Positions 1 through 64,000 of a DNA stretch of 64,000 nucleotides are shown piece by piece. Source of the DNA: an uncultured Fibrobacter sp. (GTDB lineage: Bacteria; Fibrobacterota; Fibrobacteria; Fibrobacterales; Fibrobacteraceae). Each line of letters opens with the position of its first letter. The first letter of the stretch is position 1. Made by a program: the position numbers and the translations under genes. Below the pieces are notes generated by a model, which saw nothing but the letters and a program-made list of their open reading frames with translations, had not been told where the DNA came from and searched no databases. The DNA is taken from contig OMSO01000014.1 in the NCBI GenBank assembly GCA_900313675.1, positions 12,475 through 76,474 of the forward strand, in the 5' to 3' direction.

Positions 1-117
1 GGCCTCCCCCTGCTTGCAGCCTTGGCGATTAGGCAGATGCCGACAGTGTCATTGTCCGACGGCCTCGCCAAGTCTTCCTGCACCCCCTCTCCTAGGGGCT
101 TCGCCCCTAAAACCCCT
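1..117 (-). repeat. Composite palindromic element (outer 'GGGGGAGGC' family), truncated at window edge
   Basis: Reverse complement reads GGGG..AGGGGCGAAGCCCCTAGGAGAGGGGGTGCAGGAAGAC[stem]GGCTGCAAGCAGGGGGAGGCC, matching elements at 36367-36716 and 56987-57163. Confidence 0.7.
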
Positions 118-329
118 TAAAATAATCCGAGTCTCAAGGGCACAGTCGCCTGCAAAAAAGACCGTCAGTCGCGCCTTCACTTCGTTCGTCGCTACCCTCC
201 GGATTTTTTGCCTAGCAACTATGCCCTCTCGCCTCGCAAAAAGGGTTTCGCTACGCAGGAGGTTGCTCGGTCACGGTGTTCCCTCGCAACCACAAGCGGC
301 TTTATAAAGATGTTTGAAAGATTTGTGAA

Positions 330-617
330 TTACTTTGAGTGTATTCTGATGTACATGCAGGCGTCAATAAGACATGACCACTCTTTTTCGCGGCAATTGT
401 AATTGGAAAAAACAGAATCTGCATATGCTCTCTTACGAGGTTCGGTGGCGGGACTGTAACTGTCACACGTAAAGTCGTTTTCCACATGTTTCATACATTC
501 GTTGTAAAGTTTTTCTCTAGATTCAGGTTCTGAGTAACTGTCGGAATCATTAGAATTGTTGTCAGAACAAGCAATCAGCGTTAATGAGAAAAACAACAAA
601 AAGAAAAATGTTTTCAT
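330..617 (-). CDS. Small Cys-containing lipoprotein, hypothetical
   Basis: MKTFFFLLFFSLTLIAC lipobox; AGAGGA upstream of ATG; AT-rich. Confidence 0.7.
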   Translation of the reverse strand: MKTFFFLLFFSLTLIACSDNNSNDSDSYSEPESREKLYNECMKHVENDFTCDSYSPATEPRKRAYADSVFSNYNCREKEWSCLIDACMYIRIHSK

Positions 618-724
618 AGATTATCCTCTTATGATATTGCACTTTTCCGCGACTCATAAGGTGCCCTTATAGGTTCGACCTTTTGAATACACACTCTTTT
701 ATTTGAAAGTGCAAGTGTTTTACC

Positions 725-861
725 AACCCCTAGCCCCTAGATCCTAGCCCCTATTTTCAAGCGGATCTTCGCCTTGGTTCGGCATTGCTCACCACAGGAC
801 GCGAGGATGACACCTCTTGAGACCAAGCATCCTAACCCCTAGCCCCTAAATCCTAGCCCCT
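725..861. repeat. 7-bp CTAGCCC/CTAGATC repeats flanking an inverted TGTCATC-type REP
   Basis: Reverse complement of the unit at 12272-12420 (GGTCTCAAGAGGTGTCATCCTCGC...GATCCGC). Confidence 0.75.
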
Positions 862-900
862 TTTTCTATATTTACCCCCGTTCGATAAAAGGGGGCGCCT

Positions 901-1833
901 ATGCTCAAGTATTACAAAATCGAAGCCGGTCGCCTGGCGGTCGCACCCAACGAAGATGCCGCCGACATCGTGATGATGGGCTCCCTCAGCCAGGAACAGC
1001 GCAGCGTCCTGGTCAAGGAATACGAGATTACCGAACATACCATCGCCTCCGCATTCGACTCCGACGAGCTTTCCCGTATCGAATACGACGACGATTTCAC
1101 CACCATCGTGTTCAAGAAGCCCAAGAACTATTCCGCCGCCGACAACTTCCAGTTCCGGGTGGAATCCTTCGGCATCTTCATCTTCAAGGACTGGGTGCTG
1201 CTCCTGACCGACAGCGACATCCCGGTGATGGACGAAAAGCGTTTCTCCAAAATCGACAGCCTGAACACCTTCGTGCTGAAAGTCCTGAGCTACGCCATCT
1301 ACCATTTTAACGAACACCTGAAAATCATCAACCGCATCAACGACGACTTGGAACAGCGGCTCAACACCTCTATGGAGAACAAGTACCTGCTTTCCATGTT
1401 CAGCCTGAACAAGGGCTTGATCTACTACGTGAGCGCCCTGAACAGCAACGACACCCTTTTGAAGAAACTCCAGATGGGCCGCAGCCTCAACTGGACCGAG
1501 GCCGAACGGGAACTGCTGGAAGACATCCAGATTGAAAACGGCCAGAGCCTGCAACAGGCCAACATCTACGCGAACATCTTGACATCTATGATGGATGCCC
1601 GCGCAAGCGTCATCAACAACAACTTGAACCAGTTGATGAAGAACTTGACCATCGTGACGATTTCCATATCGCTCCCGACGTTCTTTGCCAGTTTGTTCGG
1701 CATGAACGTGCAACTGCCCTTTGGCATGAACGGCGACGCCACCGTGGGTTCGCCCATGACTTTCTGGGCCGTTATCGCCGTGTGTATCCTGTCGGTGGTG
1801 CTGTTCCTCGGCTTCTGGATCCGACGGAAATAG
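901..1833 (+). CDS. corA: CorA-family magnesium transporter
   Basis: C-terminal LFGMN motif followed by a second TM helix. Confidence 0.9.
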   Translation: MLKYYKIEAGRLAVAPNEDAADIVMMGSLSQEQRSVLVKEYEITEHTIASAFDSDELSRIEYDDDFTTIVFKKPKNYSAADNFQFRVESFGIFIFKDWVLLLTDSDIPVMDEKRFSKIDSLNTFVLKVLSYAIYHFNEHLKIINRINDDLEQRLNTSMENKYLLSMFSLNKGLIYYVSALNSNDTLLKKLQMGRSLNWTEAERELLEDIQIENGQSLQQANIYANILTSMMDARASVINNNLNQLMKNLTIVTISISLPTFFASLFGMNVQLPFGMNGDATVGSPMTFWAVIAVCILSVVLFLGFWIRRK

Positions 1834-1946
1834 TCGCGAGTCGTGAGTGGTGAGTCGGTGCTACGCACCGTTGAGTTTCAACAATCGCGCCTTTGGCGCC
1901 AAATTATATGCTCACAACTGATAACTGAAAACTGACAACTCGCGAC
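1833..1946. repeat. Inverted pair of 7-bp-periodic arrays between convergent genes
   Basis: GTCGCGAGTCGTGAGTGGTGAGT ... AACTGATAACTGAAAACTGACAACTCGCGAC with internal hairpins. Confidence 0.65.
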
Positions 1947-1950
1947 AGCG

Positions 1951-2955
1951 TCAGTTTCCTCTATCGCTCATGCTGGCGAACATGGCGACAATCTCGTCGG
2001 TAAATTTGCTGTTGGGGAGCCCTTGCGCAATTTCTAGGGCCTTTTCCAGATGGTTCTGTGCCGTGGCCTTCGCCTTGTCGAATGCCCCCTTGACGCTCAG
2101 CTTTTCCTTGATTTGCGCAGGAATGTTGTCTTCGGAGGCCCGCTTGATCAGGTCTTCCATTTCACGCCGTTCTTCTGCGGAACTGTTTTCGAAATAGTAC
2201 AGCAGGGGAAGCGTAATGAGCCCGTTTGAAAGGTCGGTAAACTTGGCCTTGTCCAGGTTCTTGGAACCGTAGCCGTAGTCCAGCAGGTCGTCGATAATCT
2301 GGAAGGCGATGCCGAAGTGGCTTCCCATTTCGGCGCATTTGTCCACCATAGGCTTGTCGAACCCGGCAAGAATAGCCCCGATTTTGGCGGCGGCGTTAAT
2401 CAGGGCCGCGGTCTTTCCGTCGATAATCCGGTTGTAGGTCTCAAAGGAAAGTTGCATGTCGCCGCAGTGGTCCAGCTCCAGGATTTCTCCGGCAATCAGC
2501 TGGTCTGCCGCCTGGGAGAGGATTACGGGAATGTCCCGTTCCGTCTCTTCGATAACGCTCTGCATGGACTGGGAAAGCACGTAGTCGCCAATGAGAACGG
2601 CCACCTGGGTGCCCCATTCCTTGTGTGCCGTTTTTTGCCCGCGCCGGACTTCGGTGTCGTCGATAATGTCGTCGTGAACAAGGCTTGCGCTGTGCAACAG
2701 TTCAATGCCCGCGCAGGCGTGGGCCACCCGGTCAACGTCAACAGTAGATTTTCCGCAGTTGGCGATAAGGCAAAGCAGGGTAGAGCGGATGCGCTTTCCC
2801 TTCTTCTGGAAAAGGGCGGCAAGTCTGTCCGAAATTCCAGCCGGTGCGTTCTTGGCCACGTTCAAGATGACCTGCTCCGTCAGGGCAAGTTGGTCCTTGA
2901 CCAGTTCACGCGCCTGGCCCAGTACGGTCTGGAAGTCGGCCTTGTTCAGGTTCAT
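1951..2955 (-). CDS. Polyprenyl diphosphate synthase
   Basis: GKRIR, ASLVHDDIIDD..RRG, GKTA and FQIIDDLLD motifs. Confidence 0.92.
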   Translation of the reverse strand: MNLNKADFQTVLGQARELVKDQLALTEQVILNVAKNAPAGISDRLAALFQKKGKRIRSTLLCLIANCGKSTVDVDRVAHACAGIELLHSASLVHDDIIDDTEVRRGQKTAHKEWGTQVAVLIGDYVLSQSMQSVIEETERDIPVILSQAADQLIAGEILELDHCGDMQLSFETYNRIIDGKTAALINAAAKIGAILAGFDKPMVDKCAEMGSHFGIAFQIIDDLLDYGYGSKNLDKAKFTDLSNGLITLPLLYYFENSSAEERREMEDLIKRASEDNIPAQIKEKLSVKGAFDKAKATAQNHLEKALEIAQGLPNSKFTDEIVAMFASMSDRGN

Positions 2956-2958
2956 GGC

Positions 2959-5254
<2,296 letters not shown>

Positions 5255-5258
5255 GGAT

Positions 5259-6044
5259 TTACACCAGCAACAGCTTCGACAGGGTGAATCCGCCAATCAG
5301 GATGCTGGTCATGCCCGCCACCACGGTGGCCTTGGTGCTCTTGCCCACGCCTTCGGCGCCGCTATGGGTGTAGTATCCGAAGAAACAGGCATAGCTAGAA
5401 ATAAAGAAACCGTAAAGGGTAGCCTTGATAAGGCCCACCACCAAATCCCAGTTGTGGTAGAACATGCGCACGCCGTAGAAGAATACGGACCAGGAGACTT
5501 CCTTGTACAGGTGGGCCACTTCGTAACCGCCCACGATACCGATAAAGATACTGATGACGGTCAGCACCGGCAGCATGATGACGGTGGCAATAAGGCGGGG
5601 AGCCAACAGGAACTTGAAGGGGCTGAGCCCAAGCACCTTGTAGGCGTCTAGCTGCTCGGTCACCGCCATGGTCCCAAGCTCCGAACACATAGATGCCCCA
5701 ATACGGCCCGCAAGGACCATCGCGGTGAGGATGGGGCAAAGCTCCACCATCACAGACTTACCGACAGCCATGCCCACGAACATCATGGGGATCATGTCGC
5801 CGAACTGGTAGGCCAGCTGCCACGACATGATGGCGCCCGTGGCCATGGACGCCGCGAACACCACGGGGATACTGGTAATGCCCACCACCTGCATCTGTTC
5901 GACGGTAGTGTGGAAATTGGAAAATGCGCCGGGAATGTTCTTGAACAATTCCCACACGAACTTGATGTAGTTGATGACCGTGCGGAAAAACCTTCGGACG
6001 AACCGTCCCAAGGATTCCGCAGAATTGTTCAACACTTCGACCAA
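5259..6044 (-). CDS. MlaE-family ABC permease
   Basis: ELCPILTAMVLAGRIGASMCSELGTMAVTEQLDA; GAEGVGKSTKATVV. Confidence 0.9.
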   Translation of the reverse strand: MVEVLNNSAESLGRFVRRFFRTVINYIKFVWELFKNIPGAFSNFHTTVEQMQVVGITSIPVVFAASMATGAIMSWQLAYQFGDMIPMMFVGMAVGKSVMVELCPILTAMVLAGRIGASMCSELGTMAVTEQLDAYKVLGLSPFKFLLAPRLIATVIMLPVLTVISIFIGIVGGYEVAHLYKEVSWSVFFYGVRMFYHNWDLVVGLIKATLYGFFISSYACFFGYYTHSGAEGVGKSTKATVVAGMTSILIGGFTLSKLLLV

Positions 6045-6051
6045 TTAATCC

Positions 6052-7872
6052 CTACTTCTTTTTCTTGTTGTCCTTGGCAGCAGACTTTTCGTTCTTGGCA
6101 GGAGCCTTGGCGGGCTGACCCTTGGTGGGAGCGCTTATAGCCTGCTTAAAGAGTTTCATGTCGCTCAGGTACTTGATGGCTTCTTTCAGCTGTTCGTCCC
6201 GCTTCAGGGAGAACGCCGTGCTTACGGAATCGTTCACCATGGCGGTCAAGAGTTCCCGCTTGATGCCGTCCTTGATGTAGTCCTTGTTCTCGTCGAACTG
6301 GGCCTTGCGACGCTCTTCCAGGGCGTTCTTCATGTCGGAAAGCCGTGCGGCCAGGGTAGAATCCGTAATGGTCTTGGAGCTGTCACCCATGTAGTTCTGT
6401 TCCTGGATGATGCTCTTTTCCAGCTGGTCCACGCCCACCAGGGCGTTGCTCTTCACCTTCATGAAGTTGGTGTCCTTGAGGCAGAAATCCTTGAACTGGG
6501 TGTACAGGGAATCGGGCACTTCCCAAGAGGCGTCCATCTTGACTCCGGACTTGTCCAGTCCCGGACGGACCTTTACCGCAAACTTGAAGTACATGGCCAT
6601 CCGCTCCTGGACCTGTACCACCCAGGGCATGGGAGAAAGTTCCACGTCCACGTCGGGAGTGATACCGCCGCCGCCGAACATCATGCGTCCGTTGTGGGTG
6701 TAGAAGGTGTCCACCTTGGCGGTGTCCTTCTTTGCGGTGTCGGCCTTGGCTTCGCCTTCGCCATCTTCAGCTGCATATTCCTCTTCCATGATCTTCAGGC
6801 CCTTGATTCCGTTCTCGGGCTTGTTGATGCAGCGGCCAAAGGGCAGGTAGTAAAATGCAGTGGTGAGCTTTAGGGCGTTCCCTTGGTTGTCCAGCGGGAA
6901 AATGGTCTGCACGGAGCCCTTGCCGAAAGAAGTCTTTCCGATAATCAGGGCCCGGTCCCAGTCCTGGAGGGCTCCGGACACGATTTCAGCCGCACTGGCA
7001 GACCCCTGGTTCACAAGCACCACCATGGGCATGTCGGGGTTCACGATTCCGTCTTTGCGGGCGTGGCTTTCGGTCTTCTGTGTGCGGCCCTTGGTACTTA
7101 CGATTACGTTGCCCCGTTTCAGGAACAGTTCGCTAATCTCGATGGCCTGGTTCAACAGGCCGCCGGGGTTGTAGCGCATGTCCAGAATCAGCTTTTTCAT
7201 GCCCTGCTTCTGCAGGTTCTTCAGGGCGTTTTCTACGTCGCTCAGGGTCTTGTCGCTAAAGGTGGCAAGCTTGATATAGCCGATATCGTTAGTGACCATC
7301 CCGTAATAGGGCACGGCATGAACCACGATTTCGGCACGGGTAATGGTAAAGTCCATCAGCTCGGGGACGCCCTCGCGCTCGATAGAGACGGTCACGTCCG
7401 TGCCGATCTTTCCGCGGAGCTTGCTTACGGCGTCGTCCAGGGTCAGGCCCTTGGTATCCTTGCCGTCGATTTTACGGATGCGGTCGCCGGCCCGGATGCC
7501 CAATCTGAAAGCGGGGGTCCCGGAAAGGGGCGAAATCACGGTGAGGATGTTGTCACGGAGGCTGATAGTGATGCCCACGCCGCCGAACTTTCCTTCCATG
7601 GAAACCTTCAAGCCCTCGTAGTCCTTGGGGGTGAACACTGCCGTGTGGGGGTCCAAAATGTTACGGATGCCGTTCAGGGCCGCGTCGGTAAGTTCCGTGG
7701 GGTTCACATCTTCCACGTACTTGCGGTTCACTTCGGAGAATACCTTGTTGAGTCTGGAAACCTCGTCGTAAAAGTCTCCCGGCGGGGTGGACTTTTCGGC
7801 TGCCGAGGCAAGGCCCAGGGTGGCCAAGGTAAGGACAAATGCTTTGCGCAAAATCGAGCTAGTGATAGTCAT
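6052..7872 (-). CDS. S41 C-terminal processing peptidase
   Basis: PDZ GVGI, DMRYNPGG, SASAAEI, SFGKGSVQ; signal peptide. Confidence 0.93.
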   Translation of the reverse strand: MTITSSILRKAFVLTLATLGLASAAEKSTPPGDFYDEVSRLNKVFSEVNRKYVEDVNPTELTDAALNGIRNILDPHTAVFTPKDYEGLKVSMEGKFGGVGITISLRDNILTVISPLSGTPAFRLGIRAGDRIRKIDGKDTKGLTLDDAVSKLRGKIGTDVTVSIEREGVPELMDFTITRAEIVVHAVPYYGMVTNDIGYIKLATFSDKTLSDVENALKNLQKQGMKKLILDMRYNPGGLLNQAIEISELFLKRGNVIVSTKGRTQKTESHARKDGIVNPDMPMVVLVNQGSASAAEIVSGALQDWDRALIIGKTSFGKGSVQTIFPLDNQGNALKLTTAFYYLPFGRCINKPENGIKGLKIMEEEYAAEDGEGEAKADTAKKDTAKVDTFYTHNGRMMFGGGGITPDVDVELSPMPWVVQVQERMAMYFKFAVKVRPGLDKSGVKMDASWEVPDSLYTQFKDFCLKDTNFMKVKSNALVGVDQLEKSIIQEQNYMGDSSKTITDSTLAARLSDMKNALEERRKAQFDENKDYIKDGIKRELLTAMVNDSVSTAFSLKRDEQLKEAIKYLSDMKLFKQAISAPTKGQPAKAPAKNEKSAAKDNKKKK

Positions 7873-7919
7873 GCCCAAAAGATACAATTTATCGGTTGCA
7901 GACACGGCGAAAAAACGGA

Positions 7920-7947
7920 AAAAACCGGCCCTAAAGGCCGGTTTTTG
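7920..7947 (-). terminator. Intrinsic terminator after sigma factor gene
   Basis: AAAAACCGGCC-CTAAA-GGCCGGTTTTT hairpin. Confidence 0.7.
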
Positions 7948-7974
7948 ATAATAGGAGAGAGAGGAGAAAAACTT

Positions 7975-8829
7975 TTATGCCGCTTCGTCCAGCATTTTCT
8001 GGATGCGGTCGTTCCGGAGCTTAGCAAGGGCGCTTTCCTTGAGCTGACGGACTCGTTCCTTGGACAGCCCCACCATAGGGGAAATTTCTTTCAGGTTCAG
8101 GTCGCTATCCATCTTGAAGCCGAAATAGAGCTTGAGGATATCGCTTTCCTGCTGGTCCAGGTTCTTGTTCAAAACTTTTTCGAAGACTTCCCGGCGGTTG
8201 TTCTTTTCGGCCAGGTCTTCGGTGCGGAATTCTACAGAGGGAATGCAATCTCCCAGGGTGGAATCTCCGTCTTCGCCAACGGGGGCTTCCAGAGAAGAGG
8301 TGCGGTTGCCCATCATCAATACCTTTTCGATGGCGTCGCCCTTGTACTTGGAAACTCCTTCCAGGCTGTCGGTGTCCAGCACATAGCTGCCACCCACAAC
8401 CTGTTTAAGCTTGCCGCCCTTCTTGTTGAAACGGCGCAGAATCAGCTCCTTCTCGGCGCTGATACGGACCGTGCGGCCCTTTTCGGCGATGGCGCGGGTA
8501 ATGTTCTGGCGCACCCACCACACGGCGTAACTGATAAACTTGATTTTCTGGCTAGGGTCAAAACGGCGGGCGGCCTCTATAAGGCCCATGTTGCCTTCGC
8601 TGATGAGTTCGCCCACTTCAAGTCCCTGGCCCTTGTAAAGGTTCGCGATGTTCACCACAAAGCGAAGGTTGGACTTGACCAGCAAATCCAGGGCTTCGCG
8701 GCTGCCCTCCTTGACCTTCTTGATGAGCAACTTCTCCTGTGCCGGAGTCAGCAGAGGAATGCTGGAAATATCTTCAAGGTACTGAAAATAAGTGCTTTTC
8801 TCATCACGGGTGTAGGTAGCGGCGTTCAT
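7975..8829 (-). CDS. RpoD/SigA-family sigma-70 factor (short, no region 1.1)
   Basis: NLRFVV, ELISEGNMGL, KFISYAVWWVRQ, region 4 SKERVRQL. Confidence 0.93.
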   Translation of the reverse strand: MNAATYTRDEKSTYFQYLEDISSIPLLTPAQEKLLIKKVKEGSREALDLLVKSNLRFVVNIANLYKGQGLEVGELISEGNMGLIEAARRFDPSQKIKFISYAVWWVRQNITRAIAEKGRTVRISAEKELILRRFNKKGGKLKQVVGGSYVLDTDSLEGVSKYKGDAIEKVLMMGNRTSSLEAPVGEDGDSTLGDCIPSVEFRTEDLAEKNNRREVFEKVLNKNLDQQESDILKLYFGFKMDSDLNLKEISPMVGLSKERVRQLKESALAKLRNDRIQKMLDEAA

Positions 8830-9006
8830 AGTAAATCCTTTTCCTTTACGCCTATAAATCTACCTCCGTTTAGGTTTCGGAGTGTCAGGAACTGCCCTAG
8901 CCCTTGCAAAAGTTTAATTTGTTTTTTGTCGGGAAAAATCGCTTTTTTGTCATAAAAGTGTCATTACGGGCTGTACGGGGACCGTTTTTGACCTATTTTT
9001 GTCATC

Positions 9007-10206
9007 ATGGAACCAGAAATGACCAACAATTCAATCTTTAGGCTGCGGCAGAGGTTGCAGGGGGCCCAGGAAAGGGATTTTGACAGGTACGAAAAGATAA
9101 TTCGAGAAGTCCTGGAGCAAGAGGATAAGATTTCGTTTCCGATACCGGCCTATGTGCCCCAGATTCTCGTTTTCCTCTTTATCCTCATTTTCCCCATGCT
9201 CTACATCGGGGATCCAGTTACCCGTTCGGTAATCGGTTTGGACTGGCGAGAACTCATGAATTTTTATTTCCCCGTGCTGATGTGCATCGGGGTATTCGGT
9301 CTCAATCTCCATTTTCTGGTACCCAACTGCATTCTCAAAAAGCATTATGTCGTTTATTTTGTGTGTAACTCGATTCTGGTCCTGGCGACCTGTTTCTTGC
9401 GGGAGGTTGTTTTTTTCCTGATTGACAGAGCTCCCGGGCAGGGCGTGAGTTTTTTTCTTGAGTCCTACATGTTTTCTTCTGTGAAGGGCCATTTCAGTTA
9501 TTGGACTGTTTTTTCCTTTGTGGTGCTGGTCTGCCTGGTTTGCGTCATCTGCGTGTTTTACCGGCTGATATCTACACAAATTCTGCGAGGGTTCGTGGTC
9601 AGGGAACAAAAGCGTGGCCGCTTGCAGTACGAACTGGAATTCCTAAAAAACCAACTTTCGCCCCACTTTTTATTCAATACCCTGAACAACATAACGGCGC
9701 TTATCGCCATAGATTCCAGGCGTGCGGAAAAGTCCATGATGGAACTTTCCAAGCTGTTGCGGGTGACCCTGTACCAGACAGCCGACGATATGATTCCCCT
9801 GGAAGAGGATGTGGAAATTCTCCGGATGTACGGGAACCTGGAAAAGCTCCGGCTAGACGACAGCTTCGATTACCGTTTTGACGTGGAACTTGAAAATCCC
9901 AAAGTGATGATACCGCCTCTAGTAGCCATGCCCCTGGTAGAAAACGCTTTGAAACACAGCAAGAACCCCAAGGGAAAAAGCTTCGCCCATATTACCATCA
10001 GGCAACAGGGCGACGAACTTGTTTTGGAAACGGAAAATTCCAATTTCCCGAAGGTATCCCAGTCTCCCCGAAAAGCCAGTGGCCTCGGGCTTTCGACCTT
10101 CCAGAAACGCCTGGAGATTCTGTATGCGGGGCGTTACGAGTATACGGCTTCCGCCGAGGGCGACGTGTACCGTAGCCGCCTAAAGATCCAGCTCGCCGAC
10201 AACTGA
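9007..10206 (+). CDS. LytS/YehU-type membrane sensor histidine kinase
   Basis: LKNQLSPHFLFNTLNNI, PLVENALKH, SGLGL; about 4 TM segments. Confidence 0.9.
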   Translation: MEPEMTNNSIFRLRQRLQGAQERDFDRYEKIIREVLEQEDKISFPIPAYVPQILVFLFILIFPMLYIGDPVTRSVIGLDWRELMNFYFPVLMCIGVFGLNLHFLVPNCILKKHYVVYFVCNSILVLATCFLREVVFFLIDRAPGQGVSFFLESYMFSSVKGHFSYWTVFSFVVLVCLVCVICVFYRLISTQILRGFVVREQKRGRLQYELEFLKNQLSPHFLFNTLNNITALIAIDSRRAEKSMMELSKLLRVTLYQTADDMIPLEEDVEILRMYGNLEKLRLDDSFDYRFDVELENPKVMIPPLVAMPLVENALKHSKNPKGKSFAHITIRQQGDELVLETENSNFPKVSQSPRKASGLGLSTFQKRLEILYAGRYEYTASAEGDVYRSRLKIQLADN

Positions 10207-10227
10207 TAAGAACCGCGACGTTTTAAC

Positions 10228-10330
10228 AGTCATCCCGGCCCCGTCTAAATTGTCATCCCCGCGTAGGCGGGCGGACAGCACTTAGCACTTTAGTGCTTAG
10301 TGCGCATGGCCACCAAGGTGGGGATCTCCT
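10228..10330 (+). repeat. TGTCATCCCCG REP with nested GGACA..CATGGCCACC hairpin module
   Basis: TGTCATCCCCGCGTAGGCGG[GGACAGCACTTAGCACTTTAGTGCTTAGTGCGCATGGCCACC]..GGGGATCTCC. Confidence 0.75.
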
Positions 10331-10339
10331 TGCGGACAC

Positions 10340-12112
10340 TTACCGCGCGGCCAGTTCTTCGGGCGTGCGGCTCAAAATATCCCAGTCGCCCCGCTTGATA
10401 ATCTTGTAGGCGTAGCCCTGTTCGGTAAGGAACAGCTGGCGGTTCATGGAGAACTCCTGCTCCTTGGAATCCTGGGTCACGATACTGTAGAAGTGTGCGG
10501 TGCCGCCGTCGCTCTTGGGACGCAAGATGCGGCCCAGTCGCTGGGCTTCTTCTTGCCGGCTGCCGAAGGTCCCGGAAATCTGTATCAGGATGTTGGCGTC
10601 GGGAAGGTCGATGGCGAAGTTGCCTACCTTGGAGACCATCAGGTTTTTCTGCTCGCCCTTGCGGAAGGCGGCGTAGAGCCGTTCGCGTTCCTTGTTGGGG
10701 GTCTTGCCGGTAATCAGCGGGATTTCCAGCTCCTGGGCGAGCTTTTCCAGCTGGTCGATGTACTGCCCGATAATCAGCACCCGGTCGTCGGGCTTGTCAA
10801 AGTGGGCGAGGAGCCGCTTTACGATGTCCGTCTTTTCGGGATTGGTGCTTGCGAGAGTAATCTTTTCACGGACCGGCGCCAGGGCGTATTTCATCTTCAG
10901 TTCCGCTTCCATGGGAATGCGGATCTCGTTACAGTCGGCAGTGGCAATCCAGCCCTGGGCTTCCAGCACACGCCAGGGAATGTCGTATTTCTTGGGCCCG
11001 ATAAGGCTGAACACTTCCGTCTCCTTGTGGTCTTCGCGGACCAGGGTGGCGGTAAGTCCCAGGCGGCGTGTGGCCTGCATCTCGGTACTCAGGCGAAACA
11101 CCGGGGCAGGGAGCAGGTGCACCTCGTCATAAATCATGAGGCCCCATTTCTGTTCGCTGAACAGCGGGAAGTTCGAGAGTTCCTTCTTGACCTCTTCGTC
11201 GCTCAGGTCGTCCGGTTCGGGTTCGCCCTGCTTGTTTACGTCCTTCACCTTCTTGCGCTGGGTGAGAATCTGGTAGGTGGCCACGGTCACGGGGCCGATT
11301 TCCTTCACTTCGCCGGAGTATTCCTTCACCTGGTCGAGGGTCAGGTCCGTCTTGTCGCAGATTTCCCGGATCCACTGGCGGGAGGCGGAAATGTTGGGGG
11401 TAAGGATAAGGGTCTTGGTCTGGATGAGGGCCATGGTGGCAAGACCGATGACCGTCTTGCCCGAACCGCAGGGCAGCACGATAACGCCGGAGCCGCCCTT
11501 TTCCGAACCGCTGGCGTAAAACACCTGGGCGGCTTCTTTCTGGTAGTCGCGGAGTTTGAATTCCTTGCCTTCGAGGGTGGTCTCCCGGAGCTTGATGGGG
11601 AGCGGGTCGCCCTGGACATATCCTGCCAGGTCTTCCACTGGGAATCCGGCGTTGGTAAGTGCCATCTTCAGGTGGCCGCGGCGTTCCGGGTCCACTTCGG
11701 CGTGGGAATCGTCCAGGAACTTCAGGATAAACGGCTCCACCTCCTTCAGGTGGCAAATCTCGGTGAACATGTAGGTGTCGTCGGATTCCAGTAGCAGGCG
11801 GTCAACCTCTTTGCGCAAGCGGAGCAGGCCGTACCGGGCCATGTAGTCTTCCACCTCGGTAATCACCGTCTGTGGAATGGGGTAGCGGCTCTGGCTTTCT
11901 AGCCGTTCCAGCACTTCGGTTGCGCGGAGGCCCGTGGAAGCCGCGTTCCAGAGGCTCAGGTGGGAAATCTTGTAGGTGTGCAGGTGCTCGGGGCTCTTGA
12001 CCAGTTCGGTGAAGGGAGCGATCGCGTCCCGTGCAGGTTCGTAGTTGGGATTGTCCACCTCGACCATGATTTCGAGGTTGCTCTGTACAATGATAGCGCC
12101 ATTCGGATTCAT
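10340..12112 (-). CDS. XPB/Rad25-type SF2 DNA helicase
   Basis: ELVKSPEHLHTYKIS N-domain, LPCGSGKT, DEVH, TAT, QRLGRILR. Confidence 0.93.
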   Translation of the reverse strand: MNPNGAIIVQSNLEIMVEVDNPNYEPARDAIAPFTELVKSPEHLHTYKISHLSLWNAASTGLRATEVLERLESQSRYPIPQTVITEVEDYMARYGLLRLRKEVDRLLLESDDTYMFTEICHLKEVEPFILKFLDDSHAEVDPERRGHLKMALTNAGFPVEDLAGYVQGDPLPIKLRETTLEGKEFKLRDYQKEAAQVFYASGSEKGGSGVIVLPCGSGKTVIGLATMALIQTKTLILTPNISASRQWIREICDKTDLTLDQVKEYSGEVKEIGPVTVATYQILTQRKKVKDVNKQGEPEPDDLSDEEVKKELSNFPLFSEQKWGLMIYDEVHLLPAPVFRLSTEMQATRRLGLTATLVREDHKETEVFSLIGPKKYDIPWRVLEAQGWIATADCNEIRIPMEAELKMKYALAPVREKITLASTNPEKTDIVKRLLAHFDKPDDRVLIIGQYIDQLEKLAQELEIPLITGKTPNKERERLYAAFRKGEQKNLMVSKVGNFAIDLPDANILIQISGTFGSRQEEAQRLGRILRPKSDGGTAHFYSIVTQDSKEQEFSMNRQLFLTEQGYAYKIIKRGDWDILSRTPEELAAR

Positions 12113-12214
12113 AGGGCGGCAAATATAGAAAAAAAGAGGTTAGGGGGTCGCTTCGCTTTGAGGAATGAGGTCGGGCCTGCGGCCCTTTGAGGTGTGTAAT
12201 GTGAGGTTCGAGGA

Positions 12215-12614
12215 ATGTCATCCAGAGCGACGAAGTCGCGAAGGATCCAGTTCAAAGGGATAGGTCGTTAGTGGTTAGGATCTAGGGGCTAGGATCTAGG
12301 GTTTAGTAAGGCTGGTCTCAAGAGGTGTCATCCTCGCCCATTCGGTAAACTCAGGGCAGGCTCCGGCGAGGATCCGCTGGATGTGGATGTTGGTGGTTAG
12401 GATCTAGGGGCTAGGATCTAGGGGCTAGGATCTAGGGGCTAGGATCTAGGGTTTAGTAAGGCTGGTCTCAAGAGGTGTCATCCTCGCTGTCATTCTGGAG
12501 CCCTGGAGCATAGCGATAGGGGATAGAATCACGAGGATCCGCTGGATGTGGATGTTGGTGGTTAGGATTTAGGGGCGGCTAGGATCTAGGATTTAGTAAA
12601 GCTGGACTCAAGAA
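12215..12614 (+). repeat. Tandem array of composite REP + heptamer units
   Basis: About 2.5 units of (TAGGATC/TAGGGGC)n-GTTTAGTAAGGCTGGTCTCAAGAGG-TGTCATCCTCG[variable loop]CGAGGATCCGCTGGATGTGGATGTTGG. Confidence 0.85.
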
Positions 12615-12624
12615 GTTTTTTTAG

Positions 12625-12710
12625 GGGCGGGAGGGGGAAGTCTCCCCCTGGCTCGCACGCGCTTGCGCTTGTTGCTCACCACCCCCTCTTGCCGGAATCG
12701 CCCCGCAGGC
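12625..12710 (-). repeat. Divergent copy of outer composite palindromic element
   Basis: Reverse complement GAGGGGGTGG..[stem]..GCCAGGGGGAGACTTCCCCCT. Confidence 0.55.
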
Positions 12711-12727
12711 AGCCTCGGGTATAAAAA

Positions 12728-12754
12728 ATCCCGCTTTCTTGCAGAAAGCGGGAT
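12728..12754 (-). terminator. Terminator of tRNA-Thr
   Basis: ATCCCGCTTTCT-TGC-AGAAAGCGGGAT hairpin followed by a T-run on the minus strand. Confidence 0.8.
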
Positions 12755-12759
12755 CTTCG

Positions 12760-12832
12760 AGCCACCCAGCAGATTTGAACTGCCGACCTGCTGATTACGA
12801 ATCAGCTGCTCTACCAGCTGAGCTAGAGTGGC
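12760..12832 (-). tRNA. tRNA-Thr(CGT)
   Basis: GCCACTCTAGCTCAGCTGGTAGAGCA-GCTGA TTCGTAA TCAGC-AGGTCGGCAGTTCAAATCTGCTGGGTGGCT; no encoded CCA. Confidence 0.95.
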
Positions 12833-12950
12833 GTTGCGGGCTCAAAGATAGCAACAGGCCCTTTTTTTGTCAATATCGGGGCTGTTCCGGTTGGCAAGAT
12901 TCCCGAATTTTTCTATGATTGCTCACAAAATTTCAAAATGGATGCATATT

Positions 12951-13637
12951 ATGGCTAACGAAGCAAATGCGAACAACTCTGAAATCAAGGAATTTTTTGT
13001 CCATCACGGCACCAAGGTCGTAGTGGCCCTGGTGGTCATTCTCGCCGTAGTGGCGGGCGTGGTCCAGCTGAAGGATTCCCGCAAGGCCGCCGCCGCCGAA
13101 CAGACCGAACTTCTGGGTGCGGGCATGACCATGCTCTACGCCAACGATAAGGACAACGCCCTCGCAGAATTTGAATCCAAGATCAACAGCCGTTCCCTGG
13201 AAGGCCTGGCTCTTGCCAAGGCATGCCTCTATGCGGGCAACATCAAGTACGAAAAGGGTGACCTGGACGGTGCCGCCGCCTTGTTCCAGAAGTCTTTGGA
13301 CAACGCCGGTTCTGTGGTGCTGGTTCGCTCTGCCGCCCTCCACGGTCTTGCCTCCGTGAAGATGGAAAAAGAAGACTACGCCGCCGCCGCCAACCTGCTG
13401 GAAAAGTATGTGAGCGAGTTCGGCAAGCGCACCGGCGACAAGGAAGACCGCTTCCAGAAAGAAGAACCTGTGGACGAGGCCCCCATGGTGGCCGACGCCA
13501 TGTGGAAGCTTACGCTGGTCTATCAGCAGCAGGGTCTTGACGCCAAGGCCAAGAACACCGCCGAACGCCTGCTGGAAGTTTACGGCGACAACCAGAACTA
13601 CGCCGACAAGGCCCAGAAGTTCCTGGCTTCTCTGTAG
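12951..13637 (+). CDS. Membrane-anchored TPR protein (YfgM-like)
   Basis: Single N-terminal TM followed by TPR-like helices; ATG 12951 chosen. Confidence 0.75.
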   Translation: MANEANANNSEIKEFFVHHGTKVVVALVVILAVVAGVVQLKDSRKAAAAEQTELLGAGMTMLYANDKDNALAEFESKINSRSLEGLALAKACLYAGNIKYEKGDLDGAAALFQKSLDNAGSVVLVRSAALHGLASVKMEKEDYAAAANLLEKYVSEFGKRTGDKEDRFQKEEPVDEAPMVADAMWKLTLVYQQQGLDAKAKNTAERLLEVYGDNQNYADKAQKFLASL

Positions 13638-13663
13638 TTCCGAAACGGTTCATTCAGTGTAAT

Positions 13664-13757
13664 TGTCATGCCCGCCACCGTGCGGGCATCTCCTTTATGA
13701 CGCCCCCAGGCAGAGTTCACTTGTCATCCTGAGCCACGTATGTGGCGAAGGATCCAG
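13664..13757 (+). repeat. Two TGTCAT-type REPs
   Basis: TGTCATGCCCGC..GCGGGCATCTCC and TGTCATCCTGAGCCACGTATGTGGCGAAGGATCCAG. Confidence 0.75.
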
Positions 13758-13768
13758 GCCCGAAGAAT

Positions 13769-14326
13769 TTATTCCTTCAGTATGGCCCTGAGCTCGTCCG
13801 CCGCACGTTCCAGGTCGTCGTTCACGATGGTGTATTCGTACTTGCCCTTGGTCTTCGCGAACTCCATCTCTTTCTTGGCGTTGTGGAGTCGGGTCTGGAT
13901 GACCTCTTCGGAATCGGTTCCGCGGCCCCGGAGCCTGCGTTCCAGTTCCTCTTCGCTGGGCGGCAAAATCAAGATGCCCGTGGCATCGGGATAGACCTTG
14001 TCGAAGTTCACCTTGCCGAAAACGTCCAGGTCAAAGAGAACCCGCTTGCCCTGCTTGAGCATGTCTTCTACAAAACTCTTGGGCGTGCCGTAGTAGTTCC
14101 CGTGGACCAGGTTGTATTCCACCAGGGCGTCGTCCTTGATCATCTGCTCGAACTCTTCCTTGGTCTTGAAAAAGTAGTGGACCCCGTTCACTTCGCCTTC
14201 GCGGGGGGCGCGGGTGGTGGCGGAGATGGAATACACGATGTCGGGGAACTCCCCGATGACCTTGTCCTTCAGGGTGGTCTTGCCTGCGCCGCTGGCGGCG
14301 CTCATCACGAACAGCTTGGATTTCAT
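13769..14326 (-). CDS. gmk: Guanylate kinase
   Basis: SAASGAGKTT, SATTRAPREGEVNGVHYFF, YYGT. Confidence 0.96.
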   Translation of the reverse strand: MKSKLFVMSAASGAGKTTLKDKVIGEFPDIVYSISATTRAPREGEVNGVHYFFKTKEEFEQMIKDDALVEYNLVHGNYYGTPKSFVEDMLKQGKRVLFDLDVFGKVNFDKVYPDATGILILPPSEEELERRLRGRGTDSEEVIQTRLHNAKKEMEFAKTKGKYEYTIVNDDLERAADELRAILKE

Positions 14327-15234
14327 TTTTTATCCTCAATATACAACGGTCTCTGCTTGACTTCGTCGTAGATGCGGCCGATGTATTCGCCCAAGATTCC
14401 GATGGAAATGAGCTGCACTCCGGCAAAGAACACGATGGCCGTCATGAGGGATGCCCAGCCCGGCACCGTGGTGGCGGGGGAGAGGATTTTTTCCAGGATG
14501 GACCAGACGAAAACGCCGAAGGCAACGAGGGTGGCGAACAGTCCGATGTAGAAACTGACTTTCAGCGGGGCGGAACTGAATCCGGTGATGCCATCCCCTG
14601 CCAGGTGGAGCATCTTGCGCAGGGGGTATTTGGACGAACCTGCTGTGCGTTCGGCACGGTCATACTTGACGCCGATTTTCTTGAAACCTACCCAGCATAC
14701 GAGCCCGCGCAAGAAACGGCTCCGTTCAGGCAGGTTTTTCAGCTGGTCTACCACGCAGCGGTCCATCAGGCGGAAATCGCCGGTGTCGGGAGGAATCTCG
14801 ATGTTGGTAAGCTTTCCGATGAGTCTGTAGAAGCAGTAGGCGGTAAAGCGCTTGAAGATGGTTTCACCCTTGCGCTTGTTACGTTGTGCGTAAACCACCT
14901 GGTAACCTTCACGCCATTTCTCGAGCATCTCGTGGATGAGGGCGGGAGGGTCCTGCAGGTCTCCATCGATAATGACTACCGCATCACCTTGGGCGTGGTC
15001 CAGCCCGGCGCTGAAGGCAGCCTGGTGCCCGAAATTTCGGCTGAAGTTCACCAACTTGTTGGCGGACCCTGCAGGAATCAGCCCTTCCAGGATTTCTCGG
15101 GTGCGGTCCTTGGAACCGTCGTTCACGAAAATCAGCTCGTGCTCGATTTCCTTGAGTTCTTCTTCTAGAACCCGGTAGGTTTCGGCAACGATTTCTTCTT
15201 CGTTATAGACGGGGATGATGACGGACAGGAGCAT
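14323..15234 (-). CDS. GT2 polyprenol-phosphate glycosyltransferase (GtrB-like)
   Basis: VNDGSKD, FSRNFGHQAA, IDGDLQDPP, two C-terminal TMs. Confidence 0.9.
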   Translation of the reverse strand: MLLSVIIPVYNEEEIVAETYRVLEEELKEIEHELIFVNDGSKDRTREILEGLIPAGSANKLVNFSRNFGHQAAFSAGLDHAQGDAVVIIDGDLQDPPALIHEMLEKWREGYQVVYAQRNKRKGETIFKRFTAYCFYRLIGKLTNIEIPPDTGDFRLMDRCVVDQLKNLPERSRFLRGLVCWVGFKKIGVKYDRAERTAGSSKYPLRKMLHLAGDGITGFSSAPLKVSFYIGLFATLVAFGVFVWSILEKILSPATTVPGWASLMTAIVFFAGVQLISIGILGEYIGRIYDEVKQRPLYIEDKK

Positions 15235-15238
15235 GATT

Positions 15239-15274
15239 TTAGGTGATAGGTATTAGGTTTTAGGTACTAGGTTG
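15239..15274. repeat. 7-bp TAGGTNN tandem repeat
   Basis: TAGGTGA TAGGTAT TAGGTTT TAGGTAC TAGGTTG. Confidence 0.7.
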
Positions 15275-15386
15275 GACGATCTCAAGAGAATTTAACAATA
15301 AAAATAATAATTAAAAAGAGAAATCTGAAAAAGCGCCTTTATACAATAATTATTGTACCTAATAACTCAGAATTGCGACGAAGCCG

Positions 15387-17975
15387 CTACGGTATCAGTA
15401 CTGGATTCACGAAGTCCACGTGGCTGCAGTCGATGCTTCCCTTGGCCATCGTTTTGAGGGTGAGTTTTTGCACCCCTTCGATGTTGGCAGTCAGAGTGTG
15501 GAGGCTCCCGGCCTTGAACACCGGTGTTTCGGCAAGCACGTTGCCGTCGCCCAGCACCTGCACGGACACGCCTTCGCTGCAGAGGGATTCGTCGTCCAGG
15601 CCAGCTCCCGTGCGGAAGGTCTTGAACGCTCCCGCAATACCATAGACGGTTTCGGAGGCGGCGTGGGTGGCAATCCCGTTTTCAAAGACCTGCCCGTTGA
15701 TAGTCAGGGGCTTGCCCTCGATGCTCTTGTTCATGCCTATGTTGCCCCATTCCTGCTTGTGGGATTCGGGCTGTAAATCTGTCAGCTTCTTGACGCCGTT
15801 CCCTTCGTTGAAGAAGGTCTTGTTCACCTGGGCCAGGACCTTGTTGCCGTCCAAGACAATATAGCGGAAGGTGTTGTAGCCGGGCTGCAGCTTGTCGTAA
15901 CTTATCAAGATGTTGTATTCTCCGGGAACGAAGACGGTATCCTTCAGCAGGACCCTGTCGTGCACGATCCGGAGAGTCCAGTTTTTGGGAGCGCCCCTCT
16001 GTTCTATGAGTTTGAAATTCAGGAGTAGCGGGGATTCGCTTGGATTTATCGCAGCGCTGTCGCCTGTAGTTACGGCGGCACTGTCATTTGCCGGAGCGAC
16101 CACACCTCTCGTAGGTTCGGAAACCTGGATGATGTTCGTGGGGTCGTAGTTCTTGCGTCCGTTGAACTTTGCAATCTGTACCCAGTAGTTGTTGGTAATC
16201 AATACGTTCTTGACCCCTTCCAGGTCCATTTCCCGTTCGAACACGTCGCAGGTGGTGGCAATTCTGTGTTCCACCGCCTTCTTGTGGTAGGTTTGGCTGT
16301 CCCAGCAGTCCAGGCCGCGGATGTAATAGACCTCGCCGTTGTACTTGTCCAGCAGTTCCTTGATCTTGCTGTCGTTCATCTGGCGGACCTTGTCGTAGTG
16401 GTAGGCGGATACGCCGTAGGCGATAAAGTGCCAGGGCCTGCCGTAGATAAACAGCTTGTTTGTGGGTTGCTGTTCGTTCAGCCATTTCCAGATTTCCTGC
16501 TCCTCGGTGGTCAGGTGGTTCCGGTTATACATGATGTTCTTGTTGAAGTCCGGCTTGTAATGGAAAGTCCAGCCCGCAAAGAGGAGTGTAAAGAGAAGTC
16601 CCAGTACAAGCACCGCCGAGGTCTGCTTCTTGGTCTTGGAGTCCGTACCGAAATATTCAATCAGGTGGGCTACTGGCAGGGCCGCCAAAAAAGCCATGCT
16701 GGGAATCATCACCAGGCTATAGCGCTGGTTGATTTCGATGCCGAAGTCGCCGGACACGTTTTCCAGAATCATGTAGGTCTGGATATGGTACAGGGCGAGG
16801 AACACGAGAACTTCCAGGTAGAACTTGTTGCCCTTGCGGAAATCCATGACGGCGCGGTAAATCAGGTACAAAAGCCCGGCAAGGAACAGCCAGTTGAAAT
16901 AGGTGAGGAAGGGGTTTACAAGTTCGCCCTTGTCGTTCAAGGGCTTGGTCATGACTTTCCAGTTGTTCACCAGGTCTTCGATAAAGTGCCCGTGGGCAGA
17001 GAACTCACCGCCCTGGAATCCGAACCCCTGGAAATAACTGATGGTGAGCAGTGCCGGTACCGAGAACAGGGAAAGCACCACGAAAAAGACGGGAGCCTTG
17101 AAATCTTTCTTGTCCAGCATTTTCGGCAGGGCAAACAGGATAAAGGGCAGCAGGCAGAAAACCGTCTCTTGGCGGGTCTGGGCAAAGAAGGCGAGGGTGA
17201 GGGCGAGGAGCGCCCAGTGCCGGACAGTGTTGCGGTCAAAGGCCCAGCGGAACACCAGCAGGGAAAGGGCCGAAAGGAAAATGTACAGGGGCTCTACCGA
17301 CATGGCACGGAATTGGAAAAGTACCGTAGGCTGTAGCGCCATGAGTAGGGCTGCAAAGAACGCCAGCAGGGGCTGCCTTGTCCAGGCCACGATGGCGAGG
17401 AACATCAAGAGGAAGGTGAGGGGAAGCATCAGCAGTTCGCCCTTGAAAATCCAGTGCAGGTCGTTTCCCAGCAGGGGCATGCCCAACGTGTAGAGGAACG
17501 CAAGTCCCTTGGTCTTGAAGCTGTTGCTCTTGTTGGTGCAGTTCAGCGTACCGTTTTCGAATTCGCCCTGGTTGCAAGTTCCGGATTCGTGATTGAGGTA
17601 CATGTTCTGGGCTACCGACATGAACACGCTTTCGTCGCTCTGGACCCTGTGCCGAGCCTCTATCTGGGTGCCCGCGAAGACGGCAATGGCGATGGCCGAA
17701 ATCAGGGCGGCAAGGGCGATGGGCTTTTCGGGGAGGATTCCCTTCAGCCATTCACGAAAGTCCTTGTTCAGGGAGACAAACAGGGCAATTCCTGCCACCA
17801 GCTGCACGATAAAGAGGGGGAGGGGCAGGTTCAGGTCCAAAATGCGGATGGTGTCCTTGTGGCCCACGTTAGGGCCCAGGTAGATAAGGAAGGGAATAGC
17901 CAGGGCTATAACGAGCCCGATAATTCCTGCGGGATGTAGTAAGTTCTTGAGTAGCAACGAAATAAAGTTTTTCAT
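15387..17975 (-). CDS. Polytopic membrane protein (GT-C/PMT-like) with C-terminal NPCBM/NEW2 domain
   Basis: QSDE motif in first loop, about 11 TMs, C-terminal QEWG...NKSIEGKPLTINGQVFENGIATHA..F..GAGLDD. Confidence 0.75.
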   Translation of the reverse strand: MKNFISLLLKNLLHPAGIIGLVIALAIPFLIYLGPNVGHKDTIRILDLNLPLPLFIVQLVAGIALFVSLNKDFREWLKGILPEKPIALAALISAIAIAVFAGTQIEARHRVQSDESVFMSVAQNMYLNHESGTCNQGEFENGTLNCTNKSNSFKTKGLAFLYTLGMPLLGNDLHWIFKGELLMLPLTFLLMFLAIVAWTRQPLLAFFAALLMALQPTVLFQFRAMSVEPLYIFLSALSLLVFRWAFDRNTVRHWALLALTLAFFAQTRQETVFCLLPFILFALPKMLDKKDFKAPVFFVVLSLFSVPALLTISYFQGFGFQGGEFSAHGHFIEDLVNNWKVMTKPLNDKGELVNPFLTYFNWLFLAGLLYLIYRAVMDFRKGNKFYLEVLVFLALYHIQTYMILENVSGDFGIEINQRYSLVMIPSMAFLAALPVAHLIEYFGTDSKTKKQTSAVLVLGLLFTLLFAGWTFHYKPDFNKNIMYNRNHLTTEEQEIWKWLNEQQPTNKLFIYGRPWHFIAYGVSAYHYDKVRQMNDSKIKELLDKYNGEVYYIRGLDCWDSQTYHKKAVEHRIATTCDVFEREMDLEGVKNVLITNNYWVQIAKFNGRKNYDPTNIIQVSEPTRGVVAPANDSAAVTTGDSAAINPSESPLLLNFKLIEQRGAPKNWTLRIVHDRVLLKDTVFVPGEYNILISYDKLQPGYNTFRYIVLDGNKVLAQVNKTFFNEGNGVKKLTDLQPESHKQEWGNIGMNKSIEGKPLTINGQVFENGIATHAASETVYGIAGAFKTFRTGAGLDDESLCSEGVSVQVLGDGNVLAETPVFKAGSLHTLTANIEGVQKLTLKTMAKGSIDCSHVDFVNPVLIP

Positions 17976-18125
17976 GTTGTTCGAAAAATTTCGGGGTTCT
18001 TTTTTTGAATTTACTCAAATATAATTTTTTCTCATATAGGGGCTCTGCGGCCCTAGAATACCTTGAGAAAATGGCCCAAAAAAACTAGATTTGGGGCGCA
18101 AAAATTATACCCAAAGAGGCCCGTC

Positions 18126-20198
18126 GTGCAAGACTCATTAGTTACCAAAGCCGCAGACAATGTCCGTATCCTTTCCGCCGCCATGGTCCAAAAGGCCAAG
18201 TCCGGTCACCCGGGTGGCGCCATGGGAGCTGCCGACGCCATAACGCTTCTCTATTCCGAGTTCTTGCGCTTCGACCCCGACGATCCGAACTGGATGGCCC
18301 GCGACCGGTTCTTTATGGACCCCGGCCACATGAGCCCGCTCCTCTATTCCGAACTGGCCCTGGTGGGTCGGCTCACCATGGACGACATCAAGAATTTCCG
18401 CCAGCTGGGTTCCCGCACGCCGGGCCACCCCGAGGTAGATGTGGCTCTCGGTATCGAGAATTCTTCGGGCCCTCTCGGCATTGGTCACGGCATCGCCCTG
18501 GGTGCGGCCATTGCGGAACGCTTCATGGTGGAACGTTTCGGCAAGATTCTGGAACACAAGACGGTGTGCCTGGTTTCTGACGGCGGCCTCGAAGAGGAAA
18601 TCGCCTACGGCGTGGGCCGTATCGCTGGCCACCTCAAGCTTTCCAACCTGATTTTCTTCTACGACGCGAACCAGGTGCAGCTGAGCTGCAAGACCGAAGA
18701 GGTCATGAGCCACGACTTTGTGGCCCAGTACGAGTCCTGGGGATTCCGCGTCATCGAATGCGACGGCAGCGACATCGCCGAACTCCGCAAGGCCTTCAAG
18801 GCGGCCTGGGCCGAAACGGAACGCCCGGTGCTCGTCTATGGCCATACCACTATGGCCAAGGGCGCCGTCGCCGAAGACGGACGCAGCTACGAAGGCGAGG
18901 TCAGCACTCACGGTCAGCCCCTGAATGCTGCCGGCGCTTCTACCGAAGCTACCGTCAAGAACCTGGGCGGCAATCCCGAAGACCCGTTCCAGATTTTCGA
19001 CGACGTGAAGGCCGGTTTCGAGGCCCGCAAGCAGGAACTTCGCGGTATCGCCGCCGAATGGAAAAAGCAGAAGGCCGAATGGGACAAGAAGAACGCCGAA
19101 AAGTCCGCCACCCTGAACGAATGGCTCTCCGGCAAGGCTCCCAAGCTGGACCTGTCGAAACTCCCCGTCAAGGAAGGCGTGGCCACCCGCGTTACCAGCG
19201 GTACGGTGCTGGGCTACCTGGCCGAAAATTACCACAACATCATCTGCAGTTCCGCAGACCTTTCCAACTCCGACAACACCCAGGCCTTCCTCAACAAGAC
19301 GGGCATTTTCCGCCCGAACGATTTCAAGGGGGCCTTTGTGCAGGTGGGCGTGGCGGAACTGACCATGGGCGCTATCTGTAACGGTATCGCCCTGCATGGC
19401 GGGCTCTACCCGATTTGCGCCACATTCTTTGTGTTCAGCGACTTCATGAAGCCCGCCATCCGTATGGCGGCTCTCATGGGACTCCCCGTGAAGTACGTGT
19501 TCACTCACGACAGTTTCCGCGTGGGCGAAGACGGCCCCACACACCAGCCTATCGAACACGAAACTCAGATTCGCCTGCTGGAAGACCTCAAGAAGGAAAA
19601 CGGCAAGTCCGAGATGCTGGTGCTCCGCCCGGCAGACGCCTTCGAGACTCTGGCAGCCTGGGAAATGGCTTTCGAAAACAACGACAGCCCCACGGCTCTT
19701 ATTTTGACCCGTCAGGTGGTGAAGAGCCTCCCCGGCGAAAACCGCTACGAAGCCGCCAAGGCCTGCCGTAAGGGTGCCTACATTGTAAGCGACAACACCG
19801 CCGCCGGCGAAAAGCCGGACCTGACCTTCGTGGCCAACGGTTCCGACGTGCTGCTGGAACATGAAGCCGCCGAAGTCCTCCGCGGCGAAGGCAAGAAGGT
19901 CCGCGTGGTTTCTATGATCAGCCCGGCCCTGTTCCTCTCTCAGCCCAAGGATTTCCGCGACAAGATTCTGGTGCCCTGGACCCCGGTGTTCGCTTTGAGC
20001 AGTGGTCTTCCGGTGCTGTTCGATCGTGTGGTGGGCGGCTTTGGAAAGGCCTGCGGTCTGGAACGCTTTGGCGCTTCCGCTCCGGCCAGCGTGCTGGAGA
20101 AGGAATTCGGCTACGTGCCCGAGGCCGTGGTCAAGGCCGCCAAGGAATACCTGGCAGAATTCGCCCAGAACGTGGCAGATTTTAAGGCTAAGAATTAG
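18126..20198 (+). CDS. tkt: Transketolase
   Basis: KSGHPGGAMG, TPGHPE, THDSFRVGEDGPTHQP; GTG start after AGAGG. Confidence 0.95.
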   Translation: MQDSLVTKAADNVRILSAAMVQKAKSGHPGGAMGAADAITLLYSEFLRFDPDDPNWMARDRFFMDPGHMSPLLYSELALVGRLTMDDIKNFRQLGSRTPGHPEVDVALGIENSSGPLGIGHGIALGAAIAERFMVERFGKILEHKTVCLVSDGGLEEEIAYGVGRIAGHLKLSNLIFFYDANQVQLSCKTEEVMSHDFVAQYESWGFRVIECDGSDIAELRKAFKAAWAETERPVLVYGHTTMAKGAVAEDGRSYEGEVSTHGQPLNAAGASTEATVKNLGGNPEDPFQIFDDVKAGFEARKQELRGIAAEWKKQKAEWDKKNAEKSATLNEWLSGKAPKLDLSKLPVKEGVATRVTSGTVLGYLAENYHNIICSSADLSNSDNTQAFLNKTGIFRPNDFKGAFVQVGVAELTMGAICNGIALHGGLYPICATFFVFSDFMKPAIRMAALMGLPVKYVFTHDSFRVGEDGPTHQPIEHETQIRLLEDLKKENGKSEMLVLRPADAFETLAAWEMAFENNDSPTALILTRQVVKSLPGENRYEAAKACRKGAYIVSDNTAAGEKPDLTFVANGSDVLLEHEAAEVLRGEGKKVRVVSMISPALFLSQPKDFRDKILVPWTPVFALSSGLPVLFDRVVGGFGKACGLERFGASAPASVLEKEFGYVPEAVVKAAKEYLAEFAQNVADFKAKN

Positions 20199-20240
20199 TT
20201 AGAGGCTAGGATTTAGAGACTAGGATCTAGAGAGAAATTT

Positions 20241-20272
20241 AGGTCGCGGGTTGTCCGCGACCTTTTCTTTTT
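20241..20272 (+). terminator. Terminator after tkt
   Basis: AGGTCGCGG-GTTGT-CCGCGACCT followed by a T-run. Confidence 0.75.
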
Positions 20273-20305
20273 GCTTTTGCGCAAGTTCATGAGAATGTGG
20301 CAACT

Positions 20306-20341
20306 TGTCATTGCGAAGGGCCTTGGCCCTGAAGCAATCTC
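20306..20341 (+). repeat. TGTCAT-type REP variant
   Basis: TGTCATTGCGAAGGGCCTTGGCCCTGAAGCAATCTC. Confidence 0.7.
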
Positions 20342-20349
20342 TGTCCTGA

Positions 20350-21606
20350 CTACTTTTTCTTCTTGCCCGGCGGGCTTGGCATGAATGGGCTGCCGCCGCT
20401 GGTTTTGCCGGCTTCTGTGCGGGACTGGACTTCTTGACCCACTACCACGGAATCGCCCAGCTCTAGGCCTGCAAGGATTTGCACGTTCACGCCGTCGTTA
20501 AGGCCGGTGGTGACAGGGTGGGGGACCAGTTTGCCGTTCAGGTTTATCCAGACTTTGTCGCCGTCCGGTTTGGTCGGGCGGGTCATTCCTTTCTTCGCAC
20601 CTTTTTGCGAGGCTCCTGGGAATCCGCCTGCGGCCGCGTCTGGCGGTGGCGGCAGTCCTTCGGGCTTTGCAAAGGCGGTGCCGCCAGCAGGGTTGAACTT
20701 TAGGGCCTTTACCGGGATGGTGAGGGCGTTTTTCACTTCTTTGGTGACAATGGTGCAGGTGGCGGTCATGCCGGGGAGGAGCTTGAGTTTCGGGTTCTTG
20801 GCGTTGATGACCACCGTGTAGGTGACTACGTTGCTTGTGGTGGTGGGGCTCAGGCGGACTTCTTGCACCTTGCCCGTAAAGGTTTCGTTCTGGAAGGCAT
20901 CTACGGTGAAGGTGACCTTCTGGCCTTTTTTCACCGAGCCGATGTCCGCTTCATCTACGTCGGCCATGACCTTCATCTGCTTCAGGTCTTTTGCGATGAC
21001 GAACAGGGTGGGCGTGCTCATGGAGGCGGCCACGGTCTGGCCTACATCTACGGCCCGCTTCAGCACCACGCCGTCGATGGGGCTCTTGATGGTGGCGTAG
21101 CTCAGGTTCAGCTTGGCCTGGGCCACGTCGTTCTGGCTGCGCTCCAGGGCGTACTTGGCGGCGTTCATGTTGTATTCGGCCTGCTCCAGGTCAACGGCGC
21201 TGGCGCTGTTGGACTGTGATAGTGCCAAAATTCTCTGGTAGGTGTTGGCTTTGTACTGGTAGTCGATTTCGGCGGAATGGAGGGCGATTTCTGCCTGGTT
21301 CAGGGTGGACTGCAACTTGGACTTGTCCAGTTCCGCGATGACTTGGCCTTTTTTGACTTTGGAATTGAAGTCCACGAAGATTTCGGCGATGTCGCCTGAA
21401 ACCTGGGTGCCCACTTCCACCTGGTCCACGGGCTCCAGGGTGCCGGTGGCGGAGATGACGGTGGAAAGGGTCAGCTTGGTTACGGGGGCGCTGACAGGGA
21501 CGCCTACTTCGCTTGCCGCAGAATTTCTGAAGAAAAAGAACTTCACGCCTACGGCAATGGCCGCAAGCACAAGGAGAACGACGAGTATCTTCAGAAGTTT
21601 CTTCAT
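20350..21606 (-). CDS. Efflux periplasmic adaptor (MacA/HlyD-like MFP)
   Basis: VEVGTQVSG, VKKGQVIAELD, IKSPIDGVV, DVDEADIG, LLPGMTA. Confidence 0.92.
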   Translation of the reverse strand: MKKLLKILVVLLVLAAIAVGVKFFFFRNSAASEVGVPVSAPVTKLTLSTVISATGTLEPVDQVEVGTQVSGDIAEIFVDFNSKVKKGQVIAELDKSKLQSTLNQAEIALHSAEIDYQYKANTYQRILALSQSNSASAVDLEQAEYNMNAAKYALERSQNDVAQAKLNLSYATIKSPIDGVVLKRAVDVGQTVAASMSTPTLFVIAKDLKQMKVMADVDEADIGSVKKGQKVTFTVDAFQNETFTGKVQEVRLSPTTTSNVVTYTVVINAKNPKLKLLPGMTATCTIVTKEVKNALTIPVKALKFNPAGGTAFAKPEGLPPPPDAAAGGFPGASQKGAKKGMTRPTKPDGDKVWINLNGKLVPHPVTTGLNDGVNVQILAGLELGDSVVVGQEVQSRTEAGKTSGGSPFMPSPPGKKKK

Positions 21607-21778
21607 GGGTCGGTTGCAAAAATAAAAAGTATTCTCGTGACTAACACAAACTTTGATGCCCCGGAACCGCAATCCGTTGCATTTTTTATATTACCACCTA
21701 CCATTGAAGCGTCTTGTCTCCAGCAACCCTAAAGCCTACAACCTACAACTTCTAACCCCTAGATCCTAGCCCCTAATC

Positions 21779-22693
21779 ATGACCCGTATCGTAAAAAAAG
21801 ATGACAGTTCTGAAGTCCGCCGCGTGACGTGGGTGGGGCTTGGCTGGAACGCCGCCTTGACGGTTCTTAAGTTCCTGGCCGGTTTTTTCGGCGGGTCCCA
21901 GGCCCTGGTGGCAGACGCCATCCACAGTGCCTCTGACTTTGTGACGGACATTGCGGTTATCGTGGGAAGCCATTTCTGGAACTTGCCTCCCGATGCGGAA
22001 CACCCTTACGGGCACAGGCGTTTCGAGACCCTCGTGACCATGGGTATCGGGCTTTCGGTGGCCGCCGTGGGCGTGGGGCTCGGTTACAAGGCGGTCCAGA
22101 CCCTTTTGCAGGGGGAGGGCGCACACCCTGAAACCATAGTGGCGGTGATGGCGCTGGCCTCAATTGTTATCAAGGAAATTCTGTTTCATTATACCCGTGC
22201 CGAAGGTCGCAAGATTCGAAGCCAGGCCCTGGAAGCAAACGCCTGGCACCACCGTAGCGATGCCTTCAGTTCTATCCCGGTGCTTATCGCGGTGGTCATT
22301 TCGCTGGTGTTTCCGCAACTCTGGTTTGCCGATGCGGTGGGTGCTCTGATCGTGGCCTTCTTTGTGCTGCGTTCGGCCTACGAGATTGCTTCTCCGGGGG
22401 CAAGGCAGCTGGTGGACCAGGGGGCAAGCGAACAGGTGGCCAAGAAACTTCTGGAAATCGCCCTCGGGCATTCGAAGGTGATGAGCGTCCACGGGTTCCG
22501 TACCCGCTATGTAGGGAGCGACCTGCATGTGGACCTGCATATCGTGGTGGACGCCCAGATGAGCCTGCTGGAGGCTCACGACGTGGCCGAAGAGGTGGAA
22601 CAACTGCTGATTCAGGCCGGCGAGAACGTGGTGGATGCTTTGGTGCATGTGGACCCCTACGACCCCGCCCGCGCAGACAAGAAGGACGAGTAG
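21779..22693 (+). CDS. Cation diffusion facilitator transporter
   Basis: ADAIHSASD, HPYGHRRFE, HHRSDA, C-terminal dimerisation domain. Confidence 0.93.
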   Translation: MTRIVKKDDSSEVRRVTWVGLGWNAALTVLKFLAGFFGGSQALVADAIHSASDFVTDIAVIVGSHFWNLPPDAEHPYGHRRFETLVTMGIGLSVAAVGVGLGYKAVQTLLQGEGAHPETIVAVMALASIVIKEILFHYTRAEGRKIRSQALEANAWHHRSDAFSSIPVLIAVVISLVFPQLWFADAVGALIVAFFVLRSAYEIASPGARQLVDQGASEQVAKKLLEIALGHSKVMSVHGFRTRYVGSDLHVDLHIVVDAQMSLLEAHDVAEEVEQLLIQAGENVVDALVHVDPYDPARADKKDE

Positions 22694-22696
22694 TCC

Positions 22697-23623
22697 ATGA
22701 AAGCAATCCTTGTAGGCAACGGAACCATGGGCGGCCGCCATCGTGGCCGTTTCGAAGCCTGCGGTGTCTCTTTCGCGGGTGTTGCCGACAACGATGCCGA
22801 ATTTGAAAAGATTACAGATAAAATAAATTTTGCGGATGGCGCACAGACTGTGGATTTTGCGGTCATTGCGTCCCCGGCCACGACCCACTACCGCTACGCA
22901 AAATTCTTTCTGGAAAGGCATATCCCCGTCTTTGTGGAAAAACCCCTGGCCACTACCGCCGAACAGGCCCAAGAACTGGTGGACATGGCTACGGCGTCGG
23001 GGACGGTTCTTTTTGTAGCTCAGTCGGAATGTTTCAATCCCATCTTCCTCAATTTCCGCAAGCACTTTTTGGCGGAACTGAACGAACGGTGCGCCGATGT
23101 TACGGACGGGCATGCTGGCAGTGCGGCAGATTGTGAACCGTGTCGGGGCGTGCATCTGGAATTTAGGCGCGAACACCGGTATTCCAGCCGCTGTCGCGAT
23201 GTAAGCGTGATGCTGGACTTACTTGTTCACGACTTGAGCATGTTTCTTACCATGTTTCCCTATGGCGATGTCCGTGTTGAAAGCAGGAATGAATCGCCCG
23301 ACGGAAACTACGCCCAGGCGAAACTGAAGGTGGTGAGCGGGCCTTTCGCCGGAGCCTCTGCGGATTTTGTCGTTGACCGTGAAAGTGCTACGGATCTTCG
23401 AAACATCACGGTGAATTTTGCCCGGAATGGCGAATTGCCGTCATCGAACTATACGGTAAGCCTTGCCCGGTACACGCCGGAAGGCGAAATCGCCCACGTT
23501 CCCGATTCCCTGGACAACGAACACCGGTTCTTCTTGAAATTGCTTGCTGGTGCTTGCGGGGAGTGGGGCAGGCGTGCCGCCCAGAACGCCGCGGATTGCG
23601 TTAAGTTCGCAACAGTAAAATAA
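22697..23623 (+). CDS. Gfo/Idh/MocA oxidoreductase
   Basis: VGNGTMG Rossmann motif, VEKPLA, DLLVHD. Confidence 0.85.
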   Translation: MKAILVGNGTMGGRHRGRFEACGVSFAGVADNDAEFEKITDKINFADGAQTVDFAVIASPATTHYRYAKFFLERHIPVFVEKPLATTAEQAQELVDMATASGTVLFVAQSECFNPIFLNFRKHFLAELNERCADVTDGHAGSAADCEPCRGVHLEFRREHRYSSRCRDVSVMLDLLVHDLSMFLTMFPYGDVRVESRNESPDGNYAQAKLKVVSGPFAGASADFVVDRESATDLRNITVNFARNGELPSSNYTVSLARYTPEGEIAHVPDSLDNEHRFFLKLLAGACGEWGRRAAQNAADCVKFATVK

Positions 23624-23631
23624 AAGAGCGC

Positions 23632-23663
23632 AAAAAAATCCCGCGAACCATCGCGGGACTTTT
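23632..23663. terminator. Bidirectional terminator
   Basis: AAAAAAATCCCGCGA-ACCA-TCGCGGGACTTTT. Confidence 0.75.
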
Positions 23664-23675
23664 GATATTCTTGTC

Positions 23676-23711
23676 TGGATCCTTCGGGCACTTCGCACCC
23701 CCAGGATGACG
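23676..23711 (-). repeat. GTCATCC-type REP (reverse)
   Basis: CTGGATCCTTCGGGCACTTCGCACCCCCAGGATGAC. Confidence 0.65.
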
Positions 23712-23787
23712 CTAGACCTGCATTTTTTTGCCGGTCCGACCAGCGCCACTCACACCTCAAAGGCGCGGAGCGCCGACCTCGAACCTC

Positions 23788-26262
23788 TTACAGCTTGATG
23801 CTGCAGGCCTTGGCGTTCCAGATTTCTTCGGCGTACTGCTTGATGGTACGGTCGGAGCTGAACTTGCCCATACGAGCCACGTTGAGGATTGCCTTTTCGG
23901 CCCAGGCCTTCTTGTTCTGGTATTCCTTCGCCACCTTGGCCTGCATATCTACGTAGCTGCGGAAGTCGGCGCAGAGCATGTAGGGGTCGTGGGTCAGGAG
24001 TTTGTCTGCAATGTGCTTGAACAGTTCCGGACGGTCGGGGCTGAAGAAGCCAGAACCGATCAGGTCGATGACGCGGCGCAGGTCGTCGTCCTTCTCGTAG
24101 AAGTCGCGGGGGCGATAGCCCTTGGCCAGCAGGTCGGTCACTTCTTCAACGGTGAGGCCGAAGATGAAGATGTTCTCGTCGCCCACTTCTTCCTTCATTT
24201 CCACGTTGGCGCCGTCCAGCGTACCGATGGTGAGCGCACCGTTCAGGGCGAACTTCATGTTGCCGGTACCGGAAGCTTCAGTGCCCGCAGTAGAAATCTG
24301 TTCGGAAAGGTCTGCTGCCGGAATGATCTTCTCGGCGAAGGACACGCGGTAGTTCTCCAGGAACACCATCTTCAGCTTGCCCTTGCAGACCGGGTCGGCG
24401 TCGATGATGGCGGCCACGGCGTTGGCAAGACGGATAATCTGCTTGGCCATCCAGTAACCGGGAGCGGACTTACCGCCGATCATGATGGTGCGGGGCATGA
24501 TTTCCTTGCCGTCCTTCAGCTGGATATACAGGTGGATGGCATGCAAGATGTTCAGGAGCTGGCGCTTGTATTCGTGAATGCGCTTCACCTGCACGTCGAA
24601 GAAGGTGTTCACGTCTACGTCCACGCCCTGAGTTTCCTTCAGGTACTTGGCCAGGCGTTCCTTGTTCTGCTTCTTGACGGCCATGAATTCCTTCTGGAAG
24701 GCGGCGTCCTTGGCGAACTTTTCCAGCTTGCGCAGGTCGTCCAGATTCTTGACCCAGCTGTCACCGATCTTCTTGGTGATGATTTCGGACATGGCGGGGT
24801 TGGCCTTGCGGACCCAGCGACGGGGTGTGACGCCGTTGGTCTTGTTGTTGAACTTTTCGGGCCACAGTTCGTAGAAGTCCTTGAAGAGGGTGGTCTTCAG
24901 AAGGTCGCTGTGGAGGGCGGCCACGCCGTTCACGGCAAAGGAACCCACGATGGAGAGGTAGGCCATACGGACCATCTTGCAGCCGCCTTCTTCGATAAGG
25001 CTCATGCGGGCGAGGCGGTCGTTGTCGCCGGGCCACTTCATGCTGACCATGCGGAGGAACCGGGCGTTGATTTCGTAGATGATCTGCAGGTGGCGGGGCA
25101 GCAAGTTCTCGAACAGGCTGACGGGCCACTTTTCCAGAGCTTCCGGCATCAGGGTGTGGTTCGTGTAGGCGAAGGTGTGGGTCACAATGTCCCAGGCCTC
25201 GTCCCATTCCAGACCTTCGATGTCCAGGAGGATACGCATCATTTCGGCGATAGAAATTGCCGGGTGGGTGTCGTTCAGCTGGATCGCCACCTTCTCGGGG
25301 AACTTCTTCCAGTCGTTCTTGTGGAGCTTCTTGAAACGCTTGATGATATCCTGCAGGGAGGCGGAGCACAGGAAGTACTGCTGCTTCAGGCGCAGTTCCT
25401 TGCCGTTCATGGAGGAATCGTTGGGGTACAGCACCTTGGAGATGGTCTCGGAAAGTTCCATGTCCTGCACGGCGGCGATGTAGTCGCCGTTGTTGAAGTA
25501 GGAGAGGCCGAAGTCGTCGGTGGACTTCGCGCTCCAGAGACGCAGGTTGTTCACGGTGTTGTTCTTGTAGCCCGGAATCGGAGTGTCGTACGGCAGGGCC
25601 AGCACGTAGTCCTTGGTTTCCCAGCGGTTGCGGAGCTTGCCGTTCTCGTCGGTCCAGCTCACCACGTAGCCGTAGAAAGGCACCTTGATGGCGTTGGCCG
25701 GGCGGGCGATTTCCCAGGGGTTCGGCAGGCGCAGCCAGTTGTCGGGCTGTTCTTCCTGCTCGCCGTTCACGATCTTCTGGCTGAACATACCGTATTCGTA
25801 GCGGATGCCCATACCGGTGGCGGGCAGTTCCAGAGTGGCCATGGAATCCAGGAAGCAGGCTGCCAGGCGGCCGAGGCCACCGTTACCCAGACCTGCATCC
25901 ACTTCCTGCTCGCGGAGTTCTTCCAGGGTCATGCCCAGTTCGTCCAGGGCTTCTACCACGGCCTGTTCCACATCCAGGTTCAGCACGGAGTTGCCGAGGG
26001 TACGGCCAATCAAGAATTCCAGGGACAGGTAATAGACGCGCTTCACGTCTTTCTGGTAGTAAGTCTCCTGGGTCTTGATCCAGCGGTCCACCAGACGGTC
26101 GCGCACGGCGTAAGCCACGGCCAGGAACTTCTCATGGTCGGTGACGGTGTCCATGCTGCGGGCCAGCGTGTGGTTGATATGGTCGGTGAACGCCTTGCGG
26201 AAGGATTCCGCGTCGGTTCCGAGAACCGGGGCTTCTACAGCCTTCTTAGATGCTTTTGCCAT
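23788..26262 (-). CDS. glgP: Glycogen/alpha-glucan phosphorylase
   Basis: GLGNGGLGRLAACF, KRIHEYKRQ, EASGTGNMK (PLP lysine). Confidence 0.96.
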   Translation of the reverse strand: MAKASKKAVEAPVLGTDAESFRKAFTDHINHTLARSMDTVTDHEKFLAVAYAVRDRLVDRWIKTQETYYQKDVKRVYYLSLEFLIGRTLGNSVLNLDVEQAVVEALDELGMTLEELREQEVDAGLGNGGLGRLAACFLDSMATLELPATGMGIRYEYGMFSQKIVNGEQEEQPDNWLRLPNPWEIARPANAIKVPFYGYVVSWTDENGKLRNRWETKDYVLALPYDTPIPGYKNNTVNNLRLWSAKSTDDFGLSYFNNGDYIAAVQDMELSETISKVLYPNDSSMNGKELRLKQQYFLCSASLQDIIKRFKKLHKNDWKKFPEKVAIQLNDTHPAISIAEMMRILLDIEGLEWDEAWDIVTHTFAYTNHTLMPEALEKWPVSLFENLLPRHLQIIYEINARFLRMVSMKWPGDNDRLARMSLIEEGGCKMVRMAYLSIVGSFAVNGVAALHSDLLKTTLFKDFYELWPEKFNNKTNGVTPRRWVRKANPAMSEIITKKIGDSWVKNLDDLRKLEKFAKDAAFQKEFMAVKKQNKERLAKYLKETQGVDVDVNTFFDVQVKRIHEYKRQLLNILHAIHLYIQLKDGKEIMPRTIMIGGKSAPGYWMAKQIIRLANAVAAIIDADPVCKGKLKMVFLENYRVSFAEKIIPAADLSEQISTAGTEASGTGNMKFALNGALTIGTLDGANVEMKEEVGDENIFIFGLTVEEVTDLLAKGYRPRDFYEKDDDLRRVIDLIGSGFFSPDRPELFKHIADKLLTHDPYMLCADFRSYVDMQAKVAKEYQNKKAWAEKAILNVARMGKFSSDRTIKQYAEEIWNAKACSIKL

Positions 26263-26511
26263 AAAATTAAGCCTATGGTTTTAGGGTTGAAAATTCACGA
26301 GGGAAAATTTAGAAATCTTTGCCTGGATATGGGCGGGCCCCGCTTCGCGGGTCGGGCCCTTGCGCTATAAAAAGCCCTAATGTTCGCCCTGCTCACCGGC
26401 CTTTTTTGCGTTCAAAAGGGGCACATGCCCCTTTCGAATGGCACAGCCACTTCACGCCCTCCCGCAAAAGCAAGAAAAAATTAAATTAGGGAAAAGGTCA
26501 GTGAGGAAAAA

Positions 26512-27477
26512 ATGAAATCCAAATTTTTGAATTTTGTATGTGCAATAGCACTTTCTTCTTACATGATGGGTTGTAGCGACGAAGCATCAGCTTCGAATCC
26601 TGGAACCGCCGAACAAGAAGAGTCTATGTCGTCTGCCGATGCGGGTGATTTGACCAACTCTTCAGATAGCCCCGCGCCTTCTAGTTCTGGTGCCGAGTCT
26701 CAGGACAATCCCGGTTCTGCGACAGCTCCAGAAGTTCTGGCTCCTGACGCAGACGGTTTCTATGATATGGAAGATGTTTACAAATTGACTCCTACGACAA
26801 GTAAGATTGCTTTTGTTATCCGTCATTCCAAGCGCGAAAAAAGTTTGGGGCAAGAATCACAACTCACACCCATTGGAATACAAATGGCGCAAACTTTAGG
26901 TGCCAAGCTTGCAAGTGAAGAATCTTTCTATTATGCGTCCACTGATTTTATAAGAACCCGAGAAACCTGCACGAATATTGCAAAGGGTCGTGGCGAAGAA
27001 AATGTGGAAGTAGTGACTTGGGATGGCATTAATGGTGGATATTTCTTAACAGTGCCTAGCGACACATTGGATGCTTTGGTTTCGTCTATTGGAGGCAACC
27101 AAACCTTTATTGCTCAGTATGCCTATGGTAAGACTTTTACGAATCCTCACTATGGAGAACTTTTGACGAGCTACTTTTACGATTTCTTTGAACGGGGAAA
27201 TCAGTTCATAAACGAGGTGATTGTTCCTAATATGCCTTCATGGAAACGCGTGAGTATATTGGTAAGCCATGACATGCTTGTTGAGCCTCTTATAGTTTAT
27301 GTATCCAATAGAACTATAGATTTGAAAATATATGAAGGAAACCATCGTTGGGTAAATTACCTATCAGGGATAGCAGTAATTGTCGATGAAGCGGGTGCGG
27401 TAACAACTCTTCCTGTTCGTGGTGATTCTGTTGGCTGGATGGTCCCGAGGGAAGAGGTGGACGAAAGCGTTAAATGA
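26512..27477 (+). CDS. Lipoprotein, histidine-phosphatase-like
   Basis: Lipobox MMGC, Ser-rich linker, FVIRHS, RTRET, VSHD motifs. Confidence 0.75.
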   Translation: MKSKFLNFVCAIALSSYMMGCSDEASASNPGTAEQEESMSSADAGDLTNSSDSPAPSSSGAESQDNPGSATAPEVLAPDADGFYDMEDVYKLTPTTSKIAFVIRHSKREKSLGQESQLTPIGIQMAQTLGAKLASEESFYYASTDFIRTRETCTNIAKGRGEENVEVVTWDGINGGYFLTVPSDTLDALVSSIGGNQTFIAQYAYGKTFTNPHYGELLTSYFYDFFERGNQFINEVIVPNMPSWKRVSILVSHDMLVEPLIVYVSNRTIDLKIYEGNHRWVNYLSGIAVIVDEAGAVTTLPVRGDSVGWMVPREEVDESVK

Positions 27478-28199
27478 AAGTCGCACTTCTTGGTTCCACC
27501 GGACTGGTGGGGAAAAACGTCTTGAGCCTGCTTGCACGGCTTTCGCAGGTAGTGTATGTCTATTGCCCGGTGCGAACCGTGCCAGATTTACAAGCTCTTG
27601 GAATAACCAAGGGAGTTTCCAAGATACACTTTGAACCGGTAGATTTTGAACAAGTGAGCGGAACCTACCGTCAGGTCCTTATGGCTGGATTTCTCGGCTG
27701 CGACGCTGTTATATGCTGCCTCGGCACGACTAAAAAGCAGGCGGGCAGCAAAGTTGCACAAGAAAAAGTGGATGTTCGGCTTCCTCTTTCGCTGGCGGCC
27801 ATCGCCAAAAGCGCAGGGGTCAAGAATTTTCTGTGCGTCAGCGCCCAGGGGGCAGACAGCCATTCGCCTTTCTTCTACAACCGTCTCAAGGGCATGCTGG
27901 AAGAAGGGTTGACTATGATGGGTTTTGAAAGCCTTACCCTGGTGCGTCCCTCCCTGCTTTTAGGCAAGCACAAGGACAAGCGCTTTGGCGAAGAACTTCT
28001 GCAAAAGACCATCGGAGCCCATCCGGAATGGATCCCGGCCTACGTGCGGCCGGTTCACGCCGAAACCGTAGCCGCCCATCTGGTAGCATCCCTCTTGAAA
28101 CCGCCTACGGATCATGTCTGCGCTACCGACGGCGTCAAGGGCAAGCGAATCATCTACAACCGCGTCCTCGCCCTGACGAAGGTGGACGAACTTTTTTAA
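27474..28199 (+). CDS. NAD(P)-binding oxidoreductase (TIP30/CC3-like)
   Basis: GSTGLVG, CCLGTT, Y.RLKG, RPSLLLG. Confidence 0.85.
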   Translation: MKVALLGSTGLVGKNVLSLLARLSQVVYVYCPVRTVPDLQALGITKGVSKIHFEPVDFEQVSGTYRQVLMAGFLGCDAVICCLGTTKKQAGSKVAQEKVDVRLPLSLAAIAKSAGVKNFLCVSAQGADSHSPFFYNRLKGMLEEGLTMMGFESLTLVRPSLLLGKHKDKRFGEELLQKTIGAHPEWIPAYVRPVHAETVAAHLVASLLKPPTDHVCATDGVKGKRIIYNRVLALTKVDELF

Positions 28200-28217
28200 A
28201 GACGTCCGATAAAAATT

Positions 28218-29411
28218 TTACCCTTCTAGCTTGTTCTTCAAGTAATGCCTTGAAGTCCAGGCGAAGTAGAGGATATCCGCAATCACCAGCGCCACGGCGC
28301 AGGCCAAGAATACGGGCTGGTGGTTTCCGAAATGCTCCGCCATGGATCCGCCCGCCAAAATACCTGCCCCAATGCCGATATCCCAGCCGGAGAGGTAGGT
28401 GCTGTTGGCCGTGCCCCGCTGGTCGTGGCGTGCCAGGTTCACGCACATGGTCTGGTAACCCGGGAAAATAAGCCCGAGGCTCGTGCCTATCAGGAATGCC
28501 GCCACAAAGAAGGTGATGGGGGAGTGGCTGAAGGCCAAGATAAAGTAGGCCACCACGTTCAGGGTCATGCCCGTACCCACCAGGTGAATCAAGTAACCCT
28601 TGTCGATGAGCCGCCCCGTCATCACCCGGTTCAAAATAAGACCCGCCGCAATCAGGGCGTAGAACCAGCCGGAGCCGCCGATGCCCAGTTCCTGGGCGTA
28701 GAGCGCAATGTAGTTGGTCACGGGCCCGTAGGCAAAGCCCACGAAGATAAAGTTTGCAAACTGCGGGACGGCGCGGGTCAAGAAAAACCGGTCCAGCGAA
28801 AGGGGCGCGTGGGGCTTTTTCTCCTTGCGGGGAACGTTTAAAGTCTGCACCAGGACAAGGCCGATGACGCACAATGCGATGGAAATGATAAACACGATGG
28901 TGTCGCCGAAGGCTTCGTACAGGAACATGCCGGTCATGGGGCCTGTGGCGAAAGCCAGGTTCACGCTGATGCCGAAGTAGCCGATACCTTCGCCGCGACG
29001 GCTCGCGGGCAGGGCGTCGATGGCCACGGTGTTGCTCGCCGTGCTGGAAATCCCGAAGAAAAGTCCGTGGGCAAAACGCACAGCGGCAAGGATGGGCAAG
29101 AAGGCCACCGTCTTGTAGCCCAGGAAGCACGCGGTAAAGGCGAAGAACGTCCAGAAATACAGCGGCTTACGGCTGAGGGTATCCACCAAAAATCCGGCGA
29201 AGGGCCTGCAGGCCAATGCCCCGATGGTGTAAAGCGAGATGATGAAACCTGCGGTGGCGTTGTCGGTCTGGAACCTCTCGATAATGTAGAGGGGCAGAAT
29301 CGGCAGCAACTGGTAAAAACTGAAAAACAGCAGAAAGTTTGCGGCGGCCACCGTCACGAAGTTCCGGGTCCAAAGCGCGGGCTTTTGTGCTGTTGATATT
29401 TCTGCGGGCAT
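28218..29411 (-). CDS. MFS transporter
   Basis: About 12 TMs; G.L.D..RK motifs in both halves. Confidence 0.9.
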   Translation of the reverse strand: MPAEISTAQKPALWTRNFVTVAAANFLLFFSFYQLLPILPLYIIERFQTDNATAGFIISLYTIGALACRPFAGFLVDTLSRKPLYFWTFFAFTACFLGYKTVAFLPILAAVRFAHGLFFGISSTASNTVAIDALPASRRGEGIGYFGISVNLAFATGPMTGMFLYEAFGDTIVFIISIALCVIGLVLVQTLNVPRKEKKPHAPLSLDRFFLTRAVPQFANFIFVGFAYGPVTNYIALYAQELGIGGSGWFYALIAAGLILNRVMTGRLIDKGYLIHLVGTGMTLNVVAYFILAFSHSPITFFVAAFLIGTSLGLIFPGYQTMCVNLARHDQRGTANSTYLSGWDIGIGAGILAGGSMAEHFGNHQPVFLACAVALVIADILYFAWTSRHYLKNKLEG

Positions 29412-29423
29412 CATTCTTCCTCA

Positions 29424-29488
29424 ATGTGTAATGTGAAATGTGTAGTGTTTAATTCCTCATTTCACATTTCACACTTCACACTTCACAT
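29424..29488. repeat. Inverted pair of 7-bp TGTG/CACA arrays
   Basis: ATGTGTA ATGTGAA ATGTGTA ... TTTCACA TTTCACA CTTCACA CTTCACA. Confidence 0.7.
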
Positions 29489-29489
29489 T

Positions 29490-30650
29490 TTATTTCCTCT
29501 CCAGCATCACGATGGTTTCCAGGTGCGGCGTTCCGGGGAACAGGTCCAGGGGCTGCACTTCACGCACGCGGTAGCCGTAACGTTCCCATTCCTTCAGGGA
29601 GGCGGGAATCTCGTCGGTGCCGCAGAACACGTGGGCGATGCGTATTGGCTTTCGCATGGCAAGGGCGTGAATCACGCCGGGTTCGCAGCCCTTTCGGGGC
29701 GGGTCCAGCAGAATTTTCTCCGGTTCGTTCGGCACGGGTCGCGGAAGCCTTGTCTGCACGAACTCTTCGTCAATCTTTCCGGCGATAAAGCGGTACGGTT
29801 TTTTGAGGTGTCTGGCCGAAGCCTTCGCGCAGTCGATGGAAGGGCCTTCCCATTCCACGCCCAGAACGTCCTTGGCGGCTTCGCCCAGGGCAAAACTGAA
29901 CAGGCCGTAACCGCAGAACAGGTCCAGAAAGTGGTCTTCTTTACCGAGGCTGAGCAGGCGGCTCGCCGCCTTGATCAGGTTGTGAATCTGGCTTTCGTTA
30001 ATCTGGCTGAAACCGGTCACGGGGTAGCGGAGGCTGAACTTGCCGAGAGGGAGCGAAAGTTCCCGCGGGCCGTAAAGCTGCTTGAAGTTCAGGCCTTCGG
30101 TAGGGCGCTTGGATTCCAGGTAGTAATCCGACTCGGTGGTATCTACGTAGGCATGAGCCGCCGTCACGTGGAAGGGCGATTTCTGCAGGGCGTCGGCAAT
30201 CAGCTTCAGCTTGCGCACGATGCTGGCGTCAACCTTCTTGATGTTGAAAATCACCACCCGGTACTGGTAGGTGCCGCGAATGATAATCCAGTTCAGGGCG
30301 TAGGCCAGGGGCTTGTAGGCCGGCGTAATCAACTTTTCAAACAGAAAGTCATAAATACGGTTGTGTTCGTCGGGCTCCAGCAGGGAATCCTGACGGTCGA
30401 ACTGCAGGTTGCCCGGTTCCATGTACACGCGCCTCTTGCTGGTGGTACGGTAGCTGCGGGGCATGGGGCTGGCCACCAACTTCTGGGGGTTGCCGGCCAG
30501 GCGGTTCACGTCCCAGAATTCCCGGATGGCGGCATCCTTGACGCGGAGCTCGTCCTTGTAGTCCAGCATGGCAAGGGATTCCCCGCGGAGGGAATCGGCT
30601 TCGCGGGTGTAGTTCGGAATCTGGTGGGCAATGGCTTGTTCGAATAGCAT
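29490..30650 (-). CDS. TrmA/RlmD-family RNA (uracil-5) methyltransferase
   Basis: FSQIN, DLFCGYG, DPPRKG, VFC, DLFPGTPHLE; no TRAM domain seen. Confidence 0.85.
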   Translation of the reverse strand: MLFEQAIAHQIPNYTREADSLRGESLAMLDYKDELRVKDAAIREFWDVNRLAGNPQKLVASPMPRSYRTTSKRRVYMEPGNLQFDRQDSLLEPDEHNRIYDFLFEKLITPAYKPLAYALNWIIIRGTYQYRVVIFNIKKVDASIVRKLKLIADALQKSPFHVTAAHAYVDTTESDYYLESKRPTEGLNFKQLYGPRELSLPLGKFSLRYPVTGFSQINESQIHNLIKAASRLLSLGKEDHFLDLFCGYGLFSFALGEAAKDVLGVEWEGPSIDCAKASARHLKKPYRFIAGKIDEEFVQTRLPRPVPNEPEKILLDPPRKGCEPGVIHALAMRKPIRIAHVFCGTDEIPASLKEWERYGYRVREVQPLDLFPGTPHLETIVMLERK

Positions 30651-30770
30651 GGGGTAGGGGCTAGGATTTAGGGGTTAGGAGCTAGGACTTCGGAACGCAA
30701 ATCTAGAAAATTAAATGAATGAAAAAAAGGCGGACTTGCGTCCGCCCCATTGAGTTACTTGGTCGTTATC

Positions 30771-33062
30771 TTAAGGGTCTACGTATTCCGGAGCATTGCT
30801 ATTCACCGAGCTTACCGCAGGGCAGGTCAAGGTTACCGAAGTGTTTTCTGCGGTGGTAACCTTGACTGTGGGGCTTGCAGTCTGTCCCTTTTCGGTAAAC
30901 GTCATAGCTGCACTGCTGGTGGTGCTTGTGACTCCTGTCCATTCGTAAGATGAAATGTCTGCAAGGGCGTGGCATCCGCTTACGGTCCAGGTGACTGTCG
31001 AAGTTTCATCCCTTGCAACATCTGGCTGGGTGCTGCTCGCTATGCAGGAGCACCCTGTTAACGGTGCTGCTGTCACCTGTACGGACCCGCAGCTGATGGT
31101 CTTTTCGCCCAGTTTGACGGAGGCGGAGAAGGTCCCGGTGGTTGAGTATGTTGCAGTCGCTGTCTTTCCGTCGGAACCGCACTTGCCGCTAGAAGATGCC
31201 GGGGCGGCGCCATTCAACGTCCAGTCGCAAGTGGAATTTTTAATAAAATTCTGATATTCCATCATTTCGGTTACAGAGCTACCACTGGGCGAAATCGGCG
31301 TGAACACCCAGTTTACCGATTCTCCCTTGTAAATGTTGGTTTTGTTGGGTGCACAAGTTCCAGTGGGGGTGTACTTGATTTTCCAGCTGTAGGTGCCAGC
31401 CCCGGAAATGTCGGTGCAGACGTACTTTTCGCCGTTATTGGCTTCGCTCTCTTCATTCAGACGAGCCTTCGTGCATCCGCCCATGCCCAGATTGCAATCA
31501 TTGTAGTCGCCCTGACGCCAGGCATCGCCGTCATATACATAGCAGGTGCTGCTGTAAACATCGCCTTGTTTGGCGTCTCCGTCTTTGCCCGCTTCCCAGC
31601 CGTAGGTATCGTATTCGATTTGCTTGGCTTCGGTCCATTCGCCGTCCTTGCAGATATACCAGGTGTTTTTAACCTTACCTACAGAATCTGCCGTAGCTTT
31701 CACGCAACCGCCCAGCACGGATTCGATTTCATCTGCGACATTCCATTTCTTGCCGTTGAACACATAGACGGTGTCCGTCACGTCGCCTTTCTTGATGTCG
31801 CCTTCGGCGGCGTCTTTCCAGCCGTAGGTGTCTTTCTCCATGGTGGAGGCTTCTTCCCAGCGGTTGTCCTTGCAAATGTACCAGCTCTTGTCGCTGCCCT
31901 TTCCGACGGTCCCTTCCTTGGCATCGGTACAACCGCCCAGTTCCAGGCTACAGTCGGAATCGTTGGCGTCACGCCAGGAACCTTCTTCAAACACGTAGCA
32001 GTTCGTGGTGACGGAGTCGCCATAGCGGGATTCCCCTTCTTTTCCGGCTTTCCAACTGTGGGTGTCCTTCGAGAAATCGGTGGCCTCCATCCAGGCGCCA
32101 TCAAGGCAGATGAACTTCATGTCCTTCAGGGCGCTAGAAGAATTGCCGTTCTTCTTGACTTCGCCTTCACGCTTGCTGTTGCAGGTGCCCAGCTTGAAGT
32201 TTTCCCACCAGAAGTTGTTCACGTACTTCTCGAATGCGGGAACCTTGTCGGAGAGTTCCCAATCCTCAATGTTCTTGCGGATGCTAGCAAGGCCTCCCTT
32301 CAGGCTGGTTTTTGCTGCCCAGTCGGCGATGGCGGTCTGAACCTTTTCGTTGTCCCACACGCCGTCGGCCTCGATATCGCTGGCGTAGTCCGCCAATCTC
32401 TTGCTGAAGGCCCCTTCCTTCAGGTCGCTTTGCATCAAGGCGCTGATGGCAAGTAGGGCTGCGCTTCCGTCGCTCGAGCCGAAGATGTTCATGTCTTCGG
32501 AACTTCCGAAGTCGCCCTGGATTCCGAAGGAGGCGAGAATTTCATTTTCGGCCTGTTCCTTCGCCTTCTTGACGGTAAGGTCGTTGTTCTTCAGCAGGTA
32601 GAGGGAACGCTCGTGCTCCAGGTGGGTGAGCAGGTTCACGTTTACCTGGCTGCGGTTGCTCAGGTCTGTAAAGGCGTAAAGCGTCACCTGGGATTCGGAC
32701 TCCTTGCCGGTCACTTCGTTGAGGTAGAAACCGTTGGCCTTCAGCAGGGCGAATTGGGATTCCAGGTTGATCACATCGACGGAGAATTCCCCGCGGTCGC
32801 CCTTGATCTTGCCCTCGTAACTGCGGCCGGTCTGGGCGAGGGTCTTGCCCTCCAGTTCCTGCACGGTCACGCTGGCCCCTTCTACGAAGGGCCCCTTCTG
32901 GGATACGCCGGAAATCGTCTTGTTCTCGATGGTGACGATTTCTTCGGCAATGATTTCACCGTCCTCGACAGAACCGCCGGCTACGCCGGAATCCTTGTCG
33001 CTGTCTCCGCAGGCCGCAAAAATGCAGGCGGTGGAAAGGGATAATTTTAGGAGCTTGTTCAT
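30771..33062 (-). CDS. Fibrobacter-type surface lipoprotein with three ~75-aa Cys/Trp repeats
   Basis: Lipobox FAAC; GVSQKGPF..G..V N-module; repeats E.DTYGW..G..G..GDV....YV......W.......LGGC. Confidence 0.85.
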   Translation of the reverse strand: MNKLLKLSLSTACIFAACGDSDKDSGVAGGSVEDGEIIAEEIVTIENKTISGVSQKGPFVEGASVTVQELEGKTLAQTGRSYEGKIKGDRGEFSVDVINLESQFALLKANGFYLNEVTGKESESQVTLYAFTDLSNRSQVNVNLLTHLEHERSLYLLKNNDLTVKKAKEQAENEILASFGIQGDFGSSEDMNIFGSSDGSAALLAISALMQSDLKEGAFSKRLADYASDIEADGVWDNEKVQTAIADWAAKTSLKGGLASIRKNIEDWELSDKVPAFEKYVNNFWWENFKLGTCNSKREGEVKKNGNSSSALKDMKFICLDGAWMEATDFSKDTHSWKAGKEGESRYGDSVTTNCYVFEEGSWRDANDSDCSLELGGCTDAKEGTVGKGSDKSWYICKDNRWEEASTMEKDTYGWKDAAEGDIKKGDVTDTVYVFNGKKWNVADEIESVLGGCVKATADSVGKVKNTWYICKDGEWTEAKQIEYDTYGWEAGKDGDAKQGDVYSSTCYVYDGDAWRQGDYNDCNLGMGGCTKARLNEESEANNGEKYVCTDISGAGTYSWKIKYTPTGTCAPNKTNIYKGESVNWVFTPISPSGSSVTEMMEYQNFIKNSTCDWTLNGAAPASSSGKCGSDGKTATATYSTTGTFSASVKLGEKTISCGSVQVTAAPLTGCSCIASSTQPDVARDETSTVTWTVSGCHALADISSYEWTGVTSTTSSAAMTFTEKGQTASPTVKVTTAENTSVTLTCPAVSSVNSNAPEYVDP

Positions 33063-33077
33063 TTTCTCCTCCTTTGG

Positions 33078-33932
33078 TTAAAGGGGTTGTTTTAAAGGTG
33101 TCGCCATGTTGGTCAGCGGGAACAGCTGCATGTTCAGGCGGTAAACTTCTTCGGTCTTGGCGCTTTCGGTGGCAATGGCCACGATACGGCGACGGCACTC
33201 GGCCAGTTCCTCTACAATTTTGGCGTAGGCCTCGCGGGTTATACCTAGAGTCAAACCGGTAATGTTGCGGTCTTGGGCGGGGTCGTTTTTTAGGGTATCG
33301 ACGGCGAGTTCCGCCATTTGCACCTGCAGGTCGTGGGCCACGGCTTTCTGGACGGTCTTGGTGCTGCGGGAGGGGTGGCTCATGCGGAGCGAACGGTCGG
33401 GCTGCCGGTAATGGCCCTGTTCGTCTTGGGTCAAGTAGCCCGCCTCCTGTAAAAAGTCCAGAATCTCCCGGACCTCGCCGGTCTTTACGCGGTAACGGGT
33501 AGCCCTGGAAATCTCTTTCGGGGTCGCGCCATCCATGGCGGGTGCGAGTTCGCGAATAAGGGAATTCTTCCAGGATTTGAAAAATTGGTATTCCTCGGCG
33601 GTGACCAGCTTCACCTTGTGGATGCGGGCCAGCTCGGCGATTTCTTCCAGGATGCCCTTCTTGTCGCTTTCCTTCTTTGCGTTGTCCAGGGCCACCAGCT
33701 TGCAGAAGAAGGTGGACTCGAACCCGGCAAGACCCATGGCGCTTGCCACTTGCGGCGCGGAACGCTCCCCCAGGTTCTTCTTGCCTTCGCAAACGTATTG
33801 CAAAAACACGGGGGACGAAAGCCCGGCGCTCTCCGCAAATGAGGCCCACGAAAAACCCTTGCGGGCCTTTCGCTCTTCGTAATAGTCCCGGATGCATTCC
33901 CGGTAGTCGATGTATTCGATAATGGGTCTCAT
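33078..33932 (-). CDS. TIGR02147/DUF4423-family protein (N-terminal HTH)
   Basis: EYIDYRECIRDYYEERK..FSW..FA..AG..S, ..W....IREL, RNITGLTLGI, VYRLNMQLFP. Confidence 0.88.
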   Translation of the reverse strand: MRPIIEYIDYRECIRDYYEERKARKGFSWASFAESAGLSSPVFLQYVCEGKKNLGERSAPQVASAMGLAGFESTFFCKLVALDNAKKESDKKGILEEIAELARIHKVKLVTAEEYQFFKSWKNSLIRELAPAMDGATPKEISRATRYRVKTGEVREILDFLQEAGYLTQDEQGHYRQPDRSLRMSHPSRSTKTVQKAVAHDLQVQMAELAVDTLKNDPAQDRNITGLTLGITREAYAKIVEELAECRRRIVAIATESAKTEEVYRLNMQLFPLTNMATPLKQPL

Positions 33933-34113
33933 GCCTCCAAATATATACTCTAAAAAATTATTTTGCAATAGCTGGAATATAAAAAATTTAAAATTCATGT
34001 AAAAATAGCCGATTTTTATAAATTTCAATAAAAATTTTTATAAAGATAGAATATGCTTGGCGAAAAATAATCTTTTTTGCTGAAAATTATAGTTTTAGAT
34101 ATGGAATGGATTT

Positions 34114-34212
34114 ATTTCTTGTCTAAATCTCTGTTGAAATAAAAGATTTAGACTAAAATTATTGTAAATTTGGTCTAAAAGTCAAATATTTTTATATATT
34201 TAGACAAGAAAT
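34114..34212. promoter_or_regulatory. Array of four alternating inverted GTCTAAA sites at 26-bp spacing
   Basis: GTCTAAA 34121, TTTAGAC 34147, GTCTAAA 34173, TTTAGAC 34199; outer pair is a perfect 15-bp inverted repeat. Confidence 0.6.
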
Positions 34213-34230
34213 CTTAAAATAGGGACTTAA

Positions 34231-35637
34231 ATGCGCATTATCGGCAGGAAAAAGGAAATCCGCAGGCTTGATCGGTTCGTCGAGTCCAAACGCTCCGATT
34301 TTGTCGTGGTCTATGGCCGCCGCCGCGTGGGCAAGACATACCTGATTCGGGAATATTTCGACAACACTTTCGACTTTCAGGTGACGGGCATTTGCGACGG
34401 CAGCAAGGAAATGCAGCTTGCCAACTTCGGCCTCGCCCTGCAAAAATACTTTGGCGAGTCGCGAGTTCCCAGGACTTGGCTTGACGCGTTTTCGCTTTTG
34501 CAGGCGGGGCTAGAAAAAAAGAATACCGGCGAAAAGCTGGTCGTGTTCTTTGACGAAATGCCGTGGATGGATTCCCAGAAATCCGACTTCTTGAGAGCGT
34601 TCGAAGTCTTCTGGAACGGCTACGCCGCCTGGGACAACAACATTTTGCTGATTGTATGCGGTTCGGCAACCACATGGCTTACGGACAACATCTTGAACAA
34701 TGTCGGCGGACTTTACAACCGCGCCACGGGCCGCATTTTCCTTGAACCGTTTACTTTGGGAGAGGTTGAAGAGTTCTTGAAAGACAAGGGTATCGTCTGG
34801 AACCGCTACGACATCATCCAGCTTTACATGGTCATGGGAGGAATCCCGTTCTACTTGAGCCACCTGCAAAAGGAACTATCCCTGGCACAGAACATCGACG
34901 AACTCTTTTTCAAGCCACACGGAAAACTTTGGAACGAGTTCAACAACCTTTACGCAACTTTGTTCAAAAATGCGAACGCGCACGTCAAGGTCGTGGAGGC
35001 GCTTTCCCAAAAGAACAAGGGACTCACCAAGAAAGAAATTTCCGAAGCGACAAAGTTGCCCGAAAACGGAACGCTTACAAAGATTCTCGACAACCTCTCC
35101 AATTCAGGATTCATTCGCCCCTACAACTACTACGGCAACAAGAAGAAGCTGACGACTTACCAGCTCGCCGACTACTACACCCTTTTCTACTTCCGTTTTT
35201 TGAAAGACCAGAACGGCAAGGACGAAAACTATTGGCAAAACACGCTGGACAATCCGGCGAAGCGGGCGTGGTGCGGGTATTCCTTCGAACAGGTCTGCAA
35301 GGACCATATCGATAAAATCAAGGACAAGCTTGGCATCGCGGGTGTCCTTACCGAAAGGTCGTCGTGGTCCAGCAAGGGGGAACCTGGTGCACAGATTGAT
35401 TTGGTCATCGAACGCCGCGACAGGATTATCGACCTGTGCGAAATGAAGTTTTCGCAGTCCGAATTTGCGATTGACAAGGAATACGACCTGATTCTTCGAA
35501 ACAAGGTGGAGGCTTTCAGGACGGAGACCAAGACCAAGAAGGCCCTGCACCTGGTCTTTATCACCACCTACGGGCTAAAACGCAACATGTATAGCGGCAT
35601 CGCCCAGGCCGAAGTCAAGGGCGACGACCTGTTCTAG
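34231..35637 (+). CDS. AAA ATPase with wHTH-like region and C-terminal PD-(D/E)XK-like (DUF234-type) domain
   Basis: YGRRRVGKT Walker A, FFDEMP Walker B, GGIP.YL, QIDLVI...CEMKF. Confidence 0.88.
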   Translation: MRIIGRKKEIRRLDRFVESKRSDFVVVYGRRRVGKTYLIREYFDNTFDFQVTGICDGSKEMQLANFGLALQKYFGESRVPRTWLDAFSLLQAGLEKKNTGEKLVVFFDEMPWMDSQKSDFLRAFEVFWNGYAAWDNNILLIVCGSATTWLTDNILNNVGGLYNRATGRIFLEPFTLGEVEEFLKDKGIVWNRYDIIQLYMVMGGIPFYLSHLQKELSLAQNIDELFFKPHGKLWNEFNNLYATLFKNANAHVKVVEALSQKNKGLTKKEISEATKLPENGTLTKILDNLSNSGFIRPYNYYGNKKKLTTYQLADYYTLFYFRFLKDQNGKDENYWQNTLDNPAKRAWCGYSFEQVCKDHIDKIKDKLGIAGVLTERSSWSSKGEPGAQIDLVIERRDRIIDLCEMKFSQSEFAIDKEYDLILRNKVEAFRTETKTKKALHLVFITTYGLKRNMYSGIAQAEVKGDDLF

Positions 35638-35639
35638 AA

Positions 35640-36317
35640 TTATCGGTTAAGGAGCGGCGTCCTCAAGAGGATTTTTTTGGCAAGTCCCTTGACGCACTTC
35701 TCCCAATCCCCGGTTGTCATGGCGTAGGTGAACCTGCTTCTTTGCGATTGGCGGCCGAAAGCAAGCCTGTCTCCCGTTTTGGCATCATAAAAGGCGTAAT
35801 CTGACGAAACCCATAATGCATTTTCGGTATAGTAGTTGTTGATATAGTCTCCATTCATGTTTTGGTTGGTATTAGGCATGGTGGTTTGGAAACCGTGGTG
35901 CATATAGGAGTCTTCGCGCCGTGAGAAAACGATATTCGATAGAACTAGATAGACCCCGTCGCCCTCCATACCTTTAAATGCCGGGACAATCATGCTTGTG
36001 TCCTGAATTTCTGCGGTGTCGGGAACAATTTGACTTGAGTCGGCCTTTGTTAATGTGAATTGGACCGTATTCCTCGCAAACAGGTCCAAATATTTTTTTA
36101 GTTCGGGGTTGAACCATTCGTCAAAATTTTCCGCATAATCCTTTAGGTCGTCCTCCAGGTCATCTTGATTCTCTATTACCGGTTCGGTGTAAACAACGAA
36201 AACGTTTGTGGGTTTTTCTGTCCATGTGGGTTCTACAAAAAAATTGGGGACACGGGGAGCACAACCGAAAAGAACTATGGAAAACGCAACAAGAGCGATT
36301 TTGCAAAATGAATTCAT
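35640..36317 (-). CDS. Hypothetical lipoprotein
   Basis: MNSFCKIALVAFSIVLFGC lipobox; AAGGAG RBS. Confidence 0.75.
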   Translation of the reverse strand: MNSFCKIALVAFSIVLFGCAPRVPNFFVEPTWTEKPTNVFVVYTEPVIENQDDLEDDLKDYAENFDEWFNPELKKYLDLFARNTVQFTLTKADSSQIVPDTAEIQDTSMIVPAFKGMEGDGVYLVLSNIVFSRREDSYMHHGFQTTMPNTNQNMNGDYINNYYTENALWVSSDYAFYDAKTGDRLAFGRQSQRSRFTYAMTTGDWEKCVKGLAKKILLRTPLLNR

Positions 36318-36366
36318 GGGGTTCTCCTTTTTTGCAGTATAATTTAACAAATGATTCCAGAAGCTT

Positions 36367-36716
36367 GCGGGGGTGTTAGGGGGTGTCCCCCTAGGAGACC
36401 TTTGGACACTTGGCCTTTTATACGACTCTTAGTGCTTTAGCACTTAGTGGAGTTATGCCCTTTGGGTAAGGCCTTAGTGTACATGGCCACCTTTAGACAC
36501 TTGGCCTTTTATACGACTCTTAGTGCTTTAGCACTTAGTGGAGTTATGCCCTTTGGGTAAGGCCTTAGTGTACATGGCCACCTTTAGGTGGTGGGGTAGC
36601 GACCCTTCGGCCCCTCGACAAGCTCGGGGACCTTACTCCGGTTGGCGAGCCTGTCGAGCCACAGGGACCTTTGTCACAGAGACTGACGATGGAAGCCAGG
36701 GGGAGGCTTCCCCCCT
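36367..36716 (+). repeat. Composite palindromic element carrying a 2x91-bp tandem hairpin module
   Basis: Outer ends match 56987-57163; 36405-36495 is repeated at 36496-36586; inner CTCGACAAGCTCGGG / GAGCCTGTCGAG module. Confidence 0.85.
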
Positions 36717-36721
36717 TTGGG

Positions 36722-36749
36722 AAAAAAAGAACCCCTCCGGAGAGGGGTC
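36722..36749 (-). terminator. Terminator of tRNA-Gly
   Basis: ACCCCTC-CGGA-GAGGGGT with a T-run on the minus strand. Confidence 0.75.
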
Positions 36750-36753
36750 CAAG

Positions 36754-36825
36754 AGCGGCGGACCGGGATCGAACCGGCAACCATTAGCTTGGAAGGCTAA
36801 GGCTCTACCATTGAGCTACCGCCGC
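36754..36825 (-). tRNA. tRNA-Gly(TCC)
   Basis: GCGGCGGTAGCTCAATGGTAGAGCC-TTAGC CTTCCAA GCTAA-TGGTTGCCGGTTCGATCCCGGTCCGCCGCT. Confidence 0.95.
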
Positions 36826-36946
36826 GAGCAAGCACAATTATACAAAAATCGGGCGTTTTTTAAAGGGGTTGGCCCAAAACTTGTTGGAAATTTTTCTGAA
36901 TCTTACTAAATTTTGCCCCACATTAACCTTATACCGAGGAGCTTAC

Positions 36947-37570
36947 TTGTACCCTAATCCGCGCGACCGCCGCATGCCCAACCGTCAGAGTGACGGAACT
37001 CGTATCAACGAGGACATCCACATTTCGCCCATTCGACTGGTGAAGGAGGACGGCGAGGCCGTCATCATCGAGACGAGCAAGGCGCTGCAGATGGCAAAGG
37101 ACGCCGGACTGGACCTGGTGGAGGTGTCTCCCAACGCCAAGCCGCCGGTATGCCGCATCATCAACTACGGCAAGTTCAAGTTCGAGCAAATCAAGAAGGC
37201 CAAGGCCGCCAAGGCGAAGCAGCACGTGGTGAAGCTGAAAGAAATCAAGATGCACCCGAAGACCGCCGAGAACGACTACCAGTACCGGATCAAGCAGGCC
37301 TCCGAGTTCCTTCAAGACGGTATGAAGGTGAAACTGATTATGCAGTTCCGTGGGCGCGAGATGGCGCACATGGACTACGGCAAGCGCCTGATGGAGCGCG
37401 CTAAAGAAGAGTTGCTCCAGTTTGGCGATTTGGAAATGGATTCACGGGTGGAAGGCAACACCATGCTCTCTATCTATGGTCCAAAACGCGGTGCAGGCTC
37501 TGCCAAAAAGCAGGACCAGGCACCAAAGCCCGTAACCGAGCCAAAGGCAGCAGGTGAGGCTTCAACTTAA
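36947..37570 (+). CDS. infC: Translation initiation factor IF-3
   Basis: RINEDI, LDLVEVSPNAKPPVCRIINYGKFKFE, FRGRE; TTG start after GAGGAG (ATG 36974 is an alternative). Confidence 0.95.
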   Translation: MYPNPRDRRMPNRQSDGTRINEDIHISPIRLVKEDGEAVIIETSKALQMAKDAGLDLVEVSPNAKPPVCRIINYGKFKFEQIKKAKAAKAKQHVVKLKEIKMHPKTAENDYQYRIKQASEFLQDGMKVKLIMQFRGREMAHMDYGKRLMERAKEELLQFGDLEMDSRVEGNTMLSIYGPKRGAGSAKKQDQAPKPVTEPKAAGEAST

Positions 37571-37585
37571 ACCCAAGAGGTAAAA

Positions 37586-37783
37586 ATGCCTAAAATGAAA
37601 ACACACAGCGGTGCAAAAAAGCGCTTCCGCGTGACTGGCTCCGGCCACGTCAAGTTCAAGCGTGCTGGTATGCGCCACATTCTTGCCAAGATGACCACCA
37701 AGCGTAAGCGTAACCTGCGTAAGGGCGCTCTCGTTAAGAAAGTCGATGTTTACCATGTCAAGCGTCTGCTTGTCCAAGCATAA
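37586..37783 (+). CDS. rpmI: 50S ribosomal protein L35
   Basis: [14 protein letters not shown]; operon position. Confidence 0.97.
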
Positions 37784-37794
37784 GGAGTGTAAGA

Positions 37795-38145
37795 ATGCCA
37801 CGCGCTAAAACCAGAGTTCCTTCCCGCGAACGCCGCAAAAAAATCCTCAAGGCCGCCAAGGGTTTCTATGGCCGTCGCAAGAGCAACCTCCGCCTTGCCA
37901 TTGACGCCGTAGCCCACGCCGGTCAGTATGCCTACGCTCACCGCCGCGACAAGAAGGGCGATTTCCGCACTCTGTGGATCACCCGCTTGAACGCTGCAGT
38001 CCGCGAACACGGCATCAGCTACAGCCAGTTCATCTTCAAGCTTTCCAAGTCGGGCATCCAGCTGAACCGCAAGGTCCTTGCTGACATGGCCGTCGCCGAT
38101 CCTGAAGCATTCGCCAAGGTCGTGGAAACCGTGAAGGCTGCCTAA
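37795..38145 (+). CDS. rplT: 50S ribosomal protein L20
   Basis: [31 protein letters not shown]. Confidence 0.97.
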
Positions 38146-38168
38146 TAGCTGAACAAACGCGAGAAATT

Positions 38169-38201
38169 GTCCCCTGCCGGTAAAACGGCGGGGGACTTTT
38201 T
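38169..38201 (+). terminator. rplT terminator (copy 1)
   Basis: GTCCCCTGCCG-GTAAAA-CGGCGGGGGAC followed by TTTTT. Confidence 0.8.
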
Positions 38202-38326
38202 GTTTGAACGGGTTAAGGCGTCGGCCATGGTGAGCATGAGCGGCTTGTATTGACAAGCCGCGAAGGCGAGAGTGAGGCGATTCCGGAGAATCGTCGCCCA
38301 ACGAGGAGCCGAACGGTCATCATACT

Positions 38327-38519
38327 GCCGTCGCCGATCCTGAAGCATTCGCCAAGGTCGTGGAAACCGTGAAGGCTGCCTAATCTAGTGTTGTCATCCC
38401 CGCGCAGGCGGGGATCTCCCAGAGAAAAGCAGCACGACTAGCTGAACAAACGCGAGAAATTGCACCCTGCTCCTAATCGGGCGGGGTGCTTTTTATTTGA
38501 GTTGGTTAAGGCGTCGGCC
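38327..38519 (+). repeat. Duplicated rplT 3' end plus variant terminator, interrupted by a REP
   Basis: 38327-38384 identical to 38089-38146; 38439-38519 similar to 38146-38226; REP at 38393-38419. Confidence 0.85.
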
Positions 38520-38526
38520 TTTCTCG

Positions 38527-39798
38527 TTAAAAGAAATCCACGTCCAGCTTTGTCTTTTTGCGGCCGGCGGGCTCAATGACCGCGGCGGAGAACTTGGCTG
38601 CGTTAAAAAGGCGGTTCACCGTCTCGACAACTTCGCCTTCGGTCATGTTTTTGATAATTCGCTCGCTTTCTTCCATGGTGCGGAACTCTCCCAGGTGCAG
38701 CATCTGTTCCGCCATACGGATCACCCGCTTCTCCGGGCTGTCTGCCCCCAGGTACATGCCTCCCAAAATGTTCGTCTTGGTCCGCTCGAATTCCCCCTTC
38801 TTGAATCCGTGCTTCAAGAAGTTGCGGGTCTCGTCTAGCGAAAGTTCCATAGCCGTTTTCAGCTGTTGTGGTTCCGTCGCCAGAGAAACGCCCCAGTCGG
38901 TGCAGTCCCGATAGATGTCGGCGGTGGAATACACGGAGTAGGCAAGTCCCCGGTCCTCCCGAATTTTCTGGAACAGACGGCTGGCCATACCTGCACCCAT
39001 GGCCACGTTAAAGAGCGATAGGGCGCAGCGCCCCCGCTCGTCCATCAGGCTGCGGTCAAAACTGAGTCCCCAGAAGAGGTTGGACTGTGCGATGTCCTGT
39101 TTCTGCACCACCTTCACGCTATTGTGGGCTTTGTAAACGTCTGCAGGCAGGGGGCCCCGTGTCTTTTTGCAGGCGAATTTTTCTGCACAAAGTCGAACAA
39201 GTTCTTCGTGGTCTACCTTGCCCGAGGCGCACACCAGCAAGGGAATTTCGTCAATCACTTGCTTTTTGTACCTGAGCATCTGTTTGTGGGTGAGGGCATT
39301 CACCTGCTTGATGGTTCCCGTGATGGAGTGGGCGATTCCCGAACCCTTGAAATGGATGGCGTTGAAGATGTCGCCTACGATTTCTTCGGGAATGTCGTCG
39401 TAACTGTGAATCTCCTCGATAATCACCCGGCGTTCCTTTTCCATCTCGCTTTTGTCCATGCGGGGGGTCATGAGCATGTCAGCAATGACATCTACGGCCA
39501 GCGCCAGGTGACTGCGTTCAATTTGCGCGTAAAAACCCGTCTCTTGCCTGGTGGTATAGGCTTCCAGGTTCCCGCCCTTGTCTTCGATGGCCCGGGCTAT
39601 TTGAAGGGCGCTGCGGTTCTTGGTTCCCTTGAATACCAGGTGCTCGTAAAAGTGGCTCAGGCCGTATTCGTCCTTTGCCTCGTGGCGGCTGCCCCGTGGG
39701 ACCCAGACGCCTACTGCGACGGAATAAGCGTGGGGCATGTAGTCGGTGAGAATGGTGATGCCGTTTTCAAGTTCGGTCTTTTTGACAAGTTGTTTCAT
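38527..39798 (-). CDS. M16 (pitrilysin-family) zinc peptidase
   Basis: HFYEH inverted zinc motif, SRLFQKIREDRGLAYSV. Confidence 0.93.
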   Translation of the reverse strand: MKQLVKKTELENGITILTDYMPHAYSVAVGVWVPRGSRHEAKDEYGLSHFYEHLVFKGTKNRSALQIARAIEDKGGNLEAYTTRQETGFYAQIERSHLALAVDVIADMLMTPRMDKSEMEKERRVIIEEIHSYDDIPEEIVGDIFNAIHFKGSGIAHSITGTIKQVNALTHKQMLRYKKQVIDEIPLLVCASGKVDHEELVRLCAEKFACKKTRGPLPADVYKAHNSVKVVQKQDIAQSNLFWGLSFDRSLMDERGRCALSLFNVAMGAGMASRLFQKIREDRGLAYSVYSTADIYRDCTDWGVSLATEPQQLKTAMELSLDETRNFLKHGFKKGEFERTKTNILGGMYLGADSPEKRVIRMAEQMLHLGEFRTMEESERIIKNMTEGEVVETVNRLFNAAKFSAAVIEPAGRKKTKLDVDFF

Positions 39799-39800
39799 TG

Positions 39801-39876
39801 ATAGGATCTAGGGGCTAGGATTTAGGGGCTAGGATCTAGGGGATAGGTGTTAGGTAATAGGTTTTAGGTATTAGGA
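39801..39876. repeat. 7-bp TAGGNNN tandem array (about 11 units)
   Basis: TAGGATC TAGGGGC TAGGATT TAGGGGC TAGGATC TAGGGGA TAGGTGT TAGGTAA TAGGTTT TAGGTAT. Confidence 0.85.
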
Positions 39877-40497
39877 CTGTTGGGGACAAGTGCATATTTT
39901 TGTTATGGTGTTCTGCAAGGCGTCCAGCAGTTTTTTCGCAGTCGAAAGTTCCGGGAATGCATCGATGACCTGCCGCCTGTTTTCGGGATAGCTCCCGCAT
40001 TTTAGGTAGTAGACGCCGCTTAGCAGAGGCGAGAGTTCCTGCAAGTAGTCGGTGGCATTCGGCTTGGCGTCAAGACGCCTACGGAACAGGAAAGCGTTCC
40101 ATTCCCGCAGGCACTGCGCTGCAAGGGCTTCCCGGTTGGGGCAGAACCCTTCCAAAGGAGCGATACCGCACAGGACTTGGTTTCGGCAGGACATTTCCAG
40201 GAATTCCAGTGGGAAAGTTTCCAGATTCGAGAGGATCTCGGCACTGGAAAAAATGTAGGAGAATTCCACCCCTTCGCGCAAAGCCTTCTTGCTCCAGGAT
40301 TTAAGCTTGTCGACCTCCGTAGCAGAAGCATCTTTCAATATGAAGGCCACGGTCCAGGGCCTTTCCAGGGCGCTGAAGCCTTCTTCCAGACAGTCCCCGT
40401 AAAGGAATGCGGAAACCAGGTTTTCCCCGAAGGTTTCCGTAAATCTGTCGGGCCAGGGGGATTGCTTTAATTCCTGAACACTCAATATTCTTTTCAT
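39871..40497 (-). CDS. Degenerate nucleotidyltransferase-fold-like protein
   Basis: FGENLVSAFLYG and FPLEFLEM resemble TPM-associated NTase-like proteins; GGAGG RBS. Confidence 0.6.
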   Translation of the reverse strand: MKRILSVQELKQSPWPDRFTETFGENLVSAFLYGDCLEEGFSALERPWTVAFILKDASATEVDKLKSWSKKALREGVEFSYIFSSAEILSNLETFPLEFLEMSCRNQVLCGIAPLEGFCPNREALAAQCLREWNAFLFRRRLDAKPNATDYLQELSPLLSGVYYLKCGSYPENRRQVIDAFPELSTAKKLLDALQNTITKICTCPQQS

Positions 40498-40502
40498 AAA
40501 AA

Positions 40503-41117
40503 CTACCTCCAGCCGAACCGTCCGTAATGGAAACGCCTGCTGGTGGAACCGGCGCTGGTGCGGCGTCCCCTTTTGTACAGGGCGTAAAACACCAGCGAAA
40601 AGATGATTGCGATAAACACCCAACCTGCCGCATTGAGGCTGCCGGCGCTTTCAAATTCCGGAGGCTCAGTAACCAATGTCGTGCCCTTTGCCTTTGCAAG
40701 TTCGTTTGAAAGATGGTAAGCTAGTAGTAATGTGCCCTTGTCATATCTGGCGGACTTGTATTCCGGGAAAAGGTATTCCTGTTGGAGCTTTTCGATGGTG
40801 CTTTTCGGAATGGCGGACTCCAGATTTTTCCCAAGCTTTACCTGATGCAACTGTTGCACGAAAGCCGTATAAAGAAGAATCTCGTTACTGTCAGGCGAAA
40901 AATCCCGCTTGTTCCGGCTGTCTTCTAGCAGAACTACAGACAGGCTGAACCCGGTTTTTTGCTCCAGCTCCTTGGCCAGTTTTTCCAAATAACGGGCTTG
41001 GGTTGCGCTCATTACCCTGTTCTCGTCATGGAGCCTTAGGGGGGCGGCTGTGGATACGCCCCAAGCGCAAAGTGTGATAAATATCAAAAAAAAGCTGAAA
41101 TTTCGCCCCAAAAGCAT
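40503..41117 (-). CDS. TPM-domain-like membrane protein
   Basis: Signal peptide, D...V.S....L...LE..TG, P.YK...YD.G, C-terminal TM and Gly/Arg tail. Confidence 0.65.
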   Translation of the reverse strand: MLLGRNFSFFLIFITLCAWGVSTAAPLRLHDENRVMSATQARYLEKLAKELEQKTGFSLSVVLLEDSRNKRDFSPDSNEILLYTAFVQQLHQVKLGKNLESAIPKSTIEKLQQEYLFPEYKSARYDKGTLLLAYHLSNELAKAKGTTLVTEPPEFESAGSLNAAGWVFIAIIFSLVFYALYKRGRRTSAGSTSRRFHYGRFGWR

Positions 41118-41238
41118 ATATCTATATCATAAAGTAAAAAAAAACAAAAAAAATGTTCTTTTCTTGATTTCACTATATATCTTTCTATAGAGGAATCCGT
41201 TTTGGGTGTGTTTTAGTAAAGGGTGATTAATCTGGTTT

Positions 41239-41886
41239 ATGGCGAAGTCGAGTGAAAAGTGGGTCTGGTTACCGGACTGGGCGTCGGACTTGTCGTTATG
41301 GCAAGACGACTTGACAGAAGTGGAATCTTCTGCCGACCATACTTTTGTACCCTACGAGACCATGGCGGATAATCTAGAGGACCCTTACAAGATTCCTGGA
41401 CTTTCCAAGGCCGATGTGGTGGTAGGCTCCGGCATGGGAGCATTTCTCCTGCTCATGCACCACAAGAAAAAACCGTCGGCACAGCGATGGATTTTGCTTT
41501 CGCCTTATGCGGACTTCTGCGACGAAGACAGCGACTGGACGGAGACGAACCTGCACTTTATGGCAAGGCAGATGCAGACGACTACGGAACCGGGCCTGAA
41601 TTCTTTTGCGGAACAGTTCGAAGACGAATTCGGCGAGTGGCAAGACGATTGGATGGACTGCGCCAAGAAGATGAACGCCGAGAAACTGGCCAAGGGCATT
41701 ACTTATCTGGCGGGCAACAAGATTTCGAAACCTCTAGAGGATTGCAGTGGAATTGAAGTGGTTTACGGTCGTATGGACCGTGCCGTTCCACCTGCCCAGA
41801 CGTTGAAACTAAAGGATCTTATGCCGGGGTCAACTTTCAAGGAACGCCCCAAGGCGGGCCACTGGCCACCGCAGCTTTTGTTGTAG
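41239..41886 (+). CDS. Alpha/beta hydrolase fold protein (BioH-like, nucleophile atypical)
   Basis: VWLPDW, GSGMG elbow, G..D..VP, AGH. Confidence 0.65.
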   Translation: MAKSSEKWVWLPDWASDLSLWQDDLTEVESSADHTFVPYETMADNLEDPYKIPGLSKADVVVGSGMGAFLLLMHHKKKPSAQRWILLSPYADFCDEDSDWTETNLHFMARQMQTTTEPGLNSFAEQFEDEFGEWQDDWMDCAKKMNAEKLAKGITYLAGNKISKPLEDCSGIEVVYGRMDRAVPPAQTLKLKDLMPGSTFKERPKAGHWPPQLLL

Positions 41887-41934
41887 TCTGTTTTGCAAAT
41901 AGGCTTTTTCGCCACTCTTACAAAACAACATTCG

Positions 41935-43872
41935 TCATTCTCGCGTAGGCGAGAATCTCAATCGGCATCCAATTGCCGCTAGCAAGTAAATAGCAAAGAA
42001 CCAGAGCAGGGCGGTTTCAAGATAATCTCCGATGTGCTGGTACAGGGTGTCCCTGGTTTTCAACTGCATCTTGCGCTGGATGACGGCGTCTTCAAAAATA
42101 GGCGTGTTCAAGTCCATGTGACCATACTGGTCTATAAATACGGACACTCCGCTGTTTGCAAGCCTTGCCGCCGGCATGCCGTTTTCGATGGCGCGGTAAC
42201 GCACCAGATTCAGGTGTTGGTAGGGTGCGGTACTCCGGCCGAACCAGCCGTCGTTGGTGATGTTCACCATGAACCTGGAGCCTGCCCGGATGGCATCCCG
42301 CACCAGGTCGCCAAAGATGGCGTCGTAGCAGATAAAAGGCGTCCACAGGAAGGGACCGTACACGGGAGTTTCCTTTCCGGGAACAAAGTCCCCTTCGCCC
42401 AGATCCACGTAGTTCAAAATAGGGAAGATGTCGTCGAAAGGAATCCTTTCGCTGAAAGGAACCAGGTGCTTTTTGATGTAACGCTGGGGAAAGCTTCCGT
42501 CATTGGGGCTGAACAGGAACGAGGCGTTGTACACTTCGTAGCGGCGCACGGCGCCAGGTTCCTTGATGCGCTTGAAATCAAGGGCGCCAACCAGAATGCT
42601 TGCGTTCATGCGGCTTGCGACATTGTGCAACCTGACAATCGTAGCGGGCTGCCTGCGGATGTGGTCTGGAATGGCGGTTTCTGCCAGGATAATCAGGTCG
42701 GTTCCGTCTTTGACACTGTCCCGGACCATACCGAGGGTCTTGTCGATAATGCGGTCGTAGCGCTCCTTGCTCCATTTTTCACCTTGCTGAATGCAGGGTT
42801 GCACCATGGCTATCTGCGGTGTATGTTCTCCATCGCTTCCGTAGAAGGGAGCCGCTTCGGGGGCGGACAAGGTGATTTTTCCGTGAACAAGTAGGGCTAC
42901 GAGTATCAGGGCGGGTAACGCAAAGGGCCACTTGGCTTTTAGACCTGGCTTGTCCAAAGCATTTGCAACCAGCATGTTGCTTGCCACAATCAGGGTGGTG
43001 TAGCCGAAGATTCCGATGATAGAAAGAGCCTGCAAAAGTTCCAGGTAGTTGCCGAACACGTAGCCCAGGTGGCTCCAGGGGAAGGCGAAATCCCCGCGGG
43101 TGCGGGTCATTTCGAGTCCGGCGTAAAACACGGGGTAGAGTATCCAGAAAATCCTATACCCCTTGATGCGGATATCCTTGACGAGGGTATAGACGAAAGC
43201 CGCTACCACACTGTAGAAGCTGAAGAAGGCCACCAAAAGCACCACGCCCAAGAAGATGATGGCCGATGGAGCTGTTTCCACGTTCATGACGTTGAAAATC
43301 CAGTAGTAGTTGATGCCGTTATAGACCATGCCCGACCAGAAGGTGGCAAAAATGGCTGAACTACGGCTGTAGCGGTTCATGGCGATGAACCAGGGCACAA
43401 GCAACAGCAGGGCGGCAGGCCCCAGGGGGAGCGGCGGAAATGCCAGGGCCATGGCGCCCCAGGCAATGGTAGAAAGCAATAGCGCTGTCCGGGAATCCCT
43501 TTCGCGGAGCCTCTTGAAATTCCACAGGCCAAAACGGTACAGCAGGTAAAGCCCGAAGGGAATGAACAGCACAGAAATCTGGACGAGTCCCGCATGGCCG
43601 CCTGCCAGGTAGTCTAGGGCGAGAAAGGCAAAGGAGATGAGGGCGTAACTGTAGACAAAACGGTTGAACGGCTTACGTGCGCTTTTAGCAAAGAGGAACG
43701 GTAGGGCGACAATGAAAGGGATAAACTGGGGTTTCCAGGAGTAAAGCCCAGGCTCGTCGGGAGTGACCAGGTAGAGGCCTAATTCGGCCACGAACAGAAT
43801 GCCAAGAAAAATCCGGTACATTCTAGGCAATGCCCCAATCCACGATTTCAGTCTGTTCAAAAAATCAGTCAT
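41935..43872 (-). CDS. lnt: Apolipoprotein N-acyltransferase
   Basis: FPWSHLGY, AETA, KKHLVPFSE, ICYD, TNDGWFG, RAIENG. Confidence 0.95.
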   Translation of the reverse strand: MTDFLNRLKSWIGALPRMYRIFLGILFVAELGLYLVTPDEPGLYSWKPQFIPFIVALPFLFAKSARKPFNRFVYSYALISFAFLALDYLAGGHAGLVQISVLFIPFGLYLLYRFGLWNFKRLRERDSRTALLLSTIAWGAMALAFPPLPLGPAALLLLVPWFIAMNRYSRSSAIFATFWSGMVYNGINYYWIFNVMNVETAPSAIIFLGVVLLVAFFSFYSVVAAFVYTLVKDIRIKGYRIFWILYPVFYAGLEMTRTRGDFAFPWSHLGYVFGNYLELLQALSIIGIFGYTTLIVASNMLVANALDKPGLKAKWPFALPALILVALLVHGKITLSAPEAAPFYGSDGEHTPQIAMVQPCIQQGEKWSKERYDRIIDKTLGMVRDSVKDGTDLIILAETAIPDHIRRQPATIVRLHNVASRMNASILVGALDFKRIKEPGAVRRYEVYNASFLFSPNDGSFPQRYIKKHLVPFSERIPFDDIFPILNYVDLGEGDFVPGKETPVYGPFLWTPFICYDAIFGDLVRDAIRAGSRFMVNITNDGWFGRSTAPYQHLNLVRYRAIENGMPAARLANSGVSVFIDQYGHMDLNTPIFEDAVIQRKMQLKTRDTLYQHIGDYLETALLWFFAIYLLAAIGCRLRFSPTRE

Positions 43873-43913
43873 TAGTTATCTAGCCCCTAGATCCTAGCCC
43901 CTAATACCTAATC

Positions 43914-44600
43914 TTACAGCCCGCTTTTGTCCTTCGGGTTGAAAATCAGCACGAACTCCCCCTTGGGCGGGTGGCTCTTGAAGTGGGCGAGGATTTCTGC
44001 GGGAGTGCCAATCAGGTGTTCCTCGAACTTCTTGGTCAGTTCCCGCATCAGCGCAATCTTGATGTCCCCGAAGACCGTCTGGATTTCGGCTACGAACTTG
44101 TCCACGTTATGGGGGCTGGCGTAAAAAATCTGGGTGGCTTCTTCGTCTTTCAGTTTTTCCAGAAGGTGAATCCTCTGGGCGCTCTTCTTGGGCGAAAAAT
44201 ACTGGAAGGCAAAGTGGTCCGTGGGCATACCGCTACTGACCAGTGCCGTCACCATGGCGCAGGGGCCAGGAACCGCCCGCACGTCAATTCCTTCGCGAAC
44301 GCATTCCCGGACCAGGTTGAAGGCGGGGTCCGCGATTCCCGGGGTGCCTGCGTCGCTGACCAGGGCTATGTCTCCCTGGTCTTTCAGGTAACTTACGTAT
44401 TTGGGAGTGACGGCTTCTTTATTGAAGTCGTGGTAGGCCTCCATGGGGGTGGAAATCCCGAAATGGTCGAAGAGGATCCGCGTGTGGCGCGTATCTTCGG
44501 CAAGTACCAGGGGAACTTCTTTCAGGGTTCGGACCGCACGGTAGGTGATGTCCTCCATGTTCCCGATAGGGGTCGCTACAATGTACAGGGTATGAGCCAT
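43914..44600 (-). CDS. rsmI: 16S rRNA (C1402-2'-O)-methyltransferase
   Basis: LYIVATPIGNMEDIT, AEDTR, SDAGTPGIADP, RELTKKFEE. Confidence 0.95.
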   Translation of the reverse strand: MAHTLYIVATPIGNMEDITYRAVRTLKEVPLVLAEDTRHTRILFDHFGISTPMEAYHDFNKEAVTPKYVSYLKDQGDIALVSDAGTPGIADPAFNLVRECVREGIDVRAVPGPCAMVTALVSSGMPTDHFAFQYFSPKKSAQRIHLLEKLKDEEATQIFYASPHNVDKFVAEIQTVFGDIKIALMRELTKKFEEHLIGTPAEILAHFKSHPPKGEFVLIFNPKDKSGL

Positions 44601-44609
44601 GACTCAAAT

Positions 44610-45200
44610 TTAGTAATCGCTGCGCATGCCCATGTCGGCGTTGTAGGGGTAGTTCAGTTCAAAGGCGAGCCTCTGGACCAGCTTGCGGTGCATATCCTTG
44701 GAGGCGTTGTTCAGAAGGTCACTGCGCAATTTTCCATAAAGATTGGCCTTGACTGTTTCTTCTTCCTTGTATTCGGCCTGCTTGACAAGCACACCGTCGC
44801 AATGGATCTGCACTTTCAGCGTGTAGGTCCAGGTTTCGTCTACGGGCGTTATAGGCCAGAAAGGAATTACGAACAAAGGAATGCTCCAGGGAGTGGCTTC
44901 GGCATTCTGTACCACCTGTGCCCGAATGCTTGCCGAACCATTGCATTTTTCGCGGGGGTAAAAATCCTGGTTGGCGGTCCGGTCGTATTCTTGCCTTAGA
45001 CCTTCCGAAAGCCAGAGGGTGTCGGCCCCGAGAATCAGGGGAATCTTGTCGAACAGCGGTGTTGGATTGGCTTGTGCCTGGTTCAGCACATTAAAGGAAC
45101 TATCGCCTTGGTCCCCCTGCACCAGGTTCACGGAGCAGGCGCTTGCCAAAAGCGCCGAACTCCACAGCAGGAGTGTCCGAATTTGGCTCCAGAACTGCAT
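44610..45200 (-). CDS. Hypothetical lipoprotein
   Basis: LASAC lipobox. Confidence 0.7.
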   Translation of the reverse strand: MQFWSQIRTLLLWSSALLASACSVNLVQGDQGDSSFNVLNQAQANPTPLFDKIPLILGADTLWLSEGLRQEYDRTANQDFYPREKCNGSASIRAQVVQNAEATPWSIPLFVIPFWPITPVDETWTYTLKVQIHCDGVLVKQAEYKEEETVKANLYGKLRSDLLNNASKDMHRKLVQRLAFELNYPYNADMGMRSDY

Positions 45201-45371
45201 AATTTCAATTTAGCAATGATTTGACTTGTGAAAATTCCGCTTAAAAAAATAAAAAACTCCTTTTTAAAACGATAATAAAGGAAAAATTTCGTGTTGGATG
45301 CGCGCTGTGGTTCTTTTTTTTTACATTGTAAGAGAAATATTTTAACTACATAACAAAATCAAGGAGAAATC

Positions 45372-46745
45372 ATGAAAAAACTACTCTGGACGTCGGCGAT
45401 TGCCCTCACGGCTGCCGCCTGCATGACCGCCTGCGACGACAGCAGCAGCGGCGCCAGCAACAGCATTCCCGAATTCAAGACCGAGGCCGCCCTCCCGGAC
45501 ACCTGCGAGATGGAAGTGGCCAAGGTGGACACCGCCTATTTCGCCTGCTTCGAGAACAAGTGGATCGAGGTTACCGACTCCGCCACCGTGGAACAGTTCA
45601 AGGAAGGCCTGGACGAAGACGAAATCAAGGCCAAACTCGAAGAACTGGAAGACCAGCTGAAGCCCACCACACCGGCCAAGCCCAAGTCCTCCAGCAGCAA
45701 GAAGACGGACGAAGACGTAGACTCCAGCGATAGCGATGATCCCGAAAGCTCCGCCAGCGAAGAAGAATGCACCGGCCGCCGTTGCAATACTGATGGCAAG
45801 TCCAGCAGTTCCAAGAAGAGCAGCGGTGGAAGCGGTTCTGGTGAGGGTGGTTCCGGTGAAGGCGGCGAAGGCGGTAGCTCTCCTTCTAGTGCGACCAGCG
45901 GTTCCAGTGCGACCAGCGATGGAACGTTCAAATTCCTTGATGGCTTGGTAACATGGAAAAGTGAAACAAGAGCTTCGTTAAATGAAGGTGTAGATATAAA
46001 GCAAGTGCAAATGGCCATTGATGGTGCAGGCTTGGATTCTGCCAATGTTGCTTCGGGTTTAGGTTTACTTGTTGTCGGTTTACTTTCTATTGAATTAGGT
46101 ATGGATACTTCTTGGGCCCCTCTAGACGACGGCGCTTACTTTGGCTTTTGGATGGATAGCACGCGAGCAGCGGAAAGAATTGTGACGGTAAGTCAGTTAA
46201 TCATTGAAGGAAATGAAGTATATGTAGACCAGCAATCTTCGAAACCTTGCGGTAAAGAAGCTACCTATTTCCCCCGCACTTTTATGTGTGATAATCGTGG
46301 AGAAGGGCATGGTTATAAGGTGTATGAGGATGATAGAGGCTTGATTTGGATGGTTGAAAATTTAGCTTATCCCACGACGCAGTCTCGTAATGACAATCCT
46401 AAACATACAGATGAATACTACTATAATTGGGAAGACGCTGCAACAAATGGATGTCCCGATGGTTGGGAATTGCCCACTCAGCAAGACTGGGATGATTTGT
46501 TCTATAGTCTTGGCTATGATGCAGATGAGCTAGATAAGTTCATGCGGCTCTCTGTATCAGGGTATGATGACAATGGTAGCTGGAGTGATGATGCCGGCGA
46601 ATATTGGACGGCTACTGAGTATAATGATGGTGCTCATAGTATAGCGCGTTGGACAGAAAGCGGCAGCAGCCATACCCTCTCTCTCGGTAGCAGTATGTAC
46701 GAAGTTGATGAGGCTGAACTCTCGGTTCGTTGCGTCAAAAAATAA
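45372..46745 (+). CDS. Lipoprotein with C-terminal FISUMP (Fibrobacter major paralogous) domain
   Basis: Lipobox MTAC; Ser/Gly linker; WMVENLAY, YYNWEDA, CPDGWELPT, YWTATE, SVRCVK. Confidence 0.88.
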   Translation: MKKLLWTSAIALTAAACMTACDDSSSGASNSIPEFKTEAALPDTCEMEVAKVDTAYFACFENKWIEVTDSATVEQFKEGLDEDEIKAKLEELEDQLKPTTPAKPKSSSSKKTDEDVDSSDSDDPESSASEEECTGRRCNTDGKSSSSKKSSGGSGSGEGGSGEGGEGGSSPSSATSGSSATSDGTFKFLDGLVTWKSETRASLNEGVDIKQVQMAIDGAGLDSANVASGLGLLVVGLLSIELGMDTSWAPLDDGAYFGFWMDSTRAAERIVTVSQLIIEGNEVYVDQQSSKPCGKEATYFPRTFMCDNRGEGHGYKVYEDDRGLIWMVENLAYPTTQSRNDNPKHTDEYYYNWEDAATNGCPDGWELPTQQDWDDLFYSLGYDADELDKFMRLSVSGYDDNGSWSDDAGEYWTATEYNDGAHSIARWTESGSSHTLSLGSSMYEVDEAELSVRCVKK

Positions 46746-46766
46746 TCGCAGTTATTAAATCAATTG

Positions 46767-46799
46767 CGCCCGAGGTCCAACGACCCCGGGTGTTTTTTA
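46767..46799 (+). terminator. Terminator after FISUMP gene
   Basis: GCCCGAGGTC-CAAC-GACCCCGGGT followed by a T-run. Confidence 0.65.
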
Positions 46800-46811
46800 T
46801 CAGGACGACAG

Positions 46812-46855
46812 GCTCACGACTCACCACTCGTAACTCATAACTCATAACTCATTTA
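46812..46855. repeat. 7-bp CTCANNA tandem repeat
   Basis: CTCACGA CTCACCA CTCGTAA CTCATAA CTCATAA CTCATTT. Confidence 0.7.
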
Positions 46856-46880
46856 CAGCACCTATTCTATATTTCCACCT

Positions 46881-47606
46881 ATGGAAAAACCCGCATACTT
46901 TCTCGGAGATGCGCACCTGGGGGTAGAACCTCCTGGGGCAGTCCCGTATAGAGAAAATCTTTTGATCGAGCTCTTGCGCTCCTGGAAAGGTGCGGCTAGT
47001 CACGTGGTTATCCTGGGGGACCTGTTTGAATTCTGGTACGAATACCGTTACTATGTGAACAAGGAACATTTTCACTTGTTTCGAGTCCTTGCGGAGTTGG
47101 TTGAGTCCGGCGTCCAGGTGCACCTGTTGCGCGGAAACCACGACTTTGCCTATGGCGATTTCTTCCCGAAAAATCTCGGTGTACAGGTTTCTTCAAATTT
47201 AAAGCTGGATATTCAGGGAAAAAAGGTTTTCTTTACCCATGGAGATGGCGTAGCCCGCTCAGACTGGAGCTACCGAGTCTTTCGAAAAATATTGAACAAT
47301 CCGCTTAACCAATGGCTGTTCAGACAAATTCACCCGGATTGGGGGATGGCGCTTGCCCGCCTCGTTGGTCGCCGAAGCCGCAAATTCGGTGCCGACCGCG
47401 AAATCAAGTTGGATGAATACTTGACCTGGGCAGCTCGAGCCATAGAAAAAAACAATTGCCAGATATGCGTCCACGGACACCACCATATTCCGGGCATCTG
47501 GTCGGTCAAGACCGGCTCGGTGGCGTCTCCAGGCGAGTGGATAAAAAAACTCACCTACCTTAAGTTCGAGGCAGGTGAGCTTTCTATTGAAGAGTTCAAG
47601 AAATAG
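46881..47606 (+). CDS. lpxH: UDP-2,3-diacylglucosamine diphosphatase
   Basis: DAHLG, GDLFEFW, GNHD, HGD, GHHH metallophosphoesterase motifs. Confidence 0.85.
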   Translation: MEKPAYFLGDAHLGVEPPGAVPYRENLLIELLRSWKGAASHVVILGDLFEFWYEYRYYVNKEHFHLFRVLAELVESGVQVHLLRGNHDFAYGDFFPKNLGVQVSSNLKLDIQGKKVFFTHGDGVARSDWSYRVFRKILNNPLNQWLFRQIHPDWGMALARLVGRRSRKFGADREIKLDEYLTWAARAIEKNNCQICVHGHHHIPGIWSVKTGSVASPGEWIKKLTYLKFEAGELSIEEFKK

Positions 47607-47608
47607 GG

Positions 47609-48058
47609 CTATTGCTGATTGCTCGCGTCGTTCGCACGATTCTCTGTGGACTTCATCAGTTTCTTGCTGGAGTTTTCTCCCCAGATGGCGGCCACAAGGT
47701 CGGTGTTTGCGAATTGGTCCCAATAAGCGTCAACCCAGCACCAATGGTGAATGGTGTCCCCTCGGTCAACGACAATCCCTTCTTTGCTCACCCAATTCTT
47801 GTGAACAGAAAAGGTCATGTCTTCTCCCTTGGATTCATTACCGTACACGTCTTTGACGGTGGCGGCTTGCAGGGTCCACGCCTTTCCGTCGGTCCGCTTG
47901 TAGAGGAACACGTTGAAGACAATCAACACGGCCATGACGATGATGGTCCACTTGTAATTCTTCTTGGTCAGAAGAAAGATAACCAGCGCCAGGAGCAAAA
48001 TGCTCACCGCGGCGAAGTTGTAGTGGATCGAGTAGAACGCCTTGAGTACGTCAATCAT
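47609..48058 (-). CDS. Hypothetical membrane protein
   Basis: Two N-terminal TMs; coupled to upstream ORF. Confidence 0.7.
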   Translation of the reverse strand: MIDVLKAFYSIHYNFAAVSILLLALVIFLLTKKNYKWTIIVMAVLIVFNVFLYKRTDGKAWTLQAATVKDVYGNESKGEDMTFSVHKNWVSKEGIVVDRGDTIHHWCWVDAYWDQFANTDLVAAIWGENSSKKLMKSTENRANDASNQQ

Positions 48059-48060
48059 TT

Positions 48061-48738
48061 TTAGCCTTTCTTAGCCTTTTGCGCCGCGATAAGCGGGGCA
48101 ACACTGAAGGTGAGTGTTTTGCCGTTCACCTTGCAGTCTGTGCGGTAGCTCTTGGTAGGGAGCGCAATCCCGTGAGAAGAAAGCGTGCCCATAAAAGAAG
48201 CGTTGGCATGGCTTGCAATGGTGCGGACGTTGATGAAGCCTTTCTTGCCGAAAGATAGCTTAAAGACCTTCTTGTTGGCATCGTATTCCGCAATCATGGT
48301 ATCGTTCTTGGCCGTTTCCATGGCGGTGCTGGTGCGCTTGTCAAAGATGATGGTTCCGCGGGAATCGATGGAGAGCATAGGGAGACCGGCGGAGTTACGG
48401 CAGGCGATGGGTTCCCAGGAGCCTTTCTTCTTGGCGGGGGCCTTTCCGGTAAACACGATGCGGGAGCCTTCCTTGACGACTGTGTAAGCGCCTGTGGCGA
48501 TCTGGAATCCGACGGCATTCAGGGCGCCCTTGAAATACAGCAGGTAGCCGCTTCCGTTGGGCATAAAGCGGTAAGACGTGGGTTTGAGGGTCTTGGAGGG
48601 GGTCACGGCAATGCGCTTGCCGGTCTTGTCCACTTCCAGGTCTGCATAGGGCGTCTTGTCCAATTTCAGTTCTTTGACGATTTCACCGCTAAAACGGACA
48701 AAACCGCGAATATCCATCTTGATTACAAAGTTATCCAT
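48061..48738 (-). CDS. Basic protein with two AbrB/MraZ-like repeats
   Basis: IKMDIRGFVRF... and LSIDSRGTIIF... halves; AAGGTG RBS. Confidence 0.7.
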   Translation of the reverse strand: MDNFVIKMDIRGFVRFSGEIVKELKLDKTPYADLEVDKTGKRIAVTPSKTLKPTSYRFMPNGSGYLLYFKGALNAVGFQIATGAYTVVKEGSRIVFTGKAPAKKKGSWEPIACRNSAGLPMLSIDSRGTIIFDKRTSTAMETAKNDTMIAEYDANKKVFKLSFGKKGFINVRTIASHANASFMGTLSSHGIALPTKSYRTDCKVNGKTLTFSVAPLIAAQKAKKG

Positions 48739-48886
48739 TTTTATTTACACCTTTTTTTGTTGTTCCCCAGCATCCAACAAGTTAAAAATGTTGGTGGGTT
48801 CCGTCAAGAAACATAGTAAAAAAATGGGATTAGAGGGCGTTTTTTGGAGATATGATGCCAACCTTGTATACAAAAATAAGTAGGAA

Positions 48887-49666
48887 TTAGTCTGAGATGT
48901 GGCTTTGGACGATTTCTGTCAATGTGGCTCTAAACGAGCCGCCATCTCGTTTCCAGACGGTTGCCCCCTGAAATTTCTGGGTGAAAATGTGACCGCGGTC
49001 ACTAAATTGGCTTCTGTCCAAAAATATTCCAATTTGGTCTAAAGGTGCGCCGTTTTTGCCAGTGTTTATGGCGTCTCCCGCCCGAACGAGGAACTTCGGG
49101 TAGAGAAATCCGTACTTGTATACAAGGGCGTCGGCGATGCTTTCTACGGGGTCAATTAAGATGAGCCTTGTCTGGCTGTTGCTGTTGTTAAATGCAAGGA
49201 TGGCGCCTGTTCCGCGCCCGGCGATGAATTTCGGTGCTGTTCCGTTTACCTGGGTGGCACATTCCAGGATTTCTTTAGAATCTGGCGAAAAAGTCTTTTC
49301 TGACGGCGTTCCCTTGTTGTTACCGGAACCGCGGTAGTTGAAGGTGACCGGCGTGACTCCCGGAAGGCTGTCCAGTTCAGCCAGGAACTGGGCGGCGTCC
49401 TCGTCGGCGTCGGGGTAGTAGAGAAGTGTCGGGGTTCCCGCTTCACCCATCTTCCAGCCTTCGAGAACGGTTCTGTCTTGCAGGGTGCAGCTGATGCCTT
49501 GGGCGTGGCCTTCGATGGCTGCCCGGGCTTCTTTGTGAGGTATGGCCCTGGGGTAGGCGTTTCGCCGTTCTGTCAGGGCGAGGTAGAACACCATGCTCAC
49601 GTAGATGACGGCAAGGATTCCTGCGAAGCGTAGAATTTTGAAGACGAAGTTCTTGATAACCTTCAT
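48887..49666 (-). CDS. Membrane-anchored alpha/beta hydrolase-like protein (degenerate elbow)
   Basis: N-terminal TM, FNYRGSG..GTPSE, GRGTG, LIDP. Confidence 0.65.
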   Translation of the reverse strand: MKVIKNFVFKILRFAGILAVIYVSMVFYLALTERRNAYPRAIPHKEARAAIEGHAQGISCTLQDRTVLEGWKMGEAGTPTLLYYPDADEDAAQFLAELDSLPGVTPVTFNYRGSGNNKGTPSEKTFSPDSKEILECATQVNGTAPKFIAGRGTGAILAFNNSNSQTRLILIDPVESIADALVYKYGFLYPKFLVRAGDAINTGKNGAPLDQIGIFLDRSQFSDRGHIFTQKFQGATVWKRDGGSFRATLTEIVQSHISD

Positions 49667-49802
49667 GGAGCCAATTTTAGAAAAATCCATAGGGTAAAAA
49701 AAGAACCCTCGGTGATTTGTTCACCGGGGGTCTAGGGATGGGATTGGGTGTTCCCTAAATATAAACAAAAAATTTGCCAGTGTGGTATACCTTTTGAACT
49801 AA

Positions 49803-49877
49803 AAGTGTTCTCAAAGTGTTCTTTTTTAATAAAAATCGGCAAAAATGATAATTTTTTCTTAAAATAAGTGTTCTCAA
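49803..49877 (+). promoter_or_regulatory. Three AAGTGTTCT direct repeats upstream of TIGR02147 gene
   Basis: Copies start at 49803, 49814 and 49866. Confidence 0.5.
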
Positions 49878-49903
49878 GAAAATAAAAAATTAAATTTAAA
49901 CAG

Positions 49904-50743
49904 ATGAATATCTTTGCGTACTACAATTACCGCAAGTATTTGCAGGATTATTACGAATACCGCAAGTCTTTACAGCGGTACTTCTCCTACAGGTCCTTCG
50001 CCCAGAAGGCGGGTTATTCCTCGTCGGGCTATTACCTGGACCTGGTTCGTGGCCGCAAGTCCCTTACGCCCCAGATGGTGCCGAAGTTTATAGCGGCCTT
50101 GGGTCTGAACGAAAAGGAAGGCCGTTATTTTAAGCTGATGGTGGATTTTACCCACGCCCAGTCGGTAGAGTCCAAACAGCAGATTTTTGACCAGATGTCT
50201 TCGCTGTTGCCCAAGGCGGTAAAGGCCCTGACCAAGAACCAGCAGGAATATTACGCCAAGTGGTACCACGTGGCGGTTCGCGAGGCTCTTTCGGTCTTGA
50301 ACATCAATGAAGGGAATCTTCAGGAGTTGGCCTGGTTCCTGAATCCGAAAATTTCAGTGCCCCAGGCGAAACAGTCCTTGCAGTTGCTGCTGGATTTGGG
50401 CCTTATCGAAAAGGTGGACGGCTTTTACCGTTCCGTGAACAAGACGGTGACCAGCGGCAAGGAAATTTCGCCCTTGTTCGTTCACCAGTTCCAGAAGCAG
50501 ATGATCGATCTGGGCAAAGAAGCCCTGGACCGCTACACTACGGCCCGTCGCAACGTTTCGACGACCACTATGAGCGTTTCTGCCGCTGGACTTGAACGGA
50601 TTATCCGAAAAATTGATATGTTTCAGAAAGAAATTCTGGATATTGTTACATCGGATAGCGGTGAAACCATGTTGTGCGAACTGAACGTGCAGTTCTTCCC
50701 CATCAGTAAGGAGAAGGTAGACCTGCCGGAGGAGGAAAAATGA
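49904..50743 (+). CDS. TIGR02147/DUF4423-family protein
   Basis: YYNYRKYLQDYYEYRK..FSYRSFAQKAG..S, YYAKWYHVAVRE, RNVSTTTMSVS, LNVQFFP. Confidence 0.9.
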   Translation: MNIFAYYNYRKYLQDYYEYRKSLQRYFSYRSFAQKAGYSSSGYYLDLVRGRKSLTPQMVPKFIAALGLNEKEGRYFKLMVDFTHAQSVESKQQIFDQMSSLLPKAVKALTKNQQEYYAKWYHVAVREALSVLNINEGNLQELAWFLNPKISVPQAKQSLQLLLDLGLIEKVDGFYRSVNKTVTSGKEISPLFVHQFQKQMIDLGKEALDRYTTARRNVSTTTMSVSAAGLERIIRKIDMFQKEILDIVTSDSGETMLCELNVQFFPISKEKVDLPEEEK

Positions 50744-52173
50744 GGTTAGCGACTAGTCTAGCAGCATTGCTTTCCGCCTTTGGTTTTTGGGCGTGCAGCA
50801 ACAACGATTCCGTGGCAGGAACTGCCACCCAGACCGAGAATACTGTTGCCAGCCTGGATACATTGAAGGGCGTGGTCTACCATAAGAACGGAACCAAGGC
50901 CAAGGGCGCCGTTGTTCGTATGGTCTTGTCGTCTAAGTGGGAAGATGCCGGTTGGTCCGATTTCCGCGAGACGGAAACAGATGCACAAGGGCGTTTCTCG
51001 TTTGCGAACGTGCCTGCGGATACTTTCCAGCTGGCGGTCATCGACTCCGCTTCTAGCGAAATCCTTTATCTGCCGGAGGCTTCTGCAGAGGATGATTCCC
51101 TGGTTCTTGAGGCTGCCGCCAAGGTGAAGGGCTTCTTGACGCTTGGCGATTCTGCTCTGGCCCCTGTGTCTGTAGGGTCACACTTCAAGGTTTATGTTTC
51201 GGGCATCCCGTTCTTTGAATCGGTATTTGCTCCCGGAGCTTTTGAACTGCTGGTCCCGGAAGGATCTTGGACCTTCGGCTTCTGCCCTGGTGACCCGATG
51301 GTCATCGAAAAACTGCAAGAATCTGGAATCGCCGATTCCGTGATTTTCCGCAGTTGGAAAATGTCCAAAGCTTTAAAGTCCGGCGAATCCTTGGCTCTTG
51401 ATACCCTGGTTTGGGGAGCGAACAAGAAAGCGGGTTCTGCCGAAAATAACGACCCTAAGGGTGACGTTGACCAGAAGGATACTACGGCTAAAACAGATAC
51501 CACGGAAGCCCCGGCTGTTCCCAAGGCCTGGATTTCGGGCCAGGTGGACTGTTCGAATTTGGATCGATGCGACAGTGTTGAAGTCATGGTCATTACGGAC
51601 CTGTTCGGTTTCAGCTTTGCAAACGGCCTGACTCTGGAGTATGACATTCAAGCCCGGACCGACACTCTAGGTCGGTGGTGGCTGCCCGCTCCCGAAGAGG
51701 TCCCTTACGACTCCTTCCGTGTGGAATACCGCCAGAGGTCGGGGGAGACCGTGACCAATGTGGGTCTTTCACGCTACGTGAAAAAGTCTGAACTGGAAGC
51801 TGCCAAGGACACCCTGTCTATCGGCAAGGCCTCTTTGGACAAGTATTCCTGGATTTCAGTGGGCGTTAGGCTCGTAGTGGACCAGCAGGACAATCAGCAG
51901 AGTGAAAACTGCTTTATGAACAGCGTGGTCCTGGGCATAGAGGGAACCTCCCATTTTGTCCGCACGGTAACCTGCAATATGTACGTGCTGACCTATCTGC
52001 CCAGCGGAATGCAAAAATTGATATTCTACTCCGGGGATCCGGTGGTGGTTTCGGCCCTCCAGGAGGCGGGGACTCCCCAGTACAGCTATGTGAGTACGGT
52101 TGACCAGAATCTGATGGCGGGTAACGGAATTAAGGAACTTTGGCTTACTTATACCCCTCCTACGGTAAAATAG
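50740..52173 (+). CDS. Lipoprotein with carboxypeptidase-regulatory-like beta domains
   Basis: FWAC lipobox; G.V....G..A.GA.V...TETDAQGRFSF.NVP; ATGA overlap with upstream gene. Confidence 0.8.
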   Translation: MRLATSLAALLSAFGFWACSNNDSVAGTATQTENTVASLDTLKGVVYHKNGTKAKGAVVRMVLSSKWEDAGWSDFRETETDAQGRFSFANVPADTFQLAVIDSASSEILYLPEASAEDDSLVLEAAAKVKGFLTLGDSALAPVSVGSHFKVYVSGIPFFESVFAPGAFELLVPEGSWTFGFCPGDPMVIEKLQESGIADSVIFRSWKMSKALKSGESLALDTLVWGANKKAGSAENNDPKGDVDQKDTTAKTDTTEAPAVPKAWISGQVDCSNLDRCDSVEVMVITDLFGFSFANGLTLEYDIQARTDTLGRWWLPAPEEVPYDSFRVEYRQRSGETVTNVGLSRYVKKSELEAAKDTLSIGKASLDKYSWISVGVRLVVDQQDNQQSENCFMNSVVLGIEGTSHFVRTVTCNMYVLTYLPSGMQKLIFYSGDPVVVSALQEAGTPQYSYVSTVDQNLMAGNGIKELWLTYTPPTVK

Positions 52174-52226
52174 TTCAAAATACCCCTTGCCGAAGTGACT
52201 TTTTTTTCTAACTTTGGTGAGCACTT

Positions 52227-52297
52227 TGAGCTATGGTGTAATGGTAGCACAACAGATTCTGACTCTGTTTGTCTAGGTTCGAATCCTGGTAGCTCAA
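52227..52297 (+). tRNA. tRNA-Gln(CTG)
   Basis: TGAGCTATGGTGTAATGGTAGCACA-ACAGA TTCTGAC TCTGT-TTGTCTAGGTTCGAATCCTGGTAGCTCAA. Confidence 0.95.
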
Positions 52298-52299
52298 CG

Positions 52300-52327
52300 A
52301 AAGTCCCGCTCTACGGCGGGACTTTTT
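52300..52327. terminator. Bidirectional terminator
   Basis: AAAGTCCCGC-TCTACG-GCGGGACTTTT. Confidence 0.8.
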
Positions 52328-55300
52328 CTATTCCAGCAGTCCAAGCAACTGCTTGATGTCTCGTTCGTCCATAGACGACGGTATGAACATGCGTTCTTCG
52401 GGTGAAACGTAGATCATCTTCCGTTCCGAAGACGGTCGGAAACTTCTGTCTCTCAGCTCTACCGCAGGGTTCTTGAGGGAATACAGGAACTTACCCGTCT
52501 GGATAAACTTCTGGCCCTTGATGCCCTGCTTGATGGCATCCATAATCTGGGGCACGAGTTTCTGGTTCGGCCAGGGTTCCTTGTGGAGTTCGAAAAGCCT
52601 CTGCTGCAGCAGTTCTTCGTGAATGGGGGACTCGTGGTCCACGTAGAACTTGAGCTGCGTGATGATGGATGCCGCCGAAAGTTTGGCGATGGGCCTGTCG
52701 TGAGGTGTTCCTTCGATTTTCGGGTGCAGCACCGTATAGGGAATCACGCTCAGGTTTTCGGCACTGATGGCATCGACGCTTTCGGATTCTTCTTCGGAGG
52801 CGTCCTTGGGCGGGGGAGCCACGCTCTGCTCGATGGCGATGGTAGTGACCATGTGGCTCACTTCGTCGCTGTTGGCCATGTACCAGAAGGGGGTCCAAAG
52901 GTTCAGTACCTTCCAGCCGATTTGACGGAGCAGCGTGTGGCGAATGTAGATTCGGTCTTCGATGGATTCCCTGAAACGTTCCGTGGTGCAGTCGTCTTCG
53001 ACCATGGCCAGGAACCGCTTGGAATTGTTGGCGTCAACCACCACAGGGCCAACAGAAATGCCGCACTGGCAGAAATAGGGCTCCACCTGGATGTTTTCGT
53101 CTTGCAGGGCCTTTAGGGCCTGGGCGTAGAGTGCCGATTCCTTGGGCTTCTCGTCGGTAATGTTCAGGGTAAGCACCTTCTGCAGGTACAGAATCCATTC
53201 CCAGAATAGGTCCGGTTTTTCTTTGGGCTTCTGGGCCATGTCGCTTTCGGAAAGGAACACTTGGAGTTCGCTCTTGGCAAGCGTTGTACAGACAGAAAGG
53301 GAATTGTTGATGGCTTTCTTTTCGGTGGTTTCGTATTCGCCACACACGAGAATCGTATCTCGCAGGCGGTTGACCGCCCTTTCGGGAGTCTTTACGTAAA
53401 AACTGATGGAGGGGTTTGTAGGCTGGAAAAACCTTGCCGCCGGAGAATCCTTGGGCGTAAGGCTGTTGATGGCCGACTCGATTTCCATGCAGGTGGACTG
53501 GTGAAGAGCGATTATGCCGAGAGTGCGTCCCGGTTGCCTTTCGGCATGGTGAATAGCGGCCTTCGCGATTTCCAGGACCTTGTCGGAGACGACTTTCAGG
53601 GTCTGGTTCTTTACCTTTTCGCGGCTGGGTTGCGGCAGTTGCCGAATGTCGCCGCCGTAGATTTTGCAGTTTGCAAAATCTATTATGGAGGAATGGGCGT
53701 AGGTGGTGGAGAACCACAGTTCCCTGGTGGGAATCCCCTGCCTTAAGCTCATGGTGAGAATAGATTCCTGGAACGCCTGGGTATGGGGCGTCTTGTCTTC
53801 GGGGTAACCGTCCAGCGGCAGGTGCTTCAGGAGAGGCGCCTTGGAATCGCCCACCAGCACCGTCTTTTGGCCCTTGAAAATGGCGGGAAGCGCCTCGCAG
53901 ACCGAAATGCAGTCCGCGTCCAGAATGACTACGGTCTGAAACTTTTGTGATGGGGCCAGCTGGAAACTCTGCTCCAGCGGGATAAAGGCGAAAAGGCCCG
54001 GATTGTCCTTGACGGTGTTTTGCACCAACCTGAAATTTGCGTTGCAGAACTGGTCCAGTCGGGAGCGGTAATCCCTGGTCTTTTGAGCGCGGGCTTTGGG
54101 CAAAAGGGAGAACAGGTCGGGACAATCCTTGCCGACCTGCTGGATTTGCGTTCCTGCCCAGAAATGGGCGAAGGCCTGGGCGATATTCTGGCTCACGTTG
54201 TCGGCGTCTTTCAGGTAGTCGACTAGTTCCTTTGCTCCGAATTTTTCGATGGACTGCAAAAGCGACGTGGTGCGCACGTGAATTTCCAGATTGCCCCAGT
54301 TGGCGTTCCACAGCTGGATTTCGTCCAGCCACTTTTCGATGCACAGGCTCTCGAGAGGAGTTTCCAGAGAAAGTCCCTTCGTAATCTTGCGGGTGGATTC
54401 CTGGAGTTCCTTGACGACCTTCGCGTAGTCCTTCATCTGGGGGAGGGCATCCTTGAACAGCTGCCACTGCTCCAGAATCTGGAGCAGCAGGTCCAGCCGC
54501 GGGTCGTTCTTGTGGGTCTCCCTAAAGTCGTAGATGTAGGTAATCTTCTTGTTCAGCTCGAACCAGTTGGAGCGTTCGTAGAGCCAGTCGCGGCCCAGCA
54601 GGTGGTTCCCGAGAACGGAGGTGTCCTTGTAGGCCCGCTTGTTTTCTTGCAGTTCAATCAGGGTGTCGATCAGGTCCAGCAGCTGGTTGTCCGAGGAGAC
54701 GGACTTCGGGTCTTTCAGGACTTTCAAAAGCTTTTTCTTGGAACTGCGGTAGCGGTCCGAAAGGCCCTTGAGGGTGGCCTTCAGGCTGTCTGCGAATTCT
54801 TCGCGGACAGAAAGGATGTTTTCATCTACGGCGTTGTCGGTGTAGATCTCCGAAGTCTGCCTACGGTAGCGGACCCACTTGTCGCCTGCTTCGGGAAGCG
54901 CCTTCAGGGAATCCTGGTAGTCTTCCCAGCTGTTGGAACGCAGTTCCCAGTCTTCAAAGACAGGAGTGTTCCTGTTGAAATTCTGGAGAATCAGGTCGAT
55001 GATGTCCGAAAGTCCGGAAAGGTAGATACCCGTGGGGAACAGTCCCGTCTTTTCGACCAGAGCGATAAGGGGTTTCAGTTCGTTGGCCTTGCTTGAGGCA
55101 AGGGCAAGTTCCTTGGCAATCGCTTCTTGTTCTTCGACGGAGAGGCTCGGAACCCGCACGTCCTTGAAGGCGTTCCTGGCCTCCTTGCCCTTCTTTTCGA
55201 AGTAAAGGTAAAGAATCTCGTCTAGGTCCGCCTTGAGTTCGCAGTAGTCCCTGTACGGAATGTTCGCAATTTTCTGGAACAGGGTGTCGGATGCTTTAAC

Positions 55301-56437
55301 CTTGACGGCCGGGTTCTGGACGAATTCTGTCAGCAGGTCCGAAAGGGGGGCGTCGGAGGGCTGGATGTTCTTGTTTATGGCATCGTAATACCGCACAAAA
55401 GAATCGCGGGTCTTCTGGAGTTCCGGCAGAAGGGCGTCCCTTTCGGGGCCTTCGAAATTGCGGAACTGCGGGAACAGCCTATCCCTAAACTTTTGGGCGG
55501 TAGAAGCCCTGCGGTAAACCACCAGGGTGCTTTTCTTTTCGGCGATGGAATCGGCCACCAGGTTCGCCGTGGCACGATCCCAGTCTGTACCTGGCAGGGC
55601 CTGGATGGCGTAGGCGTTGTTTCCGGCATCTTTTGCGTCTTCTGTGACCTTGGTGGTGTGGGAATCCGTGATGTACAGAGGATAGTGGTCCAGCGGCGAG
55701 TACAGCTTGTCAAATGTTTCTCCGTCGAACTTGGAATCCTTGGTCTGGAATCCATCGGCGGTAAAGAGGGCTTGAACGGTGGAGGCGGCGCTGGCGTTGG
55801 ATTCGTCCAGCCCCAGTTCCATGCATTTCTTGAGGCCCAGCTTGACGGAATCGAAGAAGGCGAGGCAGATACCGTGTCGTGTAAATTTCCAGTTTTTCTT
55901 TGCCGCCACCGCTTTTTCGAAGAGGGAAAAATACAGCAAGATGCTGAACTGGCCGTTCAGGGTGGCATCTTCTATGGTGGGGAGCGAAAGCTCCGTTTTC
56001 AACCGTTCCCGCAGGACGATGTTTTCGAGAGGATGCTTCGAAGAAAGGGCTACCGTCTGGGTCTGGAGATTCACATCCAGGGGCACCAGCAGGCTTGGGG
56101 AAAGGGCGTTCCCTTCCCACTTCAAGAATCCCAGCAGCAGGTACAGGTCGGTGGTACCGAAGTCCTCTAGTTTTTCCTTGAGGGCTTGTAGGATATGTTC
56201 TTTCACCTCTAGCTTTTGCTGGGGTGTGAAACTCTCTGACTTGGGGAGGAATGAGTCCAGTGGCAGGGGGCCTCCGGCCTGTTTCCACTTTTCAAAGAAC
56301 AGGTCGCCGGTTTCAAGCATCAGGGGAGTCTGGTACAGGCCCTTGGTGTTGAAGTTCAAGAGTGAATCTTTGGAATCGAAAAGAGCCGATTCCTGGCGAA
56401 TCTTTGAAAGGGTGGCGGACAAGGCTGCGTTGGACAT
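52328..56437 (-). CDS. DUF4011 + SF1 helicase-like + Vsr/REase-like + DUF3320-like protein with degenerate catalytic motifs
   Basis: LLNF, LYLLLGFLKW..PSLLVP; ALPGTDWD (Walker A position), ILDAD, VGDSK; VEDD..GWKVLNLW; ESPIHEELL. Confidence 0.75.
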   Translation of the reverse strand: MSNAALSATLSKIRQESALFDSKDSLLNFNTKGLYQTPLMLETGDLFFEKWKQAGGPLPLDSFLPKSESFTPQQKLEVKEHILQALKEKLEDFGTTDLYLLLGFLKWEGNALSPSLLVPLDVNLQTQTVALSSKHPLENIVLRERLKTELSLPTIEDATLNGQFSILLYFSLFEKAVAAKKNWKFTRHGICLAFFDSVKLGLKKCMELGLDESNASAASTVQALFTADGFQTKDSKFDGETFDKLYSPLDHYPLYITDSHTTKVTEDAKDAGNNAYAIQALPGTDWDRATANLVADSIAEKKSTLVVYRRASTAQKFRDRLFPQFRNFEGPERDALLPELQKTRDSFVRYYDAINKNIQPSDAPLSDLLTEFVQNPAVKVKASDTLFQKIANIPYRDYCELKADLDEILYLYFEKKGKEARNAFKDVRVPSLSVEEQEAIAKELALASSKANELKPLIALVEKTGLFPTGIYLSGLSDIIDLILQNFNRNTPVFEDWELRSNSWEDYQDSLKALPEAGDKWVRYRRQTSEIYTDNAVDENILSVREEFADSLKATLKGLSDRYRSSKKKLLKVLKDPKSVSSDNQLLDLIDTLIELQENKRAYKDTSVLGNHLLGRDWLYERSNWFELNKKITYIYDFRETHKNDPRLDLLLQILEQWQLFKDALPQMKDYAKVVKELQESTRKITKGLSLETPLESLCIEKWLDEIQLWNANWGNLEIHVRTTSLLQSIEKFGAKELVDYLKDADNVSQNIAQAFAHFWAGTQIQQVGKDCPDLFSLLPKARAQKTRDYRSRLDQFCNANFRLVQNTVKDNPGLFAFIPLEQSFQLAPSQKFQTVVILDADCISVCEALPAIFKGQKTVLVGDSKAPLLKHLPLDGYPEDKTPHTQAFQESILTMSLRQGIPTRELWFSTTYAHSSIIDFANCKIYGGDIRQLPQPSREKVKNQTLKVVSDKVLEIAKAAIHHAERQPGRTLGIIALHQSTCMEIESAINSLTPKDSPAARFFQPTNPSISFYVKTPERAVNRLRDTILVCGEYETTEKKAINNSLSVCTTLAKSELQVFLSESDMAQKPKEKPDLFWEWILYLQKVLTLNITDEKPKESALYAQALKALQDENIQVEPYFCQCGISVGPVVVDANNSKRFLAMVEDDCTTERFRESIEDRIYIRHTLLRQIGWKVLNLWTPFWYMANSDEVSHMVTTIAIEQSVAPPPKDASEEESESVDAISAENLSVIPYTVLHPKIEGTPHDRPIAKLSAASIITQLKFYVDHESPIHEELLQQRLFELHKEPWPNQKLVPQIMDAIKQGIKGQKFIQTGKFLYSLKNPAVELRDRSFRPSSERKMIYVSPEERMFIPSSMDERDIKQLLGLLE

Positions 56438-56465
56438 GCCCTGAATATACATTATTTAGAAGTAG

Positions 56466-56495
56466 CGAGTTATGAGTTACGAGTTACGAGTTGTC
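56466..56495. repeat. 7-bp GAGTTAN tandem repeat
   Basis: GAGTTAT GAGTTAC GAGTTAC GAGTTGT. Confidence 0.7.
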
Positions 56496-56522
56496 GAATA
56501 GGGGTTTCTTTGGACTTCTTTT

Positions 56523-57530
56523 TTACAAATTTTGGCAGACGATGTTCAGGGCGTTGTCTAGGTTGGCGGGCGCTTGCGTGGAGGCAAGTCCTGCCTTGAA
56601 AAGGACCCTGCCCAGGAGTTCTTGGGGGGTGACACCTGCTTCCCGGTCTTGCCGGATACTGTGGGCTTTTTCCCGCTTGGAAAGTTTTTTGCCCGCCGGG
56701 TCCACGATGAGGGGGTGGTGCAGGTACTTGGGCGGTTCGGTCCTGCCCATCAGTTCCATCAGGGCGATTTGCCTTGCGGTGGAATTCCGTATGTCTTCGC
56801 CCCGGATAACGTGGGAGATTCCCTCTTCGATGTCGTCGACGCAGACGGCGAACTGGTAGGTCCATTGGCCAATTCTATCCCGGATAGGGAAGTCCCCGCA
56901 TTGGAGTTTCGGATTTTCGGCAAAGTCCCCTAGGCGTAGGTCGTGCCAGTTAATTACTTTGTCTGGAATCTTGATTCGGAGGGAGTGGGGGGCGTTGCGG
57001 GGGGAACCCCCGCTGGAGGGGGTAGCGGAAGACGCATGGATATCCCCGCCAGGTTGATGGGAGATCCCCGTGATTCTATCGCTTCGCTCCAGAATGACAG
57101 CGGGGATGACAAGTAAGTGGCGGGGATGGTATGTGGCTGCAGCGAGGGGGAGGCTTCCCCCCTTGCATTTTCCTTGGTATATGATTTCGCCAAATTCGTT
57201 CTTTGGATTTTGTTCTTCCAGTTCTTTGCGGCTGCAGTAGCAGGGGTAGACCAGGTTTTGTGCTTCAAGGTTCTTGAGGGCTTTTTCAAATCGGTCGAAA
57301 TGTTCGCTCTGGAGGCTTTCGCTTTGCCACTTGAAACCTAGCCATTGCAGGTCTTCGCGGATGGCGGCGATGTGCTCGGGCCTTGACCTTTTCTGGTCGT
57401 GGTCCTCGATGCGCAGGTGCACCGACAGGTCCCATTTTTTTGCGGCGGCCCACACGTACAGGGCCGAAAGCAGGTGGCCTTCGTGAAGGTAGCCGGTGGG
57501 GCTGGGCGCAAATCTGGTTTTTCCGGGCAT
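56523..57530 (-). CDS. gluQ: Glutamyl-Q tRNA(Asp) synthetase-like protein with an in-frame repeat insertion
   Basis: RFAPSPTGYLHEGH, RIEDHD, CYCSRK..Y.GKC, HVIRGED, KLSKR; no anticodon-binding domain. Confidence 0.85.
   Translation of the reverse strand: MPGKTRFAPSPTGYLHEGHLLSALYVWAAAKKWDLSVHLRIEDHDQKRSRPEHIAAIREDLQWLGFKWQSESLQSEHFDRFEKALKNLEAQNLVYPCYCSRKELEEQNPKNEFGEIIYQGKCKGGSLPLAAATYHPRHLLVIPAVILERSDRITGISHQPGGDIHASSATPSSGGSPRNAPHSLRIKIPDKVINWHDLRLGDFAENPKLQCGDFPIRDRIGQWTYQFAVCVDDIEEGISHVIRGEDIRNSTARQIALMELMGRTEPPKYLHHPLIVDPAGKKLSKREKAHSIRQDREAGVTPQELLGRVLFKAGLASTQAPANLDNALNIVCQNL
56987..57163 (+). repeat. Four-level nested palindromic element inside gluQ
   Basis: Outer GGGG..GGAAGAC / GGCTGCAGCGAGGGGGAGGCTTCCCCC; ATCCCCGCCA/TGGCGGGGAT; GAGATCCCCG/CGGGGATGACA; TGATTCTATCGCTTCGCTCCAGAATGACAG. 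Confidence 0.85.
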
Positions 57531-57546
57531 AGGGGGAAATATAGTT

Positions 57547-57625
57547 ATGAATTCGGATTTCGGAATTATGAATTGTTTCTGAATATAATTCTGAACTCTG
57601 AAATCAGGACTCCGAATTGAATTGA
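57547..57625. repeat. 7-bp GAATT/CTGAA arrays in divergent promoter region
   Basis: GAATTCG GATTTCG GAATTAT GAATTGT ... CTGAACT CTGAAAT CAGGACT CCGAATT. Confidence 0.55.
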
Positions 57626-57670
57626 CTAATGCTATATTTCTTTTGAAAACGACGAACAATCGGGGTGATT

Positions 57671-58249
57671 ATGAAATTGAGTGGATTGGTTGGATGTGCT
57701 TGCCTGCTTGCCATTGCGGTGGGCGCTTTTGCTAACGACATTATCGCGACGACCTCCAACGGCTCTACGGTGATTCTCCACGACAACGGCCGCTGGGAAT
57801 ACTACCAGAACAACGCGAAGATTCGGGACGTGCGTCCGGAAGCCATGCCCGAAGACGCCAAGTTCAACGTGTCCGTGCTTTACGAAAGTGCCGACAAGTT
57901 GAAGAAGAACGTGCGTATGGCCATGGAAGCGGACTTTGCCACCGAGGAAGAAATCAAGGACAGCCTGCGCAAGGTGCCCAAGGGCGGTATCATCTATTTC
58001 CAGGTGCCAACCAAGCAAATCAAGAAGGGGCTGAATCGGGAGTTCACCTATTCTGTCTTTGACAAGGGCAAGACGCCAATATTCTCGAAGACCGTTGCTG
58101 AAACCGAGGCGACTCCTAGCGAAGACGCCGGAGTTTCGAACCTGGTGGTGGTGTCTGTCTATGGTCGGCCCAAGTCCAAGGTCATGAAGGCCCGTGTGGA
58201 AAACCGTGCTGCAAGGCAGACCCTGGATATCGACGTTCCTATCCAGTAA
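57671..58249 (+). CDS. Hypothetical exported protein (DUF3157-like N-terminus)
   Basis: Signal peptide AFA, then ATTSNGSTVILHDNGRWEY. Confidence 0.7.
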   Translation: MKLSGLVGCACLLAIAVGAFANDIIATTSNGSTVILHDNGRWEYYQNNAKIRDVRPEAMPEDAKFNVSVLYESADKLKKNVRMAMEADFATEEEIKDSLRKVPKGGIIYFQVPTKQIKKGLNREFTYSVFDKGKTPIFSKTVAETEATPSEDAGVSNLVVVSVYGRPKSKVMKARVENRAARQTLDIDVPIQ

Positions 58250-58274
58250 GGGAACGCTTCGCAGGGATTAAACC

Positions 58275-58838
58275 GTGAAATTTGCCGTTGTGGACTTGGA
58301 AACCACCGGAGGGAAACCTTCCGATGGACGCATTACCGAAATAGGCGTCGTTTTGATGGACGATACCAACGTGGAGGGAACGTTCCAGGCCCTGGTGGAT
58401 CCGGGCATGCCAATCCAGCCCTTTGTGCAGAGGCTTACGGGAATTACCGACGAGATGGTTCAGGGGAAACCGCAGTTTTCGGCTATCGCCGAAGACCTGA
58501 TGGGTATGTTGCAAGACCGCATCTTTGTGGCTCACAATGTGCAGTTCGATAGCCGATTCATGATGGCGGAACTGAAACGCTGCGCCATCAAGTATGACCC
58601 GCCCAGGCTTTGCACGGTGAAGCTTTCCCGAAGGTTTTTTCCGGGGCTGCCCAGCTACAGCCTGCACAACCTGACGGAATCCCTGGAGCTTCAGGACTTT
58701 AACCACCACAGGGCTCTGGCCGACGCCCGTGCCGCCGCCGAAATCTTGAAGCTGGTCTATGAAAAAATTGGACCGGAAAAGCTTTTGAAAGAAGTGAAGA
58801 ATCTACCGAAGAAAGATCCTAGCCCTGGCCGCGGCTGA
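58275..58838 (+). CDS. DEDDh 3'-5' exonuclease (DnaQ-like)
   Basis: VVDLETTG, AHNVQFD, HRALADA. Confidence 0.92.
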   Translation: MKFAVVDLETTGGKPSDGRITEIGVVLMDDTNVEGTFQALVDPGMPIQPFVQRLTGITDEMVQGKPQFSAIAEDLMGMLQDRIFVAHNVQFDSRFMMAELKRCAIKYDPPRLCTVKLSRRFFPGLPSYSLHNLTESLELQDFNHHRALADARAAAEILKLVYEKIGPEKLLKEVKNLPKKDPSPGRG

Positions 58839-58908
58839 CACATCTTGTCCCCTGCGGCCCTAACACCTACAACCTGTTACCTAAAACCTAGCCCCTAACC
58901 CCTAATCA

Positions 58909-60177
58909 CTACTTAATCATCCCCGCCTTGTACTTCATCTTGAGTATTCGGGCGGCGGATTCTTCGATGCGTTTTTTGTAGGTCTTGTTGTTCTTGGAAA
59001 TCTGTACCAGGTAGTTCACCATCTCTACCGCCTTTGCGGGGTAGGTAATCATGAACATATCGTTGCCTGCGGTAAGGGCGGTGCGGATAAGCTTGCGGAA
59101 ATCCTTGCGGGGGTAGCCCTTGCTTTTTACCCGTTCTGTTCCGCTGACCCAGGCCCGTAGGGACACTCCCCACAGGTCGTCGGTGAGAATCACCGTTTCC
59201 GGGTCCATATCCCGGGCCATTTTCACGATTTTCGGCTCGAATACGGCGGGGCGGCTAGAAATGCGGATAAAACGCACGCTGCTCATCATGGTCACGGGAA
59301 TGTCGTCGGAAAGCCGCTTGAAAAATTCAACATTATAGGCGATTTTATTCTTGGGGCTTGCACTGATGGCGATTTGATGGTCGCTGTTGGTCCAAGAGTC
59401 GTAACCCGGGAAATGCTTGGACACGCATACCACGCCACTTTGACGCATGCCCTGGACAAAGGCCTGGACTTTTTCGGTACTGGTGGAATCCTTTTCCCAG
59501 CTGCGGGCGCTTTCTTCCATGAAGGAATTCTTTTTCCGGTGGTCTTTGGCGGGGTCCAGCACCGGTGCCAGGTTCATGTTGATGCCAAGTTCCATCAGTT
59601 CTCCACCGATGTCCCTGGCAAGCTCCCTTACGGAATCGGTAGGCATGTCCCGCATTTCCTTGGCGCTGGGGGCGTGCTTCCATTTTTCGGAGATGCCGCC
59701 CAGGCGGTTTACAAAGCCGCCCTCCTGGTCGCTTGCCACCAGCAGGGGGATTTTCAGGCCTTCGTTGGCTTCCTTGATTCGGGACTTGAATGCCGCCGTG
59801 TCCTTCAGGTGGTTTTTCATGACCAGCACGGCTCCGAATTCGTTTTCAATCAAGAACTGGGCCGGTGAAAGGTACACCATGACCATCTGGGCGGCCTTCT
59901 GCTTGATGCTCATGGAATTCCAGAGGGGCATGAGTTCATCGGGCAGGCCGTAGGGGTTTTCTATGACTGCGGCGGTAGTGTCAGCGATGCTATCGGTGCG
60001 GGTGGTGTCTTGCTGGAGTGTGTCGGCCGTGCTGGTGACGACGACGGAATTGCTGTCGGTGCGAGTTGTGTCGGTGGTGGCAATGCTGTCGGCGCGAGTT
60101 GTGTCGGCAACAGCGGCAGTGTCCGCCCTGACAAAAGCGAAAAGCAGGAAAACTATGGGAATAAACCTAAACCGCAT
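58909..60177 (-). CDS. GH3 N-terminal-domain glycoside hydrolase (NagZ-like), exported
   Basis: SDQEGG.V.RL, NLAPVLD, KHFPG, TDDL; D-S/T-rich linker. Confidence 0.85.
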   Translation of the reverse strand: MRFRFIPIVFLLFAFVRADTAAVADTTRADSIATTDTTRTDSNSVVVTSTADTLQQDTTRTDSIADTTAAVIENPYGLPDELMPLWNSMSIKQKAAQMVMVYLSPAQFLIENEFGAVLVMKNHLKDTAAFKSRIKEANEGLKIPLLVASDQEGGFVNRLGGISEKWKHAPSAKEMRDMPTDSVRELARDIGGELMELGINMNLAPVLDPAKDHRKKNSFMEESARSWEKDSTSTEKVQAFVQGMRQSGVVCVSKHFPGYDSWTNSDHQIAISASPKNKIAYNVEFFKRLSDDIPVTMMSSVRFIRISSRPAVFEPKIVKMARDMDPETVILTDDLWGVSLRAWVSGTERVKSKGYPRKDFRKLIRTALTAGNDMFMITYPAKAVEMVNYLVQISKNNKTYKKRIEESAARILKMKYKAGMIK

Positions 60178-60190
60178 TCCACACTCTACT

Positions 60191-60243
60191 TGAGATCCTT
60201 CGACTTCGTTTATCCCGGACTTGTTCCGGGACTTAGGATGACA
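60191..60243 (-). repeat. TGTCATCC-type REP with nested hairpin
   Basis: GAGATCCTTCGACTTCG[TCCCGGACTTGTTCCGGGA]CTTAGGATGACA. Confidence 0.7.
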
Positions 60244-60249
60244 CTTTGG

Positions 60250-62688
60250 TTACACACTCTTCTTCCCAAACCGCCTGGGCTTGAATTCGCGGGGAGGGAA
60301 ATCGAACTTGAGCTTGCCTTTTTCCAGATACAGGTAGGCGTCAAACAGACGGTGGCTCTTGCTGCGGAATCCCTTGATAAGTTCCGTCTTTTCGCCGGCC
60401 AAAAGTTTCTGGATGGCCTCGAAGGGCAGTTCCTTGCCCAGGAGAATCTTAGGCAACGAGATTCCCGAAGGCAGCTTGTCCACATAACTTTGGGAAACGT
60501 AGCCCGTGAGGGTCTCGAACACGTCGGTTCCGTCCACGGGAGAAGATCCCACCTTCTTGCCGGTGTCGATTTCTTCGGGCTTGTCGTCAAAGACGAATTC
60601 GATCTTGTTCTGGTCGTTGATGATGACCACCGCCGAAAATTCGGAACCCTTCTTGCTGCGGAATCCCGTAAGGGGGCCGATCTTGCGTTTGGTCAAGAGC
60701 TCCACCACCTCTTCGTCGGTAAGGCGCTTTCCGCCAATCATCTTGCGGATGACGATGCCGTCTTCGGTCTTGTAGCGGCTCACGGTCTCGAAAACCTTCT
60801 TGCCGTTTACGGGACTGAACTTGGCTTCGCCTTCGGTGTGTTCTTCCTTGAAACCCTTGATATTCTTTACCATGGTGCGGGTCATCTCCACGATGCCCTT
60901 CATGAACTCTTCCCGGGATTCCTTGCCCTTGGAAATCAGGTCCATCTTGTATTCCCATTCGCCGGTGAGTTCCGGGCTGGTGAGGGCTTCGCAGTTCATG
61001 GCCGAAAGCACCTTGATCAGGTCAAAGGCCTTGGCGGTAGGGATCATGTCCTTGCCGTCGCGGACCACGTACTTGTCGCTGACCAGCTTTTCGATAATGG
61101 CGGCGCGGGTGGCGGGGGTGCCGAGGCCACGTTCCTTCATGGCGTCCCGCAGTTCGTCGTCTTCCACCAGCTTGCCCGCACTTTCCATCATGGAAAGGAG
61201 CGAACTTTCGGTGTAGTGGGCAGGAGGCTTGGTAAAGTCTTCTTCCGCTTCGATGGAAACGGTCTTCGCCTTGTTGCCGTTCAGTTTGGGAATGTTGGAT
61301 TCGTCGTCGCTATCCTTGCCGTAAACCGCCTTGAAACCCGGGTCCACCAGAATCTTGCCTTCGGTAAGGAAGGTTTCGCTTTCGACGGTGGTAATGCGGG
61401 TGGTGTTTAGGTATTTTGCGGGCGGGAAAAATACGGCGATGAACCGCTGGCAAATCATCTGGTAAATCTTCGCTTCTGCTTCGGAAAGGCTCTTGGGAGC
61501 GACCCCGGTGGGGATAATGGCGAAGTGGTCCGAAATTTTCGAGTTGTCAAAGACCTTGGGAGTGCGCTTGACCCAGTTGTTGTCTAGGGCCTGCTGGGCG
61601 AACTTTGCCAGAGGACCCGTAATCTTACCCAGGGTAGATTTCACAGGAGCCACGTAGTCTTCGGGCAGGTGGCGGCTGTCGGTACGGGGGTAGGTGGTGG
61701 CCTTGTGGTGTTCGTACAGGGACTGGGCTATGGAAAGGGTGGTCTTGGCGCTAAAGCCGAAACGGCTGTTGGCTTCGCGCTGCAGAGTGGTCAGGTCGTA
61801 GAGGCCTGCGCATTTCTGCTCGCTTTCGGAGGTGCTTTCTTCGATGGCGCCCGGCTTGCCCTTGCACTTTTCCAAGATGGCCTTGACCGTCTTTTCGTCA
61901 AAGATCTGTTTTTGCTTTTCCTTGCCGTCGGCCTTGAACCATTTGCCCTGGTAGTCGCTTCCGCTGTTGTCGAAATTGGCGGTGACGGTCCAGAACTTTT
62001 GGGGCTTGAACTGCAGGCGTTCCTCTTCGCGCTTGACGATAATGGCGAGGGTGGGGGTCTGCACACGGCCGCAGGGGGTAATCTGGAACCCGCCCATGGA
62101 ACTGTTGTAGGCGGTAAGCCCGCGGCTTCCGTTCATGCCCACCAGCCAGTCGGCCTCGGAGCGGCAAAGGGCGGCGTCTTTCAGGTTTTCCATGTCTTCG
62201 GCGGTACGCAGGTGCTCAAAGGCATCCTTGATGGCCGTAGGCGTCATGCTCTGCATCCAGAGGCGCTTTAGGGTCTTGCCCTTGAAGTTCCCCTTGAGCA
62301 CGTAGTCCAGTATGTAGAAGAAAATCAGTTCACCTTCGCGGCCCGCATCGCAGGCGTTGATGATGGTGGTGACGTCTTTACGCTTGATGAGTTTTCCGAG
62401 GGCGGTCAGGTGGCTCTTGGTGGTGGGGAGGGCCACCAGGGGAAACTTTTCCGGCAGCATGGGGAGGGTTTTCATGTCCCATGCCTTGTAGCGTTCGTCG
62501 ATATCCTTGGGGTCGGCGATGCCTACCAGGTGGCCGATGGCGTGGCTTACGATGGTGGTGTCGCTTTCCCAGTAGGCGGTCTCTTTCTTGAAATTCTTTG
62601 CACCCAGGACTTTGACCAGGTCAGAGGCTACGCTGGGTTTTTCGGCGATAATCAGGGTCTTTTCGGGAGCTTTCGTTTTAGTTGCCAT
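60250..62688 (-). CDS. topB: DNA topoisomerase III with C-terminal repeats
   Basis: IAEKPSVA, ACDAGREGELIF, GRVQTPTL, TYPRTDS, LGTPATRA, two GF.SK....F repeats. Confidence 0.93.
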   Translation of the reverse strand: MATKTKAPEKTLIIAEKPSVASDLVKVLGAKNFKKETAYWESDTTIVSHAIGHLVGIADPKDIDERYKAWDMKTLPMLPEKFPLVALPTTKSHLTALGKLIKRKDVTTIINACDAGREGELIFFYILDYVLKGNFKGKTLKRLWMQSMTPTAIKDAFEHLRTAEDMENLKDAALCRSEADWLVGMNGSRGLTAYNSSMGGFQITPCGRVQTPTLAIIVKREEERLQFKPQKFWTVTANFDNSGSDYQGKWFKADGKEKQKQIFDEKTVKAILEKCKGKPGAIEESTSESEQKCAGLYDLTTLQREANSRFGFSAKTTLSIAQSLYEHHKATTYPRTDSRHLPEDYVAPVKSTLGKITGPLAKFAQQALDNNWVKRTPKVFDNSKISDHFAIIPTGVAPKSLSEAEAKIYQMICQRFIAVFFPPAKYLNTTRITTVESETFLTEGKILVDPGFKAVYGKDSDDESNIPKLNGNKAKTVSIEAEEDFTKPPAHYTESSLLSMMESAGKLVEDDELRDAMKERGLGTPATRAAIIEKLVSDKYVVRDGKDMIPTAKAFDLIKVLSAMNCEALTSPELTGEWEYKMDLISKGKESREEFMKGIVEMTRTMVKNIKGFKEEHTEGEAKFSPVNGKKVFETVSRYKTEDGIVIRKMIGGKRLTDEEVVELLTKRKIGPLTGFRSKKGSEFSAVVIINDQNKIEFVFDDKPEEIDTGKKVGSSPVDGTDVFETLTGYVSQSYVDKLPSGISLPKILLGKELPFEAIQKLLAGEKTELIKGFRSKSHRLFDAYLYLEKGKLKFDFPPREFKPRRFGKKSV

Positions 62689-62706
62689 GAGACTTCCGTT
62701 CTTAAC

Positions 62707-63843
62707 TTATTTCCATTTGAAACGTCCGAACAGGCCGAACAGCACTGCCAGGACGGTAAAGGGGGCATGGACGATTTCTACGGGGATGCACCACTTGAGC
62801 AGGTGCTCCTGCCGGAATATCTTGAGCCCACGCAAAATGAGGATCAGGTCGCCCAGGCTTTTTAGGGCGAAGGCGACGAGGGTTGCAATTAAAACTTTGG
62901 TGCTGAAGGGCGAAAACGCTGCCGTGACGCAGAGCATGGTCAAAAACAGGAACACCATGGAGAGCACGAACACGATTTTCGGGGAGTAGTAGATGGTCTT
63001 GGAGGCCCAGCGCTTGCGCTGCTCCCAGAGTTCTTTCAGGGTCTCTTTGCCGTTTGTGGTCACAAAGGTGGAGGGGGTGATGCAGTAACGCATGGCGAAA
63101 GGCCGGTCGGTGGCCAGCTTTTGCATCAGAAGGTCATCGTCGCCGCTCTGGATCTTGATGACGTTCTCGAACCCGTTTACGCTCTTGAAAAAGTCCTTCC
63201 GGTAGGCCAGGTTGTTGCCCGTGCTGGTAAGGGGCAGGTGCATGGCGAGGCCCGCAGTACCTGCCACCCGGTAAATGAGGGTCTCTACCGCCTGCATGCA
63301 GATAATGAAGGGGGACTTGCCGGGAACGGTGGGGATGTAGGAATGCCCTGCCACCAGTTCGATTCCGGGCTCGAATTCCCGGAGGATTCCCGTGAGCCAC
63401 TCCCGCTGGACAATGCAGTCGGCGTCCGTAAGGCACAGGATGTCTCCTTCGCAGGCCTCGATCATCTTGCTGATGGCGTGTTTCTTGGGGCTTACGCCTT
63501 CGGGCAGGTCCTTGATGGTCAAAATATGGAGCCGTTCGGGGTGGCGGGCGCGGTATTCCTCCAGAATCTGGGGGGTGTCGTCGGTACTGCGGTCGTCGGC
63601 CACCCAAACGTCCCAAACGCCTGCATAATCCTGGTCCAGTACGGAATCCAGGGTGGCCCGGATCCCTGCGGACTCGTTCCGGGCGGCGATGAGGACGCTG
63701 ACCCTCGGGGGCGGGTTCACGGTGGAACGCCCTTCCCGGACGGTACCCAGGGCACGGTAAAAACGCACCTCTAGCCACAGGTAGAAGAGGCCGAACAGGG
63801 CAAGGAGGGCAATAAGCCCGTATGTGATAACGGTCCAAACCAT
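62707..63843 (-). CDS. GT2 glycosyltransferase with QXXRW motif
   Basis: AARNE, DDRSTD, TDADC, SGDDD, QRKRW, C-terminal TMs. Confidence 0.9.
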   Translation of the reverse strand: MVWTVITYGLIALLALFGLFYLWLEVRFYRALGTVREGRSTVNPPPRVSVLIAARNESAGIRATLDSVLDQDYAGVWDVWVADDRSTDDTPQILEEYRARHPERLHILTIKDLPEGVSPKKHAISKMIEACEGDILCLTDADCIVQREWLTGILREFEPGIELVAGHSYIPTVPGKSPFIICMQAVETLIYRVAGTAGLAMHLPLTSTGNNLAYRKDFFKSVNGFENVIKIQSGDDDLLMQKLATDRPFAMRYCITPSTFVTTNGKETLKELWEQRKRWASKTIYYSPKIVFVLSMVFLFLTMLCVTAAFSPFSTKVLIATLVAFALKSLGDLILILRGLKIFRQEHLLKWCIPVEIVHAPFTVLAVLFGLFGRFKWK

Positions 63844-64000
63844 TTTCGGGGCTAAATGTAAAAAGGTTTTTTGAAAAATTGGTCCGGCGGGGGCGGTCCG
63901 GCGGGGGCAATTTTGGATACATATATATATGTTAATGTTTATTTGGCGGAAAACGGGACATCATCGAGTGTTTGCAATTATTTTACATTGTCTATGAAAA

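Follow-up and report, generated by a model that had tools for sequence, protein, structure and literature searches.

A composite of hairpin repeats that are dispersed through the genome probably entered a tolerant, predicted-disordered loop of a gluQ-like gene in this uncultured rumen Fibrobacter, and was probably exchanged there module by module through short-patch recombination, with Ssn-type nucleases as the probable candidate cutters. The gene lies within the window, by which we mean the whole 64,000-nucleotide stretch of DNA that was analysed, and belongs to the genome referred to here as G000. It reads on the minus strand from 57530 to 56523 as a stop-free ORF of 335 aa, with HEGH at residue 16, CxC at residues 97–99, YQGKC at 118–122 and KLSKR at 282. 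The features are as follows.

56523..57530, minus strand: gluQ-like gene, a paralogue of the GluRS catalytic domain only, 335 aa
57165..57242, minus strand: zinc motif CxC-x18-YxxxC (C97, C99, Y118, C122), immediately ahead of the insert
56988..57162, minus strand: whole composite repeat, 175 bases, read in frame as most of the 62-residue loop
57135..57162, minus strand: level 1 (outer element), left hairpin and left core arm
57118..57128, minus strand: level 2 left arm, a decayed CGTC-type hairpin arm
57101..57111, minus strand: level 3 left arm, a REP of the CGTC-1/NTS/SRM type
57071..57100, minus strand: level 4, the innermost module, in place of the 6-nt loop of the 54-aa allele (net +24 nt)
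57060..57070, minus strand: level 3 right arm
57038..57051, minus strand: level 2 right arm
56988..57035, minus strand: level 1 right core arm, C-run and terminal hairpin
1..117, plus strand: outer-element copy between genes, carrying other cargo, its left end starting 6 nt before the window
36367..36716, minus strand: a further outer-element copy between genes; its large cargo is unrelated and contains a tandem duplication

Translation confirms what a preliminary description of this DNA had noticed, an in-frame peptide of about 60 residues in gluQ with HEGH and KLSKR intact and no stop. The inner stems it located also reappear on refolding, at 57118–57128/57038–57051 and 57101–57111/57060–57070, with the innermost module at 57071–57100. 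Levels 2 to 4 pair as one nested stem, but the outer level of the proposed four-level palindrome is no simple palindrome and has a left and a right hairpin with decayed arms between them. In folding stability the insert surpasses nearly all of its shuffles, both as DNA (z −3.7, 0 of 200 as good) and as RNA (z −3.0, 2 of 200). The same outer element had been placed at 1–117 and 36367–36716; the outer architecture is indeed common to these copies, although they carry another right-end subtype and unrelated cargo. Several smaller features accompany them. An ~85-base direct duplication occupies 36420–36590 in the cargo of the second copy, with a similar unit in a copy on contig C25, and the sequence at 120–300 is a further repeat that follows several outer-element copies genome-wide (also on C14 and C77). 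Heptamer tandem repeats stand on either side of the gluQ-like gene (57545–57620 and 56465–56490), and the same heptamer classes are translated within gluQ, TruB and MnmE loops elsewhere. The neighbouring minus-strand ORF at 52328–56452 (1374 aa) gives partial matches to the ProA and Hhe (DUF4011) anti-phage models, far under their cut-offs.

The protein has the zinc motif CxCx11-28Yx3C and the HIGH- and KMSKS-like motifs of GluQ-RS, and the zinc motif of gluQ-like proteins is invariant across 39 aligned sequences. That definition of the motif comes from work on Glu-Q-RS (YadB), in the available text of which 15 of 61 Glu-Q-RS lack the motif (PMC4381286). The best model for the window protein is TIGR03838, the NCBIfam GluQ-RS equivalog, at 238 bits against a cut-off of 276.7; four short-loop orthologues likewise fall under this cut-off (239–258 bits), and the match to the window protein is in two pieces, broken around the loop. 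As expected of a GluQ-RS, it comprises a catalytic domain without an anticodon-binding domain, and the genome holds a separate full-length GluRS gene, gltX (490 aa, contig C27). Because the score is under the equivalog cut-off, and gltX and tgt are found elsewhere in G000, we label the gene gluQ-like; judged by its sequence, it is likely a tRNA-modifying enzyme of the GluQ-RS (YadB) type. Close relatives of the protein carry the source name Fibrobacter sp. An AF2 model has a confident core that matches the GluRS and YadB structures 1nzj and 4a91 (target-normalised TM 0.76–0.78), and residues 123–177 have a pLDDT below 50. The insert-bearing loop is thus predicted to be disordered; it follows the last zinc ligand and would lie at the surface. 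Like E. coli Glu-Q-RS (YadB), the protein has the catalytic domain only, an intact motif and a matching fold; it differs in its 62-residue loop after the last ligand and, in one allele, in a last cysteine that is encoded by a repeat. This loop measures 12–14 residues in short-loop Fibrobacter genes and 15 in E. coli GluRS, and short-loop relatives are 285 aa long against 335 aa here. The flanks of the gene are under purifying selection, with pN of 0.008–0.022 against pS of 0.11–0.19 in nine comparisons (pN/pS ~0.06–0.14).

All modules of the insert are dispersed repeats of G000, and they nest inside one another genome-wide. The outer left end has 20 matches in this genome and its reversed control has none. 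For 37 of 71 left-end matches a right end follows within 520 nt, and the interiors thus bounded span 20–125 bases and use all three frames (14, 8 and 15). The element has two G/C-run hairpins around variable cargo, instead of a CGTC/GTAG tag with a single hairpin, and we found no named repeat family for it. Level 3 is a TGTC-tagged hairpin with 114 matches in G000 to a loose pattern, and the arms of level 2 are a decayed pair of this type. The published degenerate SRM pattern has 86 matches in G000 against 15–28 in five Markov controls; it matches level 3 of the 54-aa allele and no longer fits the window copy, because the loop there is enlarged. Level 4, with 36 matches of its type in G000, carries the TGTC/CGTC tag, but an internal loop interrupts its stem, which in this class would measure 8–9 bp, and the SRM pattern does not match it. 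Thirteen of its 22 strict copies occupy the loop of a hairpin of the level-3 type, with identical junctions and in three stem variants, and 11 of these 13, intergenic ones included, alter the loop by a multiple of 3. The innermost step swaps out 5–7 target bases without a duplication and the ends are separate hairpins, so that the insert does not have the form of a MITE. An empty and a filled version of one composite are found on C77 and C7, and composites similar to that in gluQ stand on C51, C66 and C44 and within an RlmD-type gene on C74. This last gene (C74:15115-16509, L190), an RlmD-type RNA methyltransferase, contains a complete outer-plus-inner composite, antisense and in frame. HrpB (C54:47348-49540), CobA-HemD (C48:28103-29740) and RsmB (C47:47792-49123) of the same genome have two to four separate repeat-derived peptides each, and in CobA-HemD a level-4-in-level-3 nest is read in the same frame as in gluQ.

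The gluQ loop forms an allele series. It is 29 residues long in five close genomes, 54 in four and 62 in G000; with the lengths 12, 25, 33, 50 and 55 added from proteins, the close clade spans 12/25/29/33/50/54/55/62 aa. The 29-residue loop is the outer element with a short core, and the 54-residue loop has the other core subtype together with levels 2 and 3. Matches to the outer left end number 19–31 in G089 and the ten genomes whose gluQ contains it, and no more than 13 in any of the other 140. In the 54-to-62 step a 6-base hairpin loop was replaced in place by a 30-base module, and the remaining levels likely arrived as a ready-made composite. The difference between the 29- and 54-aa alleles is best read as a replaced interior, through conversion from another copy of the repeat. 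A quick tree of the flanks, which are mosaic, does not separate these two alleles, and a metagenome pattern scan returned four loci, two of them gluQ with the 29- and the 54-aa allele. In a more distant relative (P0015, P0167 and P0168), the 12-residue loop equals the right hairpin of the element alone, which would make this allele either an ancestral look-alike target or a deletion remnant.

These alleles bear on a history put forward in the preliminary description, in which repeated insertion, taken here as four successive in-place steps, built a new, selected GluQ peptide. The 54-to-62 step did occur in place, the four 54-aa genome alleles differ by synonymous changes alone (no more than 2 in any of the three pairs scored), and one allele has a repeat-encoded motif cysteine. 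Against this, the 29- and 54-aa alleles differ in interior subtype, intermediates with level 2 alone were not found among the alleles, and similar composites are present elsewhere in the genome, which leaves the 54-to-62 change as the only step shown to be in place. The 29-aa alleles, moreover, change amino acids at about the flank rate, and in other species the loop holds unrelated peptides of 12–82 aa. With the loop predicted to be disordered and its sequence interchangeable across species, the idea of a functional peptide birth loses ground; nor is selection to keep the frame needed for the 54-to-62 step, as 11 of the 13 nested level-4 copies already change length by a multiple of 3, and gluQ is no special site, as at least 33 genes of G000 carry repeat-derived peptides. 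We consider successive insertion under selection improbable. What stands of that proposal is a repeat-derived, in-frame insert, similar to the Rickettsia palindromic elements (RPEs), in an intact gluQ-like gene with flanks under purifying selection, and the comparison it called for, of loop length across Fibrobacter, gives changes in whole codons throughout (99 of 99 in frame). A role of the insert as nucleic acid, either as an mRNA hairpin that tunes expression or as a segment that is spliced out, would explain conservation at the nucleotide level. It agrees with the stable fold and with loop pS below flank pS in 18 of 19 equal-length pairs scored; yet splicing would make the constant frame needless, both orientations occur in other genes, and in the RNA-library run X15 the 29-aa insert is in place on a 4.8-kb contig, possibly from DNA, so we hold such a role to be very improbable. 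Contigs of a further RNA run, X16, do not cover the loop. It is hardly credible, finally, that the insert is an assembly artefact or the gene a decaying pseudogene. The 62-aa allele is found in only 1 of 99 genomes, and in run X1, possibly the source sample, a separate assembly has no single contig that spans the whole insert. A few members of the protein cluster are also damaged (among 15 listed, one has a frameshift immediately behind the insert and two, although on long contigs, are without their N-terminus), and some alleles may therefore be broken. Nevertheless, zero-mismatch X1 contigs cover both junctions of the innermost module, the 54- and 29-aa alleles recur in nine other genomes and several runs, the end of protein P0166 runs into the beginning of a similar innermost module, and pN/pS is low.

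The same loop is open to repeats across the genus. The gluQ-like gene was matched in 98 of 100 genus genomes, the two misses being 71% and 74% complete, and all 99 loops (95 extracted by script and four read off full translations) are in frame, 12–82 residues long and filled with several unrelated repeat types. Loops of at least 19 residues make up 58 of the 99, and 51 of these match one of nine repeat patterns, which were written after the loops had been seen and also match 4 of 37 short loops. LigA and TruB each have one open loop with varied repeats in all of the 30 best-scoring loci, out of 96 genomes in either case. G000 itself has at least 33 genes with repeat-derived peptides, 32 of them named by Pfam: 10 encode RNA-modifying enzymes, two RNA helicases, two ribosome GTPases, four repair enzymes or ligases and three tetrapyrrole enzymes, besides others. 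These ORFs were chosen by repeat sequence from two crude scans, with repeat matches at the protein level dropped; the gene calls for this genome are crude (1525 genes, with gluQ itself missed), so that gene counts are lower bounds, and insert status was compared with orthologues for gluQ, LigA and TruB. In other genes the inserts are read in both orientations and in several frames.

Loaded loops are also shared between species. Two species pairs (G093/G029 and G094/G111) share 95 and 116 identical loop nucleotides at 20% and 16% flank divergence, with identity confined to the insert; the longest identical flank run is 72 nt among 4314 pairs at ≥15% divergence. LigA inserts, similarly, are common to genomes whose nearest neighbours hold different inserts. 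The sequences thus support a lateral transfer of loaded loops. A more far-reaching explanation is a homing-like drive, in which nuclease cuts by the repeats keep transfer tracts within the insert, loaded loops spread preferentially between species, and the repeats gather in conserved RNA- and DNA-maintenance genes in the manner of uptake sequences. Insert-limited identity and the distribution of LigA inserts would fit this, as would the 10 of 33 loaded genes for RNA-modifying enzymes and the four for DNA repair or ligase, and the shortening of transfer tracts that has been proposed for the Neisseria nuclease SsnA in the part of that report available (PMC11893778). However, the gluQ pairs were picked for sharing and are just two among 1555 with two long loops at ≥15% divergence, SsnA reduces integration, and the share of RNA-modifying enzymes is a raw count without a denominator. 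The flanks are patchy too, with identical ligA runs of up to 161 nt at 9–12% divergence, and for this reason ordinary recombination may account for the shared inserts. We regard the homing-like drive as unlikely.

Returning to module-wise exchange in a tolerant loop as the preferred reading, hairpins on single-stranded DNA, formed in replication or uptake, would be cut beside GTCA motifs, and the cut would be repaired by copying another copy of the repeat via the shared stems, so that loops and whole interiors are swapped. Out-of-frame products would be purged and in-frame products would be near neutral, because the loop appears to follow the last zinc ligand at the surface. Loaded loops would also cross species by recombination in the conserved flanks, and repeat sequence might now and then assume a function of the host; the allele that encodes the fourth zinc-motif cysteine would be an example. 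Ssn-type proteins are likely, if still candidate, cutters of the TGTC modules. Two small GIY-YIG genes in G000 start directly behind level-3-type hairpins; the 120-aa protein matches Pfam GIY-YIG only and has the hairpin directly upstream, the arrangement of a small single-domain Ssn protein beside an SRM. Across the genus, 74 of 101 genomes have homologues, and comEC and dprA are present. In a crude test of the flanks of 29 GIY-YIG loci, a GTC motif was found 5′ in 12 and 3′ in 4, with 11 unparsed. Among these small GIY-YIG genes (L158-L171) the C terminus of the protein often includes the translated downstream hairpin, and both copies in G000 end at contig ends, as expected of multicopy genes. 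In the available portion of the published work, SsnA cuts single-stranded DNA just 5′ of NTS/SRM hairpins, tolerates enlarged loops and modulates transformation; it is reported there as a nuclease that lowers integration, with mobilisation a hypothesis only, and NTS repeats are rarely intragenic in Neisseria (2%) (PMC11893778). The SsnA cut position has no obvious match to the 9–14-nt spacers of the REP-in-REP nests. One enzyme cannot explain all inserts, because the outer element and the heptamers fall outside the SRM pattern and the outer element has yielded no cognate enzyme; a search of seven stretches between nearby outer-element copies gave no such gene. G000, at 81% completeness, yielded neither a Y1/RAYT transposase (PF01797) nor a DUF559 gene. 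Genes of the 23S_rRNA_IVP family were considered as cognates of the insert modules and rejected, since they are flanked by heptamer repeats and not by the modules of the insert. Two such four-helix-bundle genes (PF05635; L156:1445-1485 and L157, on C49 and C30 of G000) have inverted heptamer arrays on both sides, which makes 23S_rRNA_IVP a candidate cognate of the heptamers.

In one common allele, the cysteine at the fourth, likely zinc-binding position comes from the repeat. This YQGGC allele accounts for 5 of 62 listed loops; the host KCK is missing and the repeat encodes a cysteine at the YxxxC position. The YQGGC protein P0130 is found on 30 contigs, and in run X7 the allele is seen as DNA, with 12 nt left out and a codon change; P0128 has this codon change without the deletion. 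The left-end variant of this allele also occurs in intergenic copies of the outer element, and since motif-less Glu-Q-RS exist as well, selection for the repeat-encoded cysteine is something that we only infer.

Three known systems resemble what we describe. REPs tagged CGTC/GTAG lie in frame in uvrA/uvrB, DNA ligase, RNA helicases, tRNA synthetases and TruB (Di Nocera et al. 2013, PMC3733652), where clusters encode up to 82 aa and some REPs sit inside other palindromes; as far as the available text goes, Fibrobacter shares with them TGTC/CGTC-tagged hairpins, in-frame copies and types of target. The main text of that paper has no Fibrobacter, and four of its supplements no gluQ or gltX. Set beside its available account, Fibrobacter differs in fixed loops that hold several unrelated repeat classes, in some 100 species, in nesting up to four deep and in an allele series. 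RPEs (Ogata et al.), in the portions available, are single units of ~150 bp with a conserved peptide, in frame in housekeeping genes, TruB being one target (PMC10969869, PMC3733652). As with RPEs, the insert is fused in frame into a coding gene and absent from orthologues; compared with the same portions, the Fibrobacter repeats, which belong to a free-living genus of the gut, are modular composites of 20–180 bp and are translated in either orientation and in several frames. The insert therefore works, on its sequence features, like an RPE without being a member, having neither the ~150-bp unit nor the conserved peptide. For the Ssn/NTS-SRM system (Chenal et al. 2025, PMC11893778), the available text agrees with ours in that level 3 fits the SRM pattern and small single-domain GIY-YIG genes adjoin such hairpins, and F. 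succinogenes S85 appears in its supplementary data 4, where some columns give it an ssnA homologue and one figure, 34, is taken here as its number of SRMs. It differs in that the published repeats are rarely intragenic and are not shown there to be mobilised, the outer element and the heptamers are no SRMs, and the Fibrobacter proteins are putative nucleases.

Among the publications listed by our search, none deals with in-gene palindromic repeats in Fibrobacter. Nested SDR repeats in cyanobacteria and an RPE in Rickettsia gltX may be further parallels; the publications listed hold nothing relevant on nested SDR1 repeats, and the search gave none on an RPE in gltX. In-frame REPs and RPEs are thus known; what Fibrobacter adds is scale, an allele series, loop replacement as a nesting step, sharing across species and a repeat-encoded motif cysteine.

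The finding touches two old questions, how short repeats without genes of their own spread and whether repeat-derived peptides gain function. In Fibrobacter, the same loops of conserved enzymes form natural allele series across about 100 species, the candidate nuclease family has an established in-vitro assay, and the repeat-encoded cysteine at a zinc-motif position is a concrete case that allows a direct test of whether a repeat has taken over a host role. For annotation, repeat-loaded loops split HMM matches and inflate protein lengths in this genus. Taken to its furthest, and as a speculation with a modest chance of being right, Fibrobacter may run a genus-wide cassette system: Ssn-type nucleases would cut by the hairpins, modules would be swapped between loops and species, and the system would load fixed loops of RNA- and DNA-maintenance enzymes in the manner of a homing element without a gene, so that residues born from repeats could take conserved roles, here that of the fourth zinc ligand of GluQ.
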